Positions 1 through 64,000 of a stretch of 64,000 nt of DNA are shown here, piece by piece. Every line of letters begins with the position of its first letter. Position 1 is the stretch's first letter. Location: contig OZ252098.1 of NCBI GenBank assembly GCA_965248355.1, positions 4,480,001 through 4,544,000 of the forward strand, given 5' to 3'. Position numbers and translations under genes: made by a program. The notes beneath the pieces were generated by a model. The model did not search any database. It worked only from the letters and a program-made list of their open reading frames with translations, and was not told the origin of the DNA. Origin of the DNA: Candidatus Latescibacterota bacterium. Lineage in GTDB: Bacteria > Latescibacterota > UBA2968 > UBA8231.

Positions 1-1
1 C

Positions 2-109
2 CAGCTCGGCGAGGCCGGCGTCGACGCCGTGCTGGTGGGCGAGTCCCTCATGCGGGCCGGGGACCCGGGCGCCGCCGTGCGCGACCTCCTCGGCGGCGAG
101 GAGAGCTGA
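2..109 (+). CDS. trpC: Indole-3-glycerol phosphate synthase, C-terminal fragment (runs off window start)
   Basis: Manual translation QLGEAGVDAVLVGESLMRAGDPGAAVRDLLGGEES*; DAVLVGESLMR is the TrpC C-terminal motif; directly upstream of trpS. Confidence 0.88.
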   Translation, partial: QLGEAGVDAVLVGESLMRAGDPGAAVRDLLGGEES

Positions 110-110
110 C

Positions 111-1094
111 GTGGCGCCGCGCGTGTTCTCCGGCATCCAGCCGTCGGGCGAGCCCCACCTGGGCAACTACATCGGCGCCATCCGCAACTGGGTGAGCGAC
201 CAGGAGCGCTACGACAACTTCTTCTGCATCGTCGACGAGCACGCCATCACCGTGCCCTTCGACCCGGCCGAGCTGCGGGCCAAGGTGCGGGAGCTGGTGG
301 GGGTGCTGGTGGCCTGCGGCATCGACCCGGAGCGCAGCGTCCTCTTCGTCCAGTCCCACGTGGCCGAGCACACGGAGCTGGCCTGGCTGCTGACCTGCAA
401 CACCCCCATGGGCTGGCTCGAGCGCATGACCCAGTTCAAGGACAAGGCCGGCAGCCGGCGCGAGCGGGTCGGCGCCGGTCTGTTCACCTACCCCGTGCTC
501 ATGGCGGCCGACATCCTCCTCTACCAGACCTCGGTGGTGCCCGTGGGCGACGACCAGAAGCAGCACGTGGAGCTGGCCCGCGACATCGCCGGCCGCTTCA
601 ACAATCTCTACGGCGAGGTCTTCACCCTGCCGGAGCCGCTGATCCGCGAGGTCGGCGCGCGCGTCATGGGGCTCGACGACCCCACGAAGAAGATGTCCAA
701 GTCGGTGGAGGGACAGCATCACGCCATCGGGCTGCTCCACGAGCCCGACCTGATCCGGCGCAGGATCGGCCGCGCCGTCACCGACTCGCTGCGGGAGATC
801 CGCTTCGACGAGGACCGCCCCGGCGTAAACAACCTGCTGACCATCCATCACGCCCTCTCAGGGCAGGACAAGGCCGGGATCGAGGCCCACTTCGAGGGCA
901 AGGGCTACGGCGACCTGAAGAAGGAGGTGGCCGACGTCGTGGTGGAGTCCCTGGCCCCGGTGCGGCGGCGCTACGCCGAGATCACCGCCGATCCGGCGAC
1001 CGTCGACGGGATCCTCGAGGCGGGGCGCGAGCGGGCGCGGCCGGTGGCCGAGGCCACCATGGAAGACGTGCGCCGGGCCATGGGACTGCGGTGA
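111..1094 (+). CDS. trpS: Tryptophan--tRNA ligase
   Basis: FSGIQPSGEPHLGNYIGA (HIGH-like), YPVLMAADIL, VPVGDDQKQH, KMSKS. Confidence 0.97.
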   Translation: MAPRVFSGIQPSGEPHLGNYIGAIRNWVSDQERYDNFFCIVDEHAITVPFDPAELRAKVRELVGVLVACGIDPERSVLFVQSHVAEHTELAWLLTCNTPMGWLERMTQFKDKAGSRRERVGAGLFTYPVLMAADILLYQTSVVPVGDDQKQHVELARDIAGRFNNLYGEVFTLPEPLIREVGARVMGLDDPTKKMSKSVEGQHHAIGLLHEPDLIRRRIGRAVTDSLREIRFDEDRPGVNNLLTIHHALSGQDKAGIEAHFEGKGYGDLKKEVADVVVESLAPVRRRYAEITADPATVDGILEAGRERARPVAEATMEDVRRAMGLR

Positions 1095-1098
1095 GCCC

Positions 1099-1383
1099 AT
1101 GGCCGACGGGAAGGACATCGATGACTGGCGGGCCCGCATCGACGAGGTGGACGAGAGGATCGTCGACCTGATCAACGAGAGACTGGGCTACGCCATCGAG
1201 ATCGGCCGGCTCAAGCGGGCCAGCGGCCGGCAGGTGCGCGACCGGGCCCGGGAGCGGGCCCTCATCGAGCGGCTCCAGGCCTTCAACCGGGGTCCCCTGA
1301 GCGAGGAGGCCATCGCCGACCTCTTCGCCCGAATCATGGCCGAGGCCCGCACCCTCGAAGGCGGGGGGGACGGGGCGCCGTGA
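1099..1383 (+). CDS. Chorismate mutase, AroQ/type II, monofunctional
   Basis: RARIDEVDERIVDLINER...IGRLK...VRDRARE pattern; operon context. Confidence 0.9.
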   Translation: MADGKDIDDWRARIDEVDERIVDLINERLGYAIEIGRLKRASGRQVRDRARERALIERLQAFNRGPLSEEAIADLFARIMAEARTLEGGGDGAP

Positions 1384-2501
1384 GCACCGCCAACCGGTCC
1401 TCCCGGTTCGGGCGAATCGGGATCGTCGGCGTCGGACTGATCGGCGGCTCCTTCGGCCTGGCCCTGCGGCGCACGGGATACGCCGGTTCGATCGTCGGCA
1501 TCAGCCGGCCCGAGACGGTGGAGAAGGCCGTCTCCCTCGGGGCCGTGGACGAGGGCTGGGACTACGAGGAAGTGGACCGGGGGCTGGCCGGGGCGGACCT
1601 CGTCTTCCTGTGCTCGCCCATCCGCCACATCATCGACTTCCTGCCGCGGGTCATGGCGGCGGTGCCGGCCGGGGCCCTGGTCACCGACGCGGGCAGCACC
1701 AAGCGCAGCATCGTAGACGCCGCTGCGGCCACGGGGCGGTTCGACGCCTGGTTCCTCGGCGGCCATCCCATGGCCGGCTCGGAGAAGTCGGGGGTGATGG
1801 CGGCCGATCCGTTCCTGTTCCAGAACGCGATCCACATCCTCGTGCCCGACGCCGCCGTGCCGGAAGATCTGCACCAGGGCTTGCGCGATCTGCTCCGCGG
1901 CCTCGGGGCCCGCGTCCTCGAGCTGTCGGCGGAGGACCACGACCTGGTGGTGGCCGCCATCAGCCACCTGCCCCAGCTGCTGGCCACCTCCCTCGTGGAG
2001 ATGGTGGGCCTTCTGGACGAGGAGCGGGAGGGCCTGCTCCTGACCCTGGCGGCCGGCGGGTTCCGCGACCTGACGAGAATCGCCTCCAGCCGCTTCGAGC
2101 CGGTCTGGAACGACATCTGTGCCACCAACCCGGACCGAATCCGCGAGATGGTCGACCGTTTCCAGGCGCGCCTGGCCCAGGTGCGCGACAAGGTGGGCGG
2201 CAGCGCTCTGGAGGCCGACTTCGAGTACGCCAACCGGATCCGCGACGGCATCCCGAGGGACGCCAAGGGGTTCATCCACCGGCTGGCGGAGGTGCTCGTG
2301 GTCTGCGAGGACCGGCCGGGGGTGATCGCCGAGATCGCCGCCGTCCTGGCGGCGGAGGACGTGAACATCAACGACATCGAGGTGATGAAGGTGCGCGAAG
2401 GAGAGGGGGGGACCCTGCGGCTGGGCTTCGATGGCGACGGGGTGGCCGACCACGCGGTGGAGGTGCTCGGGGCCGTGGGCTACCGGGCGCGGCGGCCCTG
2501 A
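1380..2501 (+). CDS. tyrA: Prephenate/arogenate dehydrogenase with C-terminal ACT domain
   Basis: GVGLIGGS Rossmann motif, DAGSTK, GGHPMAGSE, HD...ISHLPQ, GFRDLTRIA; ACT motif EDRPGVIAEI. Confidence 0.93.
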   Translation: MSTANRSSRFGRIGIVGVGLIGGSFGLALRRTGYAGSIVGISRPETVEKAVSLGAVDEGWDYEEVDRGLAGADLVFLCSPIRHIIDFLPRVMAAVPAGALVTDAGSTKRSIVDAAAATGRFDAWFLGGHPMAGSEKSGVMAADPFLFQNAIHILVPDAAVPEDLHQGLRDLLRGLGARVLELSAEDHDLVVAAISHLPQLLATSLVEMVGLLDEEREGLLLTLAAGGFRDLTRIASSRFEPVWNDICATNPDRIREMVDRFQARLAQVRDKVGGSALEADFEYANRIRDGIPRDAKGFIHRLAEVLVVCEDRPGVIAEIAAVLAAEDVNINDIEVMKVREGEGGTLRLGFDGDGVADHAVEVLGAVGYRARRP

Positions 2502-2504
2502 CCG

Positions 2505-3806
2505 ATGGTGCGGACCGTTTTCAGGGCCACTCGCCTCCGGGGCGAGGTCCGGGTGCCCGGCGAACGCGACCGGGCCATCCAGGCCCTGTGGATGGCGGCC
2601 GTGTCGGAGGGCCCCAGCCGGATCGGCGGCGTGCCCCCCGGGGCGGTGGGAACCGTGACCGCCCTGCGGCGGCTCGGCGTCGGGGTGAACGACGACAACG
2701 GAGGCGGTCTCCGCGTCGACGGCCGCGGTCCGGGAGGGCTCGAGCCCCCCGGGGACATCCTCGATCTGGAGGGCTCGGAGGAGGCGGTGCTGCCGGCTCT
2801 GGCGATCCTGGCCCGGCAGCCCTTTCCCAGCCGCGTGCGGGTCCCCGGGCCGGTGCGGGACCGGGCGGCTCAGCTCCTGCGGCTGCTGGCGCGCACCGGC
2901 TCCGTGGGCACGGAAGAGGCCGAGGGCGTCCTTCGCCTGGAGGGGGCCGCGGGCCCCGGCGGGGCCGACCACGAGGAGACGGACCTGCCGGCGCCGGTGA
3001 AGCTCGGCCTGCTGACGGCTGGCCTCTTCGCCGAGGCTCCCACCGTGGTGCGCGAGCCGGCCTCCTGCCGCGACCGCGTCGAGGCGCCGTGGAGGGAGCG
3101 CGGCGTTCCGGTGGAGAGCGGCCGCCGGGGCGATCCGCCGGCGCGCACCCTGACCCTGTCGCCGGGGTCGGCGCCGAAGGCCCTGGATGTGGATGTCCCC
3201 GGAGACCTGGCGGGGGCCTTGCCGGTGGTGGTCGCGGCCCTGGCCGTGCGCCGCTCGGAGGTCGCCGTGCGCCGGGTCATGGTGCGCCCGGGGAACCGCC
3301 TCTTCGTCGACCTGGTGCGCCAGATCGGCGGCGAGCTGGAGATCGTCGAGGCCGGGGACGGCAGCGTCGATCTGCTGGTCCGAGGCTCGGCGAAGCTCCA
3401 GGCGACGCGGGTGGCCGACCGCCGGGCCCGGAGGCTGCTGGAGCACGTGGCCCTGCTGGCGGTGCTGGCCACCCAGACCGAGGGCGAGTTCATCATCCGG
3501 GACATCGAGCCGCTGCGCCAGGGCGAGTACGACTTCGTCGACCACCTCGTGGACCAGTTGCGGCGGGTCGAGGCCAAGGTCGGCGAGTATCACGAGGGCC
3601 TGGTGATCGAGGGCGGCCGGCCGCTGAAGGGGGAGCGCATCGACGGCCGGGGTCACCCGGGTCTGGTGCAGGCCTTCGCCGTGGCCGGCCTCGTCGCCCA
3701 CGGCCAGATGGAGATCGCCGGCGCGGACTGCGTCGAAGCCTCCTTCCCGGGGTTCTTCGATCTCCTCGACGCGTTGCAGGCCCCCAGGGCCAGGGAGAAT
3801 GCGTGA
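2505..3806 (+). CDS. aroA: EPSP synthase (AroA)-fold protein with degenerate active site
   Basis: Collinear with class II AroA (LRGEVRVPG, VREP..CRD, DVPGD, LATQTEG, SFPGFF) but the KS..HR, NSGTT.R, SAQ.K, DE.P, KE.DR and DHR motifs are substituted. Confidence 0.85.
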   Translation: MVRTVFRATRLRGEVRVPGERDRAIQALWMAAVSEGPSRIGGVPPGAVGTVTALRRLGVGVNDDNGGGLRVDGRGPGGLEPPGDILDLEGSEEAVLPALAILARQPFPSRVRVPGPVRDRAAQLLRLLARTGSVGTEEAEGVLRLEGAAGPGGADHEETDLPAPVKLGLLTAGLFAEAPTVVREPASCRDRVEAPWRERGVPVESGRRGDPPARTLTLSPGSAPKALDVDVPGDLAGALPVVVAALAVRRSEVAVRRVMVRPGNRLFVDLVRQIGGELEIVEAGDGSVDLLVRGSAKLQATRVADRRARRLLEHVALLAVLATQTEGEFIIRDIEPLRQGEYDFVDHLVDQLRRVEAKVGEYHEGLVIEGGRPLKGERIDGRGHPGLVQAFAVAGLVAHGQMEIAGADCVEASFPGFFDLLDALQAPRARENA

Positions 3807-3946
3807 TGAGAATTCTGTTGCGGCTGCTGGTGCTGGCCGCCGTGGTCTTCGGCGGCGGCGTGCTGCTGATCAAGGTGCTCTACGGGGCGAGCTGGGGCGA
3901 GTCTCTCGAGATCGCCGACCAGTTCCTGGAGGACGTCCTCGGGTGA
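3806..3946 (+). CDS. Small single-pass membrane protein (46 aa)
   Basis: MRILLRLLVLAAVVFGGGVLLIKVLYGASWGESLEIADQFLEDVLG; TGATG overlap with aroA-like stop and GTGA overlap with aroE start. Confidence 0.7.
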   Translation: MRILLRLLVLAAVVFGGGVLLIKVLYGASWGESLEIADQFLEDVLG

Positions 3947-4776
3947 TCACCGGCCGGACCGGGGTCCTCGGCGTCATCGGCCATCCGGTGACGCACTCGG
4001 GGTCCCCGGCGATGCACAACGCGGCCCTGGCGGCCACGGGTCTGGACTACGTGTACGTCGCCTTCCCGGTGCCGCCGGAGAGCGCCGCCCACGTGGGCGG
4101 CGCCATGCGCCACTTCGGCATCCGCGGCCTCAACGTCACCGTGCCCCACAAGCAGGCGGTCCTGTCCTGCCTCGACGAGGTGGCCCCGGAGGCGCGGGCC
4201 ATCGGCGCCGTGAACACCATCGACCACCGCGGCGGCCGCCTGGTGGGGCACAACACCGACGCCCACGGCGTGCTCGCCAGCCTGCGCGAGGGAGGGTTGG
4301 AGCGGCTGCCGCCGAAGGTCGCCCTTCTGGGCGCCGGCGGCGCGGCCCAGGCCGTCCTCTACGCCCTGCTCTCCCGCGGCGAGGTGGAGGAGGTGTCGCT
4401 GCTCAACCGCACCCCCTCCCGGGCCGAGAGCCTGGCCGAGTCCCTGGACGGCGGCGGCCGGGTGCGGGTGGCGCCCCTGAAGGAGAGCGCCTGCGTGCGC
4501 GAGGCGGGGCTGGTCATCAACGCCACCTCCATCGGCATGGAGCCCGCGGCCGGCGTCTCGCCGCTGGGCGACGGCCGCGTCCTGCACGACGGCATGGTGG
4601 TGCTCGACATCGTCTACAAGCCGCTGCGCACGCGCCTTCTGGAGCAGGCCCAGGCCGCCGGCGCCCGCGCTCTGGACGGGTTGGGGATGCTGGTGCACCA
4701 GGGCGCCCGGTCCTTCGAGATCTGGACCGGGGTGCGGCCGCCGGTGGACGTCATGCGGCGGGCCCTCGAGGCGTGA
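3943..4776 (+). CDS. aroE: Shikimate dehydrogenase
   Basis: GHPVTHSGSPAMHN, GLNVTVPHKQ, GAVNT, GHNTD, GAGGAA, NATSIGM, GLGMLVHQG; GTG start at 3943 inferred from overlap. Confidence 0.95.
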   Translation: MITGRTGVLGVIGHPVTHSGSPAMHNAALAATGLDYVYVAFPVPPESAAHVGGAMRHFGIRGLNVTVPHKQAVLSCLDEVAPEARAIGAVNTIDHRGGRLVGHNTDAHGVLASLREGGLERLPPKVALLGAGGAAQAVLYALLSRGEVEEVSLLNRTPSRAESLAESLDGGGRVRVAPLKESACVREAGLVINATSIGMEPAAGVSPLGDGRVLHDGMVVLDIVYKPLRTRLLEQAQAAGARALDGLGMLVHQGARSFEIWTGVRPPVDVMRRALEA

Positions 4777-6497
4777 CGGAGGAGGCGCGGGTGAATCCAT
4801 TCGTGGAGGAGATCGTCGAGAGGACGGCCGCCGCCGGCCTGGACCCGTCCATCGTGCGCGGGCTGCTCGCCGTCCCGCCGGAGGAGAGCATGGGCGACTA
4901 CGCCCTGCCCTGCTTTACCCTGGCCAGGGAACTGCGCCGGAACCCGGCCCAGATCGCCGCCGACGTGGCCGAACGCATCCTCCCCGGGATCGGCCCCGGG
5001 GGCCGCATCGCCGCCGTCGCCGCCGCCGGGCCGTACGTCAACTTCACCCTCGACCGGCCCGCCTTCATCGGCCACACCCTCGACGAGATCGCCGCCCTCG
5101 GCCCGACCTACGGCTCCCGCGGACAGGGCGCCGGCCGGAGCCTGGCCCTCGACTTCTCCTCGCCGAACCTGGCCCGTCCGTTCTCCATCGCCCACCTGCG
5201 CTCCACCGCCATCGGCCACGCCATCTACCGCATCCACGAGTTCCTGGGCTGGCGCTGCGTCGGCATCAACTACTACGGCGACTACGGCGCCAACTTCGGC
5301 CAGCTCCTGGCGGCGTACGCCGCCTGGGGGGACGAGGAGCGCATCCGCGCCGATCCGATCCGGGAGCTGGTGGGCCTCTACGTGCGCTTCCACCGGGAGG
5401 CCGAGGCCGACCCGGGGCTGAGGGACCGGGCCCGGGACTGCCTGCGGGCCCTGGCCTCCGGCGACGAGGAGATGGTCCGGCTCTGGCGGTGGTTCTCCGA
5501 CGAGGGCCGCAAGGAGGCGGAGCGTATCTACGGCATCCTGGGCGTGCGCTTCGACGAGGTCCTGGGGGAGAGCCACTTCGCCGGCCAGCTCGACGAGGTG
5601 GCCGCCTTCTTCGAGGAACGGGGACTGGCGGAGGAGAGCGAGGGCGCCCTCATCGTGCCCCTCGAGGACCAGGCGGCGCCGCTCATGCTGCGCACCTCCA
5701 ACGGCACCAGCACCTACCACAGCCGGGACGTGGCGGCCCTGCTCTACCGGCAGCGCCAGCACGCCTTCGACAAGATGGTCTACGTCACCGACATGCGGCA
5801 GCGCCTGCACTTCGAGCAGCTCTTCGGCGCCCTGCGCCGGGCCGGCGTCGACTGGATCGACCGCTGCCAGCACGCGCCCTTCGGGCTCATGTCCTTCCGC
5901 GGCCGGGCCCTGGCCACGCGCAAGGGCGAGGTGATCATTCTCGAGGACGTCCTCGACCGGGCCATCGCCCTCACCGAGGGCATCATCGCCGAGAAGAACC
6001 CGGGTCTGGCCGGCGCCGCGGAGGTGGCGCGGCAGGTGGGGATCAGCGCCGTGGTCTTCGCCGACGTCAACAACCGCCGCACCCGGGACATCCACTTCTC
6101 CCTCGAGGAGGTCCTCAACTTCGACGGCGAGACCGGGCCGTACGTGCAGTACACCCACGCCCGCTACTGCAGCATCCTGCGGCGCCACGGCCGGCCCGTG
6201 GACCCGGCCGCCGACACCTCCCGCCTGGGGGAGGCGGGGGAGATGCGGCTGGCGCGCAAGCTCGCCGAGTTTCCCGATGTCGTCGACTCGGCGGCGGCGG
6301 AGAACGAGCCGTCGTACGCGGCCGGCTACCTGCTCGAGCTGGCCGCGGCGGCCAACAAGCTCTACAACGAGGTGCCCGTTCTGGTGGGCGGCGACGAGGG
6401 CCTGACGGCGGCGCGCGTGCGCCTCGCCGACGGGGCCCGCGGGGTGCTGCGCACGGGGCTCGACCTGCTGGGCATGAGCGCCCCCGAGGAGATGTAG
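4773..6497 (+). CDS. argS: Arginine--tRNA ligase
   Basis: GDYALPCF, GPYVNF, DFSSPN..HLRST.IG, GDYG, GETGPYVQYTHAR, C-terminal PEEM. Confidence 0.95.
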   Translation: MTEEARVNPFVEEIVERTAAAGLDPSIVRGLLAVPPEESMGDYALPCFTLARELRRNPAQIAADVAERILPGIGPGGRIAAVAAAGPYVNFTLDRPAFIGHTLDEIAALGPTYGSRGQGAGRSLALDFSSPNLARPFSIAHLRSTAIGHAIYRIHEFLGWRCVGINYYGDYGANFGQLLAAYAAWGDEERIRADPIRELVGLYVRFHREAEADPGLRDRARDCLRALASGDEEMVRLWRWFSDEGRKEAERIYGILGVRFDEVLGESHFAGQLDEVAAFFEERGLAEESEGALIVPLEDQAAPLMLRTSNGTSTYHSRDVAALLYRQRQHAFDKMVYVTDMRQRLHFEQLFGALRRAGVDWIDRCQHAPFGLMSFRGRALATRKGEVIILEDVLDRAIALTEGIIAEKNPGLAGAAEVARQVGISAVVFADVNNRRTRDIHFSLEEVLNFDGETGPYVQYTHARYCSILRRHGRPVDPAADTSRLGEAGEMRLARKLAEFPDVVDSAAAENEPSYAAGYLLELAAAANKLYNEVPVLVGGDEGLTAARVRLADGARGVLRTGLDLLGMSAPEEM

Positions 6498-6499
6498 CC

Positions 6500-7036
6500 G
6501 TGGGCCGGCCGGCGCCGATCTTCCTCACCGGGTTCATGGCCACGGGCAAGAGCCGCATCGGCCGCCTGCTGGCGGCCCGTCTCGACCGCCCCTTCTACGA
6601 CACCGACGAGATGGTGGAGCGGCGGGCCGGGAGGACGGTCTCCGAGATCTTCTCCGCCTGCGGCGAGGAGGGCTTCCGCGAGCTGGAGTCGGCCTGCGTC
6701 CTCGAGGCCGCCCGCCAGGCCGGGGCCGTCGTCGCCCTCGGCGGGGGGGCCATCACGCGAACAGAGAACCGGGAGGCGATCCGCGCCGCCGGCGCCGTCC
6801 TGGTCTGCGTCGAGGCCGACGTGGAGGCCATTGTCCGGCGCCTCTCCCGGCGCGAGGACCGGCCCCTGCTGGCCGGCCTGACGCCCCATCAGCGGCGCCG
6901 CAAGGTGGAGGAGATGCTGGCCGAGCGGGCTCCCTATTACGCCGCCGCCCACATCACCGTTCGCACCTCGGAGGAGACCTCGGCCGAGGAGATGGCGGGC
7001 GGCCTGGCCGAGCGGCTCGGGGAGGGCCGCCCATGA
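6500..7036 (+). CDS. aroK: Shikimate kinase
   Basis: IFLTGFMATGKSRIG P-loop, DTD, GEEGFRELE, ALGGG, RPLL, ERAPYY. Confidence 0.94.
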   Translation: MGRPAPIFLTGFMATGKSRIGRLLAARLDRPFYDTDEMVERRAGRTVSEIFSACGEEGFRELESACVLEAARQAGAVVALGGGAITRTENREAIRAAGAVLVCVEADVEAIVRRLSRREDRPLLAGLTPHQRRRKVEEMLAERAPYYAAAHITVRTSEETSAEEMAGGLAERLGEGRP

Positions 7037-8136
7037 AGGAGATCACCGTCCGGCTGCCCGGGGGGAGGGACTACGACATCGTCGTCGGTCACGGCTCCCT
7101 CGAGGCCCTCGGGGAGCGCTGCCGGAGCCTGAATCTCGGCGGATCCTGCGCCCTCATCGGCGACGCGGCCCTGGCGGACACCTTTGTGGAGCAGGCCCGC
7201 CGCAGCCTGTGCGGCGCCGGCTTCGAGGTCCTGGTGCTCGGCTACGCCGCCGGCGAGGCGGGCAAGAACCTGGCCTCGGTGGAGGAGCTGGCGGGCGGCA
7301 TGTCCGGCGCCGGCCTCGACCGCGGCGCCTGGGTGGCCGCCGTGGGCGGGGGCGTCGTGGGCGACCTGGCCGGCTTCGTGGCCGCCAGCTACCTGCGCGG
7401 CGTCGACGTGGTCCAGGTGCCGACGACCATCGTCTCCCAGGTCGACGCCAGCATCGGCGGCAAGACGGCCGTCAACCTCCCCTCCGGCAAGAACCTGGTG
7501 GGCGCCTTCCACCAGCCGCGGCTGGTCCTGGCCGACACCGGGACCCTGCGCACCCTGCCCCGGGCGGAGGTCGTGGCCGGCCTGGCGGAGGTCGTCAAGC
7601 ACGGCGTCATCCGCGACGAGGAGCTCTTCGCCCTTCTCGAGCGGCGCCTGGAGGAGGTCGTGGAGATGCGCGTCGGCGCCGCGGAGCTGGACGCCCTGAT
7701 CGCCCGCAACGCGCGGATCAAGGGCGAGGTGGTCGCCGCCGACGAGCGCGAGGGCGGCCTGCGGGCCATCCTCAACTACGGACACACCCTGGGCCACGCC
7801 ATCGAGTCGGCCAGCGGCTACCGTTTCCGCCACGGCGAGGCCGTCCTGCTCGGCATGGCCGCCGCCTCCGAGATCGCGGCGCGCCTCGGGCTGTGGGAGA
7901 GCGCCGGGGCGCGCGCCCGCCACGACGCCCTCGTGGAGCGGCTGGGCGTGCCCTCCGGAGTCGGCGGGATCGACGCAGGCCGTATCTTTGAACGCACCCG
8001 GTCCGACAAGAAGCGGGCCGCCGGCCGCAATCGCTTCGTCCTGGCCCGCGGCATCGGCCGCGTGGAGGTCGTGGACGGCGTCGACGACGCCGTCGTCCGC
8101 GAAGCCGTATCCTCTCTACAGCACAGGTACCCATGA
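7033..8136 (+). CDS. aroB: 3-dehydroquinate synthase
   Basis: GGGVVGDLAGFVAASYLRG, VPTT, DASIGGKT, GKNLVGAFHQP, LNYGHTLGHAIE, HGEAV. Confidence 0.97.
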   Translation: MKEITVRLPGGRDYDIVVGHGSLEALGERCRSLNLGGSCALIGDAALADTFVEQARRSLCGAGFEVLVLGYAAGEAGKNLASVEELAGGMSGAGLDRGAWVAAVGGGVVGDLAGFVAASYLRGVDVVQVPTTIVSQVDASIGGKTAVNLPSGKNLVGAFHQPRLVLADTGTLRTLPRAEVVAGLAEVVKHGVIRDEELFALLERRLEEVVEMRVGAAELDALIARNARIKGEVVAADEREGGLRAILNYGHTLGHAIESASGYRFRHGEAVLLGMAAASEIAARLGLWESAGARARHDALVERLGVPSGVGGIDAGRIFERTRSDKKRAAGRNRFVLARGIGRVEVVDGVDDAVVREAVSSLQHRYP

Positions 8137-9497
8137 GCGACCCCCGCGTCCACCTGATCAGCCTCGGCTGCCCCAAGAACACGGTCGACTCCGAGCGCAT
8201 GCTCGGCCTGCTGCGCGGCAACGACTACGCCCTCACCGGCGATCCGCGGGAAGCGGACGTGGTCATCGTCAATACCTGCGGTTTCATCGAGCCGGCCAAG
8301 GAGGAGTCCATCGACACGATCCTGGCCGCCGCCCGGCTCAAGGACTCCGGCCGCTGCAAGGGCGTCGTGGTCACCGGCTGCCTGTCGACCCGGTACGAGG
8401 AGGAGCTGAAGACGGAGCTGGCCGAGGCCGACGTGGTCCTCACCCTGCGCGAGGAGCGGGACATCGTGCGCCACGTGGACCGCCTCCTCGGCAAGGGCCG
8501 CGGCCACTATGTCGATCGCCTGCCGCGCACGAGCCTGACGCCGCGCCACTGGGCCTACCTGCGCATCTCCGACGGCTGCGATCACCAATGCGCGTTCTGC
8601 GCCATCCCCGCCATCCGGGGCCGCCACGTGAGCGAGCCCGTGGAGGTCCTGGTGGCCGAGGCCGAGCGTCTGGCGGCGGCGGGCGTGCGCGAGCTGGTCC
8701 TGGTGGCGCAGGACTCGGTGCGCTACGGCGCCGATCTCTACGGCCGGCCGCAACTGGTGCCGCTGCTGGAGAAGCTGGCCGAGGTGGAAGGGATCGAGTG
8801 GCTGCGGCTGATGTACACCTACCCGGCCTTCTGGACCAAGGAGATGCTCGACTTCTACGGCGGCCACCCGAAGATGTGCCGCTACGTCGACATGCCCCTG
8901 CAGCACATCGCCGACCCCGTGCTGCGGCGCATGAAGCGGGCCACGACGCGCCGCAAGACCCTCGACCTGCTGGACCGCCTGCGCCGGCGCCTGCCCGGCG
9001 TCGGCCTGCGCTCCTCCTTCATCGTCGGCTTTCCCGGCGAGACGGAGGCGCAGTTCGAGGAGCTGCTGGCCTTCATCGAGACGACCCGCTTCGACAACGC
9101 CACCGGCTTCCTCTACTCCGACGAGGAGGGCACCCCCGCCTTCGAGCTGGACGGCAAGCTTCCCGCGCACGTGGCGGCCGAGCGCTACCGCCGCCTGAGC
9201 CAGCTCCAGGAGCGCATCTCGGCGGCGATCAACCACGACATGGTCGGCTCGCGGCGGACCGTGCTGATCGACGCGGTCTCGGAGGGGCGGATCACCGGCC
9301 GTCTCGAGCGCGACGCCCCGGAGATCGACGGGCAGGTCGTCCTCGAGGCGCCCCCGGAGGCGGGGCTGACCCACATCGAGGGCGCGGCGCCGGCCGCCCC
9401 GGCCGCGGACGGATGGGCCGGCCGGTTCGCCGAGGTGGAGATCACCGGCGCCCACGCCTACGAGCTGGAGGCGCGGCTGGCGGGAGAGGTCTGGTGA
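8133..9497 (+). CDS. rimO: Ribosomal protein S12 methylthiotransferase (radical SAM)
   Basis: SLGCPKNTVDSE, NTCGFIE, CDHQCAFC (CxxxCxxC), IVGFPGET, APEIDG. Confidence 0.95.
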   Translation: MSDPRVHLISLGCPKNTVDSERMLGLLRGNDYALTGDPREADVVIVNTCGFIEPAKEESIDTILAAARLKDSGRCKGVVVTGCLSTRYEEELKTELAEADVVLTLREERDIVRHVDRLLGKGRGHYVDRLPRTSLTPRHWAYLRISDGCDHQCAFCAIPAIRGRHVSEPVEVLVAEAERLAAAGVRELVLVAQDSVRYGADLYGRPQLVPLLEKLAEVEGIEWLRLMYTYPAFWTKEMLDFYGGHPKMCRYVDMPLQHIADPVLRRMKRATTRRKTLDLLDRLRRRLPGVGLRSSFIVGFPGETEAQFEELLAFIETTRFDNATGFLYSDEEGTPAFELDGKLPAHVAAERYRRLSQLQERISAAINHDMVGSRRTVLIDAVSEGRITGRLERDAPEIDGQVVLEAPPEAGLTHIEGAAPAAPAADGWAGRFAEVEITGAHAYELEARLAGEVW

Positions 9498-9841
9498 TGC
9501 GAGCTCTCGCGGAACGGAGGAAGCGCCGTCCGGCGGGCATCGATCTCGGCGAAGAGGCCCTGACCATCCACTGGCAGGACGGCCGCGAGAGCCGTTACGA
9601 GCTGCAGGCCCTGCGCCTGCAGTGCCCCTGCGCGATCTGCCGGCAGAAGCGCGGCGAGCCCCACGGACCGCAGCTGGTCGGGGGGGTGGAACTGCCCATC
9701 GTCACCACCGAAGAGCTCACACCCACCTCCGAGGCCAGGGGCTTCGACCCCGTGGGCCGCTACGGCATCCGCATCCACTGGGCCGACGGCCACGAGGACG
9801 GCATCTACACCTTCGAGATGCTGCGCGGCCTCGACGGCTGA
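9497..9841 (+). CDS. DUF971 / gamma-butyrobetaine hydroxylase-like N-terminal domain protein
   Basis: W.DG, LRLQCPCAIC, VGRYGIRIHWADGH..GIYTF. Confidence 0.85.
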   Translation: MRALAERRKRRPAGIDLGEEALTIHWQDGRESRYELQALRLQCPCAICRQKRGEPHGPQLVGGVELPIVTTEELTPTSEARGFDPVGRYGIRIHWADGHEDGIYTFEMLRGLDG

Positions 9842-11919
9842 TCAGGCCCCTGCGCCGCCGGCTTCGGCAGCGGCGCCCGCCCGATCCACAACTCCAGCAG
9901 CAGCAGCACCAGCGCCAGGACCAGGCATTCCCGCCACAGCTCGCGCCCGTGGCGCAGGGCCAGGACGCGCTCCCCCACCGCGGTCTCGTCGTCGAGGAAG
10001 TGGAGGCTGGCGCCCGGCAGCCGCCGCCGGATCTCCTGCTCCGGCCAGGCCGAGAGGTCGGACTCGGCGGCGTCGACGTTGACGGCGAACTCGTCGCGCA
10101 CGCCGCCGTCGGGCCCGACCAGGCGCCAGATGCCCGCCTCCTCCAGCGGGGGCAGGGCCCAGCGCAGGTCCCCGAGAGAGGTCTCCGCCCGGATGAAGCG
10201 CCGGCGGCCGGAGGGCGCCTGCGCCTGCATGCGGTCGTCGACCCGGGAACCGGGAAGCCGCCGCCAGGCCCGGTCCCCCACCGTGTAGTCGGCGCCCCCC
10301 GCCGGCTGGGCGAGGTAGCGGCACAACCGGTGCAGGAGCGGCACGAAGGAGCCGCTCCGGGGCCAGTCGCTCCAGGCCAGGTCCAGCGGCACCGCCCACA
10401 GCAGGGCCCGCCCGTCGCCGGGACGGCCCTCGACCAGGGCGGGCTTGCCGTCGTCGAAGCGGGCGAGCACGGACAACTGGCGCCGGGTGACCAGGTCGAA
10501 GCGGGCCCGGAACCGGGGCCGGTCCCCGGACTCCGCCACCAGGCCGGCGAAGAGCCGGGCGTCGGCGCGGCTCGAGTCGAGGGCGACGTAGGCCTCCTCG
10601 CCCGGCCGCCCGGCGATCCCGGCCAGGGTGGCCGGCACGAGCCCCGGCAGCCAGTCCCGGTTGAGGCGGGCCAGGTCGGCCTGCGGGCCGGGCAGCAGCA
10701 GCAGTCCGCCGCCGGCCTCGACGAAGCGCCGCACCTGCCTGGCCAGCCTCGGGGGCGGGTCCTCCAGGTGGCACAGGACCAGCACGTCGACGCCGGCCAG
10801 GGCTTCCTCGTCGAGCTCTGGGAAGGTGACGGATTCCACCTGCAGGGCGGCGTCGCCGGTGGCCGCGGCGGCCAGCGCCCGGCGGGCGTAGTAGGTGTCG
10901 CCGCGGTCCGGCCCCGCCAGCAGCACGGAGATGCGGTCCGGCACGTGGAGGGTGAAGTGGCGGCGGTTGTCGAGGGGCAGGTCATCGGCCTCGACCTCCA
11001 CGAAGCCGGTGAGCCGGCCGCTGCGCCGCGGGGCGACCTCGAATTCCACCGCCGCCGTGCCCGACGCCGGCACCTGGACCCGCCGCCGCTGCACGCGCTC
11101 TCCATCGAGGAAGAGGTCCACGGAAAGGCGGGCCTCCCCGCCCCCGGACTGGCCCACCCGGGCGCCGATGTTCAGGCGCGTGCCGGGCGCGGCCAGCCAG
11201 CCGGCGGCGCCGACCTCGGCCACGTAGAGGTTGCGCCGTCTCCCGCCGGAGGGGGAGATGACGAACAGGGACTGCGGGTTCGTGCCGGAGAGGCCGGGGC
11301 GCATGTCCTCCCAGCCGGGCCGGGCGCGGTCCGTGAACAGGTAGATCTCGCCCCGCGCCGCCGGCGTCCGGGCCAGCTGCCGGCCCGCCGCCCGCAGGGC
11401 CCGCGACACGTCGGTGCCGGCCTCCCCCGGGGCGCGCGCGGCCAGACGCTCCCGCAGAAGGCGGACGGCCGAGGCGCGGTCGGCGGTGTCGGGGCGCGCG
11501 GCGAAGGGGATCACGCTGACCCGGTGGCGGCCGTCCTCGTACAGGGACAGGACCTCGTCGGCGCGCAGGCGCAGGCGGTCGAAGGCGCGTCCTCCGGGCG
11601 GGCTGTAGCGGGTGCTGAAGGAGTGGTCGAGGAGGAGCACGGCCGCGGCCGGCCGCGAACCTCCGAAGAGGCCGGCGCCCTCCTGCAGGGCGGGGCGGGC
11701 GCAGGCCAGGGCCAGGCAGGCGAAGGCGAGCATGCGCAGCAGCAGGACCAGCCACTGGCGCAGGCGCAGGCCGCGCATGTGGCTGAGGTGGACCTGCCGC
11801 AGGAAGCCGACGTTGCTGAAGGGGACGACCCGGGGCCGCCCGCGGTGCAGGAGGTGGACGGCGAGGGGGATGAGGGCCGCCGCCAGCCCGGCCAGGGCCA
11901 GGGGGTTGAGGAACTGCAA
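9805..11919 (-). CDS. BatA-domain / vWA membrane protein
   Basis: N-terminal FLNP...IPLAVHLL...FSNVGFL...LLLRML...ARP (BatA), LDHSFS MIDAS-like motif, C-terminal AVN...ESDL and ELW TM segment. Confidence 0.85.
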   Translation of the reverse strand: MQFLNPLALAGLAAALIPLAVHLLHRGRPRVVPFSNVGFLRQVHLSHMRGLRLRQWLVLLLRMLAFACLALACARPALQEGAGLFGGSRPAAAVLLLDHSFSTRYSPPGGRAFDRLRLRADEVLSLYEDGRHRVSVIPFAARPDTADRASAVRLLRERLAARAPGEAGTDVSRALRAAGRQLARTPAARGEIYLFTDRARPGWEDMRPGLSGTNPQSLFVISPSGGRRRNLYVAEVGAAGWLAAPGTRLNIGARVGQSGGGEARLSVDLFLDGERVQRRRVQVPASGTAAVEFEVAPRRSGRLTGFVEVEADDLPLDNRRHFTLHVPDRISVLLAGPDRGDTYYARRALAAAATGDAALQVESVTFPELDEEALAGVDVLVLCHLEDPPPRLARQVRRFVEAGGGLLLLPGPQADLARLNRDWLPGLVPATLAGIAGRPGEEAYVALDSSRADARLFAGLVAESGDRPRFRARFDLVTRRQLSVLARFDDGKPALVEGRPGDGRALLWAVPLDLAWSDWPRSGSFVPLLHRLCRYLAQPAGGADYTVGDRAWRRLPGSRVDDRMQAQAPSGRRRFIRAETSLGDLRWALPPLEEAGIWRLVGPDGGVRDEFAVNVDAAESDLSAWPEQEIRRRLPGASLHFLDDETAVGERVLALRHGRELWRECLVLALVLLLLELWIGRAPLPKPAAQGPDQPSRPRSISKV

Positions 11920-11934
11920 GGGGGGGCGCCGCCG

Positions 11935-12408
11935 CTACCCGGCGGGCGGGTGGCTCTTCTCTTCTTCTCCGATGACCTCGAGGATCTCCTCGGAGGTCCC
12001 GGCCTCGATCAGCTTCTTCTTGAACCTGTCGTTCTTCAACATGCGGGAGATGCGGGCCAGGGCCTTGATGTGGGGGCCCGAGATGCTGGCGGGCGAGACC
12101 AGGAGGAAGAAGACGAAGGTCGGCTCGCCGTCGAGGGCCTCGAAGTAGACGCCGCGCTTGTGGATGCCGAGGGCGGCGGCGAGCTCGATGACGGCATCGG
12201 ACTTGCCGTGGGGGATGGCGATCCCGTCGCCGATGCCGGTGCTCATGATCTTCTCGCGATCGAGCACGGCCTGGAGCACCTTGTCCCGGTCGGTGATGGA
12301 GGCGTCGACCTCGAGCGAGTCGACGAGCTCCTCGATGATGTCGTCCTTGGTCTCCCCCTTCAGGCCGACGATGGCCGCCTTGACGGAGAGGATATCCAGC
12401 AGGCTCAT
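11935..12408 (-). CDS. PTS IIA component (fructose/nitrogen-regulatory type)
   Basis: REKIMSTGIGDGIAIPHGK phospho-His motif, F.ALDGEP, HIKALARISR; start taken at MSLLDIL. Confidence 0.9.
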   Translation of the reverse strand: MSLLDILSVKAAIVGLKGETKDDIIEELVDSLEVDASITDRDKVLQAVLDREKIMSTGIGDGIAIPHGKSDAVIELAAALGIHKRGVYFEALDGEPTFVFFLLVSPASISGPHIKALARISRMLKNDRFKKKLIEAGTSEEILEVIGEEEKSHPPAG

Positions 12409-12632
12409 GACCCTCCACATCATCCGTTACGGGTCCGGACCCCCGCGCGGCGCCGGTCCCTTCGGGCCTCTTCGGCCGAGGGGCTCGGGCCGTGCGCACC
12501 ACGGTTTTTCAATATAGGCCATCCCCCGGAAAGCGGCTACAGGGCGCGGACCTCGCGGCGGTTTGAGCCGGCCCCGGCGGAGACCTAGTTTCCCGGCGCG
12601 CCCGCCCCCCCCTCCTTCCCGCCTTCCCGCAG

Positions 12633-13958
12633 ATGACGAGACCGCTGCAGGCCACCCCGGCCCCGCCTCCCCGGACCGTTCTGTTCGTCGCCTACCACTA
12701 CCCGCCCATGCGGTCGCCGGGGGTGGAGCGCTCGGCCCGGTTCACCCGCTACCTGCCGGAGTTCGGCTACCGGCCCCGGGTGGTGGGCACGGGCGCCTTC
12801 GGGACTTCGGCGGACGGGGTGATCCGCGCCTGGGAACCCCTGGCCCTCTACCGGCGCCTCTTCAACCCCGCCGCCCGCAAGAAAGGTCCCGCGGCGACCC
12901 GCACCCGCACCCGGGGCCCCCTGGCCGGCCTCTCGGCGCGGGCGCGGCGCTCGCTGCTGGTTCCCGACGGACAGATCACCTGGGTCCCGGGGGCCGCTCT
13001 CGCGGCGCTGCGCTGGGTGCGGCGGCACGGGGCCGACCTGATCTACACGACCAGCCCGCCGGCCTCGGCGCACCTGCTCGGCGGGCTGCTGAAGGCGCAG
13101 ACGGGGTTGCCGTGGATCGCCGACTTCCGCGACGCCTGGCTCTACGACCCCCTGGACCCGGTCCTGCTGGAGAGGCCCTTCCGGCGCGAGCTGGAGCGCC
13201 GTCTCGAGGAACGGGTGCTCACCGAGGCCGATGCCGTGATCACGGCGACGCGGACCACGGCCGAGGACTTCGTGTGCCGCTACCCGGCGGCGGCCCCCAA
13301 GGTGCGCGTCATCACCAACGGTTTCGACCCGGCCGACGAGGAGCCGCCGCCAGACGAGGCCGGCCCGCAGATCGCGCCTGTCCCCGGACGCCTGATCCTG
13401 GTGCACACGGGCAGCTTCGCCTACAGCCATCCACGCCGCTCCATCGCGCCCCTGGAGCGGGCCCTGCGCCGGCTGGTGGACACCGAGCCGGTGTGGTGCG
13501 ACCGCCTCGAGCTGATCCTGGTGGGAGAGCTGTCGCCTGCCGAGCAGGCCGCCGTGGCGGCCCTGGCCGACCTCGGCGTGGTGCGCCTCACCGGGGCCGT
13601 CGACCGCGCCGCGGCCCTGGCCTTCCAGCGGCGCGCCGACGTGCTGCTCCTCGTGGACCACCCGAGGCCCTGGCCCGCCTCCAACGCCCCGGGCAAGCTC
13701 TTCGAGTACCTCGCCGCCGGCCAGCCGATCCTCGCCCTGTGCGGCGAGGGGGAGGTGCGGCGCACGGTGGACGAGCTGGGGGCCGGCCTGTGCGCTCCCC
13801 CGGACGACACGGACGGCATCGAGCAGGCCCTGCGGCGGCTCTGGTCCGGCTGGCGGGAGGGGTCCCTGCCGAGGGCGGGCGCGGGCCTGGAGCGGTTCCA
13901 CCGGCGCGAGCTGACACGCCAGCTGGCGGCGTGCTTCGACGAGGTCCTCGGCGCTTGA
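12633..13958 (+). CDS. Glycosyltransferase family 4
   Basis: VAYHYPP, YTTSPP, WIADFRD.W, VITNGFD, PGKLFEYLAAG.PI. Confidence 0.88.
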   Translation: MTRPLQATPAPPPRTVLFVAYHYPPMRSPGVERSARFTRYLPEFGYRPRVVGTGAFGTSADGVIRAWEPLALYRRLFNPAARKKGPAATRTRTRGPLAGLSARARRSLLVPDGQITWVPGAALAALRWVRRHGADLIYTTSPPASAHLLGGLLKAQTGLPWIADFRDAWLYDPLDPVLLERPFRRELERRLEERVLTEADAVITATRTTAEDFVCRYPAAAPKVRVITNGFDPADEEPPPDEAGPQIAPVPGRLILVHTGSFAYSHPRRSIAPLERALRRLVDTEPVWCDRLELILVGELSPAEQAAVAALADLGVVRLTGAVDRAAALAFQRRADVLLLVDHPRPWPASNAPGKLFEYLAAGQPILALCGEGEVRRTVDELGAGLCAPPDDTDGIEQALRRLWSGWREGSLPRAGAGLERFHRRELTRQLAACFDEVLGA

Positions 13959-15232
13959 GCCGCCGTCTCCGGATGGGCTGGACCCCGTGGCTCTTCGCCG
14001 GGGCCGCGGCGCTGCGCATCCTCTACGTGACCCTCGCCCCCGAGGCGCCCCCCCAGGACACCCCCGACTACGACGAGATCGCCCGCAACCTGCTCTCCGG
14101 GGCGGGGTTCGTCTCCCAGGAGAACTGGTTCGGACACCCCGTGCGCTCCTGGCGCGCCCCGGGCTATCCGCTGCTGCTGGCCGCCGTCTACGGGGTCGCC
14201 GGCCCCGGGCACCTGGCGGTGAAGCTGGTTCAGGCGGTCCTGGGTGCGGTCACGGTGCTGTTCGTCTACCTGCTGGCGCGGCGGCTGCGCCCCGCCGCGG
14301 CGCCCCTGGCCGGCCTCGCCGCCGCCCTCTACCCCCCGCTGGTGGCCGGCGCCAACGAGGTGATGAGCGAGTGCCTGTTCACCACCCTGCTGGTGGCCGC
14401 CCTCTGGGCCGTGGTGGAGAGCCGCCACCGGCGCAGCCTCAGCGGGGCCTTCGGCGCCGGGGTGCTGATCGCCCTGGCCGGCCTCACCCGGCCGGTGGGC
14501 CTGCTCGCGGCGCCCGCCGTGCTGGCCGTGGCCGCCTGGGCGGACCGGGCCGCGCTCATGGCCTGGCTGCGCCGATGGGCCCTTCCCCTTGGCGCCGGTC
14601 TCGTGGTGGCCGTGGCGCCGTGGACGGCGCGCAACGGCCTGGTCCACGGCGCCTTCGTCCCCGTCTCCACCCACGGCGGCTTCATCGTCGCCCGCAGCAA
14701 CGCCGACCACCCGGACTGGCGGCGGCCCGACGGCTGGCGCATCGACCGCGCCCTCTTCGAGGCCGTGCCCGGGGAGGTGGAGCGGGACCGGCGCTGGTGG
14801 CGGCAGGGCCTGGGCTGGATCGCCGCCCACCCCCTCGCCTACCTGCGGCTGGCGGGCGAGCGCTTCCTGCGGTTCTGGTACTTCTTCCAGCCCGGGTACA
14901 ACGCCGCCTTCGTGCTGGCGGCCCCCTTCTGGGTCTACGGACTGCTCCGCTGGGGGCGAAGTCCGGGATTCCACCACCCGGCGGCCGTCTGCGCCGTCTC
15001 GGTGGCCGTCTTCTGCCTGGTCCTCTACGGCTCGACGCGCTTTCGCCTGCCCCTGGAGCCGTTCCTCCTGGTCTTCGCCGCCGCCGCCGCCCACGAGGGC
15101 TGGCGCCGCCGGGGCCGTCCCTTCGCCGCGGCCTGCGGCGCCTGGGCGGCGCTGCAGGGCCTGGTCTGGTGGCAGGAGGAGGCCGCCCGGTCCGCGGTGA
15201 TCGCGGTCCTCGAGGCGGGAGGCCTGCGGTGA
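13955..15232 (+). CDS. Multi-pass membrane glycosyltransferase (GT-C, ArnT/PMT-like)
   Basis: D..DY..IA.NL, R.PGYP, SE.LF, LTRP, PW..RN, RFRLP; many hydrophobic segments; start TTG 13955 or ATG 13973. Confidence 0.8.
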   Translation: MSRRLRMGWTPWLFAGAAALRILYVTLAPEAPPQDTPDYDEIARNLLSGAGFVSQENWFGHPVRSWRAPGYPLLLAAVYGVAGPGHLAVKLVQAVLGAVTVLFVYLLARRLRPAAAPLAGLAAALYPPLVAGANEVMSECLFTTLLVAALWAVVESRHRRSLSGAFGAGVLIALAGLTRPVGLLAAPAVLAVAAWADRAALMAWLRRWALPLGAGLVVAVAPWTARNGLVHGAFVPVSTHGGFIVARSNADHPDWRRPDGWRIDRALFEAVPGEVERDRRWWRQGLGWIAAHPLAYLRLAGERFLRFWYFFQPGYNAAFVLAAPFWVYGLLRWGRSPGFHHPAAVCAVSVAVFCLVLYGSTRFRLPLEPFLLVFAAAAAHEGWRRRGRPFAAACGAWAALQGLVWWQEEAARSAVIAVLEAGGLR

Positions 15233-16191
15233 GCGCCCCCGAGCTGTCGATCTCGATCGTCAGCTGGAACACCCGGGAGCTGCTGCGGGACTGCCTGCGC
15301 TCGGTCTGCGGGGATCCGCGCAGCGCGGCGTGGGAGCTGTTCGTCGTCGACAACGGCTCGCGCGACGGCAGCGCCGACATGGTGGAGGAGAGCTTCCCGG
15401 GGGTGGAGGTCATCCGCAGCCGCGAGAACCTCGGGTTCAGCGGCGGCCACAACCTCGCCCTCGCCCGGGCCCGCGGACGCCACCTGCTGATCCTCAACTC
15501 CGACACCCGCGTCGACCCGGGGGCCCTCGGCGGGATGGTCGACTTCGCCGACGGGAACCCCGGCGTGGGGGCGGTCGGCCCGCGCCTGGAAGACGGCGGC
15601 GGAAGCCTTGAGCGCTCCTGGGGGCGAAGCCCGGGGGCGATCTCCCTGATCGGGCATAAGCTGTTGTTGCACAGACTGTTCCCCTTCCATAGATTGGCCC
15701 GGAGGCGGCCTCCCGAGGGCCGCGACGTGGGCTGGGTCACGGGGGCCTGCCTCCTGGTCCGGCGGCAGGCCGCGAGCGCCGCCGGGCTGCTCGACGACGG
15801 CATGTTCATGTGCCACGAAGACGTGGAGTGGTGCATGCGCCTGCGCCACGCGGGCTGGCGCGTCGTCTACCTGCCCCGGAGCCGGGTCGTTCACCTCGAA
15901 GGCCGCAGCATCCGCCAGCGCCTGGGGGAGATGCTCGTCGTGAGCCAGCAGAGCCAGTACTACCTGTTCCAGAAACACTTCGGCCGCGTCCGGCTGCACG
16001 CCCTGCGCCTGCTCACCGCCATGGAGATGATCCTGCGCACCGTCTTGTGGTCCCTGCTCTGGCTGGGACGCCCCCTCTCCCGGGGCGAGGCGCGGGACCG
16101 CCTGGGCGCCTACCGCCGCATCCTGTGGCGCACCCTCGCCGACCGCAGCTACTGGGCGCCGCGGGACCCGAGGCCCGGAGGCGCTTCTTGA
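15229..16191 (+). CDS. Glycosyltransferase family 2 (WbbL-like)
   Basis: IVSWNTRELL..CL, VVDNGSRDGS, ENLGF, LNSD, WVTGACLL, FM..EDVEWC.R. Confidence 0.9.
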   Translation: MSAPELSISIVSWNTRELLRDCLRSVCGDPRSAAWELFVVDNGSRDGSADMVEESFPGVEVIRSRENLGFSGGHNLALARARGRHLLILNSDTRVDPGALGGMVDFADGNPGVGAVGPRLEDGGGSLERSWGRSPGAISLIGHKLLLHRLFPFHRLARRRPPEGRDVGWVTGACLLVRRQAASAAGLLDDGMFMCHEDVEWCMRLRHAGWRVVYLPRSRVVHLEGRSIRQRLGEMLVVSQQSQYYLFQKHFGRVRLHALRLLTAMEMILRTVLWSLLWLGRPLSRGEARDRLGAYRRILWRTLADRSYWAPRDPRPGGAS

Positions 16192-17339
16192 CCGACCGCA
16201 TCCAGCTCTTCCGTCCCGCCTTCGGCGACGCCGAGAAGGCCGCCCTGTGCGAGACCATGGACAGCCGGTGGGTGGGCCGGGGGCCGCGCAGCATCCGCTT
16301 CGAGGAGCGCTTCGCCGAGTACATCGGCGCGCGCCACGCGGTGGCCCTCAACTCGGCCACGGCGGCCCTGCACATGGGGCTCCTCTGCGCCGAGGTCGAG
16401 GGCCAGGAGGTCCTCACCAGCTCCCTGACCTGGGTCTCCTCGACCCAGGCCATCCTGCTGGCCGGCGGCCGGCCCGTGTTCTGCGACATCGAGCCCGACA
16501 CGCTGAACATCAGCGTCGACGACGTGGCCCGGAAGATCACGCCCACCACGAGGGCCATCGTCGTCACCCACTACGGCGGCCAGTCCTGCCACATGGACCC
16601 CATCCTGGAGCTGGCCGCCGCCCACGGACTGACCGTGGTCGAGGACGCCGCCCACGGGTGCGGGGGCCGCTACAAGGACCGCCGGCTCGGCTCCCTCGGC
16701 GACGTGGGCTGCTTCAGCTTCCAGGCGACCAAGAACATGACCACCGGCGACGGGGGCATGCTGGTCACCGACGACGACGCCCTCGCCGGCCGGGTGCGCA
16801 AGCTGCGCTGGTGCGGCATCACCCGGCCCACGTGGGAGCGCTTCCGGCCGGGGCAGCCCAAGCGCTCGTGGATGTACGAGGTCGAGGAGGTGGGCTGGAA
16901 GTACGAGATGAACGACCTGGCCGCCGCCCTCGGGCTGGCGCAGATGGACAACCTGGAGGCCAACAACCAGCGGCGGCGGGAGCTGATGACCCGCTACCGC
17001 GAGGCCTTCGCCGGAGTCGAGGGCGTCGACTGTCTCGCGGCCCGGGGGTACGCCCTCAGCGCCTGCTACAACGCCGTCATCCAGGTCGACGACCGCGACG
17101 GCCTCTACGCCCACCTCGACGCCTCGGGGATCGACTCCAACGTCCACTTCTACCCCAACCACCTCTACCGGCTCTTCCGCCCCTACACGACCCGCCTCCC
17201 TGTGACCGAGCGGGTGTGGCAGCGCATCCTGTCCATCCCCCTCTACCCGGGACTGTCCGACGAGCAGCAGGACCGTGTCATCGGGGCGGTGCGCGCCTTC
17301 GCCGGGGGCGAGCGCCGGCAACCGGCCGCGGCGGGCTAG
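16188..17339 (+). CDS. DegT/DnrJ/EryC1/StrS family sugar aminotransferase
   Basis: NSATAALH, VEDAAH, FSFQATKNMTTGDGGM (PLP lysine), GWKYEM.D. Confidence 0.93.
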   Translation: MTDRIQLFRPAFGDAEKAALCETMDSRWVGRGPRSIRFEERFAEYIGARHAVALNSATAALHMGLLCAEVEGQEVLTSSLTWVSSTQAILLAGGRPVFCDIEPDTLNISVDDVARKITPTTRAIVVTHYGGQSCHMDPILELAAAHGLTVVEDAAHGCGGRYKDRRLGSLGDVGCFSFQATKNMTTGDGGMLVTDDDALAGRVRKLRWCGITRPTWERFRPGQPKRSWMYEVEEVGWKYEMNDLAAALGLAQMDNLEANNQRRRELMTRYREAFAGVEGVDCLAARGYALSACYNAVIQVDDRDGLYAHLDASGIDSNVHFYPNHLYRLFRPYTTRLPVTERVWQRILSIPLYPGLSDEQQDRVIGAVRAFAGGERRQPAAAG

Positions 17340-18467
17340 TGTCGCGTCCGACAAATGAGTTGTAAAAACAGAGTCAAGGCCTTATCTTCAGGCCATGGCC
17401 CGCCCGGTGTCCCGCCTTGAGTTGACCGCGTCCGAGCGACAGGAGTTGGAGCGTCGCGTCAGGGCCCCCTCCGCGTCCCAGCGCGACAGCCTGCGCGCGG
17501 CCATCGTCCTGCGCCGGGCCGAAGGGATCAAGCAGGTGCAGGTGGCCGCCGAGTTGGGCGCCAGTGTGGCGTGTGTGAACAAGTGGTCGCAACGCTTTGA
17601 TCGCGAGGGTTTGGCGGGACTGAACGACGCCAAGGGCCGGGGCCGGCCGGCGAGCTTGCCGGCGGACAAGGTCGAGCAGGTCCTCACCGCGGTCACGCAG
17701 CCGCCGAAGCCGCGCACGCGCTGGAGCGTGCGCTCGATGGGGAAGGCCAACGACATCAAGCCCCATTTGACCAAGACCTTCAAGGTCTCCACGGACCCGC
17801 ACTTCGAGGAAAAATTCTGGGACGTGATCGGGCTCTACCTGGATCCCCCCGAGCGCGCGCTGGTGCTGTGCTGTGACGAGAAGAGCCAGTGCCAGGCGCT
17901 GGAACGGACCCAGCCGGGCTTGCCGCTGGGGATCGGCGACATCCGCACCCGGACCCACGATTACAAGCGCCACGGTACGATCACCTTGTTCGCCGCGCTC
18001 AACTACCTCGACGGCAAGCTCATCGCGCGTCTGGAGGCGCGTCATACCCACGTCGAATGGCTCCGCTTTCTCAAGCAGATCGACCGCGAGACGCCCAAGA
18101 ACCTGTCGCTGCACCTGATCGTGGACAACGCCGGCCCCCACAAGGAGGAGAGCGTGCAGCATTGGTTGTCTCGGCATCGGCGCTTCCATGTCCATTTCAT
18201 CCCCACCAGTTCCTCCTGGATGAACTTGGTCGAACGGTTCTTCGGCGAGCTGACGCAGGATGTGATTCGGGACGGCAGCTTTGCCAGCGTCGGGGAGTTG
18301 GTGCGCGACATCGAAGCCTACTTGGCGCAGCGGAACTTGGCCCCCAAACCCTACCGCTGGAAGGCCGACGGCGAGACCATCCTGCGCAAGATCCAGCGCG
18401 CTCGGGAGACGGTGGCGGCGACATCGGACAGCCCTTGTTGATTCTTCTTAATTCTCGGACGGGACAC
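17339..18467 (+). mobile_element. IS630-family insertion sequence
   Basis: Imperfect terminal inverted repeats GTGTCGCGTCCGACAAATGAG (left) and reverse complement of the right end GTGTCCCGTCCGAGAATTAAG; TA duplicated at 17337-17338 and 18468-18469 within CTAG. Confidence 0.92.
17395..18441 (+). CDS. IS630 family DDE transposase
   Basis: N-terminal HTH, DVIGLYLDPP, CDEKSQCQAL, HDYKRHGT, IVDN, SSWMNLVERFF. Confidence 0.95.
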   Translation: MARPVSRLELTASERQELERRVRAPSASQRDSLRAAIVLRRAEGIKQVQVAAELGASVACVNKWSQRFDREGLAGLNDAKGRGRPASLPADKVEQVLTAVTQPPKPRTRWSVRSMGKANDIKPHLTKTFKVSTDPHFEEKFWDVIGLYLDPPERALVLCCDEKSQCQALERTQPGLPLGIGDIRTRTHDYKRHGTITLFAALNYLDGKLIARLEARHTHVEWLRFLKQIDRETPKNLSLHLIVDNAGPHKEESVQHWLSRHRRFHVHFIPTSSSWMNLVERFFGELTQDVIRDGSFASVGELVRDIEAYLAQRNLAPKPYRWKADGETILRKIQRARETVAATSDSPC

Positions 18468-18489
18468 TAGGCACCGGTCCGCCCGGGCC

Positions 18490-19575
18490 GTGCGCGTCCT
18501 GTTCGTCACCAAGTACGGCCCGGGCGCGGCCAGCAGCCGCACCCGCGTCTTCCAGTACCTGCCCTATCTGCGGTCCCACGGCGTCGACTGCGAGGTCCTC
18601 ACCGTGCTGCCCGACGCGGCCCTGGCCGGCTCGCAGCTGGAGGCCGCCCGCCGGCCCCTGGCCAAGGCCCTCTACTACCTGCGCGCCGCCTGGCGCAACG
18701 CCGCCTGCGGCCTGCGGGCCTGGCGCCGCGCCCGGGGCGCCGACGTCCTGTTCCTGCAGAAGGTCATCTTCCCGGCGCCGGTGCGCTGGCTTCTGGGCCG
18801 GACCCGCGTGCCCGTGGCCTACGACTTCGACGACGCCATCTTCACCACCGAGGAGCGCTCCGGCGGCCTGCTGGCCCGCTGGCGGGAGCGCCGCAGCGCC
18901 GCCGGCCTGCCGGCCATGCTCCGGCTGGCCCGCCGGGCCGTGGTGGAGAATCCCTACACCGGCGATTTCGCCGGCCGCTACGGCCCGGTGCTGACCATCA
19001 CCGGGCCCATCGACACAGCCCCCTTTCTCGGGATCCGCCGCAACGGGCCGACGGCGCCGGTGGTGCTCGGCTGGATCGGCAGCGCCTCCACCGCGGCCTA
19101 CCTGGACCTCATCGGCGCTCCCCTGCGGCGGCTGGCGAGCCAGGAGCCGGTGCGGGTCTGCGTGGTGGGGGCGGAGTGGAGCCTCGACGGGGTGGAGGTC
19201 GAGTGCCGGCCGTGGCGGCTGGAGCGGGAGGCGGAGGACCTGGGCGGCTGGGAGATCGGCCTCATGCCGCTGCCCGACGACCCGTGGACCCGGGGGAAGG
19301 GGGGCTACAAGCTGCTGCAGTACATGGCCGCCGGGCTGCCGGTGGTGGCCCATCCGGTGGGGGTGAACGAGGAGATCGTGGTCGACGGCGAGACCGGGTT
19401 CCTGGCCGCCGACGCGGCGGCCTGGGAGTCCGCGCTCCTCAGGCTGATCCGCGAGCCGGCCTTGCGCCGGAGCTTCGGCGAGCGCGGCCGGCAGCGCGTG
19501 GAGGAGCGCTACGGCCTGGCCGTGCACGCGCCACGGCTGCTGGGCATGCTGCGAGAGCTCGGGGCCTCCCGGTGA
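18490..19575 (+). CDS. Glycosyltransferase family 4
   Basis: ASSRTRVFQY, YDFDDAIF, GWIGS, GKGGYKLLQYMAAGLPVV..PVGVN. Confidence 0.9.
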   Translation: MRVLFVTKYGPGAASSRTRVFQYLPYLRSHGVDCEVLTVLPDAALAGSQLEAARRPLAKALYYLRAAWRNAACGLRAWRRARGADVLFLQKVIFPAPVRWLLGRTRVPVAYDFDDAIFTTEERSGGLLARWRERRSAAGLPAMLRLARRAVVENPYTGDFAGRYGPVLTITGPIDTAPFLGIRRNGPTAPVVLGWIGSASTAAYLDLIGAPLRRLASQEPVRVCVVGAEWSLDGVEVECRPWRLEREAEDLGGWEIGLMPLPDDPWTRGKGGYKLLQYMAAGLPVVAHPVGVNEEIVVDGETGFLAADAAAWESALLRLIREPALRRSFGERGRQRVEERYGLAVHAPRLLGMLRELGASR

Positions 19576-20432
19576 AGGGGCCGCCCCCGCCGCCGGCCCA
19601 CGCCTTCACCGTCGACTTCGAGGACTGGTTCCACGGGATCGAGATCGACGCCGGCGCCTGGGGGGGCTTCGAGAACCGGCTGGCCGTGGGCACCGGGAGG
19701 CTCCTCGACCTGCTGGCCGCCGCCGGGGTGCGGGCCACCTTCTTCGTCCTCGGGGCGGCGGCCCAATCCGCCCCCGGCCTGGTGCGCGAGATCGCCGGCC
19801 GGGGGCACGAGATCGCCACCCACGGCTACGGCCACGGCTTCGTGAGCCGCATGGAGCCGGAGGAGTTCCGCGCCGACCTGGAGCGCTCCCTGGAGGTCCT
19901 CGCGGGCCTGGTCCCGGGGCCGGTCCGGGGGTTCCGCGCTCCCTACTTCTCCATCCAGCGGGGGACGGAATGGGCCTTCGAGATCCTCCGGGACTGCGGC
20001 CTCCGCTACGATTCCAGCGTCTTCCCGGTGCGCAACTACCGCTACGGGGTCCCGGGGGCGCCGCGCTGGGCCCACGAGACGGATTCGGGGCTGATCGAGC
20101 TGCCGCCCTCCACCTGGCGCCTGGGCGGGACCAACCTGCCGGTGGCCGGAGGTGCCTACTTCCGCCTGTACCCCTATATTGTGACCCACTTCGGCCTGCG
20201 GCGGATCGCCGCCGAGGGCCACCCGGTGGTGTTCTACCTGCACCCCTGGGAACTCGATCCAGAACAGCCACGGATCCCCCTGCCGCGACGCATCGCCTGG
20301 CCTCACTACCTCAACCTGAGGAACACGGAGCAACGGTTGCGCCGGCTGCTGTCCGACTTCCCCTTCACCACGGCGGCGGAGGTGCTGGCCGCCCGGGGGT
20401 GGCCAGCGGCGGGATCTCCGGAGACAGAGTGA
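19572..20432 (+). CDS. Polysaccharide deacetylase (XrtA/PEP-CTERM-locus type, DUF3473)
   Basis: FTVDFEDWFH, ATFFVLG, HEIATHGY.H, GFRAP.FSI, YDSS.FP, GG.YFRL, YLHPWE.DP.QP. Confidence 0.9.
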   Translation: MKGPPPPPAHAFTVDFEDWFHGIEIDAGAWGGFENRLAVGTGRLLDLLAAAGVRATFFVLGAAAQSAPGLVREIAGRGHEIATHGYGHGFVSRMEPEEFRADLERSLEVLAGLVPGPVRGFRAPYFSIQRGTEWAFEILRDCGLRYDSSVFPVRNYRYGVPGAPRWAHETDSGLIELPPSTWRLGGTNLPVAGGAYFRLYPYIVTHFGLRRIAAEGHPVVFYLHPWELDPEQPRIPLPRRIAWPHYLNLRNTEQRLRRLLSDFPFTTAAEVLAARGWPAAGSPETE

Positions 20433-21082
20433 GCGCAACGGCCACGGTCGAGGCCGTCCGCCGCCACTTCGATGGCGAGGCGGCCCGCTTCGACGCCATC
20501 TACGACACCGAGAAGGGGGTCGCCCAGCGCTGCCTGGACGCCCTGTTCCGCGGCGTCGTCCGGCAGCGCTTTGCACTGACCCTCGCCCGCTGCGGAGACG
20601 TGGCGGGCCAGCGGGTCCTGGACGTGGGCTGCGGCTCCGGCCGCTACGCGGTGGAGTTCGCGCGCCGGGGGGCGCGGGTGACCGGCCTCGACATGGCGCC
20701 GGCCATGCTCGCCATGGCGCGGGCGGCGGCGGCCGAGGCCGGGGTCCGGGGGCGGTGCCGGTTCGAGGCGGGGGACTTCCTGCAGTGGCCGGCCCCCCAC
20801 GGCTTCGACATCTGCCTCGGCATCGGCCTCTTCGACTACGTCTCCGAGCCCGAGCCGTTCCTGGCCCGCATGCGGGATCTGACGGCCGGCCGGGGCGTCT
20901 TCAGCTTCCCCATCCGCTGGCGCCTGCGCACGCCCACCCGCTGGCTGCGATTGAAATCGAGGGGGTGTCCCGTGTTCTTCTACGACCGGAGCCAGGTGGA
21001 GGGCTGCCTGGCGGCGGCCGGCTGGCGCGAGGTGAGCATCACGAGGCTGAGCCGGGACTACCTGGTGGAAGGGCGTCCATGA
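20429..21082 (+). CDS. Class I SAM-dependent methyltransferase
   Basis: VLDVGCGSGRY, TGLD, GLFDY; GTGA and ATGA overlaps with neighbours. Confidence 0.85.
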   Translation: MSATATVEAVRRHFDGEAARFDAIYDTEKGVAQRCLDALFRGVVRQRFALTLARCGDVAGQRVLDVGCGSGRYAVEFARRGARVTGLDMAPAMLAMARAAAAEAGVRGRCRFEAGDFLQWPAPHGFDICLGIGLFDYVSEPEPFLARMRDLTAGRGVFSFPIRWRLRTPTRWLRLKSRGCPVFFYDRSQVEGCLAAAGWREVSITRLSRDYLVEGRP

Positions 21083-22044
21083 AGGTTCTGATCACGGGCG
21101 GGGCGGGCTTCATCGGCTCTCACCTGGCCGAGCGCCACCTGGCCATGGGGGACGAGGTGTCGATCATCGACAACCTCTCCACCAGCCTCATCGAGAACAT
21201 CCAGCACCTGCAGGAGCACCCGCTCTGCACCTGCCACATCGACGACATCCTCAACGCCGAGGCCATGCGCGGGCTCGTGGAGGACTGCGAGCTGATCTAC
21301 CACCTGGCGGCGGCCGTCGGGGTCGAGTACGTCCTCGAGAACCCGCTGCAGACGCTGAGCACGAACATCCGGGGCACCGAGATCCTCCTGGAGCTGGCCA
21401 ACGAGCGCAAGAAGCGGGTCGTCCTGGCCTCGACCTCCGAGATCTACGGCAAGAAGAACGGCCACGTGCCCTTCAGGGAGGACAGCGACCGCATCCTGGG
21501 GCCGACCACCGTGCTCCGCTGGAGCTATTCCACCACCAAGGCCGTGGACGAGCTGCTGGCCCTGGCCTACTGGCGCGAGAAGCGGCTGCCCACGGTGATC
21601 GTGCGGCCCTTCAACGTCATCGGTCCGCGCCAGACCGGGCGCTACGGCATGGTGGTGCCCCGCTTCATCAAGCAGGCCATGCTCGGCGATCCGATCACGG
21701 TCTACGACAACGGCGAGCAGCGCCGCTGCTTCACCTACATCGACGACGCCGTGGACGGCCTCGTGGCCATGGCCGCCAGCGACCGGGTCGTGGGCGAGGT
21801 GCTCAACCTCGGGTCCAACTTCGAGAGCAGCATCCGGGATCTGGCCCACAAGATCAAGGAGCTCACCGGCTCCAGCTCCGAGATCGCCTTCATCCCCTAC
21901 CAGCAGACGCGCCGCACCGGCCTCTACGAGGATCTCCTCTACCGGGCCCCGGATCTGCAGAAGATCCGCGAGTTCATCGGCTACGACCCCAAGGTGGACC
22001 TCGAGGAGGCGCTGCGCAGGATCATCGAGGACTTCAAGAAGTAG
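21079..22044 (+). CDS. NAD-dependent nucleotide-sugar epimerase/dehydratase
   Basis: ITGGAGFIGSHL, HLAAAVGV, STSEIYGK, YSTTK (YxxxK), GPRQTGRYGMV.PRF. Confidence 0.93.
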   Translation: MKVLITGGAGFIGSHLAERHLAMGDEVSIIDNLSTSLIENIQHLQEHPLCTCHIDDILNAEAMRGLVEDCELIYHLAAAVGVEYVLENPLQTLSTNIRGTEILLELANERKKRVVLASTSEIYGKKNGHVPFREDSDRILGPTTVLRWSYSTTKAVDELLALAYWREKRLPTVIVRPFNVIGPRQTGRYGMVVPRFIKQAMLGDPITVYDNGEQRRCFTYIDDAVDGLVAMAASDRVVGEVLNLGSNFESSIRDLAHKIKELTGSSSEIAFIPYQQTRRTGLYEDLLYRAPDLQKIREFIGYDPKVDLEEALRRIIEDFKK

Positions 22045-22063
22045 TCCGGGTCGGTCGTCCGGC

Positions 22064-22558
22064 TCACCAGCCGAGGCTCCGCAGCAGCCGGGGCGTGACC
22101 AGCCACTGCAACATTCCCTCCAACCGACCCTCCCGGCCGGGCGCCTCCAGGTCGACGCGGGCCACGGCGGCCGTGGGCAGACGTACGCGGGCGCCGGTGA
22201 GCCGGGCGATCCACTCCTCCATGCCGGGGTTGTGGGCGATGACGAGGGCGGTGCCGGCGCCGCCGGCCGTGGCGGCCAGCACCTCGGAGAGAGCCTCCGG
22301 GCCGGCCATGTAGAGGCGTCCGTCGAGGACGAGCTGGGGGCCCGCCTCCAACTCCTCCACGAGACGCACGGCCGTCTCCTGGGCGCGCACCGCGGCCGAG
22401 GCCAGCACCAGGTCGGGCGGAGAGGCGCAGGCCTGCAGGAACCCGGCCACCCGCGGCACGTCCTTGCGGCCGCGCTTGTTCAGTGGGCGGTCGAAGTCCT
22501 CCTGGTCCGGCCGCGACCAGTCGGACTTGGCGTGACGCATGACGAGCAAGTTCTTCAT
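22064..22558 (-). CDS. sixA: SixA-type histidine phosphatase
   Basis: MRHAKSDW, DFDRPLNKRG, S.AVRA.ET, HNPG, PTA. Confidence 0.88.
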   Translation of the reverse strand: MKNLLVMRHAKSDWSRPDQEDFDRPLNKRGRKDVPRVAGFLQACASPPDLVLASAAVRAQETAVRLVEELEAGPQLVLDGRLYMAGPEALSEVLAATAGGAGTALVIAHNPGMEEWIARLTGARVRLPTAAVARVDLEAPGREGRLEGMLQWLVTPRLLRSLGW

Positions 22559-22570
22559 CTGATCCCTTCC

Positions 22571-22579
22571 TGTGGATAA
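22571..22579. promoter_or_regulatory. Perfect DnaA box (TGTGGATAA = reverse complement of TTATCCACA)
   Basis: Exact consensus 9-mer in the 30-bp gap between divergent sixA and phosphomannomutase genes. Confidence 0.4.
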
Positions 22580-22588
22580 CTGAATAGC

Positions 22589-23929
22589 ATGCGCGTCGAT
22601 CCCTCCATCTTCAAGGCCTACGACATCCGCGGCGTCTACCCGTCCCAGCTCGACGAGGCCGCGGCGCTGGCCGTGGGGCGGGCCTTCGCCGCCCTGCTGC
22701 AGCCGGCGCAGGTCGTGGTGGGCCGGGACATGCGCCTGTCGAGCCCGGCCGTGTGCGCCGCCCTCGTGGAGGGGCTGACCCGCCAGGGGGCGGACGTCCT
22801 CGACCTGGGCATGGTCAGCACCGACCAGTACTACTATGCCTGCGCCACCTGCCGGCGGCCGGGGATCATGGTCACCGCCTCTCACAACCCGCCCGAGTAC
22901 TGCGGCTTCAAGATGGTGCGGGAGATGCCCTTCCTGCTGTCGGGGGACGAGGGCATCCAGGATCTGCGGCGGGTGATCGAGGCCGAGGAATGGCGCCCGG
23001 CCCCCGGCTCCGGCCGCGTCGAGCCCCTCGACCTGGGGGAGGGATTCGTCGACAAGGTCCTGTCCCTGGTGCAGATCGATCGCCTGCGGCCTCTGAAGAT
23101 CGTCGCCGACACCGGCAACGGCATGGTCGGCCCCATCCTCGAGCGGGTCTTCGGCCGCCTGCCCGTGGAGCTGACGGGGATGTACCTCGACCCCGACGGC
23201 TCCCTGCCCAACCACGGCCTCGACCCCATGCAGGAGGAGAACCGGGCCGAGCTGCAGCGCCGGGTGGTGGCCGAGGGCGCCGACGCGGGCTTCGCCTTCG
23301 ACGGCGACGGCGACCGCTTCTTCGCCATCGACGACCGGGGCCGCTTCGTCCCCGGCGACTTCCTCACGGCCCTCATGGGCGCCTGGCTCCTGAAGCGCGA
23401 GGGGGGAGGCACCATCGTCCACGACGTCCGCTGCTCGTGGGCGGTGCGCGACGAGGTCCGGGCCGCCGGGGGCGTGGCGCGCCAGGAGCGCGTGGGCCAC
23501 TCCTTCCTCAAGCCGCGCCTGCTGCGCGAGGGCGGCGTCTTCGCCGGCGAGCTGTCCGGCCACTACTACTTCCGCGACTTCTTCGGCGCCGACTCCGGCA
23601 TCGTGCCGTCCCTGGTCCTGCTGCAGATGATGTCGGAGCGCGGCCGGTCCCTGTCCCAACTGGTCTCGCCCCTGGAGTCCCGCTACTTCCTCTCCGGCGA
23701 GATCAACTCCCGGGTGGCGGACCCCGCCGCCAGACTGGAGGAGCTGGCCGAACGCTACGCCGACGGCCGCGTGGAGCGCTTCGACGGCGTCTCCGTGAGC
23801 TTCGACGACTGGCACTTCAACGTGCGCGCCTCCAACACCGAGCCCCTGCTGCGCCTCAACCTCGAGGCCCTCGACCCGCGGCGCATGGAGGAGAAGCGCG
23901 ACGAGGTGCTCGCCGTGATCCGCGCCTGA
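22589..23929 (+). CDS. Phosphomannomutase/phosphoglucomutase
   Basis: IFKAYDIRG, TASHNP, FDGDGDR, GELSGHYYF, VRASNTEP.LRLN.E. Confidence 0.95.
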   Translation: MRVDPSIFKAYDIRGVYPSQLDEAAALAVGRAFAALLQPAQVVVGRDMRLSSPAVCAALVEGLTRQGADVLDLGMVSTDQYYYACATCRRPGIMVTASHNPPEYCGFKMVREMPFLLSGDEGIQDLRRVIEAEEWRPAPGSGRVEPLDLGEGFVDKVLSLVQIDRLRPLKIVADTGNGMVGPILERVFGRLPVELTGMYLDPDGSLPNHGLDPMQEENRAELQRRVVAEGADAGFAFDGDGDRFFAIDDRGRFVPGDFLTALMGAWLLKREGGGTIVHDVRCSWAVRDEVRAAGGVARQERVGHSFLKPRLLREGGVFAGELSGHYYFRDFFGADSGIVPSLVLLQMMSERGRSLSQLVSPLESRYFLSGEINSRVADPAARLEELAERYADGRVERFDGVSVSFDDWHFNVRASNTEPLLRLNLEALDPRRMEEKRDEVLAVIRA

Positions 23930-25906
23930 TCAGTAGAGCATGGGGATGATGTTGCCCACCGTGCCGGTGAAGCCGTCCACCACCAGCCAGAAGCCGGCGA
24001 TGACCAGCTGCCCCAGGATCAGCCCCATGAAGAAGGGCTTGGTGCGCTCGTAGGTCGCGGCCCCGCCGAAGCGCAGCACCGCCCTCTTGATCAGCCACGC
24101 GAGCCAGATCGACGACCACAGCACGCTCATGGTCCACCCCGGGGCGACGGCAAAGCCGAGGGGGTGCAGGGGCCAGCCGGCGAAGCGTTGCCGGGCGACC
24201 ATCAGGCCCGCCATCACCACTCCTCCGCCCAGCATCCACAGATAGCCGGTGATGCTCGGCCCGGCGGGGTTGTCGAGCTGGTACAGGGCCTGCGCCGCCG
24301 GGTAGCGGGGGAAGCTGCCGAAGAACTCGCCGCTCAGGTTGACGCCGCCGTGGTGGTAGGCCAGCCGCATGGTGAACCACACCGACACGGCCAGAGTGAC
24401 CACCATGGCCAGGGCGATGGCGGCCAGCAGGCGGCGCCGGTTGCCGGAGGTCTCGCTGCCGAGGCGCACGGCATTGGCCAGGGGCGCCATCATGAAGACC
24501 AGCAGCTCGCCGCTCCAGACCAGGGTCTGACCCACGGCCAGCAGCCCGGCGGGCCCCAGGGCCGGCCCGCCGACGGTGGAGACCACGAAGCCGGCCGGCA
24601 CCATGGCCGGCGAGATCGTCGGGACCCCGCCCTCGGCCACGGCCCGCGTCAGCCCGGTGAAGATGACCAGCGCCCCCAGCACGAAGATCGGCGCCACCCA
24701 TCCCGGCATCCCCGCCTGCCACAGCCACACCGTCATTCCCGCCATCCCCGCGGCGCAGCCGATCACGGCGCCGCGATAGGACAGGATCTCGCCGCCGTCA
24801 TCGATCCGCGGATCCCCGGAGGTCTTGCGCCACACGTTCCGCAGGTGGCCGCGGGCGTACCAGATCCCGGCGCCGACGAGCACGAGCAGGGCCCCCATCC
24901 CCTGGTTGCCGAGGACCGGCTCCGTCCAGTAGCCCAGGCCGGCGTGGGCGGTGTCGACGCCCATCGTGTGCAGCAGCCGCCTCTCGACCGCGACCAGCAG
25001 GTAGAAGAACCACAGGCTGAAGGCGATGCTGGTGTTGATGAAGTAGGCGAAGCCCACCATGAGGAAGTTGAGGCCCAGGCGCACGGAGACCCCCGGCACC
25101 AGGTCGATGCTGGTGGACAGGTAGGCCGCCGGCACCTCGGGCAGGTAGTGCTGCAGCCCCTGCAGACCGCCCACGAAGACGGGCACGGCGAAGCCCACCC
25201 ACAGGGCCGGCCGCCGGAACAGGTCCGGCAGGATGGCGCCCCGGTCCTGCCGGAACAGCTCCAGCGGCACCTGGGCCATGGGGAAGGGCAGGCGCTCGTA
25301 GTCCACCCACTGGCGCCGCAGGACGGCCATGACGCAGACCAGGGTCAGGTAGAAGGCGGCGTAGAACCCCAGCCACCCCAGCAGCACCGGCATCCAGGCG
25401 CCCCAGGGGACCGGCATGCCGCCCTCGTAGAGCCCCCGCACCGCCTCCGGATCGCCCATGAGCGTCCACTCCGCCACGTGCGGATGGAGCCGCTCCGCCC
25501 ACCCGTTCTCCGGCGTGGCGTAGTAGTAGATCCCCGTGACCAGGGGCAGGAGCATGCCCGTCACCCCCCGCGTCGGGATCGCCGAAGCGACCATCATCAT
25601 CACCATGGCCGTGATCAGCTCCCCCCGCGTGAACCCCCAGGTGCGCCGGCAGCACTTGAGCAGCACGTGGACGAGCAGGAGCACGAAGAGCAGGAAGAAG
25701 GCCGCCGGCGTGGAGGAGGAGAACCCCATGGGCGTGCCCCGCAGGAGCATGGTCGTGTACGGGGCCCCGACGCCGATGACCGCGCACAGGAGGCAGCCCA
25801 CGGCGATCCCCCGCAGGGTGACGGCGGACTCCGGGCCGGTGGGGGCCCGGGTGAGTTCGCGCTCCTGGAGGGCGGAGTGGTAGTCGGGGGGGATGTTGCG
25901 GTTCAT
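23930..25906 (-). CDS. Polytopic membrane protein, DUF6785/DUF6784-like (putative transporter)
   Basis: YYATPEN.W, VPW..W, LRRQW...ERL.FP, WPLHPLG, IWLAWLIK...LR.GG...Y....PFF.GLILG. Confidence 0.75.
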   Translation of the reverse strand: MNRNIPPDYHSALQERELTRAPTGPESAVTLRGIAVGCLLCAVIGVGAPYTTMLLRGTPMGFSSSTPAAFFLLFVLLLVHVLLKCCRRTWGFTRGELITAMVMMMVASAIPTRGVTGMLLPLVTGIYYYATPENGWAERLHPHVAEWTLMGDPEAVRGLYEGGMPVPWGAWMPVLLGWLGFYAAFYLTLVCVMAVLRRQWVDYERLPFPMAQVPLELFRQDRGAILPDLFRRPALWVGFAVPVFVGGLQGLQHYLPEVPAAYLSTSIDLVPGVSVRLGLNFLMVGFAYFINTSIAFSLWFFYLLVAVERRLLHTMGVDTAHAGLGYWTEPVLGNQGMGALLVLVGAGIWYARGHLRNVWRKTSGDPRIDDGGEILSYRGAVIGCAAGMAGMTVWLWQAGMPGWVAPIFVLGALVIFTGLTRAVAEGGVPTISPAMVPAGFVVSTVGGPALGPAGLLAVGQTLVWSGELLVFMMAPLANAVRLGSETSGNRRRLLAAIALAMVVTLAVSVWFTMRLAYHHGGVNLSGEFFGSFPRYPAAQALYQLDNPAGPSITGYLWMLGGGVVMAGLMVARQRFAGWPLHPLGFAVAPGWTMSVLWSSIWLAWLIKRAVLRFGGAATYERTKPFFMGLILGQLVIAGFWLVVDGFTGTVGNIIPMLY

Positions 25907-26040
25907 GGGGGTTGGCGGCGGTTCGCGGCTCTACTTGTCAAGGGCGAGGCAGGTCCCGCAAATTAGCGCTTGGTTCAATCTTGATGGTACTGCCACGAAG
26001 GCAAGCGCGTTCTCCGGCGCGCCTCACGAGCCCGGATCCC

Positions 26041-27597
26041 ATGAGAGTTCACGCCAGGCGCCGGCTGCCGATCGGCATTCAGACTTTCCGCGAGATCCGC
26101 CAGGAGAACTACTACTACGTCGACAAGACCGCCTACCTGCGGCGGCTCGTCGAAGACGGCAAGCACTACTTCCTTTCCCGGCCGCGGCGCTTCGGCAAGA
26201 GCCTGTTCCTCGACACCTGCAAGGAGCTGTTCGAGGGGAACGAGCCGCTCTTCGAGGGGCTGGATATCCACCCCCGTTGGGACTGGTCGGTCCGCCATCC
26301 GGTCGTGCGCCTGAGCTTCGGCAGCGGCAACTTCAAGGAGCCGGGCTACCTGGAAAAGAACCTCATGGAGCAACTCGGGGCGGCCGAACGCCGTGCGGAG
26401 GTCGTTGCCGAGTACGCCACGGCGCCCGGGCGTCTCTCCTTCCTCCTGGAGACCCTGCACGAACGGGCCGGGCAGCCGGTCGCGGTGCTGGTCGACGAGT
26501 ACGACAAGCCGATTCTCGACGCCCTCGAGGAGCCGGAGATGGCCCGCGCCAACCGCGACTTCCTGCGCGGCCTCTACGCGGTCGTCAAGGACTGCGACGC
26601 CCACATCCGCTTCACCTTCATCACCGGGGTGAGCAAGTTCTCCAAGGTCAGCCTGTTCTCCGGCCTCAACAACCTCTCGGACATCACCCTGGACCCGCGC
26701 TATTCCGCCCTCTGCGGCTATACCGAGGCGGATCTGGATGCGGTGTTCGCCCCCGAGCTTTCCGGCCTCGACCGGCACGAGATCCGCGACTGGTACAACG
26801 GCTACAGCTGGCTCGGCGACGACAAGGTCTACAACCCCTTCGACATCCTGCTGCTGTTCGACAGGCGCCGCTTCGGCGCCTGGTGGTTCGAGACCGGCAC
26901 GCCGGCCTTCCTGGTGGATACGCTGCTGGGGCGCGGGGTGAGCTCCGTTTCCCTGGACGGCATGCTCGGCAGCGACGCGCTGCTCTCCCGGTTCGACGTC
27001 GACGACATGGCGACCGAAGCGCTGCTGTTCCAGACCGGGTACCTGACCATTCACGCGGTCGAGCCCCGGGGCGGGAGGACCTTCTACCGGCTCGGCTACC
27101 CGAACCGGGAGGTCCGGCAGAGCCTGAACGAGAGCCTCCTGAACCAACTTGCCGGGGATTCAACCCGCGGCGAGGAGCACAGCGCCCGGCTGTACGACTT
27201 GCTGCTGGTCAACGACTTCGCCGGACTGGAGGCCCTGTTCCGTGCGTTCCTCGCCGGAATCCCCTACCAGTGGCACACCAACAACGACATCGCTGACTAC
27301 GAGGGGTACTACGCCAGCGTCTTCTACTCCTGCTTCGCCGGCCTCGGCCTCGATGTCATCGTCGAGGACAGCACCAGCCACGGACGCCTCGACATGGCGG
27401 TGCTGTTCAACGGCAACGTGTACCTGTTCGAGTTCAAGGTCGTGGAGCTGACGACGAAGGGTGCCGCCATGGCGCAGTTGAAGGAGCGGGGGTATGCCGG
27501 CAAGTACCGGGGCCGCGGCGAGCCGATCCACCTGGTGGCGGTGGAGTTCAGCCGCGAGAGCAGGAACATCGTGGCCTTCGAGGTGGAACGGACGTAG
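26041..27597 (+). CDS. AAA-ATPase-like protein with C-terminal PD-(D/E)XK nuclease
   Basis: LPIGIQTF, YYVDKT, SRPRRFGKSL (Walker A), VDEYDKP (Walker B), GLNNL.DI, QTGYLTI, PNREV, GRLD...FEFK. Confidence 0.92.
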   Translation: MRVHARRRLPIGIQTFREIRQENYYYVDKTAYLRRLVEDGKHYFLSRPRRFGKSLFLDTCKELFEGNEPLFEGLDIHPRWDWSVRHPVVRLSFGSGNFKEPGYLEKNLMEQLGAAERRAEVVAEYATAPGRLSFLLETLHERAGQPVAVLVDEYDKPILDALEEPEMARANRDFLRGLYAVVKDCDAHIRFTFITGVSKFSKVSLFSGLNNLSDITLDPRYSALCGYTEADLDAVFAPELSGLDRHEIRDWYNGYSWLGDDKVYNPFDILLLFDRRRFGAWWFETGTPAFLVDTLLGRGVSSVSLDGMLGSDALLSRFDVDDMATEALLFQTGYLTIHAVEPRGGRTFYRLGYPNREVRQSLNESLLNQLAGDSTRGEEHSARLYDLLLVNDFAGLEALFRAFLAGIPYQWHTNNDIADYEGYYASVFYSCFAGLGLDVIVEDSTSHGRLDMAVLFNGNVYLFEFKVVELTTKGAAMAQLKERGYAGKYRGRGEPIHLVAVEFSRESRNIVAFEVERT

Positions 27598-27600
27598 GCC

Positions 27601-28029
27601 CCGGCACCATGGCCGGCGAGATCGTCGGGATGCCGCCCTCGGCCGTGCCCCGGTGAGCCGGTGAAGATTGCCAGCGCCGCCAGCACGAAGATCGGCGTCA
27701 CCCATCCTGGCATCCCCGCCTGCCACAGCCACACCGTCATTCCCGCCATCCCCGCGGCGCGGCCAATCACGGTTGCCGAGGAGGCTCCGTCCAGTAGTCC
27801 AGGCCGGCGTGGGAGGAAGAAGGCCGACGGCGTGCCCGGGGAACCCCATGGGGTGCCGCGCAGGAGCATGGTCGTGTACGGGGCCCCGACGCCGATGACC
27901 GCGCACAGGAGACTGCCCAAGGCGATCCCCCGGAGGGTGACGGCGGACCCGCTGCCGGTGGGGCGCGGGTGGGCTCGCGCTCCTGGAGGGTGGAGTGGTA
28001 GTCGGGGGGTGTTGCGGTTCGTGGGGGGG
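27601..28029 (-). pseudogene. Degraded, internally deleted relic copy of the 23930-25906 membrane protein gene
   Basis: Three joined blocks resembling 24595-24768, 24904-24948 and 25692-25911, with small indels; start codon mutated (+ strand CAT to CGT at 28020-28022). Confidence 0.9.
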
Positions 28030-28153
28030 GATCAGAATGCCATACCGTGCATGTGGGGTGGGTGTCCGGCATCGCCAGTTGCCGCACGAGACGCTTCGTT
28101 TCCATCTTTCCTCGAGACATAGGCGGGTAAGCTACTCAACTACCGAGGTCGAG

Positions 28154-29263
28154 ATGAATCTGGAGGAAGTACTAAGGTCCGCGATCAAGCGTATACGCAG
28201 CGGCTCACTGGAAAATGAAGCGCAGGTGAAGCAGGCAGTGATCCTGCCAATCCTGCGCGCCCTCGGTTGGGACGATGCGGACCCGGCGGAGTTCAGGCCG
28301 GAGTATGCCGTTGACAATGGTCGGGTGGATTACGCAATGCTTGGAAAGACGGGAGCGCCGCTGGTTTTCATCGAAGCCAAAGGGATCGGCCGCGTGGACA
28401 TTTCGGGCGAGGAGCAGTTGTTCGGATATGCTGTGAACAAAGGCGTTCCGTTTCTTGTCCTGACCGACGGCGATATCTGGGGCTTCTATCTCAGCATGGC
28501 GGCAGGTGCCCCTGCCGAGCGACGGTTCTATCGGGCGGAACTGACCCGTGAAGAGAGGATTCCCGAGTACGCCCGCTTCCTGAGTACACATCTGCAGAAG
28601 AGCCGCGTCCTTTCTGGAGATGCCCGGCGTGCAGCGGAGCACTTGCTCGAAAGCAATCAGGATCGAGAGAAGGCGCGCGAGGCCATCCCAGGCGTGTGGA
28701 GAAGCTTGCTCGAGAGGCCAGACGACAGGCTCCGTGATTTGCTCATGGAGCAGGTAGCAAGTGAGTGTGGAACCATGCCGGAACAGGATGATGTGGAGTC
28801 CTTCCTGAAGGCGTGCCTCTCCGGTGGAGTGCCTGAGGTGCCCGATGCCCCCGCGCCTGTCACTAAGCCGCGGCCGAGGAAGTCCCCACCCGGACCTCAG
28901 CCAGCGACGTCGAGAGGAAGTGCGAAAATCACCGGGTTCATCTTCGAGAACAGAACCGTGGAGACCGGGGCCGCCTACCGCACTCTGGCAGAGGTGTTGA
29001 AGGAGTTCCATCGCCGCGATCCCCAATTCATGGAGCGCTTCGCGGCTCAAACGGTGGGCCGGAAGCGGCGTCTGGTTGCGCGCGACCGCAAGGACCTCTA
29101 CCCAGACGCACCTGACCTAGTAGAAACAAGCTCCCTGGATCTGGAGAATGGTTGGTGGCTGGGCCACAACCTTAGCGCCGATACCATCCGACGTAGAATC
29201 AAGACCGCTTGCGAGATCGCGGGCGTGAAGTTCGGATCCGAGTTGAAGCTGATCGAGTCGTGA
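28154..29263 (+). CDS. HsdR_N-like restriction endonuclease domain fused to a SeqA-C-like domain
   Basis: NEAQVKQ.VI.PIL.ALGWD, PEY, RVDYA...FIEAK (PD-(D/E)XK), LTDG..W; Pro-rich linker; C-terminal GRKRRLVA...GWWLGHNLS; visibly more A/T than flanks. Confidence 0.75.
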   Translation: MNLEEVLRSAIKRIRSGSLENEAQVKQAVILPILRALGWDDADPAEFRPEYAVDNGRVDYAMLGKTGAPLVFIEAKGIGRVDISGEEQLFGYAVNKGVPFLVLTDGDIWGFYLSMAAGAPAERRFYRAELTREERIPEYARFLSTHLQKSRVLSGDARRAAEHLLESNQDREKAREAIPGVWRSLLERPDDRLRDLLMEQVASECGTMPEQDDVESFLKACLSGGVPEVPDAPAPVTKPRPRKSPPGPQPATSRGSAKITGFIFENRTVETGAAYRTLAEVLKEFHRRDPQFMERFAAQTVGRKRRLVARDRKDLYPDAPDLVETSSLDLENGWWLGHNLSADTIRRRIKTACEIAGVKFGSELKLIES

Positions 29264-30107
29264 GGGGCAGCAACCTACTGGACTGCCAAACCAACATCCT
29301 CGCCATCCTCATAGCTCTCGCCGCTGCTTCCAGCCAACGAGCGGCGGCCAGCGACCCCTCGCCCTCCGATCCCCAACGGACCCTGACCTGGCACCTGTCC
29401 GAGCACGTGACCGACAGCTACAGCGGCCAGAACGGCCTCACCCACATCGGCGCCGTCGGGGCCACCTGGCTGCTGATCGAATCCGGCGTCGACGCCGACG
29501 TCCAGGCCTGGGCGGCGCGGCACAGCGAGACCTTCTCCATAGCCGCCAGCGCGCCCGCCCTCATCGGCGGGTTCTTCGTACCCGTAGCCGTGCCGCTCTA
29601 CATGATGCGCTCCGACGCCACGCGCACCCGCGACGGCGGGATGGCCGCGGCCCAGGCGGTCCTCGTCAGCTTCGCCGCAACCAACCTGCTCAAGGCCGTG
29701 ACCGGACGTCTTCCCCCCAACGCCGAGATGCCCCGCGACCCCAGGATGCCGCGCGACGCCGACAGGCGCAGCCGGCGCTTCCGCTTCGGGTTCCTGCGGG
29801 GCGGCATCTTCCACGGCTGGCCCTCGGGCATACGATGACCAACATGGCCCTGGCCGCCTCCTTGAGCAGATATTACAGCGATTCCAGGCGGGTCCGGTAT
29901 TGTGGCTACGGCTTCGCCGCCTATGTCATGGCGGCGGCGACCATCGGGGACCAGGGCGGCGTGCACTGGCTGTCCGACGTGGTCGCGGGCGGCCTGATGG
30001 GCTGGGCCATCGGCAAGACGGTCGGCGAAGGCTTCGCGCGGGGGCGCCTGCAGCCGGTGGCCGCCCCCGGCCGTTGGGGACTGCAACTGACTTTGAACCC
30101 CGGGTAG
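29260..30107 (+). pseudogene. PAP2-family phosphatase split by a 1-nt frameshift
   Basis: K...GR.PP motif, then WPSG; adding one base near 29829 gives PSGHTMTN, continuing into 29835..30107 with HWLSDV..G. Confidence 0.8.
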
Positions 30108-30154
30108 CGGCTGGCCGCGCACGGGCGTCGCACATCCGAGAGGGACCTCCGCGA

Positions 30155-31093
30155 ATGATTGGCCATGAGTGCAGATACGAGTGGTCCCGCGTCACCGGGC
30201 AAGCTGCATTCGAGGCTCGCGACGGTGCGGGCGCCCTGGTCTTCAGGGACAGAATGTGGCTGCTGGGCGGCTGGAATCCGGGGGACCAGGTCCACTTTCC
30301 CCTGATCTGCAACAGCGAGGTCTGGTCATCGGCCGATGGGGCCGCATGGGAGGGGAGGCATTCGGCGGGATACGTGGTCCATGACGGCCGGATGTGGATC
30401 GTGGGCGGCGACTGCAACCAGGGCCACTATCAGAGCGATGTCTGGAGCAGCGCTGACGGCATCCACTGGGATCTGGTGAATGACCGCGTGCCGTGGGCTC
30501 CGCGGGCGCTGCACCATACCCTGGCCTTCGAGGGCCGGATCTGGGTGATGGGCGGCCAGACGATGCCTGAATTCGCCGGCGGTGACGAGGTCTTCTACAA
30601 CGATGTGTGGAGTTCCACCGACGGGGTGGGCTGGACCCGGGTCACCGGGAGCGCTCCGTGGGCGCCCCGTGGGATGATCGGAGGAGCCGCCGTGCTGGGC
30701 GGCAGGATGTGGATCCTCGGTGGCGGCACGTACGATACCCCTGCAACACCGGTCCGGAAGTTCTACAATGACGTGTGGAGCTCGGAAGATGGGATTCACT
30801 GGGACCGGCACGTGGCACATGCTCCCTGGGCGGCCAGGCAGTACCACGAGGTGGCCGTCTTCGATGACCGCATGTGGGTGCTGGAAGGGTGGGCGGCCGA
30901 GAGCGGGAACCGCCGGGACGTGTGGCATTCGGCGGATGGCGTGGAGTGGACCGAGTTGCCCGATACCCCCTGGGCGGACCGGCATGCGGCGAGCGTTTTC
31001 GTCTACGAGGGGTCCCTGTGGATGGTGGCAGGGAACAACATGGAGCCGGACGTCTGGAGGCTGACGCGCGATGTTGGACTTCAAACCACCTGA
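30155..31093 (+). CDS. Kelch-like repeat beta-propeller protein
   Basis: Repeated MW..GG / DVWSS.DG..W.......PW..R units. Confidence 0.82.
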   Translation: MIGHECRYEWSRVTGQAAFEARDGAGALVFRDRMWLLGGWNPGDQVHFPLICNSEVWSSADGAAWEGRHSAGYVVHDGRMWIVGGDCNQGHYQSDVWSSADGIHWDLVNDRVPWAPRALHHTLAFEGRIWVMGGQTMPEFAGGDEVFYNDVWSSTDGVGWTRVTGSAPWAPRGMIGGAAVLGGRMWILGGGTYDTPATPVRKFYNDVWSSEDGIHWDRHVAHAPWAARQYHEVAVFDDRMWVLEGWAAESGNRRDVWHSADGVEWTELPDTPWADRHAASVFVYEGSLWMVAGNNMEPDVWRLTRDVGLQTT

Positions 31094-32246
31094 ACCCAAC
31101 ACGGCGGTGATCCGTATCGTACGAGCGGTGATGCCGTTGGTGAACCGCCTGCATCTGAAGGGCTTGACGCTGGATGTCGATGCGGAGTCGATGGCCCGGT
31201 TGCAGGCGGTACAGGGCCATTCCACGGTCCTGGCTCCCAACCATCCGGCCCACGAGGATCCCGTGGTCATGTTCCTGCTGTCGGGGCGGATGTCACAACC
31301 GTTCTACTACATGGCGGCCCGGGAGGTCTTCGACAGGGGCCGATTCGGGACTGTCAGATGCCGCCTGATGCAGCGGGTGGGCGTCTACTCGGTGGTGCGC
31401 GGCACCGCCGACAGGGATGCCTTCCGGACGACGCGGCAACTGTTGTTCGAGGGGGACCGGCCGATCGTCATCTTTGGAGAGGGGGAGATCTCGCGCCAGA
31501 ATGACACTGTCATGCGTTTCGAGAGAGGCCTTGTGCAGATGTGCTTCTGGGCCCTGGACGATATGGAGAAAGCGGAAGCCAACAAGCCGCTCTTTGTCGT
31601 GCCCGTGGGCATCAAGTACCACTACCCGCGAGACATGTGGAGTTCCATCGATGCCGCTCTCACGAGGTTGGAGAGGAACATCCTCCCCTCGGCCGAACGG
31701 ACGCCGGTGGAGCGCTACGAACGGTTGCGCCGCATCGGTATTGCGGTGTGCAGGACACTCGCTGCGGAATATCAGTACGAGATGGACGAAACCGTGTCCC
31801 TCGATGTACACATCGAGAGGTTGAAAGGCGCGATCCTGTCCCGTGCCGAAGGGATTCTGGGCATTCAGACGGAAGCCGACATACTCACACGGACTCGTGC
31901 GCTGAAGAACCTGGTGGATGCCCAGGTCCATCAGGACATTGAGGAGATGACGGAATACGAACGGAAGATACATGGAGAGCAGCTCCAGAAGTTCGAGCAG
32001 TTCTATCCCGACCTGGAGCGGCTGATCAACTTCATCTCGATTACCGACGGGTATGTCGCCGAAGAGCCGTCGCCCGGGCGGTACCTGGATGTGATTCTCC
32101 GCCTCGAGAGAGAGGTCCTCGGCAGGTGGGAAATGCGGGGGCCGCGGGTGGCATCGGTCCGCGTCGGAGAACCGATAGATCTCAGGGAGCGCCATGATTC
32201 CTACCGGACTCGGAAGAGGGAGACGGTCGAAGAGATTACCACATGA
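31071..32246 (+). CDS. Lysophospholipid/glycerol acyltransferase (PlsC-like)
   Basis: NHPAHED (HX4D), YMAAREVF, IFGEGE, PVGIKY; likely frameshift near the C-terminus (ELETSVQSLVGGLS* continues in another frame to 32289). Confidence 0.85.
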   Translation: MLDFKPPEPNTAVIRIVRAVMPLVNRLHLKGLTLDVDAESMARLQAVQGHSTVLAPNHPAHEDPVVMFLLSGRMSQPFYYMAAREVFDRGRFGTVRCRLMQRVGVYSVVRGTADRDAFRTTRQLLFEGDRPIVIFGEGEISRQNDTVMRFERGLVQMCFWALDDMEKAEANKPLFVVPVGIKYHYPRDMWSSIDAALTRLERNILPSAERTPVERYERLRRIGIAVCRTLAAEYQYEMDETVSLDVHIERLKGAILSRAEGILGIQTEADILTRTRALKNLVDAQVHQDIEEMTEYERKIHGEQLQKFEQFYPDLERLINFISITDGYVAEEPSPGRYLDVILRLEREVLGRWEMRGPRVASVRVGEPIDLRERHDSYRTRKRETVEEITT

Positions 32247-32352
32247 ACTCGAGACATCCGTTCAGAGTCTGGTCGGTGGGTTGTCCTGATCCGGGGAGCC
32301 GGATGTCTGGAGCCTCTCAGGCCTCTGTCCGGGGGCGGGGCGTGGGTCACGG

Positions 32353-32757
32353 ATGACCGACTTGCTGCGCGACGGGGCGTTGGTGGGTGTCGGCGGGTTC
32401 TTCGGCGCCGCCGGGAGGTTCCTGCTGACCGGATGGATCGGCGCCCATGCCGGAAACTTCCCCTACGGCACCCTGACGGTGAACGTCATGGGGTCGCTGG
32501 TCATCGGCTTCATGGCGGCGGCCCTCACCGACCGGGTGCTGGCCGGCGCCGCGGTGCGGCTGTTGGTGATGGCGGGCTTCCTCGGTGCCTTCACCACGTT
32601 CTCGGCCTTCAGCTACGAATCGGTCCAGCTCTGGCACACGGGCCGCTGGCCGGCCTTGCTCGCCAACATCGGCTTGAGCGTTGGCGGCTGCCTGCTGGCC
32701 ACCACCGCCGGGATGGTGGCCGCGCGGGCGCTGACGGCCGGTCAACCGTTCGAATAG
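32353..32757 (+). CDS. crcB: Fluoride efflux channel Fluc/CrcB
   Basis: GG..GA..R, FPYGTL.VN..GS, GFLGAFTTFSAF..E. Confidence 0.95.
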   Translation: MTDLLRDGALVGVGGFFGAAGRFLLTGWIGAHAGNFPYGTLTVNVMGSLVIGFMAAALTDRVLAGAAVRLLVMAGFLGAFTTFSAFSYESVQLWHTGRWPALLANIGLSVGGCLLATTAGMVAARALTAGQPFE

Positions 32758-32761
32758 GAGG

Positions 32762-34231
32762 ATGGGCATGCAGATCGCTGCGAAGGTGAACTTCGGACCA
32801 GACCTCGGACAGAACCTGGGGACCGTGCTCGAAGCGCGGGACGGGGACGGCCGGGTGCTGTTCGGGGCCGGGTTCATGGGGCTCTTCAACACCCATTTCC
32901 GCATGGACCGCTGGACGCTGCAGTTCTTTCTCCGTCACGACGGCGGTGAGGCGACCTGTGAGAAGCTGCCCTTTCCAACCGAGGACGGCGGCAACTACCT
33001 CTTCGATCTCGACGGCCGGGTCTACCAGTTCAGCCCTCATCACGATCGCACGGCGCGCTGGTACGATGACGATTCCGGGGCCTGGGTCGTCGACGAGAGG
33101 TTCGGCGTCGGGGAGACGGTGAGCGGCGAGGGGATGATGCGTCTGGCCGGCAAGCTGCTCCAGTTCAAGGGCGGCGAGGCCTGGTACGACGGGGTGAAGA
33201 TCCTGATGAAGCCGGAGGAGGGCCGTTACCACCATTTCTACTACTCCCACGGCCACCTCGTCTTCTATCAGAACAACACCCCGGAATGGAGCAAGCTCCA
33301 TGCGGTCCCCTGGCGGCCGGGCGACGGCCCTCTCGACCTGGACAGGGCGAGCACCCTGGACCTTCGCTATGCGGGCGAGACCTCTTTCTCGGCCGGGCAA
33401 CTGGGGGACGAGATCATCCAGTCCTCCAACGTCGGCGGAGTCTACGCCTTCGACGGTTCGGCGTGGCGGATCATTCGCCAGTCCCTGACGGGCGTCAGCC
33501 ACCAGCTCTACTCGATGCTGAACTGGTACGATCGCATGCTGATCGGCCACTATCCGACGGGGAACCTCCTGGAATACGTGGAAAGGGGGACGGAGCTGCG
33601 TCACCTGCAGGACTGGCCGCCGGTGATGCCCGGTGTCTCCACCGAGGTCCGAGAGGCGCAGACGACCTGCCTCTTCGGAGGCGACGTGCACGTGGGGGTC
33701 TGGCCGTGGGCGGAGCTGTGGCGCTACGACCATCACGGCGACGAGTGGCGCTTTGTCCGCAGGATGTTCGAGCATCCCGGGATCACGGACGAGATGAACC
33801 ACCCCTGGGAAGACCGGACCGTGGGCTACAACGAGATTCACGGAGACAAGATCGTCTGGAACGACTGGGGCAATCGGACGACCGGTCTGGCTCCGATGGG
33901 TGATTCCCTCTTCATCTCCACGAGCGCCAAGGGTTGTCAGCAGCGGGACATGAGGATGGAGTTCCTCCACGACGACGAGATCTGGGACGAGTACCGGACC
34001 GTGCACCGCATGCGCAAGCCGGGAAACGCCGCGGGTCCCGTGGCCTGGAAGGAGGGGGAGACCAAACTCGAGTTCATCGCCGAGGGAGACCGCATCGCCA
34101 TCGCCCAGGATGGTGTCGAGATCGCATCGGCGCCGGCCGACCCCAAGGTCGTCGCAAACCTGGAAAAGGCGCGGATCGAGTGGGGGCAGGGCATGTACGG
34201 ACCGTTCGTCGGTGAGGTGGTGCCGCAATGA
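32762..34231 (+). CDS. Hypothetical protein (aromatic-rich, possibly beta-propeller)
   Basis: Long ORF with GGAGG RBS, ATGA overlap with the next gene, protein-like composition; no family recognised. Confidence 0.7.
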   Translation: MGMQIAAKVNFGPDLGQNLGTVLEARDGDGRVLFGAGFMGLFNTHFRMDRWTLQFFLRHDGGEATCEKLPFPTEDGGNYLFDLDGRVYQFSPHHDRTARWYDDDSGAWVVDERFGVGETVSGEGMMRLAGKLLQFKGGEAWYDGVKILMKPEEGRYHHFYYSHGHLVFYQNNTPEWSKLHAVPWRPGDGPLDLDRASTLDLRYAGETSFSAGQLGDEIIQSSNVGGVYAFDGSAWRIIRQSLTGVSHQLYSMLNWYDRMLIGHYPTGNLLEYVERGTELRHLQDWPPVMPGVSTEVREAQTTCLFGGDVHVGVWPWAELWRYDHHGDEWRFVRRMFEHPGITDEMNHPWEDRTVGYNEIHGDKIVWNDWGNRTTGLAPMGDSLFISTSAKGCQQRDMRMEFLHDDEIWDEYRTVHRMRKPGNAAGPVAWKEGETKLEFIAEGDRIAIAQDGVEIASAPADPKVVANLEKARIEWGQGMYGPFVGEVVPQ

Positions 34232-35025
34232 CGGAGACCTACGCCGAGCAGGGGTTTCTCATTCTGCGGCAGGCTTTCTCGAAGGGCCGCATCGAGTCCC
34301 TTCTCGAAGGGGTCGAGAGTCTGATCGACAAGGGGCTGGCGGGAGAGTGCGAGTTAAGCTGGATCGACCGCGGGCGCCGGCTGCCGTCACGCACCGGTCA
34401 CATGCTTGACCCCGACAAGTACCACCCCGCCTTCGCCGACTGGATCGACGAGGATCTGGCACCCCAGCTCGAGGCCCTGGTCTGCGGCTCGGAGGTGCGC
34501 CACAGCCTCTTCGGCATGCTCGCCGCCGGCGGCGGCCAGGCGTACACCCAGAAGTGGCACCGCGACCTCGGCCGGCCGGGAGACCCGGACGAGACCGCCT
34601 ACCTGCGCCGGCACGAAGGCCGCTTCGTGCAGTTCAACGCCCCCCTCGTGGCCGGCGACCGCTTCCTCCACATCGTCCCCGGGAGCCACCTGCGGGCATC
34701 GACGGATGCCGAGATCGAAGCCTCCCGCAGCGAATCGGGGGAGATGCCCAACGCCCTCGTGGTCGAGCTGGAACCAGGGGACATCGTCCACTACAACGCC
34801 AACCTCTGGCACCGCGGCTGGAACCCCGAGGGCCGCAAGCGCTGGACCCTGCACTGCGCCTTCTGGAGCGCCGGGGTCACGGTGATGAAGCACGAGCACG
34901 GACAGCGCGAGGCCCTGACCCGGCCGGGGCACCTGGAGCGGATGCCGCCTGTTACGCGGCGGTACATCCAGCGCTACCTGGATGACTATCCCGAGGGGGA
35001 CCCGCCCTCTCTGTTTGATTTGTAA
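34228..35025 (+). CDS. Phytanoyl-CoA dioxygenase (PhyH) family Fe/2OG enzyme
   Basis: WHRD (HxD), VPGSH, L.PGD, LWHRG, R.TLH. Confidence 0.85.
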   Translation: MTETYAEQGFLILRQAFSKGRIESLLEGVESLIDKGLAGECELSWIDRGRRLPSRTGHMLDPDKYHPAFADWIDEDLAPQLEALVCGSEVRHSLFGMLAAGGGQAYTQKWHRDLGRPGDPDETAYLRRHEGRFVQFNAPLVAGDRFLHIVPGSHLRASTDAEIEASRSESGEMPNALVVELEPGDIVHYNANLWHRGWNPEGRKRWTLHCAFWSAGVTVMKHEHGQREALTRPGHLERMPPVTRRYIQRYLDDYPEGDPPSLFDL

Positions 35026-35029
35026 ACCC

Positions 35030-38000
35030 TCACCCCCCGCCCCCAACCACCGCCCGGTTGTTCCCCCGGTACAGCTCCCGCACGCCATCCCCCGGATCCA
35101 CCGCAACCACCAGCCCTCCCGACGGCGGCAGCCCCGCCACCTCCACCCACGTGGAGCGCTCCACGAAGTCGGTGGGCGCCGGGATCGGCGGCACCTCCGC
35201 CGCCGCCAGCACCGCCCCCTCCAGCGACCGCACCACCAGCCGCGCCGGCGGTGACGGCTTCGCGCCGACGTTGGAGACCCGCACCCTCAGGGTGGAGCCG
35301 CTCCGCTCGCAGTCGTAGGCGGCCACGGCCAGGTCCGGCAGCCGGCCGTCGCCGGGGGCGGGATCGGCCAGGCGCACGCCGAGGGTCACCTCGCGGCCCG
35401 GCGGCATCTCCAGGGTGACCGTGTCGTAGCGCTGCAGCTCCTGGCGGCGGGACCACAGCAGTTGTCCGGCGGTGTCCTCCTCCGACTCGTGAAGGCTGAT
35501 CTCGAAGGCCCCGGGGTCGATCCGGTAGAGCCGCGCCGTCACCTTGCGGGGCAGGGGATCGAAGGAGAACAGGCGGCATTCCAGGCCGGTGCTGTCGGCC
35601 CAGGTCACCCACTGAGCCAGGTCCTGGCCGCCGCCCTCGGGCCAGGAGAGGGTGATGCTCAGGTCGTCGGAGTTGGGGTTGCGCGTCGAGTGGCCCCAGC
35701 CGCCGAGGACCATGCCGGTGATGATCTGCTCGCCGCCGCGCCGGGCGTTCCAGGCCTCCGTGTAGCGGCGGAAGCGCAGGTCGCCGCTCTCCTTGTGGTA
35801 GTGGGTCAGGCTGCCCATGACCTGCGCCTCCGGCGGGCTCCGGTAGGCGTGCCTCGGCCCCGTTCCCCAGTACCAGCGCAGGACGTTGTAGTCGTAGAGG
35901 AAGGGCTCGCCGCCGAAGTAGTACTGCGGTGTGCGCTCCGGCTTGCCGAGGTGCCACGCGGTCTCCAGGGCCCGGCGCATGATGTGGGGGTCGCCGAGCT
36001 CGAAGAGCACGGAGTGGAACCGCGTGCTGTAGAGGTCCTCCGTGTGGAACTGGTCCATGGGCGAGATGCGCACCCGGCCGCCGCCGAGCATGTTGGTGCG
36101 GTCCAGGCCCTCGAAGAGCCTCAGGAACATCCGCCGGGCCCCGAGGTGGCCGTCGAGGGGCACGTCGTAGCGGCCCACGAGGAGGAAGACGTCGTCGTTC
36201 CAGCCCTCGCCGAGCTGGCCGTCCGAGTTCTGGTTGCGGACCATCCAGTCGATGACGCGCAGCCGGAAGGCCTTGGCCCTCTGCTGCAGCCAGGCCCAGG
36301 GGGGCACGCCCTCGGGCACCCGGTCCGGCGAGAAGGAGGCGGCGGGCGGCACCGCCAGTCCGTAGGCGTCGCGGGCCTGGGGCAGGACGCCGGCCATGTC
36401 GAGGTAGTCCTGGGCGATGACGGAGCGGGGCCGCACCCGGCTCACGGCCAGGGCCGGCATGACGGAGTCGAAGTGGCCGCCCAGGGTGTGGGGATCGTCG
36501 AGGTCGGGGGGGATGCGCTCGAAGATCCAGGGCCGGTAGTGGGCCTTGGTGGCCTCGGCGACGACGGGCATCAGGCCCTTGCTCTCGAAGGCCGCTTCCG
36601 AAGCCTCGAGGGGCGCCTTCTTCAGTACGATGCGGCTCGCCCCCTCGCCGCCGATGCGGATGCGGGCGTTGTCGTGGCTGGCCACGTCGAGCCAGATGCG
36701 GTCGCCGGCGGGCAGAATGAGGGGCGGCGGGTCCAGGAGCAGGCGCAGCCGGCCGCCGTCGCCGTCGAAGCCCCGCAGCTTGACCTCGGCGTGGGTCCAG
36801 ACGCGGTGGGGCAGGCCGGGGTCGCGCAGCCGCACCACGAGCAGGTCCTCACGGGTCCGGGTCCGCACCTGCAGGTCGAGGAGGATGGCGCCGACGCAGG
36901 TCTGGCCCGTCACCGGCGCGGTCACCAGGTGGATCCGGTTCAGGTATCCCGTCTCCACCCACTCGGGGTCCCCCTCGGGCGGGGTGCGGTAGGCGAAGAG
37001 GGTCTCGCGCTCCCCGAGGCCGTGCTGGGTCCGCAGGGCCAGGTCGTACCGCGGCTCCAGGCGGCCTCCGCGGCGCAGGTAGAAGGCGGTCTCCTCGGCG
37101 GGGTCCGGCGAGTACGGCTGCAGGGTGACGTCGAACAGGCCCACCTCGTGGACCCGCGTGCGGCCGGTGAGGGGCAGCCGCAGGTCGCCCTCGAAGCCGG
37201 GGGGCGCGCCGTATCCCTGCAGGAAGGGCAGGTGGAAGGGGCCGTGGGCCTCGCGGGGGAGGGTGGCGGCGAAGAAGAAGCGCTCGTCCCCCGGCAGGTC
37301 GAGGAAGACCTCGCCCTCGAACAGGCCCTCCTCGTCGCGGCGCAGGTCCGTCAGGGCCGCGGGGATCTCGGCGAAGTGGCCTTCGAGGGTGAGGTAGTTG
37401 AAGACGGCGCCCTCGCCGGGGTCCACGTCGAGCCTCTCGGCCTGGTGGGCGGCGTCGCCCGGGATCGGCGTGAAGACGTCCTGCGGGTGCGGCCAGGCCA
37501 GCTCGTAGCGGCCGTCGCGGCAGAAGTAGGCGGGGATGTTCTCCTCGCCCACGAAGTCCGGAACGATCTCGGTGAAGGCCAGGACGCGCCCGGCGTCCAG
37601 GGGCTCCAGAGAGGGCAGGTCTGCGTCCGGTCCCAGGCCGAAGGCGCGGGCCAGCCGGTCGCGGTCCTTGCGCGTGCGCGGCGTCGTCTCCCCAGAGGCC
37701 GGAGGCGTGTTCGTCCGCGCCAGCGCCTCGATTTCGGACCGCTCCAGGGGGCGGGAGAAGGCGTGCAGCTCGTCGTACACGACGTGGGGCATGGGCAGGT
37801 GGAAGAGCCCGGGCAGGGCCGTCTCCCACCAGGCGTCCCGGCCCCGGGAGGAGGCCGCGGTCTCGCCGTTGACGATCAGCTCCAGCCCCCGCGCCTTGTC
37901 CCAGTTGAGGACCACGTGGTTCCAGCGGTCCGGGTCCCACTCCTCTTTGGAGCGGATCTCGTGGCGGACGTAGCGGGCGTCCACCAGATGGGCGGCGAGG

Positions 38001-38521
38001 CGCTGATCGGCGCCGGCGGTGATCGCCAGCAGGTCCTTCTCGGCCCGGCCCCAGGCCATGGCCGACTGGTTGAACAGCTCCCCTTCGATGAGCGCGCCCC
38101 TCACCCAGAAGGCCACGGCGCCGCTGCCCGTGTTGAACCGTCCGGCGCCCCACAGGAAGGGCTGGTTGTCGGCGGTCCAGTGCTCGCGGTGCCTCCAGGT
38201 GCGGAAGATGACGGCCGTGATCTCGTCCAGGTCGCCGCCGCTCATCTCGTCACGCAGGTCGATGTGCGGCGTCAGGTTCATGCGCAGCCCCGTGCCGAAG
38301 CGCCCCTCCTCCAGGGTCAGGCCCCTCTGCTCGATGGTCTTGTGGCCGCCCCGGGCGACGAAGTCCTGCTCGAGGAAGCCGAAGTCGTCGAAGGAGAGGT
38401 GGAGGGTGGCCGGCCCGGCGGACTCGGCGCCGGCGGGCAGAAGGACGGGGGGGAGGAGGGCGAGGGCGAGGAGGATGGCGGAGGTGAGCGCGCCGGCCGC
38501 CGGCCTGGGTCGGTCTGTCAT
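35030..38521 (-). CDS. Large secreted protein: signal peptide, LamG-like domain, C-terminal CARDB-like Ig domain
   Basis: Hydrophobic signal; GRFG.G, G.VAFW, WNHVVLNW...L.VNG, DEL..F.R.L...EI (LamG); PDLAV...V.NVG...VDP...V.E....NN (CARDB). Confidence 0.72.
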   Translation of the reverse strand: MTDRPRPAAGALTSAILLALALLPPVLLPAGAESAGPATLHLSFDDFGFLEQDFVARGGHKTIEQRGLTLEEGRFGTGLRMNLTPHIDLRDEMSGGDLDEITAVIFRTWRHREHWTADNQPFLWGAGRFNTGSGAVAFWVRGALIEGELFNQSAMAWGRAEKDLLAITAGADQRLAAHLVDARYVRHEIRSKEEWDPDRWNHVVLNWDKARGLELIVNGETAASSRGRDAWWETALPGLFHLPMPHVVYDELHAFSRPLERSEIEALARTNTPPASGETTPRTRKDRDRLARAFGLGPDADLPSLEPLDAGRVLAFTEIVPDFVGEENIPAYFCRDGRYELAWPHPQDVFTPIPGDAAHQAERLDVDPGEGAVFNYLTLEGHFAEIPAALTDLRRDEEGLFEGEVFLDLPGDERFFFAATLPREAHGPFHLPFLQGYGAPPGFEGDLRLPLTGRTRVHEVGLFDVTLQPYSPDPAEETAFYLRRGGRLEPRYDLALRTQHGLGERETLFAYRTPPEGDPEWVETGYLNRIHLVTAPVTGQTCVGAILLDLQVRTRTREDLLVVRLRDPGLPHRVWTHAEVKLRGFDGDGGRLRLLLDPPPLILPAGDRIWLDVASHDNARIRIGGEGASRIVLKKAPLEASEAAFESKGLMPVVAEATKAHYRPWIFERIPPDLDDPHTLGGHFDSVMPALAVSRVRPRSVIAQDYLDMAGVLPQARDAYGLAVPPAASFSPDRVPEGVPPWAWLQQRAKAFRLRVIDWMVRNQNSDGQLGEGWNDDVFLLVGRYDVPLDGHLGARRMFLRLFEGLDRTNMLGGGRVRISPMDQFHTEDLYSTRFHSVLFELGDPHIMRRALETAWHLGKPERTPQYYFGGEPFLYDYNVLRWYWGTGPRHAYRSPPEAQVMGSLTHYHKESGDLRFRRYTEAWNARRGGEQIITGMVLGGWGHSTRNPNSDDLSITLSWPEGGGQDLAQWVTWADSTGLECRLFSFDPLPRKVTARLYRIDPGAFEISLHESEEDTAGQLLWSRRQELQRYDTVTLEMPPGREVTLGVRLADPAPGDGRLPDLAVAAYDCERSGSTLRVRVSNVGAKPSPPARLVVRSLEGAVLAAAEVPPIPAPTDFVERSTWVEVAGLPPSGGLVVAVDPGDGVRELYRGNNRAVVGGGG

Positions 38522-38595
38522 GTATAGACTCTGTGTCTTGGCGTGAGTGGGCCGGGAATGATAGCGGACTACCTTGTCACGGAAAGGGGAGAGCC

Positions 38596-40188
38596 ATGCC
38601 GCGACTCCAAGACGTCAACACCACCGACCTGGCGGGCGCCATCCGCCTGGGCTGCCAGGCCATGTCGCGCTGCTTCAACGCCGACGACGGCGACCTGCCC
38701 TACGGCGGCGCCCGGGTGCGTCCCGGGGCCTACTTCGCCGGCAGCATGGAGGCCCACATCCCGGGCCGTCACCTCAACGCCCTGCTCAGCGCCGAGCACG
38801 CCGCCGGCGTCACCCTCGACGAGAGCGCCGTCGACAAGCACACCCGGGCCGCCTTGTTCTCCTACTCGCGGGCGCCCCTGCCCCTGCACCGGGACGGCGC
38901 GCACACCGAGGTCCGGGGGGAGCATCCCGTCCTGCTGCAGGACCACGATGTGCGGGAGGGCTTCCACGCTCTGTATGCCCTGGCCCGCTACCGGGACTCG
39001 ACCCGCGCCCTGGAGCTGGCCGAGGCGAGCATCCGCCTCATCACCGAGTACTGGCTGCCCCGGGAACGGTGGGACCTGCCGCGGCTGCAGAGAGACTGGC
39101 CCGTGCAGGTCCAGCGCGACGGCGAGGGGACCTTCATCCAGCGGCTGGCGCGCTCCATCGGCCCCCTGGTCAAGATCCACCGCGCCACCGGCTGCGGGCC
39201 GGCGCTGGAGCTGGCCCTGGCCCTGAAGGAGAAGGCGACGCGGGAGTTCTACGGCGAGGACGGGGCCTTCTGCAACGACCTCTTCGGTTCCCACGCCCAC
39301 TCCACCACCTGCGTGATGTCGTCACTGGCGCAGCTCGCCGACCACACCGGCGACGCGGCTCTCATGGCGCGGGTCAAGGCGTTCTACGACAACGGCCTCT
39401 GGGAGATGCGGGACCAGATCGGCTGGTCCATCGAGGTCACGGACCCGGCCAGCGACTGCCTGCGGGGGGAGGCCAACAACACCGGCGACATCGTCGAGAC
39501 CGCCCTGATCCTGGGCGCCCACGGCCACCCGGAGTGCTACGACGACGCCGAGCGCATCCTGCGCTCCCACCTGCTGCCCAGCCAGCTGCGGGACGTCTCC
39601 TTCATCGACGAGCCCGACAACCCGGAGGGGGTGGACGGCCGCCGGTGCGTGGCCGAGCGGCTGCGAGGTGGATTCGGCTTCCCGGCCCCGTACGGCCACG
39701 AGCCTGTGGGCCTGTGGGAGTCGTACAAGCCCCGCGTCGGGTTCAACCTCGACATCGTCGGAGGCGCCGTCGGCTCGCTCTGCGAGGCCTTCCGCGAGGT
39801 GACTCGCCGCGACGAGGAGGGCCACTGGGTCAACCTGCTCTTCGACAGGGTCACCCCCGACATCGAGGTGCGCTCACCCTACACCCACGGCCGCCTCGGT
39901 GTCCGCCTGCGGCAGCCGGGAGCCCTGCACCTTCGGGTGCCTTCCTGGCTACTGGCGCAGGAGATCCGGGTCGACGAGTCCGCCGGGCCGGTCCAGGTCG
40001 ACGGCGGCTATCTGGTGCTGCGTGACCCGCCCGTGGGCCCCTGGATCGACTTGGACTTCGACCTGCCGGTGCGCGAGTCGGAGCTGACCTGGCGCCACCT
40101 GAGGACCCGGGTCCGCTTCCGCGGCGACGAGGTCGTCGCCATGGACGACTTCGGCACCGACCTGACCTTCTTCGAGCCCTTCGAGTAG
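38596..40188 (+). CDS. Hypothetical glycoside hydrolase-like protein (GH127-like architecture)
   Basis: Helical core with HST, EAN..GD, and C-terminal VNLLF...SPY...L.LRVP.W beta-sandwich; AAGGGGAG RBS. Confidence 0.55.
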   Translation: MPRLQDVNTTDLAGAIRLGCQAMSRCFNADDGDLPYGGARVRPGAYFAGSMEAHIPGRHLNALLSAEHAAGVTLDESAVDKHTRAALFSYSRAPLPLHRDGAHTEVRGEHPVLLQDHDVREGFHALYALARYRDSTRALELAEASIRLITEYWLPRERWDLPRLQRDWPVQVQRDGEGTFIQRLARSIGPLVKIHRATGCGPALELALALKEKATREFYGEDGAFCNDLFGSHAHSTTCVMSSLAQLADHTGDAALMARVKAFYDNGLWEMRDQIGWSIEVTDPASDCLRGEANNTGDIVETALILGAHGHPECYDDAERILRSHLLPSQLRDVSFIDEPDNPEGVDGRRCVAERLRGGFGFPAPYGHEPVGLWESYKPRVGFNLDIVGGAVGSLCEAFREVTRRDEEGHWVNLLFDRVTPDIEVRSPYTHGRLGVRLRQPGALHLRVPSWLLAQEIRVDESAGPVQVDGGYLVLRDPPVGPWIDLDFDLPVRESELTWRHLRTRVRFRGDEVVAMDDFGTDLTFFEPFE

Positions 40189-40197
40189 GGGCGGGCC

Positions 40198-40563
40198 TCA
40201 ACCCGGGCCCAGCAGCCGCCCCACCTCGTCCCGAAACCGGCCCACGAGATCCAGCATCTCCGCGTCGTCCATGCCGATGTAGTCATGGACGGACAGGTTC
40301 CGGGCGTTGAGGAACTGGTTCCAGTCCTCCAGCTCCTCGATGATCCCCAGCTGGGCCGCCGACTTGAGGGCGTCCCGGGGGCTGTAGGCTTCCAGCCCGG
40401 CGCGGTCGGCCTCGCGCTTGAGTCCCTTCCAGGCGTATGCGAAGGTGGTCTCGAAGGCCTTGGCCAGGGCCGCGGCCTTCAGCGGATGGCCGGGTTCCGC
40501 CCGGCACTCGTCCAGGGCGGCCTCCAACAGGTCGAAGGACTGCTTCAGCTTCTCGTCATTCAT
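40198..40563 (-). CDS. HEPN RNase toxin (HI0074-type nucleotidyltransferase substrate-binding family)
   Basis: FE.TF..AWK, SPRD.LK.A...G, RNLSVHDY (RX4HXY). Confidence 0.88.
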   Translation of the reverse strand: MNDEKLKQSFDLLEAALDECRAEPGHPLKAAALAKAFETTFAYAWKGLKREADRAGLEAYSPRDALKSAAQLGIIEELEDWNQFLNARNLSVHDYIGMDDAEMLDLVGRFRDEVGRLLGPG

Positions 40564-41134
40564 GCAGGAGGGTCCCCGCCTTTCGCAGAAAGGCGCACCA
40601 CGCGGCGTGGGAGCTGGCCAGGAACACGGCGTCCTCCGCCACCTCGGACAGGAAGGACGGCTCCGCCCGCGTCAGATCGACGAGCTGCGCCGTCTGCAGG
40701 GACTCCTCGTTCCACTCCGCCACCCGGTCCAGGAGCCGCGAGTAGAGGGGAAACTCCAACCCGGCGTCGGTGAAGAGACCGAGGTCGTAGTCGGAGTGGC
40801 GCCTGGCGTCGCCCCGCGCCCGGGAGCCGAAGAGGATGAAGGCGGCGCCCGGGACCTCCGCCTGCAGGGCGCTCACGAGATCCGAAACGGCGAGGCCGGG
40901 GATCCGGCGGCGGCGCCGGTCCCAGGAGAGCGCCTCGGCGGGGGAGAGGTCGAGGGCGTCGAGGATCCTGGAGAGGCCCTGCGGCAGGCCCGCCTTGCCC
41001 GAGAGGTAGTTCCCGATCGTGTTCCGGTGGACTCCGAGAGCCTCGGCCAGGCCCGTCACCGACATGCCGCGCCGGCGGATCTCGAGCTGCACGCGCTTCG
41101 AGTCCAAGACGATCTGGGGGGATGAGCCATCCAT
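40556..41134 (-). CDS. Xre-HTH / minimal nucleotidyltransferase (MNT) fusion antitoxin
   Basis: GMSVTGLAEALGVHRNTIGNYLSG (HTH) followed by LFGSRARGDARRHSDYDL (GSX10DXD), LVDL. Confidence 0.88.
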   Translation of the reverse strand: MDGSSPQIVLDSKRVQLEIRRRGMSVTGLAEALGVHRNTIGNYLSGKAGLPQGLSRILDALDLSPAEALSWDRRRRRIPGLAVSDLVSALQAEVPGAAFILFGSRARGDARRHSDYDLGLFTDAGLEFPLYSRLLDRVAEWNEESLQTAQLVDLTRAEPSFLSEVAEDAVFLASSHAAWCAFLRKAGTLLHE

Positions 41135-41169
41135 GTGCATAGTATAGATAGTCAGTAGCACTTTACCAA
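41135..41169 (-). promoter_or_regulatory. Sigma70-type promoter for the HTH-MNT/HEPN operon, probably leaderless, overlapped by an imperfect inverted repeat
   Basis: Minus strand TTGGTA-17 bp-TATACT-6 bp-ATG (41134); arms GTGCATAGT (41135) and AGTAGCAC (ends 41161). Confidence 0.65.
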
Positions 41170-41249
41170 GAGGCATAGCGCATGCAGGTGCATGCCCAGG
41201 CCCCATGGATAGAGCAACCGGCCTGCGCCCGGCATGAGCTCGCCGGAGG

Positions 41250-41750
41250 TCAGAGCGTCAGCTCTCGCTGATGCTCGCGAATGTGGCTTCGCGGCGCCGG
41301 CAGGGTGCCCGTCGTCCCGTTGGGCTCGAAGCCCATGCGGGCATACAGGGCGATGGCCGGCTGGTTATGGTCCCCCACGTCCAACAGCAGGCGCCGGGCG
41401 CCACTGCCCCGGGCCCACTCGACGACGGCGTCGATGAGGGCTTCGCCCACGCCTTGTCCCCGGACCTCCGGGGATACCCACATCGAGATCAGCCAGGCGG
41501 CGTCGGCATGGGAGTCGTCGCGCGCCCCCCGCACGAGGCCCACGTCCTCTCCGTCCACGACTGCAACGAAGGTGACGATCTTGCGGAGTTGCGCGGCCCA
41601 GCTGCTCAGCGGGAGAGAAGCGGCCTCGTCATAGGTGGTGGCAAAGGCGTCCGGCGCCTCGGCCAGGGACCGCAACCGGATCGCCCGCAGCCGCGGCGCC
41701 TCCTCGGCTGCGAGTCGCCGAATGTCAGTTGACCCCTCGCGAGATGACAT
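41250..41750 (-). CDS. GNAT family N-acetyltransferase
   Basis: MWVSPEVRGQGVGEALI, N.PAIALY.RMGF. Confidence 0.9.
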   Translation of the reverse strand: MSSREGSTDIRRLAAEEAPRLRAIRLRSLAEAPDAFATTYDEAASLPLSSWAAQLRKIVTFVAVVDGEDVGLVRGARDDSHADAAWLISMWVSPEVRGQGVGEALIDAVVEWARGSGARRLLLDVGDHNQPAIALYARMGFEPNGTTGTLPAPRSHIREHQRELTL

Positions 41751-42338
41751 GCCGCGTTGTCGAGGAGCCGCCGCTACGAGCCAGTCCTTTGTGCGAGTGA
41801 ACAGCTAGAACTGGAAATACGCGATTGCAAGAAGGCCGCTCAACCGAAGGCCGGAGGAGGATTGTTCAAACTCATATCCGTTCCTGTCGGTTCTTGACCC
41901 GCTTCTTCGGAAGACGATCAGAGCTTGTCGCACCCACAGCCCTACACGATCAAAGGGCTGCCACGCAACGCCCAGGCCCGTTGAGAGGGCGAGAGTGATT
42001 GATCGGTTCTTCGTTGGCTTGGATTCTCTAATACCGTCATAATCTCTGCGTTGGTGCGTTCCACGATCTCGGAACTGAGCATATTTCCATCACTGTCTAC
42101 GGTATCCTCCCGATGGTCTCCCCGGCTCTTCTCCAATCGCCCGCTGATCTCCAGCCCCATGGCTGAGCTTTCCCCGACCTTCCACATGCTCAAGGCGGTT
42201 ATGGTGTGCAGAAGGTAAGGGCCGGGAAACAGATCGCCATGGGGCAGGGATCGAATGCGCCGAGCATGCTGGGGGCTCTGGCCCCGGCCTGCTCGAGAAC
42301 CTAGGCTTCCCTCCTGTCATCCGAGCCAGGCGGTGCCC

Positions 42339-43379
42339 ATGTTCAACGCCCGTTCCACCCTCAACGGACCGACCCGAACCGGCCGCGGTTCCGGTGCCTG
42401 CGGCGCCGCCGGGACCCGCGGCTACCCCCTCGGCGGCGGCTCCGGCTACCGCGAGGTCGTGCGCCCCAGCGGCCCGCCGGTGCGCAACCTCGACGAGCTG
42501 CTCGAGGCCCTGGCCTCGGCTCGGGCCGGCGACACCGTGTACGTGGCGGGAGACGCCGTCATCGAGTGCACGGAGCGGATCCACGTGGAGGAGCTGGTCC
42601 TCGAGCTGCCCGGCGGCGTCACCCTGGCCAGCGACCGCGGCATCAGGGGCGCGCCCGGCGGGCTGATCCGCTCCGACACCTTCGCCACCAACCCCCTCAT
42701 CCGCGTCATGGGTGCGGACGCGCGCGTCACCGGCCTGCGCCTGCAGGGGCCCAATCCCCGCCAGTGCCTGGAGCACCACGACCGCGCCTACCGCGAGGGC
42801 CGCGGGCCCGGCTACTACTACAAGTTCCCCACCTCCGCCGGCATCGAGGCGAGACATCCGCGGCTGCGCGTCGACAACTGCGAGTTGGGCGGTTGGAGCC
42901 TCGGCGCCGTGCACCTGATCGGCGGAGACGGCCACCGCGTGCAGCACTGCTTCATCCACCACAACCAGTACCAGGGGCTCGGGTACGGCGTCTGCCTCGA
43001 CGAGGCGGAGACGCTGATCGAGGGCAACCTCTTCGACGCCAACCGTCACTCCATCGCCGGCTCCGGGCGCAGCGGCTCGGGGTACGAGGCGCGCAACAAC
43101 GTCGAGATGGGGCGCAGTCTCAGCCACTGCTTCGACATGCACGGCGGCCGCGACCGCAAGGACGGCACCGACGTGGCGGGCGGCTGGATGCACGTGCACC
43201 ACAACACCTTCCGCGTCCCCGGTCGGCGCGCCCTCGTCATCCGCGGCAGCCCCGAGGATCAAGCCGTGGTCGAGCACAACTGGTTCCACCACCGGACCGA
43301 GGGCGGCGCCCTCCGCTGCGAGGGGCGCGTCACGGTGCGCCGCAACGCCTGGGGGCGGACCAACCCGGTACGGCGCTGA
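42339..43379 (+). CDS. Right-handed parallel beta-helix protein (pectin-lyase-like fold), copy 1
   Basis: RVTGLRLQG, VDNCEL, HCFIHHNQ..GLGYGV, IEGNLFDANRHSIAG, FDMHG, HHNTF. Confidence 0.75.
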   Translation: MFNARSTLNGPTRTGRGSGACGAAGTRGYPLGGGSGYREVVRPSGPPVRNLDELLEALASARAGDTVYVAGDAVIECTERIHVEELVLELPGGVTLASDRGIRGAPGGLIRSDTFATNPLIRVMGADARVTGLRLQGPNPRQCLEHHDRAYREGRGPGYYYKFPTSAGIEARHPRLRVDNCELGGWSLGAVHLIGGDGHRVQHCFIHHNQYQGLGYGVCLDEAETLIEGNLFDANRHSIAGSGRSGSGYEARNNVEMGRSLSHCFDMHGGRDRKDGTDVAGGWMHVHHNTFRVPGRRALVIRGSPEDQAVVEHNWFHHRTEGGALRCEGRVTVRRNAWGRTNPVRR

Positions 43380-43394
43380 GGCGAACGCCGGGCC

Positions 43395-45140
43395 GTGGGT
43401 TTCCAGATGATCGTCGGTCGGATCCTGTTCCTCTCCGCTTTGGCGTCAGGTGTGCTCGCCCCTCTGCCCGTGTCCGCGGCGACTGCCGAGATCTGCGCAG
43501 ACTACGACGGCAGCGGGACCGTCGACCACGATGACTTCGACCTCTTCGTCTCCGGCTTCGGGACCCGGAGCGGCGACCCCGGGTTCAGGTCGGGGTTCGA
43601 CCTGGACGGCGACGGGCGGGTTGGCTTCAGCGACTTCTTTCTCTTCGCGTCGGCTTTCACGGGGACCGAGGCTGCGCAGGGCGCGCTGCCGGCAACGAGC
43701 ACCGACTGGTACGCCGCCTTTGTGGAGTGGGACGACGAGCACGGGGAGAGGTACCTGGACGGCCGCGACGGGGGAACCTTCGCATGGGCCCCTTCGGGTT
43801 ATGTGCAGAGGATGTACCTGAATCTCTACCGGACCTTCGGAGAGACGGTCTGGCTGGACAAGCTCGCGGCACAGGTGGACCGCATTCTGAGGGCCCGCTC
43901 GGACGTGCCGCCCTACGAGATCTACGATCCGCGCTACGTGGACGGGTACAAGGGCTGGGGACAGGCGCGCTACACCCAGTACGAGCCCGAGTACACCGAG
44001 TGGTTCAGCGACGACGGGCTGATCATCAGCCCCATCGTGGCCTTCGTGGAGCTGGTCTGGCAGGATCCGACCCTGCACCCGGCCTACAAGGCCCGGGCGG
44101 ACGAGTTCCTCCGCATCGTGGAAGAGGACGTGATCGCCAAGTGGCACGCCAACTGGGAGCCGGACCCGGGGTGGACCGAAGAGGACGACAGCCGCTATGG
44201 CGAGAACGGGGGGTATCACCTCTACGAATGGTCCGGGTGGAAGAACCAGCCTCTCAACATGCACCTGTCCTTCGCGGATGCGCTGGTGACGCTCCGTCGT
44301 CTTTCGGGATCGCCTTACTACACGCCACAGGGAGAGGACTTCGGGCCGTTCTACGCGGAGCAGAGCGAGCAGATGCTCCGGTTCTTTCACGATCAACTGC
44401 AGTACGACGCGGAGGCGGACGCCTACACATGGAAGTACGGCCCCCACAGTGCCTGGCCGGACCTGATGGAGGATGTGGGGCATGGATTCATCGACATCCA
44501 GGCGGCGCTGCAGGGGGTGCGGAGCGGGCTGAGCTTCACCGAGACGGATCTCGTGAGGATGGCCAATACCTTCGTCCACAAGGTCTGGAACGGGAGTCTC
44601 GAGGAGCCGGCCTTCGCCTATTATGTCGACGGCGTTCCCAACGATCTCGATGAGGCCCGGGGGCACTGGGGGTGGGGGTTTCTCTACCTGGCGGGGTACG
44701 ACTACCGGATCCGGGAATCGATGGCCGCGTACTTCGAGGAGGAGGTTTCGATCCAGGAGCAGGCGGCCTACATTGCCGCCACGGCGGCGATGCTGGGAAT
44801 CGCCGCGCAGTTGCACGACAGGTGGGCGCCCGGCGCTCCGCGGCAACCCGAGGTGGTCTGCGGCGGAGCGGATCTGCGGATCTCGTGGCGGCCGGCGGCG
44901 GTGGATGCCGACGGCACGGCACTCACCGGGCTGAGAGGATACATCGTCTATCGCGCACCAGGGCCGGAAGGGCCCTTCCAGCCTCTGAACCAAGCCCCGC
45001 TGGGGGAAACGTGGTACGTGGACCGAGATGCGGCATCCGAGTCCTTCTTCTACCGGATCACCGCCGTCGACTACAAGCGACCTCCGAACGAGGGGCCACC
45101 TTCCAAGACGGTCTCGGCGCTTGCGGGAGGTGCCGGTTGA
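43395..45140 (+). CDS. Secreted protein: EF-hand/dockerin-like N-terminus, helical catalytic-like core, FN3 C-terminus
   Basis: Signal peptide; DYDGSGTVDHDDF and DLDGDGRVGFSDF; ISW...GYIVYR...YVD...YRITAVD...NEG.PS; start may be ATG 43407. Confidence 0.72.
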   Translation: MGFQMIVGRILFLSALASGVLAPLPVSAATAEICADYDGSGTVDHDDFDLFVSGFGTRSGDPGFRSGFDLDGDGRVGFSDFFLFASAFTGTEAAQGALPATSTDWYAAFVEWDDEHGERYLDGRDGGTFAWAPSGYVQRMYLNLYRTFGETVWLDKLAAQVDRILRARSDVPPYEIYDPRYVDGYKGWGQARYTQYEPEYTEWFSDDGLIISPIVAFVELVWQDPTLHPAYKARADEFLRIVEEDVIAKWHANWEPDPGWTEEDDSRYGENGGYHLYEWSGWKNQPLNMHLSFADALVTLRRLSGSPYYTPQGEDFGPFYAEQSEQMLRFFHDQLQYDAEADAYTWKYGPHSAWPDLMEDVGHGFIDIQAALQGVRSGLSFTETDLVRMANTFVHKVWNGSLEEPAFAYYVDGVPNDLDEARGHWGWGFLYLAGYDYRIRESMAAYFEEEVSIQEQAAYIAATAAMLGIAAQLHDRWAPGAPRQPEVVCGGADLRISWRPAAVDADGTALTGLRGYIVYRAPGPEGPFQPLNQAPLGETWYVDRDAASESFFYRITAVDYKRPPNEGPPSKTVSALAGGAG

Positions 45141-45182
45141 GCCGCATGCAGCCGATCACACATAACTGAAGGGGAAACGATC

Positions 45183-46223
45183 ATGAGCGACCTGAACGTC
45201 GGCATCGTGGGACTGGGGTGGGTGGCCGGCGCCCACATCGAGGCCTTCAAGACGGTGGAGGGCGGCCAGGTGACCGCCATCTGCTCCCGCAGGCAGCACG
45301 ACGAGACCGCCCTGGCGGCGCAATTCGGTACGCCCCTGAAGGCGTATACCGACTACGACGCCATGTTGGCGGACGGCGACATCGACGTCATCGACATCTG
45401 CACCCCGCACCCCTTCCACGCCGAGCAGGCAATCGCGGCGGCCCGCGCCGGCAAGCACCTGATCATCGAAAAGCCGATCTCCCTCACCTACGAAGACGCC
45501 TTGGCCATGGGCGAAGCGATTCGCGAAACCGGGGTCAAGGTCTGTGTCTGTTTCGAGTGCCGCTTCAGCGCCCACTTCACGATGATCCGCTCGGTCATCG
45601 ATGCCGGCCTGCTCGGGGAGCTGCACTACGCCGAGGTCGACTACTACCACGGCATCGGGCCCTGGTACGGACAGTACGAGTGGAACATCAGGAAGGAGAT
45701 GGGCGGCAGCTCCCTTCTGACCGCCGGCTGCCACGCCCTCGACACCTGCCTGTTCTTCATGGACGGCGAGGTGGAGGAGGTGTCGAGCCACCAGGTCAAG
45801 TCGAAGGGGACCGACTTCGCGCCGTACGAATACAACACCACCAGCCTCAGCACCCTGAGCTTCGCCGGCGGCGACAAGCTCGCCAAGGTCACCTCCTGCA
45901 TCGACTGCCTGCAGCCCTACTACTTCCACATCCATCTCGTCGGCAGCGAGGGAAGCCTCCTCGACAACCGGATCTACTCGAAGAAGCTGAAGGGGATGGT
46001 CAAGGACCGGTGGAGCACGCTGGAGACCTCGCTGATCGACTCGGGGGACGTGAGCGACCACCCGTACGAGCCGCAGTTCCAGGCCTTCGTCGACGCCATC
46101 GGCAGGGGCGAGGCGATGCCGCTCACCGACTGGGATACCGCCTTCGAATCGTCGCGGGTGGCCTTCGCCGCGGACCTCGCCGCCGCCGAAGGAAGGCCGG
46201 TTCAGGTCGCCGAGCTGGGGTAG
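45183..46223 (+). CDS. Gfo/Idh/MocA family oxidoreductase
   Basis: [14 protein letters not shown]...[16 protein letters not shown]. Confidence 0.92.
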
Positions 46224-46247
46224 GGAACGCCAACGGAAGAGGCCCCC

Positions 46248-46463
46248 ATGAGTTCACCAGAGTTGCGCTTCAAGTGCCCCAAGTGTCGTCACACCGAGTG
46301 CGAGACCGGTGAAATCCGCGCCGCCGGGGGGTTCTGGTCCAAGATGCTCGACGTGCAGAACCGGAAACTCTCGACGGTAACTTGCGGCCAGTGCCGCTAC
46401 ACCGAGTTCTACGCGGCCGACAGTTCGAGCCTCGGTCATATCTTCGACCTCTTCACGGGATAG
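46248..46463 (+). CDS. Zinc-ribbon protein (DUF2082/YpzJ-like)
   Basis: CPKC...GG..SK..DVQN.....TC..C.YTEFY...IFD.F. Confidence 0.85.
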   Translation: MSSPELRFKCPKCRHTECETGEIRAAGGFWSKMLDVQNRKLSTVTCGQCRYTEFYAADSSSLGHIFDLFTG

Positions 46464-46472
46464 CGGCGGCGG

Positions 46473-47864
46473 TCAGCCGTAGTCTGGTCCGCCGATCGGC
46501 CCCAGCAGGGCGCGGTTCTCCTCCGGCGTCTCCACCTCGTCGAGGAACTCCGCCAGGGCCTGCCGCATGCGCCGGGCCACCTCCGGATGGGCGCCGATCA
46601 CGTTCGCCTGCTGCCGGGGGTCGGCCTGCATGTCGTACAGCTCGGGGGCGCCGCCGTGCTCGCCATGGGCGAGGTAGGTCCAGCCCTCGCCGGTCACCGT
46701 GGGCCCGCCGTTGCGGATGAAGGTGGAGCTGAAGGCGTACTGCCTCGGCCACGCCGCGGATCCGTTCAGCAGCGGCGCCAGCGAGAGCCCGTGCATCTCC
46801 AGGCCGCCCTCTTCCACGCCGGCCAGGGCCATCAACGTCGGCAGCAGATCCACGGACTGCGTCAAGTCGCTCACCCGCCGTCCGCCGCCGACGCCGGGGG
46901 CGGCGATCATCAGCGGGATGTGGCTGATCTCCTCGTACAGAGGCCAGACGCGGTCGTCCTCCGGATGGATGTTCGACTTGCCGGTACGGTCGTGCTCGCC
47001 CACGAACATGCCGTGATCCGAGGTGAAGACCACCACGCTGTCGTCGAACAGACCCAGCTCCTCGATCTTGTCGAGCACGTAGCCGATCCACTTGTTGACC
47101 AGGTAGATCTCGGCCGCGTAGTGGGCCTGGAGGTTGGCCAGCTCCTCCCTGGTATAGGCGGTAGCGGGCCCGTAGTTGGGGTGGATCATCGGCGGGCCGT
47201 CGTACCCGGAGCTGTCGTAGCGGGCCACCAGATGCTCCGGCGGGTCCCATGGCTCGTGGGCGTCGAAGAAGTCCACCCACAGCAGGAAGGGCTCGCAGCC
47301 CCGGTTCTCCTCCAGCCAGCGGCTCGCGGTACGCGCCGTCCTCACGCAGAAGCGGTCCTCCTCCCAGGCCCAGTCGCGGTTGGTCCACGAGTGCTGGGTG
47401 GCCAGGTTGCCGAAGCGCGTCTCGGCCATGCGCGGGTCGACGCGGGTCTTGGCGCCGTCCACCTCCAGGCGCGGCGGCAGGTTGCCCTTGAGCAGCGGCT
47501 TGTCTCCCTCCTGGCCGCGGATCCAGTACGCCCCGTCGAAGCCCCGGTCGAAGTGGTGGACCCCCTTCATCAGGTGCGGCGTGTCGCAGATGAGCTGGCT
47601 CTGCCAGCCGGCGGCGCCGAAGATCGTGCTCAGCACCGGGAGGTCCGGGTCGAGGGGCTTCCAGCCGTGGAAGGGAAAGCTGTAGCGGCCGCTGAAGAGG
47701 TCGGTGCGGTTGGGGATGGTGGGGAAGCTCGACAGGTAGTGCCGGTCGAAGCACACGGCCCGCCCGGCCAGGCGGTCCAGCGCCGCCGTGCCGATCCACC
47801 CATTGCCGTTGCACCCCAGGTAGTCGTAGCGGAAGGTGTCGCTCACGAGGATGATGATGTTCAT
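46473..47864 (-). CDS. Sulfatase-like alkaline phosphatase superfamily hydrolase (Thr at nucleophile position)
   Basis: NIILVSDTFRYD, FPTIPNRTDLFSG, D.HEPWDPP, FTSDHG, LYEE..HIPL, ELYD...DP. Confidence 0.88.
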   Translation of the reverse strand: MNIIILVSDTFRYDYLGCNGNGWIGTAALDRLAGRAVCFDRHYLSSFPTIPNRTDLFSGRYSFPFHGWKPLDPDLPVLSTIFGAAGWQSQLICDTPHLMKGVHHFDRGFDGAYWIRGQEGDKPLLKGNLPPRLEVDGAKTRVDPRMAETRFGNLATQHSWTNRDWAWEEDRFCVRTARTASRWLEENRGCEPFLLWVDFFDAHEPWDPPEHLVARYDSSGYDGPPMIHPNYGPATAYTREELANLQAHYAAEIYLVNKWIGYVLDKIEELGLFDDSVVVFTSDHGMFVGEHDRTGKSNIHPEDDRVWPLYEEISHIPLMIAAPGVGGGRRVSDLTQSVDLLPTLMALAGVEEGGLEMHGLSLAPLLNGSAAWPRQYAFSSTFIRNGGPTVTGEGWTYLAHGEHGGAPELYDMQADPRQQANVIGAHPEVARRMRQALAEFLDEVETPEENRALLGPIGGPDYG

Positions 47865-47873
47865 GGCTCAGCC

Positions 47874-49484
47874 TCAGGTCGCCAGCGGAGGTCCGCCGGG
47901 GATGGAGATGGGCCGCCGCGCCCGCTGTCCCGCCCGGACCGCGGTGAACCGGGCGGTGAGGTACTCCCCGAGGTGGATGGACCCGGCGATCCGCTCCCCC
48001 TCGGCCCGTCCCGAGAACAGGAACGGCACGTTGTCCCCCGGTCTGCTCACGGCGCTGCTCAGCCGCACCTCGTCTCCCTCGACGACGCCGGACAGGTCCT
48101 GGACGGAGAACTCGCTCTGGTGGGAGCCCTCGATCCAGTTGCCGTCCTGGGCGATCGACAGCCGGTGGCGGCTGGTGCCGGTGAGGTAGTCGACGGTGAG
48201 GTCCCAGCGGCCGCTGATGTCCACGGTGGCCGGCGCCAGTCCGTCCGAGCGCGGACCCCGGGGCTCGGTGAGGATGCGACGGATGCGGTCGATCACCACC
48301 TCCTCGTCCCCCGGCTGCATCTGGCTGGGGTTGATGCGGATGCCGGCCTGATCCCCGGAATCGGAGACCCCCACGGCGATGCGGGGCTTGTTGCGCGCGA
48401 AGTCCTCGGCCACCTCCTCGCCGGTGATGCGCAGGGCGCCGGGGTCCCAGTGGATGGTCAGGGCCGGCGCGCGGTTCGACAGCCCCGAGGGATCCTGGAC
48501 CCGGCTGGCCACCGTGTCGATGCCCGCCACCTGCGCCGAGATCCTCTCCAGGATCCCGAGCCACTCCTGCCACTCGGCGACGTGGTCGCGCCGCACCCAG
48601 GCCTCCACGGCGGCCAGCATCCCCAGGATCTCCTCCTTGCCGATCTTCTCCGAGCGCCCGGGGCCGTGATGGGGGGCGCTGGCCTGCCAGGCCGCCATGA
48701 GCAGGTCCTTGCTGCCGAGGACGAGCCCGGCGCACTGGGGACCGCACAGGGCCTTGCCGCCGCTGTAGGCCGCCACCGTGGCGCCGCGCTCCAGGTGCGA
48801 GCAGGGGATGGTCAGGTTCTCGGCGGCGGCGTCGGCCAGGATGGGGATGCCCCTCGGCTCGGCGATGCGGGCCATGACCTCCAGGGAGAGGGGCTGCCCG
48901 GGATCGGTGGCGCGGCCGGTGACCAGGTAGATCATGGCCGTGGAGGGATTCACGGCGCGCTCCATCTCCTCGGCCGTGTCCACCACCACCAGCTCGACGC
49001 CGACCACCCGCAGGGCGTGGTCGTAGGCGGTGCGCGAGGTCCGGGGCACGATCACCTGGGTCTTGTCGAAGCCCTCCAGGTTGGGCACCCGGATCAGCCG
49101 CTCGGGACTGCCGCCGGTGACGCAGGCCGTGGTCACGTGCTTGAGGCCGGCGGCGCAGCCGGAGGAGATCAGCCCCCACTCGGCGCCGGTGACCGTGGCC
49201 AGGCGCCGGCCCACCGCCTCGGCCAGCTCGTCGTACTGCACGAAGAAGCCGTGGGCGGCGTCCATGGCGGCCACCACCTCCGCCAGCTCCACGGAGCCGC
49301 CGATGATGGTGAAGGTGCCGCGGCAGTTGATGACCGGCTCCACGCCGATGGCCTCGTAGATGTTGGCGCCGCCGGCGCCTCCGTCGAGGAACGGCAGGAT
49401 CGCCAGCCGTTCGTCAGCGTCGCCCAAGGTGAGCTCCTTTCGGGGGATCGGTTGGCAGGGGCGGGATGTGGGGTCGCGGATCAT
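47874..49484 (-). CDS. SelA/DgaE-like PLP-dependent enzyme with C-terminal extension
   Basis: IYE.IGV.PVINCRGTFTIIGGS, SGCAAG, DAAAE, YSGGKAL.GPQ.AG; start uncertain. Confidence 0.82.
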   Translation of the reverse strand: MIRDPTSRPCQPIPRKELTLGDADERLAILPFLDGGAGGANIYEAIGVEPVINCRGTFTIIGGSVELAEVVAAMDAAHGFFVQYDELAEAVGRRLATVTGAEWGLISSGCAAGLKHVTTACVTGGSPERLIRVPNLEGFDKTQVIVPRTSRTAYDHALRVVGVELVVVDTAEEMERAVNPSTAMIYLVTGRATDPGQPLSLEVMARIAEPRGIPILADAAAENLTIPCSHLERGATVAAYSGGKALCGPQCAGLVLGSKDLLMAAWQASAPHHGPGRSEKIGKEEILGMLAAVEAWVRRDHVAEWQEWLGILERISAQVAGIDTVASRVQDPSGLSNRAPALTIHWDPGALRITGEEVAEDFARNKPRIAVGVSDSGDQAGIRINPSQMQPGDEEVVIDRIRRILTEPRGPRSDGLAPATVDISGRWDLTVDYLTGTSRHRLSIAQDGNWIEGSHQSEFSVQDLSGVVEGDEVRLSSAVSRPGDNVPFLFSGRAEGERIAGSIHLGEYLTARFTAVRAGQRARRPISIPGGPPLAT

Positions 49485-49487
49485 CGA

Positions 49488-50461
49488 CTAGTAGTGCAGT
49501 GTGGCGATCATGGACAACGCCCCGGGCCCTGGCATCAGCCCGATGGAGAGACGGCGGAGCTCCGGGGGGCTTCGAGAGAGTTCGGATGTGATCGTGGCGC
49601 CGATGGCTGGACAGACGAACAGGGGCGAAACACCAGACAATCCGGAGCCGGAGAAATCAGACGCCCAGACACCCACGCCATGGTGAAGCGATCGTAAGGA
49701 TCGAGATGGCTCACGCCATAGGCGGTTCCGACTATAGATCCGGGTAACCAGCCTAAAGCCAAGGCGATAGGAGCACCGAAGCCCCCCCCTCCTTGATCGA
49801 GGGTACTCAGCAGGATCCCCCCTGCTGTAAGACCCGAGAGGATGCCCAGGCCCGCACCGGCACCCAGCTTACTGGCAATCCGTACGCCGGTTATCCGGGT
49901 GTCGATCTCCCCCGGAGCCTTGGCGTCTGGTACCCGAGCGATGGGCAGGCGGGAGACTTGAGAGGGATCGCGCCACAGTTCCGACGCGATCGTCGCACCG
50001 ATAGCAGGCAGAAGAAGAGGCCATCGATCATGCCATTCGCGCGATAGTGGGTCGGGTACAGCCATGAAGCCTGCCAGTGCTCCCACCGAACTGCCAGCCA
50101 GTGCCAGGAGTGAACTCCGGCGGTTGCTGCTCCAACTCGGTGGATCGACCAGCATCACGCCAACCATGGCTCCTGCCGCGGGTCCGACCTTGTAGCCAAG
50201 CTCAAAATCCTTGTGCCTGCCTGCTATGCTGAAGACGGAGCCCGAAAGAAGACCGACACCCAACTTTCTGGCCACTCTCGTTGAACGTCTGGTCTGCGTC
50301 TTTTCGAACTCCCCTGCCAGGCGACCTGCCGGCTTCAGGGCAGGAGAGGCCACGGTCACGGACTTCCCTTCGGCGTGTGTACTGTCGGCCCTTGCGAATG
50401 CCGCCGAAGCAAGCCCCATCAGAAGGACGGAACCAAGCGTCGTAATCTTCCTGTCCATCAT
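49488..50461 (-). pseudogene. Secreted/membrane protein with two internal repeats, frameshifted near 49676
   Basis: Signal peptide MMDRKITTLGSVLLMGLASAAFA; repeat 1 ends PAIGATIASEL..RLPI; repeat 2 ending PAIGATITSEL..RLSI lies in a different frame (49488..49676). Confidence 0.65.
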
Positions 50462-50755
50462 CGACGAGTCTCCTCTTTCCGCGGGCGAGTACAGATAGGC
50501 CAGTGATGGCAAGAAGGCAAAGCTCGTCCGGGGACGGTCTGGTTGCCATCTCCGCACATACCTGGTCTGCGGTGCCCCAGCCGATGACCGCAGGGAGACC
50601 CCTGGAATCGCAATCCTCGGCCTGCCGCCAGGGGTAACAGGAGCGAGACGGAGCCGGCTCGCGGGGGCTGCGTCGGGCGGTTACAGCAGGATCCGGGGGG
50701 TCTCCGGCATGGCTTGCGTCTGGCTGTTTCTGGCGGGACTGCCTATCCTACCAGC

Positions 50756-50980
50756 ATGGCAGATCCGACTACCTGGTTGCCGCCGGCCGTCGTCGTCGCC
50801 GTCGTTCTCTACGTCTGGCGGCGACTCGACGCCCGCATGGCCCGGCTGGAGACCCGGATTGGCGGCCTGCAGGCCGACCTGGGCGCCGTGTCGGAGCGGC
50901 TGGCCCGGCTGGAGGGAGCGGCCTTCGGCCCGTGGCCTGCCCGCCCGCCGGATCCTCCCGAGGCCTCGCCAGCGAGCTGA
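50756..50980 (+). CDS. Small membrane-anchored coiled-coil protein
   Basis: TM segment then heptads RLDARMARLETRIGGLQADLGAVSERLARLEG; TATCCT 6 nt before the ATG (leaderless-like). Confidence 0.6.
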   Translation: MADPTTWLPPAVVVAVVLYVWRRLDARMARLETRIGGLQADLGAVSERLARLEGAAFGPWPARPPDPPEASPAS

Positions 50981-51138
50981 CCCGCGTCGGCAACCCACCA
51001 ATCTGGTCTCGCGGCTTCTACCGCCGGTTTTCCTCCCTGGCGGGAATAGACCCCCGGAACTCGTCGACATCATCCCAGCCGTAGCACCCTGACGTCATCC
51101 CCCGGGCGCGCCCCGTCCGGCGAGCGAGGAGGCGCCCC

Positions 51139-52182
51139 ATGTTCAACGCCCGATCCACCCTCCACGGACCGACCCGCACCGGCCGCGGCCGCCGGGCCTG
51201 CGGCGCCGCCGGGACCCGCGCCTACCCCCTCGGCGGCGGCGCCGGGTACCGGGAGGTCGTGCGCCCCACCGGCTCGCCCGTCCTCAACCTCGACGAGCTG
51301 CTCGAGGCCCTGGCCTCGGCCCGCTCCGGAGAGACCGTGTACGTCGCCGGCGACGCCGTCATCGAGTGCACGGAGCGGGTCTACGTGGAGGAGCTGGTCC
51401 TCGAGCTGCCCGGCGGCGTGACCCTGGCCAGCGACCGCGGGCTCAAGGGCGCGCCCGGAGGCCTGATCCGCTCCGACACCTTCGCCACCAGCCCCCTGAT
51501 CCGGGTCACCGGCGCGGACGCGCGCGTCACCGGCCTCCGTCTCCAGGGGCCGAACCCGCGCCAGTGCCTGGAGCACCACTCCCGCGCCTTCCGCGAAGGC
51601 CACGGCGGACACGGCTACTACTACAAGTTCCCCACCTCCGACGGCATCGTGGCGCGGGACCCCCGGCTGCGCGTCGACAACTGCGAGCTGGCCGGCTGGA
51701 GCCACGGCGCCGTCTATCTCGCCGGCGGCGACGGCCACCGCGTGCAGCACTGCTTCATCCACCACAACCAGTACCAGGGGCTCGGGTACGGTGTCAGCCA
51801 CGACCGGGCCGAGTCCCTCATCGAGGGCAACCTCTTCGACGCCAACCGCCACTCCATCGCCGGCTCCGGGCGCGGCGGCTCGGGGTACGAGGCCCGCAAC
51901 AACGTCGAGATGGGGCGCAGCCTCAGCCACTGCTTCGACATGCACGGTGGCCGCGACCGCAAGGACGGCACGGACGTGGCGGGCGGCTGGATGCACGTCC
52001 ACCACAACACCTTCCGCGTCCCCGGCCGGCGCGCCGTCGTCATCCGCGGCAGCCCCGAGGAGCAGGCCGTGATCGAGCGCAACTGGTTCCACCACCGGAG
52101 CGAGGCCGGCGCCATCGTCTGCGAGGAGCGGGTCGTCGTGCGCGACAACGCCTGGGGGCGCCGGGACCCGGTGTACCGATGA
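51139..52182 (+). CDS. Right-handed parallel beta-helix protein, copy 2 (close paralogue of 42339-43379)
   Basis: Near-identical translation to copy 1 over the full length; GAGGAGG RBS. Confidence 0.78.
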   Translation: MFNARSTLHGPTRTGRGRRACGAAGTRAYPLGGGAGYREVVRPTGSPVLNLDELLEALASARSGETVYVAGDAVIECTERVYVEELVLELPGGVTLASDRGLKGAPGGLIRSDTFATSPLIRVTGADARVTGLRLQGPNPRQCLEHHSRAFREGHGGHGYYYKFPTSDGIVARDPRLRVDNCELAGWSHGAVYLAGGDGHRVQHCFIHHNQYQGLGYGVSHDRAESLIEGNLFDANRHSIAGSGRGGSGYEARNNVEMGRSLSHCFDMHGGRDRKDGTDVAGGWMHVHHNTFRVPGRRAVVIRGSPEEQAVIERNWFHHRSEAGAIVCEERVVVRDNAWGRRDPVYR

Positions 52183-53579
52183 GTGGAAGCGCAGCTTTGA
52201 AGCTGCTCGTCGCCACCGGACTCCAGCTGGCAACACCAGCCTCCGGCGACGACCGGGTCGCCGGCCACTGGGAGGGGCGGATCGAGACCCTCGGCCAGCC
52301 CCTGGTGGTGAGGGTCGATCTCGACATCGGCGGCGGGATCTGGAGCGGGTCGATCGACATCCCCGTCCAGGGGGCCAGGGGCCTGCCCCTGGAGGGCATC
52401 GAGATCAGCGAAGACGGCGCCCGCGTCAGCTTCCGGATCCGCGGCGTGCCGGGAGACCCGACCTTCAGCGGCTCCTTCGACGGCGACGCCATCGAGGGGC
52501 GGTTCACCCAGGGCGCCGCCGACTTCGGCTTCCGTCTCTCGCGGGAGGCGGCCGCCTCCCCGGCCAGGCCGCAGGAGCCGAAGCCGCCCTTCCCCTACGA
52601 GATCGAGGAGGTGAGCTTCCGGAGCGGCCCCGTCACCTTCGCCGGCACCCTGACCGTGCCGCCGGGCGAGGGCCCCTTCCCCGCCGTGCTGCTCATCTCC
52701 GGCAGCGGCCTGCAGGACCGCGACCAGACGGTCTTCGGCCACCGGCCGTTCCTGGTCTGGGCCGACCACCTGACCCGCGCCGGCCTGGTGGTGCTGCGGG
52801 TCGACGACGCCGGCGCCGGCGGATCGACACCCCATCCGGAGCCGCCCACCACGGCGGACTTCGCCGGTGACGCCGCCGCGGCCGTAGCCTTCCTCGAGGG
52901 GGACGCCCGCCTCGAGCCCATCGGCCTGCTGGGCCACAGCGAGGGCGGCGCCATCGCCGCCATCGTCGCCTCGCAAGGAGACGACATCGCCTTCGTCGTG
53001 CTGCTGGCCGGTCCCGGGGTGCCGGGCGCGGCTCTGCTGCGCCGGCAGAACGAGCGCATCTTCGAGGCCGCCGGGATCGCCGGTGACCGCCGCCAGGCCT
53101 CCCTCGCCCTCCTGGACAGCCTGTTCGCCACCTTGACCTCGGACCGGGAAGAAGGGGATCTGCGCCGTGAGGTGGAGGAGATCGTCCGCCGGCAACTCGA
53201 GGTCGGCGGCCTCTCCGCCGAGCGCCAGGACCAGGGCCAGGTGCAGAGGGCCGTGGACCAGGCCGTCGATCCGTGGATGCGCTGGTTCCTCGTCTTCGAT
53301 CCGCGCCCGGCCCTGAGAGCCGTGCGGGCGCCGGTGCTGGCCCTCAACGGCGAGCTGGACCTGCACGTCGACGCCGGGCAGAACCTGACCTCCATCGCCG
53401 CCGCCCTCGAGGCCGGCGGCAACCGCAACGTGACGCTGCTCAGCCTGCCCGGGCACAACCACCTGTTCCACCGCGCCGCCACGGGAATGACCCACGAGTA
53501 CGCCGCCATCGAGGAGACGGTCTCGCCCGAGGTCCTCGATCAGGTGCGCGACTGGATCCTCACAGTGACTGGAGAATGA
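52179..53579 (+). CDS. Alpha/beta hydrolase (exported, S9/S15-like)
   Basis: RPQEPKPPFPY, SGSG.QDRD, GHSEGG nucleophile elbow, GELD, NHLF. Confidence 0.88.
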   Translation: MSGSAALKLLVATGLQLATPASGDDRVAGHWEGRIETLGQPLVVRVDLDIGGGIWSGSIDIPVQGARGLPLEGIEISEDGARVSFRIRGVPGDPTFSGSFDGDAIEGRFTQGAADFGFRLSREAAASPARPQEPKPPFPYEIEEVSFRSGPVTFAGTLTVPPGEGPFPAVLLISGSGLQDRDQTVFGHRPFLVWADHLTRAGLVVLRVDDAGAGGSTPHPEPPTTADFAGDAAAAVAFLEGDARLEPIGLLGHSEGGAIAAIVASQGDDIAFVVLLAGPGVPGAALLRRQNERIFEAAGIAGDRRQASLALLDSLFATLTSDREEGDLRREVEEIVRRQLEVGGLSAERQDQGQVQRAVDQAVDPWMRWFLVFDPRPALRAVRAPVLALNGELDLHVDAGQNLTSIAAALEAGGNRNVTLLSLPGHNHLFHRAATGMTHEYAAIEETVSPEVLDQVRDWILTVTGE

Positions 53580-54469
53580 CCATGGAAACGCGCACCCTCG
53601 GAACAACCGATCTCACCGTCACCCGCCTCGGCTTCGGCGGCGCCCGCATCGGCTACGAGGACGTGACCCCGGACCAGGCCGACCGCCTGCTCAACGGTCT
53701 CCTCGACGTGGGCGTGACCTTCGTCGACACGGCCGCCTGCTACCATGACAGCGAGGAGCAGATCGGCCAGTGGATCGGCGCCCGGCGGGAGGAGTACGTC
53801 CTCGCCTCCAAGTGCGGGCACGTGACCGGCGGCGCCACCGGGGAGGCGTGGTCGGCGGAGACCATCGCCCACAGCATCGACCGCTCCCTCGAGCGCCTGC
53901 GGACCGACCGCATCGACCTGATACAGCTCCACAGCTGCTCGGCCGAGGAGCTGGACCGCGGCGAGGCGGTGGAGGCCGTGCTGCGGGCGAAGGAGGCGGG
54001 CAAGGTGCGCTACGTGGGCTACAGCGGCGACGGGGAGGCGGCCGTACGGGCTATTGCGATGGGCGTCTTCAGCACCCTCCAGACCTCGTACAACGTCGTC
54101 GACCAGGAGGCCCGCAGGGAGGTCCTGCCGGCGGCGCGGGAGGCCGGCATGGGGGTCATCGCCAAGCGCCCCCTGGCCAACGCCGCCTTCAAGACCGAGG
54201 CGTCGCGTTACAGTTACGCCGACGTCTACTGGGAGCGGGCCAAGAGCATGGAGGTCCCCGAAGGCGCCCCCGCCGACGGCGTCGAGCTCGCGCTGCGGTT
54301 CTGTCTCTCCCACGAGTCGATCGACACCGCCATCGCCGGCACGTCCCGCATCCAGAACGCCGAGAAGAACATGGAGATCATCGCCAGGGGCGACCTGCCC
54401 GAGGAGGTGGTCACCTCCCTCTTCGAGCAGTTCGACCGGGCCGGCGGCGACTGGACACCGCAGATGTAG
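53576..54469 (+). CDS. Aldo/keto reductase
   Basis: LGFG, DTA..Y..SE..IG, ASKCG, SLERLRTDRIDL.QLH, GKVRYVG.S, GVIAKRPLAN. Confidence 0.92.
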   Translation: MTMETRTLGTTDLTVTRLGFGGARIGYEDVTPDQADRLLNGLLDVGVTFVDTAACYHDSEEQIGQWIGARREEYVLASKCGHVTGGATGEAWSAETIAHSIDRSLERLRTDRIDLIQLHSCSAEELDRGEAVEAVLRAKEAGKVRYVGYSGDGEAAVRAIAMGVFSTLQTSYNVVDQEARREVLPAAREAGMGVIAKRPLANAAFKTEASRYSYADVYWERAKSMEVPEGAPADGVELALRFCLSHESIDTAIAGTSRIQNAEKNMEIIARGDLPEEVVTSLFEQFDRAGGDWTPQM

Positions 54470-54482
54470 CGGCACCACGGGC

Positions 54483-55589
54483 ATGCCGTACAGAATGATC
54501 CAGGTCGGCACGGGCGGACGGGGCCGCTCCTGGTGCCAGGGCATCCTCCCTCCCAACATCGAGGACGGCCTGATCGAGGTGGTCGCCGCCGTGGACACCA
54601 ACCCCGAGGCGCTGGCGAACGCCCAGGGCTTTCTCGGCCTGCCTCCCGAAAAGTGTTACACCGACCTTCAGCGGGCCTTCGCCGAGAACGACGCCGACTT
54701 CTGCACCGTCGTCGTGCCGCCGGCCTTTCACGAGGAGATCGTCGACGCGGCCCTGGCCCACGACATGCACGTCCTCTCCGAGAAACCGATCGCGGACACC
54801 CTCGCGGCGTCTTGCCGCATCGCCGCGAAGGTGCGGCGGGCAGGGCGGAAGATGGGCGTCACCATGAGCCACAGATTCGCCCAGAGCAAGAGGACCCTCC
54901 GCGAAGCCCTCAGGTCGGGCGGCTGCGGTGCCATCGACTACCTGGTCATGCGCTTCACCTGCGACACGCGCGAGCACGGCGACTGGGGAGCCTTCCGCTA
55001 CGAGATGAAGGATCCCCTCCTGATCGAAGGCGCGGTCCATCACCTCGACATCCTCGCCGACATGGGCGGGGCCGACTGCCGCACGCTCTACGCCCAGACG
55101 TGGAATCCGCCGTGGGGCGCATACCAGGGAGACTCGCAGGCCCTGGTGACGATGCAGCTCGAGAACGGCGTGCGCGCCTTCTACGAGGGAGCGAAGACGA
55201 ACGCCGTGGGCCTCAACGGCTGGGGCCGGGAGTACCTGCGCGCCGAGTGCGAGTTGGCCACCCTGATCATGGATCACGGTGAGATCGAGCGCTTCGACCA
55301 CGACGGCGAGGCCCGCTCGGCCGGCGCCCGCTCGGCCGGCGCCCGCCACGGTGAGGGAGAGGCCGTTCCCCTCTTGGAGCAGCGCAAGTGGACCGACGCC
55401 TGGCTGGTGGAGAAGTTCGTCCACTGGCTCGACGGGGGAGAGCCGATGGAGACCCACGTGGAGGCCAACCTGCAATCGGTGGCCATGGTCTTCGCCGCCA
55501 TCGAGAGCTGCCGGACGGGAGGTCCCGTCGAGGTGCAGGAGTTCCTCGGCGCGGCGCGGGTCCGGGCGGCGGAGGAACTGGATGGCTGA
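54483..55589 (+). CDS. Gfo/Idh/MocA family oxidoreductase
   Basis: QVGTGGRG, HVLSEKP, EGAVHHLD. Confidence 0.88.
   Translation: MPYRMIQVGTGGRGRSWCQGILPPNIEDGLIEVVAAVDTNPEALANAQGFLGLPPEKCYTDLQRAFAENDADFCTVVVPPAFHEEIVDAALAHDMHVLSEKPIADTLAASCRIAAKVRRAGRKMGVTMSHRFAQSKRTLREALRSGGCGAIDYLVMRFTCDTREHGDWGAFRYEMKDPLLIEGAVHHLDILADMGGADCRTLYAQTWNPPWGAYQGDSQALVTMQLENGVRAFYEGAKTNAVGLNGWGREYLRAECELATLIMDHGEIERFDHDGEARSAGARSAGARHGEGEAVPLLEQRKWTDAWLVEKFVHWLDGGEPMETHVEANLQSVAMVFAAIESCRTGGPVEVQEFLGAARVRAAEELDG
55309..55346 (+). repeat. In-frame 15-bp tandem duplication (ARSAG-ARSAG-AR)
   Basis: GCCCGCTCGGCCGGC twice plus a partial third copy. Confidence 0.8.
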
Positions 55590-56406
55590 ATCGAAGCTGG
55601 GTCCGACCGACGCGCAGGCCGGGACACCGGGAGGGCGGCCTCAGTACCGGGACTCGACCAACCTCAGGGCGCGCGCCGGCCTCCACGCCAGGTTCAGCAC
55701 CAATGAGGTCGACTGGGTACGGTGGGTCTTCGAGCGCCTCGATCTCAAAGCAGATAGCCGCGTTCTGGAACTGGGCTGCGGGATTGGGCAGCTCTGGCGC
55801 CGCAACCTGCAGGACCTCCCGCGGGGCTGCGAGGTGGTGCTGTCAGACCTGTCTCCGGGGATGGCTTCCGAGGCGCGTGACAGACTGGCGGCGGACCGGC
55901 GCTTCACGGCGTGCGTGTGCGACGCGCAGGTACTGCCGTTCCCGCAGGAGTCCTTCGACCAGGTGGTAGCGAACCACATGCTCTACCACGTTCCCGACCG
56001 GAAGCGCGCCCTCCGAGAGATGTGGAGGGTACTGAAGACGGGAGGCAGGTTGATGGCCGCCACCAACGGCCGGTCCCACATGCGGGAGCTGTTCCGGATG
56101 CTCGACCGGGTGACCCCCGGCGCGAAGAACAGGCCCTTCCCGGTGGAGAACAGCTTCAGCCTTCAGAACGGCGCCGGCCAGCTTCGGGAGTGGTTCGCCG
56201 ACGTCAGCATGATCCCGCGGGACGACTCCCTGGAGGTGACGGAGGCGGGGCCGGTCGTCGCCTACGCGCTGTCGACGGACCGCTACGACCTGTCGGGAGA
56301 CGGGGAGACTTGGTTGGCCGAGTTGGTGGAGGATGAGATCGCCAGGAACGGCCGGTTCCTTGTCGCCAAAGAGACGGGGTTGTTCGTGGCGCGGAAGCAG
56401 CGGTAG
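55582..56406 (+). CDS. Class I SAM-dependent methyltransferase
   Basis: VLELGCGIG.LW, LSDLSPGM, FD.VVANHMLYHV, RVLK.GG. Confidence 0.88.
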   Translation: MAESKLGPTDAQAGTPGGRPQYRDSTNLRARAGLHARFSTNEVDWVRWVFERLDLKADSRVLELGCGIGQLWRRNLQDLPRGCEVVLSDLSPGMASEARDRLAADRRFTACVCDAQVLPFPQESFDQVVANHMLYHVPDRKRALREMWRVLKTGGRLMAATNGRSHMRELFRMLDRVTPGAKNRPFPVENSFSLQNGAGQLREWFADVSMIPRDDSLEVTEAGPVVAYALSTDRYDLSGDGETWLAELVEDEIARNGRFLVAKETGLFVARKQR

Positions 56407-56708
56407 CGCAGCCGGGAGCCTTCAGGGAATCAGGTCTCACCGTGAGGCCGACCCGGATGGAGATCCCGCATGGGGCCGTCCTGGAGACTGTAGGTCATAC
56501 CGAAGCACGACTTCTCGGCGAGTCAGTCTTGCGCACTCGTTCACGGGGCCGACAGTCCCATCACCCACGTGTGGCTGGAGCGACCGTCAAGGGGGAACCC
56601 TCCCAATGGTCAGGGATCGAAGGGCCGTGCATCGAGTTGGCCAAGGTTCATGTGTCCCCTATACTGCTGTCTATCTCCACCTACATCCCGTCACCTAAGA
56701 GAATTGCC

Positions 56709-59627
56709 ATGACCCACTCCTTCGCCAAGGCTTGGTGGATCGCGGCCGTCCTCGCCGTCGCCACTACCTCCTGGTCCCAGCCCAAGCTGATTCACGCACC
56801 GGATCCCTCCGATCCCATGGCCGTTCACGTGTACCGGCTGAAGAACGGCCTCACCGTCTATCTCAGCGAGAACGATCAGAAACCGCGGTTCTACGCCGAG
56901 ATCGTCGTCAGGGCGGGCAGCAAGCACGACCCGGCGATATCGACGGGGATCGCCCACTACCTCGAACACATGCTGTTCAAGGGGACCACCCGGCTCGGCA
57001 CCCTCGACTACGAAGCCGAGCGGGTTCATCTCGACAGCATCGTAGCTCTCTACGAGCGGCACTTCGCAGAGATCGATTCGACGAAGCGCCAGCAGCTGTA
57101 CGCCCTGATCAACGAACAAGGGCAGCTCGGATCCCAGTACGCCGTCCCCGGCGAGATCGACAGGACCTACAGCGCCCTCGGCGCCGAGGGTCTCAACGCC
57201 CACACCTGGGTCGAGGAGACGGTGTACAAGGTCGACCTGCCATCGAATCGTCTCGCCCACTGGGCGAGGCTGGAGGCGGAGCGGTTTGCGCAGCCGGTCT
57301 TCAGACTGTTTCAGACCGAGCTGGAAACGGTGTACGAGGAGAAGAACCGCTCCCTCGACAACAAGGACCAGCTCATCCGGGATGCGGTGAACCGCCACCT
57401 CTACAAGGTTCATCCCTACGGACAGCAGACGACCATCGGCTCGGTGGAACACCTGAAGAACCCATCTCTCAAGCTGATGTACGACTACTACCGGACGTGG
57501 TACGTGCCGAATAACATGGCCGTGATCATCTCGGGTGACGTCGACGTGGAGCGAGCCATCGAGCTGATCAATCGAGAGTTCTCCAGGTGGGAACGGCGCG
57601 AGCTGCCGAAGCCGAAAAAGTGGAGAGAGAAGAAGCTGGAGGAGATCGAGCGCGTCGAAGTCGTCTACCCGGGCGAGGAGTACGTGTTGCTGGCCTTTCG
57701 CACCGGCCCGAGCACCCACAAGCACACCGAGGCGCTGCAGGTTCTCGACTACATCCTGGACAACGCCACCGCCGGGCTGATCAACCTCAACCTCAATCAG
57801 AAACAGCGGGTGCGCCGCGCCGGCTCGTGGACTACGTCACACCACAACCGCAATGACTACGGAGCCCAGTACCTTTATGGAGTGCCCAAGGAGGGACAGA
57901 CGCTGGAGGAAGTCGAGGCGCTCCTGGTCGAGCAGCTGGACCTGATCAAGTCGGGCCGTTTCGAAGACTGGATCATTCCGGCCATCGTCACCGATTGGAA
58001 GAAGACCTACCGCCGGAGGCTCGAGGCGAACAGCTCCCGAGCGGCACTGATGCGCCAAGCCTTCCTGTCATTCAAAGAGTGGGACCACGCCCGGCGCAAG
58101 CTCGAGCGCATGGCGAAACTGCGCAAGAAGGATATCGTCAAGGTGGCGATGAAGTACTTCGACGACGGCTACGTCGCCGGTTATCGCCGTGATGGCGAGC
58201 TCTCCCTTCCGACGGTCGACAAACCGGTGCTCGATGCGATCGCCATAGACCCGGCGAGAGAGTCTGCCTTGGCCGCCGAGATCCTCGCTCTGCCGAGTGA
58301 GGATCTCGAGCCGGTATTCTTGATACCCGGCAAGGACTTCACCACGAAGAGACTGTGCGACGGGATCGATCTGTACTATGCGGCCAATCCGCTGAACGAC
58401 CTGTTTTCACTCGAGATCTCGGTCGACGTCGGCAAGCTGGCTGCGGGCCGGCTCGCGGTCGCGGGACGGCTCCTCGACAAGTCCGGCGCCGGCGGCCTGA
58501 GCTCCGAGGAGCTCAAGAAGGAGTGGTATCGTCTTGGGACCGAGTTCTCCTTTTCCCCCGGCGATCACTCCACAGCGATCTCGATCTCGGGATTGGACGA
58601 GAACTTCGCGCCCTCCATCGATCTGATGATGTCGGCACTGCTGCAGCCGACGGCGCCGGATTCCACCCTTGACGAGCTGATCGAGATCATCCTCGTGGAG
58701 CGGCAGGATGCCGTCAAGGATCACAACACGGTTCAGCGGGCCCTGTTCCGGTTCAACCGTCACGGCGAGAATTCCTCCTACCTGCGGGTGCTGTCGAACG
58801 AGCAGCTCCAGCGCTTGACGGTGGGGGAGCTGCATGCCATCGCCAGCAACCTGTTGTCGCACGAGCACGATGTATCGTATACAGGTTCCCTGCCGATCGA
58901 GCAGGTCATGGAGACGCTGTCGGAGCGCTACGTCCTCCCCGCGGCCGAGTTGAGAGCCCCGCCGCCGTTTGAGGCCTTGGAGATACGCCGGCCCGAGGAG
59001 ACGGAAATCCTGTTCTTCTACAAGGAGATGGCCCAGGCCCTGGTCCGCATCGAGTCGGGGGGTGAGACCTACGGCGAGGACAGGCGCCCCCAGATCGATC
59101 TCTTCAACGAGTACTTCTACGGAGGCATGACCGGTATTGTCTTCCAGGAGCTACGCGAAGCGAGGGCCCTGGCGTACTCGGCCTGGGCCTGGCAGTTCCA
59201 CGGAGACCGCAAGGAGGACTACGATCTGTTCTCCGGCTTCATCGGCTCTCAGGCGGACAAGGCCCCAGAGGCCGTCGGAGCGTTCATCGAGCTGATCGAC
59301 GACATTCCCGAATCGGAGGAGCGCTTCGCCGCTGCTAGAAAGGCACTCGTCGAGCAGTACCGCACCCGGCGGCTCGGGTTCAGGGATGTGCTGGGGGCGG
59401 TGCGCAAATGGGAACGTCAGGAGGTCCCCATCGATCCACGGGCCTGGCGTTTCGAGCAGGTCAAGATCGCCTCACTCCCCCAGCTGCTCGACTACCATGC
59501 GAGACACATCGAGGGGCGGCCGAAGATGATCTCCATCGTCGGGGATGGATCGAAGATCGACTTGGACGAGCTCAGTCGTTTCGGAGAGGTGGTCGAGGTC
59601 GGCATCGAGCATATCTTCGGGTATTGA
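56709..59627 (+). CDS. M16 (insulinase) family zinc peptidase, exported
   Basis: Signal peptide; GIAHYLEHMLFKGT (HXXEH), NAHT..E.T.Y, YVPNNM, FQELREARALAYS. Confidence 0.93.
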   Translation: MTHSFAKAWWIAAVLAVATTSWSQPKLIHAPDPSDPMAVHVYRLKNGLTVYLSENDQKPRFYAEIVVRAGSKHDPAISTGIAHYLEHMLFKGTTRLGTLDYEAERVHLDSIVALYERHFAEIDSTKRQQLYALINEQGQLGSQYAVPGEIDRTYSALGAEGLNAHTWVEETVYKVDLPSNRLAHWARLEAERFAQPVFRLFQTELETVYEEKNRSLDNKDQLIRDAVNRHLYKVHPYGQQTTIGSVEHLKNPSLKLMYDYYRTWYVPNNMAVIISGDVDVERAIELINREFSRWERRELPKPKKWREKKLEEIERVEVVYPGEEYVLLAFRTGPSTHKHTEALQVLDYILDNATAGLINLNLNQKQRVRRAGSWTTSHHNRNDYGAQYLYGVPKEGQTLEEVEALLVEQLDLIKSGRFEDWIIPAIVTDWKKTYRRRLEANSSRAALMRQAFLSFKEWDHARRKLERMAKLRKKDIVKVAMKYFDDGYVAGYRRDGELSLPTVDKPVLDAIAIDPARESALAAEILALPSEDLEPVFLIPGKDFTTKRLCDGIDLYYAANPLNDLFSLEISVDVGKLAAGRLAVAGRLLDKSGAGGLSSEELKKEWYRLGTEFSFSPGDHSTAISISGLDENFAPSIDLMMSALLQPTAPDSTLDELIEIILVERQDAVKDHNTVQRALFRFNRHGENSSYLRVLSNEQLQRLTVGELHAIASNLLSHEHDVSYTGSLPIEQVMETLSERYVLPAAELRAPPPFEALEIRRPEETEILFFYKEMAQALVRIESGGETYGEDRRPQIDLFNEYFYGGMTGIVFQELREARALAYSAWAWQFHGDRKEDYDLFSGFIGSQADKAPEAVGAFIELIDDIPESEERFAAARKALVEQYRTRRLGFRDVLGAVRKWERQEVPIDPRAWRFEQVKIASLPQLLDYHARHIEGRPKMISIVGDGSKIDLDELSRFGEVVEVGIEHIFGY

Positions 59628-59742
59628 TTGTTGACGCCAAGGCTGCGGGTACGGGCCCGACCGCTTCGTGAGGTGTCCACTATGAATCACGAGGCTAAAG
59701 GACCGTCCATCGACTCCGCCGTAGCCGCGACCCGGACACGCC

Positions 59743-60738
59743 CTAGAGCGCCAGCACCTCATCCCAGAACCGCCGCTCCACCGGCACTCCGAGGCGCAGG
59801 GCCTCGCGACGCCGCTCGGCGCTGCGCTGCCCGGGGTAAGCGACCCCCTCTCCGGGCAGGGAGGCCGCCGAGGCCAGGTCGGCCAGCGACTCCTCCACGG
59901 CCTGCCGCACGCGGGCGGGATCGCCGACCTTCGCCAGGTCGATGGCCAGGAACATCTGCGACACCCCCGCCTCCTTCGGCTCCCGCGAGATCTCCGCCGT
60001 GGTGCGGCCCCCGGAGACCAGGGCCGCCACCAGGTCCAGGCACAGGGCCAGGCCGCTGCCCTTCCAGAGGCCGATGGGGAGGGGGCGCTCCAGGGCCGCG
60101 GCGTCGGTGGTCAGCCGGCCCTCGGCGTCGTACCCGCCGGGCACGGGCAGGGGCTCGCCGCTGCGCGCGTGGATCTGCACGCGCCCGCCCGAGAACTGGC
60201 TCATCGCCATGTCGAGGAGCACGGGGTCGCCTCCGGGCGCCGGCACCGCCATCACCAGGGGGTTGTTCCCCAGCCGTTTCTCCGCCGAGCCGTGGGGCGG
60301 CATCAGGCGCGTCGTGTTCGTCCAGCAGATGCCGATGCAGCCGCCCGCCGCCGCCCGCAGGCCGTAGGTGCCGGCGCGCATCCAGTGGCTGGTGTTGCGC
60401 AGGGCCACGGCGCCCACCGCGTGCTCGCGGGCCAGCTCGACGGCGCGGTCCATGCAGGCCAGGGCGCTGAGGATGCCGGGGCCCCGGTGCCCGTCCCACT
60501 GCTCCAGCGCCCCGAGGGCGGCCACCCGCTCGGCCCGGGCCGCCGGGTCGAGCCGTCCGCCGCGCACGTCGCCGACGAAGGCGGGGAAGCGGTTGATCCC
60601 GTGGGAGGCGACGCCGTCGCAGGTGTTGTCGGCGAAGACGCGCGCCAGCGTGGCCGCGTCCGCCTCGTCGAAGCCGGAGGCCGACAGGGCCCGCTCGAAC
60701 TCGCCGAGCATGCGCTCATAGGGAACACGGAAGGTCAA
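59743..60738 (-). CDS. yiaK: 3-dehydro-L-gulonate 2-dehydrogenase (Ldh_2 family)
   Basis: DGVASHGINRFP, LRNTSHWMRAGTYG, ICWTNT..MPP, GNNP, DMAMSQFS, PIG.WKGSG. Confidence 0.85.
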   Translation of the reverse strand: MTFRVPYERMLGEFERALSASGFDEADAATLARVFADNTCDGVASHGINRFPAFVGDVRGGRLDPAARAERVAALGALEQWDGHRGPGILSALACMDRAVELAREHAVGAVALRNTSHWMRAGTYGLRAAAGGCIGICWTNTTRLMPPHGSAEKRLGNNPLVMAVPAPGGDPVLLDMAMSQFSGGRVQIHARSGEPLPVPGGYDAEGRLTTDAAALERPLPIGLWKGSGLALCLDLVAALVSGGRTTAEISREPKEAGVSQMFLAIDLAKVGDPARVRQAVEESLADLASAASLPGEGVAYPGQRSAERRREALRLGVPVERRFWDEVLAL

Positions 60739-61985
60739 GGTCCCAGCGCCCCCACGGGGATCACTCCCACGTCCCCGGTTCCCGCGGTGCCGTACCCGCT
60801 CGGCACGATGACCGCAAGGGCGGACGGCCTCTCGTGGTCGCTGTGCTCCATCCGGCGGGCCAGCTTGCGAAGGTTCCTGGCGCCGTCTTCCACCCAGCGT
60901 TCGCCCAGCTTGATCTCGAAGGCCGCCCAGCGCCCATCCGCCGCCTCGACGATGGCGTCCACTTCCAGGCCCTCCTTCTCCCGGTAGTGGAACACCTGCG
61001 CGTCCGCGGCCTGGGCGTAGACCCGCAGGTCGCGGATCACCATGGACTCGAACAGAAGACCGAGGAACTCCAGGTCGGCGGTCAGGCGGGCGGGGGTGGC
61101 TCGCAACGCCGCAACCGCCAGCGAGGGATCGACGAAGTGCCGGACGGGGGTCTCACGAAGTGTGGTGCGGGATCGCAGATGCGGCGACCAGGCCGGCTGG
61201 TTCTCCACGACCATGAGCCGGTCCAGGGCGTCGAGATAGGCGGCGACCGTGTCCGCCTTCAGGGGCGCGCCGGTGCCGCCGGCTTCGGCGGTCAGCTTCG
61301 ACATGGACACGGGCGTGGCCATGTTGCGCGCCAGCGACCGCAGCAGGCGTCCCACCCTGACCGGATCCCGTGTCCTTCCGCTGACCGTCGATACGTCCGT
61401 GCGGCGTATCTCGTCGAGGTAGGCGCGGTTCGCGCGCAAGGTCTGCGGCAGCGCCTTGCCGATGTTGGCGGGCCAGCCCCCGGCGCATACGACCTGGGCG
61501 ACCGACAGGATCGGCAGCTCGGATGGCCTCGCCCGCTGTTCGGAGCCGTCCAGGAGGCGCTGCAAGGAGATTTCGCCAGTGGAGTGACCGGTCTCGCAAA
61601 GCGACATGGGGCGCATGCGCAGCCGGGAGAAGCGGCCGGCCCCGGTGTGGCGTGTGATGTCGTCGGCGGGAACGGCTGAGCCGGTGAGAATGAACCGGCC
61701 GGGGGCAGCGCGCCGGTCGACCGTTCTGCGCACGTGGTTCCAGATGGCGGGTTCGAGTTGCCACTCGTCGATCAGTCGCGGCGTGTCTCCGTCCAGTACC
61801 GCTCCCGGATCCGCGCCGATCATCCGCCGGGCATTGTCGTCTACGTCCAGCAGCACCTCGCTCCGGGCCGCCTGCATGGCGGTAGCCGTCTTCCCGGAGG
61901 CCTTGGGCCCTTCCACGAGGACCGCACCGGTGACTCCAAGCAGCTCCGCAAGTTCGGCATCGACGATGCGCGGCAGGTATGCCAT
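60735..61985 (-). CDS. AAA_14 ATPase with DUF4143 domain and C-terminal PD-(D/E)XK-like motif
   Basis: YLPRIVD, EGPKASGKT, LIDEWQ, FILTGS, HTGAGR, MRPMSL, FVDPSL, GLLFES, EVDAI...FEIK. Confidence 0.92.
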   Translation of the reverse strand: MAYLPRIVDAELAELLGVTGAVLVEGPKASGKTATAMQAARSEVLLDVDDNARRMIGADPGAVLDGDTPRLIDEWQLEPAIWNHVRRTVDRRAAPGRFILTGSAVPADDITRHTGAGRFSRLRMRPMSLCETGHSTGEISLQRLLDGSEQRARPSELPILSVAQVVCAGGWPANIGKALPQTLRANRAYLDEIRRTDVSTVSGRTRDPVRVGRLLRSLARNMATPVSMSKLTAEAGGTGAPLKADTVAAYLDALDRLMVVENQPAWSPHLRSRTTLRETPVRHFVDPSLAVAALRATPARLTADLEFLGLLFESMVIRDLRVYAQAADAQVFHYREKEGLEVDAIVEAADGRWAAFEIKLGERWVEDGARNLRKLARRMEHSDHERPSALAVIVPSGYGTAGTGDVGVIPVGALGP

Positions 61986-61993
61986 CGGTTGGT

Positions 61994-62022
61994 AGAGTAC
62001 ACCGGCCCGGCCGGCCCCGCAA
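61994..62022 (-). promoter_or_regulatory. Putative sigma70 promoter of the AAA-DUF4143 gene
   Basis: Minus strand TTGCGG-17 bp-TACTCT, 8 nt before the ATG. Confidence 0.5.
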
Positions 62023-62030
62023 GCTCCAGA

Positions 62031-62112
62031 GGGTGATTCGGCGGAGATATAGAGGGTGATTCGGCGTCAATACAGCGGGTGATTCGGCGGCTACTCAGCG
62101 GGTGATTCGGCG
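62031..62112. repeat. Four exact copies of GGGTGATTCGGCG at 23-bp period with variable 10-bp spacers
   Basis: Copies start at 62031, 62054, 62077, 62100; spacers GAGATATAGA, TCAATACAGC, GCTACTCAGC; degenerate fifth copy GGGTGTTCG at 62125. Confidence 0.92.
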
Positions 62113-62153
62113 GACGGCATACCCGGGTGTTCGTCAGGTGCCGGAGGACCTGG

Positions 62154-62624
62154 TCAGCCTGGTTCCAGCATCCATGCGACGAACGCTTCGACCCGCTCGC
62201 GAAAGGCCGCGAGAGTCTCCGGCAACCGCTCTTCCAGGGACTCCATCCTATCCGCGTCCAGAACGCCGCCGTAGACATTCCGGAACAGATGCCGGAATCG
62301 GAGGTAATCCCCGAGAGTCCCGGCAAGGCCTTGATCGATGACAGCCGGGCGGACCTCGGCGATGTGGAGCGTCATGTCGTCGACCAGGTCCCGATGCCAC
62401 TGGTCGCCCCGCGGAACCCCTCCGTTGAGCTCTCGGGCGATGCGAAGGAAGACGCGTTCGACGCCGTTGTAGAAATCGTGAAGGATCGAGCCGCGAGCCC
62501 TCACGGAATAGGTGTCGTCCTGCCGTGGAGCCTTGGCGAGCTCCTCGCCCAGGGCGGCCAGGCTCGCAAGCTCGGATTCGACTTCAGCGGCCAGCCTCCG
62601 AGCCACGACCTCTTCCAGTCTCAC
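62154..62624 (-). CDS. HEPN (HepT-like) toxin
   Basis: LHDFYNGVERVF..IA, G..WHR.L..M, RPAVI, YLRFRHLFRNVY. Confidence 0.85.
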   Translation of the reverse strand: MRLEEVVARRLAAEVESELASLAALGEELAKAPRQDDTYSVRARGSILHDFYNGVERVFLRIARELNGGVPRGDQWHRDLVDDMTLHIAEVRPAVIDQGLAGTLGDYLRFRHLFRNVYGGVLDADRMESLEERLPETLAAFRERVEAFVAWMLEPG

Positions 62625-62956
62625 AGCTCGACCCCGTCTTCGCTGACGGCGCGGCGCAGGGCGGTCGTGGCCACTTCCAGGGCGGTCAGGTCCAGCCTGA
62701 AATCGGTCATGGCGGCGGCGCCGGCGGAGACCGAAAAGAACCGGGCCGGCTCGATCCCCTCGACGACGAGGTCGATATCCGAGCGGTCCGTAAACGCCCG
62801 GACCGGCTCGAAGGCGGATCCGATTCCGACGACCCGGCGCGCCCCCTGTTCAACCAGGTAGGAAGCGATGCGCCGCGCGTCGGCCAGCGCCAGCTCGCGG
62901 TCGCCGGACTCGAAGTGGGTGACCCGGATGTGATTGAGCAGAGCCTCGCGGTCCAT
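62621..62956 (-). CDS. Minimal nucleotidyltransferase (MNT) antitoxin
   Basis: GA.RV..IGS...SDIDLVVEG; GTGA overlap with the HEPN gene. Confidence 0.85.
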   Translation of the reverse strand: MDREALLNHIRVTHFESGDRELALADARRIASYLVEQGARRVVGIGSAFEPVRAFTDRSDIDLVVEGIEPARFFSVSAGAAAMTDFRLDLTALEVATTALRRAVSEDGVEL

Positions 62957-62965
62957 GCCCTGAAT

Positions 62966-63820
62966 CTACAACAGCCTCCGCGCGAGGGCTTGCGATTCAT
63001 GCCGGTCCTCCCACGGGTCGGAGGCAAGACGGGCGAAGGTCCAGAGCCGCACGCGTTCGGGGTCGATGCCAAGCAACTCGGAGAACCGGCCGATGGTGGC
63101 GCCCGGTCTCGAGCGCAACCGGCCGGGACAGTTCAGCAGGTGCTGGGTGGCGTCGTAGGCGGCATCCCCGACAAACGGCTTGGGATCGATGACGAGCCAT
63201 GGCTGGCGCTGCGCTCGAAGGACATTGCCCGCGTGCAAGTCGGTGGCCAGCAATACATCAGAAGGTGGATCGGCCAGCAGCGCCTGGTAGATGCGCAATC
63301 CCTCCCTGGCGAGTCCTGGGTCAGGCCAGAGGGCTGCCTTCTCCTCGGACTCCCGGGTCCAGGCGGCGATCATCTCCGACAACGGCCGGAAGGGGTGGGA
63401 GTCAGGCACCGCACGCCACAGTCTCTTCAACAGTCCTGCCACGACAAGATCTTGTTCCTCCTCCGGCCGCCCTCGCAGGGGCGCGCCCGGCTCGCAACGT
63501 TCGAGGAGCATCGCGTTGAGCTCGCGGTCGGCCTCCAGAACCCGGACGGTTGGATCGCCGTTGCAGAACAGCAAGCCGTCGATCTCGTCCCGGGCCTCCA
63601 TGTGCGGCCATCCGAGCTTCAGCACCGCCGGTGTTCCATCTCCCCGGGTACATGGCGCAACCCAGGAACAGCTCGCGTCTCCATAGGGGACGCCAAGGGT
63701 CAGGGACCAGCGCTGCTCGAGACCATGGATGGCTCCGGGCAATCGATCCAGCCACGCCGCGCGATCGATCCGCTGGCGGAAATGGGTCTCCAGCCGTTCG
63801 GGAATCGGGACGGAGCTCAC
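62966..63820 (-). CDS. APH(6)/hydroxyurea kinase family phosphotransferase
   Basis: WL..LP......RW.L, AVLK, LLERC.PG, DLHAGNVL, W.VIDPKP..GD..YD; GTG start at 63820 inferred. Confidence 0.85.
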   Translation of the reverse strand: MSSVPIPERLETHFRQRIDRAAWLDRLPGAIHGLEQRWSLTLGVPYGDASCSWVAPCTRGDGTPAVLKLGWPHMEARDEIDGLLFCNGDPTVRVLEADRELNAMLLERCEPGAPLRGRPEEEQDLVVAGLLKRLWRAVPDSHPFRPLSEMIAAWTRESEEKAALWPDPGLAREGLRIYQALLADPPSDVLLATDLHAGNVLRAQRQPWLVIDPKPFVGDAAYDATQHLLNCPGRLRSRPGATIGRFSELLGIDPERVRLWTFARLASDPWEDRHESQALARRLL

Positions 63821-64000
63821 CCCAGCAGCGCCGCCACCGCCTCCGCCGAACGGTCCCAGAACCACCCCGGCGCCGCTCCCATGGCCAGCACCACCACGGC
63901 GGCGACCGCCGCCGCCGCCAGCGAAGCCCCGCCGGTCCGCAGCGGCTCCTCGTCCTCCGCCGGCGCGAAGTACGCCTGCCGCAGCACCAGCAGATAGTAG
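63817..64000 (-). CDS. nuoN: NADH-quinone oxidoreductase subunit N-like, C-terminal fragment (runs off window end)
   Basis: Manual translation YYLLVLRQAYFAP...AAVAAVVVLAMGAAPGWFW...LLG*; YYL.....YF plus final TM helix with G..P is typical of NuoN. Confidence 0.7.
   Translation of the reverse strand, partial: YYLLVLRQAYFAPAEDEEPLRTGGASLAAAAVAAVVVLAMGAAPGWFWDRSAEAVAALLG

Follow-up and report, generated by a model that had tools for sequence, protein, structure and literature searches.

The gene at positions 2505-3806 of the window, the whole stretch of 64,000 nucleotides of Candidatus Latescibacterota DNA that was analysed, encodes a homologue of class II EPSP synthase (AroA) that has lost almost all of its active-site ligands. 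Our preferred explanation, to which we give a probability of roughly 0.6, is that it is the native aroA of its lineage, stripped of ligand residues while a distant aroA provides the chemistry, and kept for an older binding job outside the shikimate pathway. We hold it about as probable that, in Latescibacterota and Zixibacteria, class II AroA has moonlighted since ancient times, the outer sheet of its C-terminal domain having a second cellular job apart from aromatic biosynthesis. Taken as a whole, that reading also implies that the job would be important enough for the gene to outlive replacement of the enzyme, loss of the pathway and a cut to a 215-residue domain, and that dedicated non-catalytic proteins would have arisen repeatedly.

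The 433-aa open reading frame on the forward strand contains no internal stops, and its GC3 is 0.93, compared with 0.91-0.97 in the neighbouring genes. It stands in the order trpS, chorismate mutase, tyrA-ACT, the gene itself, a 46-aa ORF, aroE, argS, aroK, aroB and rimO (Table 1). The protein matches PF00275 with 115.9 bits (Pfam gathering threshold 22.8) over positions 5-416 of the 417 in the profile. Its score of 136.9 against TIGR01356, the equivalog profile of class II AroA, is below the cut-off of 287.25, and the MurA profiles give 25.4 against a cut-off of 297 (PRK09369) and 22.3 against 392.7 (TIGR01072), indicating that it is not a MurA. The best structural-sequence alignment, over residues 7-426, is to the class II AroA 3rmt (E 3e-45). 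An AlphaFold2 model built from 82 sequences has a pLDDT of 94.7 and a pTM of 0.91, and its top Foldseek matches are class II AroA structures (E 2e-34 to 4egr; TM 0.82 to 3roi_B), so that the two-domain enolpyruvyl-transferase fold is predicted to be retained. An earlier note, made from the DNA sequence alone, had described an intact ORF between tyrA and aroE that can be aligned over its full length to class II AroA and had proposed profile and structural comparisons; both the AroA and MurA profiles and the predicted fold agree with its description.

Table 1. Features at and around the eroded aroA-like gene, in window coordinates.
Feature	Position	Strand	Basis or remark
Chorismate mutase type II	1099..1383	+	Profile match
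tyrA, prephenate dehydrogenase with ACT domain	1380..2501	+	Profile match
Eroded class II AroA homologue (putative pseudo-EPSP synthase), 433 aa	2505..3806	+	PF00275, TIGR01356, AlphaFold2/Foldseek, ligand positions
N-terminal strand (residues 1-19), belonging to the discontinuous C-terminal domain; present in half-length relatives	2505..2561	+	Joins the post-hinge helix in short forms
N-terminal domain, about residues 20-228; evolves faster, deleted in frame in two related lineages	2562..3188	+	dN/dS, AU test
C-terminal domain, about residues 229-433; stronger selection	3189..3803	+	dN/dS, conservation, natural 219-aa form
Second repeat of the C-terminal domain, residues 298-369, with R302, R332, K358, G360 and V367	3396..3611	+	Conservation ranking; DSSP strands of the model
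46-aa hydrophobic peptide	3806..3946	+	Conserved; a GTG start at 3803 gives 47 aa
aroE, shikimate dehydrogenase	3943..4776	+	Profile match
argS, arginyl-tRNA synthetase	4773..6497	+	Profile match
aroK (6500-7036) and aroB (7033-8136)	6500..8136	+	Profile match

No promoter-like site was found in window positions 1-10000, and there was no Rfam match in the 20 kb ending at window position 4999. RNA contigs of one study, from a library that may hold DNA, overlap the gene in places (2740-3007, 2944-3268 and 3343-3805, among others). Among 8000 candidates for longer, fused forms (827-2360 aa) there was one weak match, and none of the best 120 of 290 homologues, all near the length of the window protein, exceeds 494 aa. 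Elsewhere in the window, a DDE_3 and helix-turn-helix transposase (17395-18441) lies within a glycosyltransferase/aminotransferase cluster that starts at 12633.

To follow the active site, 19 ligand or near-ligand positions were placed via the motifs of L077, an intact AroA belonging to a related family. We label them by what we take to be the E. coli residues (K22, R27, R100, R124, Q171, D313, K340, E341, R344, H385, R386 and others). The window protein retains three of the 19, R200, D242 and E341, or four in a second alignment, the difference arising from the gapped R124 motif, which shifts between the two; at the core ligand and catalytic positions it retains 2 of 13. By comparison, 106 canonical class II proteins retain 17-19 of the 19 (a set defined as retaining at least 16), and the motifs are present in 80/80 other class II loci, except for cut-off ends and one eroded Zixibacteria protein. 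At the aligned positions PGDKSISHR has become PGERDRAIQ, GNSGTT.R EGSEEAVL, KRPM DRAA, SAQ.KS PAPVKL, RDHTE RDRVE, PGDISS PGDLAG, IDE.P LEHVA, KE.DR GEYDF and DHR HPG. All of these changes had been read by eye in the earlier note, as had the near-complete loss of ligands. By its defining residues, as aligned here, the protein falls outside the AroA enzyme family, and it is very probably a pseudo-EPSP synthase devoid of enzyme activity. The available part of a review of pseudoenzymes defines them by missing catalytic motifs in a kept fold (PMC10211241); in the window protein the motifs are missing, the fold is predicted to be kept and the protein is under selection.

The genome has three matches to PF00275: the window gene, a separate gene for MurA and a 436-aa protein encoded at G000:C1:1299478-1300788. 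The latter scores 338.5 bits against TIGR01356, above the cut-off of 287.25, and has 13/13 core residues; its identity is 20% with the window protein and 27% with the intact native type. The genome also encodes DAHP synthase, type II dehydroquinase and chorismate synthase, and with this second aroA the shikimate pathway therefore looks complete without the window gene. The second aroA, a gene of the kind that the earlier note had predicted to exist elsewhere in the genome, likely supplies the EPSP synthase chemistry, judging from its residues. Separate aroA copies, 27 in total, were checked in 26 genomes (22 in the window's class and four in a further family, f10); all have 11-13 of the 13 core residues, and they belong to at least three unrelated types. 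In one genome (G014; 90% complete, 150 contigs) PF00275 had two matches and a separate aroA was not identified. In genus g17 the class I-like aroA that serves as the replacement (L013-L024) has H at the K340 position, and that of G010, G022 and G030 (L011, L012 and L073) has Q there; both otherwise have 12/13 core residues.

A search of 168 genomes of the phylum, with loci of 65 class genomes aligned (32 of family f1, 21 of f2, two of f3 and 10 of f4), placed the eroded gene in four families of one Latescibacterota class and in a fifth family, f10. The copy is eroded in all 65 class loci and in each of the 11 f10 genomes (of 13) that were read, and wherever the contig is long enough it fills the slot between tyrA and aroE. 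Families f1-f4 share the order tyrA, eroded gene, 46-aa ORF, aroE. In f5, f6, f7, f9, f11 and f12 the class II aroA is intact (17-19 of 19 positions). In f7 and f9 it occupies the same operon slot, so the window gene is the native aroA of its lineage. No native-type copy was matched in f8, f13 and f14. Eroded proteins of different families share 25-45% identity with their ORFs intact, and no internal stops were seen in the 150 best-listed matches from class genomes. The canonical motifs are absent in all of the best 120 of 290 homologues, whose source names indicate Candidatus Latescibacterota, with some records under Gemmatimonadetes. None of the 132 near-full-length family members has R100, R124, K340 or H385, and the best retains 8 of 19.

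Several variants were seen alongside this pattern. In f6 the sole class II aroA that was read (L080 and L081) has T for Q171 and K for R100, with 17/19 positions, and may show the onset of erosion or simply a variant that is tolerated. An insert rich in arginine, about 20 residues long and just before the hinge, occurs in AroA of f5, f6, f10 and Zixibacteria (L079, L080, L081, L086-L095, L138, P0143, P0144, P0166 and P0207) and is absent from the window's class; it persists in strongly eroded f10 copies. Among further partly eroded class II AroA proteins, P0266 lacks the G360 signature described below, and P0217, P0143 and P0141 have it.

The eroded gene is under purifying selection. We calculated dN/dS by NG86 with neighbouring genes as the control, as high GC may compress dS. 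Against six congeners the window gene gives 0.27-0.33, compared with 0.13-0.46 for six neighbouring genes; the value is not near 1, and the relatives likewise lack the normal motifs. The constraint differs between the domains, with 0.33-0.44 for the N-terminal and 0.20-0.26 for the C-terminal domain in the same comparison, and 0.31 and 0.13 among four close congeners. In f4 the values are 0.36 (N-terminal) and 0.22 (C-terminal), the gene at 0.28 against 0.13-0.15 for its neighbours; in genus g14 they are 0.33 and 0.32, the gene at 0.33 against 0.09-0.18. In these two groups the gene is about twice as free as its neighbours, and the constraint is thus relaxed, though still far from neutral. The other computable pairs lie at 0.08-0.39, including two pathway-less Zixibacteria pairs at 0.10 and 0.24, and half-length forms have a median of 0.165 (55 pairs) against 0.12-0.15 for neighbours. 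Broken frames and dN/dS near 1, the marks of a pseudogene, were not found among relatives apart from one out-of-frame case in genome G077. Together with the intact ORFs across the class and the confidently predicted AroA fold, the low dN/dS favours the suggestion in the earlier note that this is a pseudoenzyme and not a product of decay.

Natural shortening of the gene points to the half of the protein that matters. Half-length proteins of 214-227 aa occur in genus g17 of f2 (11 read) and in f3 (two read), and the other f2 genera have the full length. In the short forms the first strand is fused in frame to the post-hinge helix, at two similar PG[DN]P motifs. A single origin is rejected by the AU test (p-AU 0.0002), and on these sequences the N-terminal domain has been deleted in frame at least twice independently. 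A natural 219-aa form is predicted to fold as the C-terminal domain alone (pLDDT 80 for a model from 10 sequences; Z 26.1 and rmsd 2.5 over 211 residues against 5buf), and the half-length form falls in generic EPSP synthase clusters of the ESM Atlas. The active site of EPSP synthase sits between the two domains, so the half-length forms cannot be EPSP synthases. As the N-terminal domain was lost at least twice under selection, the selected function would lie in the C-terminal domain. A third deletion, in G077 (L105:7874-8430), is out of frame and runs from the first strand to the middle of the C-terminal domain; about 160 codons are left in frame, and it may represent decay or an assembly error.

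We ranked all 433 columns by their conservation in six eroded groups minus that in ordinary class II AroA. Positions 360, 302 and 358 come first to third. Position 360 is G or A in 64/64 proteins of f1-f4, 8/8 of f10, 6/6 intact proteins of f5, f6, f7 and f9, and 95/95 native copies of Zixibacteria (55/55 and a further 40/40), compared with 0/3 in f11 and f12 and 1/76 in ordinary class II proteins, which mostly have E there. Intact enzymes of both phyla already carry the signature, suggesting that the second job predates the loss of catalysis. Together with 299, 330, 332 and 367, the three top positions lie on four strands of the second C-terminal repeat (DSSP of the model). This repeat is the best conserved one in all eroded groups except f10; in ordinary AroA, too, its conservation is somewhat above that of repeat 1. 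Positions 298, 303, 331, 359 and 368, which alternate with the signature positions, are hydrophobic in all AroA. By this strand alternation, as distinct from coordinates, the R302/K358/G360 signature likely faces outward. A small hydrophobic centre (G360, V330 and V367) with a basic ring (299, 302, 332 and 358) may form a candidate binding site. The ring varies: it is gone in f10, where G360 remains, and position 299 of the window protein is Q in place of K or R. The signature could also be a lineage trait of two related phyla and not a functional site.

Partly eroded class II proteins among the distant matches pointed to Zixibacteria, where intact and eroded copies can be compared. Joining Latescibacterota and Zixibacteria against ordinary class II proteins has an SH-aLRT of 85 in a quick tree with long branches, and the Zixibacteria gene is likely the orthologue of the window gene. 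The search matched 109 of 121 Zixibacteria genomes, and aroC was found in 89, in assemblies that are incomplete. In 70 genomes with aroC the gene is the sole aroA; among the 58 of these that were read, 54 have 19/19 positions, three have 18 and one has 17. In contrast, in all 17 genomes with aroC and a second aroA the native-type gene keeps only 1-12 of 19; the second copy itself was read in G188 (13/13 core residues) and was assigned from a split match pattern in the other 16. The 20 genomes that have the gene without aroC keep 0-17 of 19, 17 of them 14 or fewer, and the remaining three, with 16-17, overlap the lowest sole copy (17). In these 20 genomes aroB and tyrA were not found, by searches that matched 5/5 (aroB) and 4/5 (tyrA) controls; their loci run from argS and the native-type gene to MATE, Gate-domain or other genes, and aroE-aroK-aroB-aroQ is absent. 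What is new here is that erosion in Zixibacteria appears to track a second aroA or the absence of the pathway. On an ArgS tree of 46 of the genomes there are four changes and three independent contrasts, all concordant (sign test p 0.25). The gene is dispensable in some lineages: 12 of the 121 genomes have only MurA-level matches and two more only a different class II aroA. Neighbour clustering in Zixibacteria showed no further gene lost together with the native-type gene. Because these relatives keep the gene where the rest of the pathway was not found, a second, non-enzymatic job is likely.

Two neighbours of the gene were followed as candidate partners. The 46-aa peptide occurs in 125 of the 131 other class genomes, and one query found it in 135 of 168 genomes of the phylum. 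It has a conserved C-terminal SW..E..I motif. By eye it was also seen in five f10 loci, with a cysteine-rich tail in some; it has no Pfam or NCBIfam match, and in the ESM Atlas it forms its own, hypothetical cluster. Its presence tracks the signature within Latescibacterota. We rejected it as the partner, since it is located elsewhere in f6, stands without an aroA-like gene in f13 and was not found in 41 Zixibacteria. In G071, where the aroA-like gene is missing, an RNase P RNA gene (L117:8188-8582) lies directly upstream of the 46-aa peptide and aroE. Arginyl-tRNA synthetase is the only neighbour common to the loci of both phyla. In several f1 genera its gene has been replaced in place by another ArgRS type, with 29-35% identity to that of the window (L042, L044, L056, L114, L116, L122, L124, L132, L133, L135 and L136). 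The usual signature motif of ArgRS is HIGH-like; in the window ArgRS this loop reads SIAH, which is shared across f1. ArgS type as a marker of the eroded gene was rejected, as it does not track it.

Other explanations must be weighed against a binding job outside the pathway. The protein could instead serve the aromatic pathway by scaffolding, regulating or pairing with TyrA, AroE, the 46-aa peptide or the working AroA. The conserved gene order in f1-f4, the existence of TyrA-AroA fusions (PRK14806) and, in the available text, the fused and N-terminally deleted AroA remnant beside a transferred aroA in P. syringae (PMC1173090) are consistent with this. We consider it unlikely, however, because the gene order simply reflects the ancestral aroA slot, the working AroA belongs to unrelated types from one lineage to another, and the peptide was not found in the 41 Zixibacteria and occurs without the gene in f13. 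Moreover, the surface persists in the 20 Zixibacteria in which searches for aroB, aroC and tyrA gave no match. Such genomes keep gene and surface where these operon neighbours were not found, which disfavours the partnership with TyrA, the peptide or a working AroA that the earlier note had offered. Its other suggestion, a new activity, for which the cleft would have been remodelled, fits the full length and fold kept in most members. It is hard to reconcile with relatives that have lost a whole domain of a two-domain active site, half of the cleft, in two lineages still under selection; in addition, no new invariant polar set is seen and the former ligand positions differ freely between lineages. 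We regard a new activity as highly improbable.

The nature of the partner can be questioned in the same way. The conserved positions are mostly K or R (272, 299, 302, 332 and 358), and tRNA synthetase genes lie nearby, so the basic surface could bind RNA or DNA and not protein, like other proteins of the same fold. In particular, the half-length form matches RNA 3'-terminal phosphate cyclase and Rcl1 (4CLQ, 3KGD and 4O89; Z 11.6-13.2), in which the same barrel domain occurs once; of these, Rcl1 has no cyclase activity and binds partners. These proteins are only 8-10% identical and belong to a different branch of the fold, they match much less well than EPSP synthases do (Z 21-26), and sharing a fold is no evidence of function. 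The sheet has no conserved aromatic residue (362 is Y, F, M, L or I) and f10 lacks the basic ring, and nucleic-acid binding is in our view quite unlikely. A protein partner encoded nearby could be arginyl-tRNA synthetase, whose gene is directly upstream in nearly all Zixibacteria loci, also those without aro genes, and in f1-f4 and f9 lies two to four genes downstream; in g14, with a replaced argS type, constraint on the C-terminal domain is weaker (dN/dS 0.32, three pairs). But the replaced argS is the only one in 5/5 f1 genomes tested and the signature stays, genomes without the gene or the signature have the same ArgS type, and the adjacency follows from deletion of intervening genes, making this partner very unlikely. 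Equally doubtful is that the protein has no job of its own and is a slowly decaying relic whose reading frame is preserved through operon coupling and selection against misfolding. The dN/dS above that of neighbours in several groups (f4 and g14), the loss of the gene in some lineages and the out-of-frame deletion in G077 point that way. Intact ORFs across families only 25-45% identical, domain-specific selection centred on the second repeat, invariant lineage-specific surface positions and half-length forms at a dN/dS of 0.16 all argue against it.

Known systems offer partial parallels. With class II EPSP synthases (AroA, EC 2.5.1.19; 3RMT from Bacillus halodurans; 3TR1, 3SLH and 4EGR from Coxiella burnetii; 5BUF from Acinetobacter baumannii) the window protein shares sequence family, length, two-domain fold and operon slot. 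It differs from them in its 3-4 of 19 ligand positions, its score below the TIGR01356 cut-off and its R302/K358/G360 signature, as 75/76 ordinary sequences lack G or A at 360. The nearest precedent is a remnant in P. syringae, where, according to the available part of the report, the native aroA, fused as TyrA-AroF (EPSP synthase), lost its function after a foreign aroA was acquired (Song et al., 2005; PMC1173090). About 200 N-terminal residues of AroF are deleted there, although one passage speaks of a C-terminal truncation, and the authors wondered about a regulatory use (PMC1173090). That remnant is fused to TyrA and described from one species, with no selection evidence in the portion of the text available (PMC1173090), whereas the window family is a free-standing gene found across a class and in a second phylum, also without TyrA. 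The nearest mechanism is that of MurA in Pseudomonas aeruginosa, an enzyme of the enolpyruvyl-transferase fold with a binding-based second function: it activates LpxC, and this survives loss of catalysis (Hummels et al., 2023; PMC9995270, in the part available). In nature MurA stays a working enzyme, its interface involves G58 and E406, and AroA is unmentioned in the available part of that article (PMC9995270).

A moonlighting origin of the window protein would involve several steps. A bifunctional AroA would have combined catalysis with a job of its C-terminal surface. Release from catalysis, through a replacement aroA or loss of the pathway, would have allowed the active-site cleft to erode, and in some lineages the N-terminal domain would then have been lost. 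The candidate binding partner is probably a protein that docks on the C-terminal β-sheet, and the job is presumably the same in both phyla.

EPSP synthase, the target of glyphosate, is a textbook example of an enzyme with a single purpose. The literature that we searched, comprising main texts and a minority of subscription journals, describes no stand-alone EPSP synthase pseudoenzyme or second function, and a term search of the available text of the pseudoenzyme review found no mention of EPSP or shikimate (PMC10211241). The graded natural series of intact, partly eroded, fully eroded, half-length and pathway-less forms points to three residues and one surface, and a hunt for the second job could use the 219-aa protein with a point-mutant control. 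Many eroded copies are labelled '3-phosphoshikimate 1-carboxyvinyltransferase' in their source annotation. Such labels would give false calls of a shikimate pathway and of glyphosate sensitivity in these uncultured phyla.
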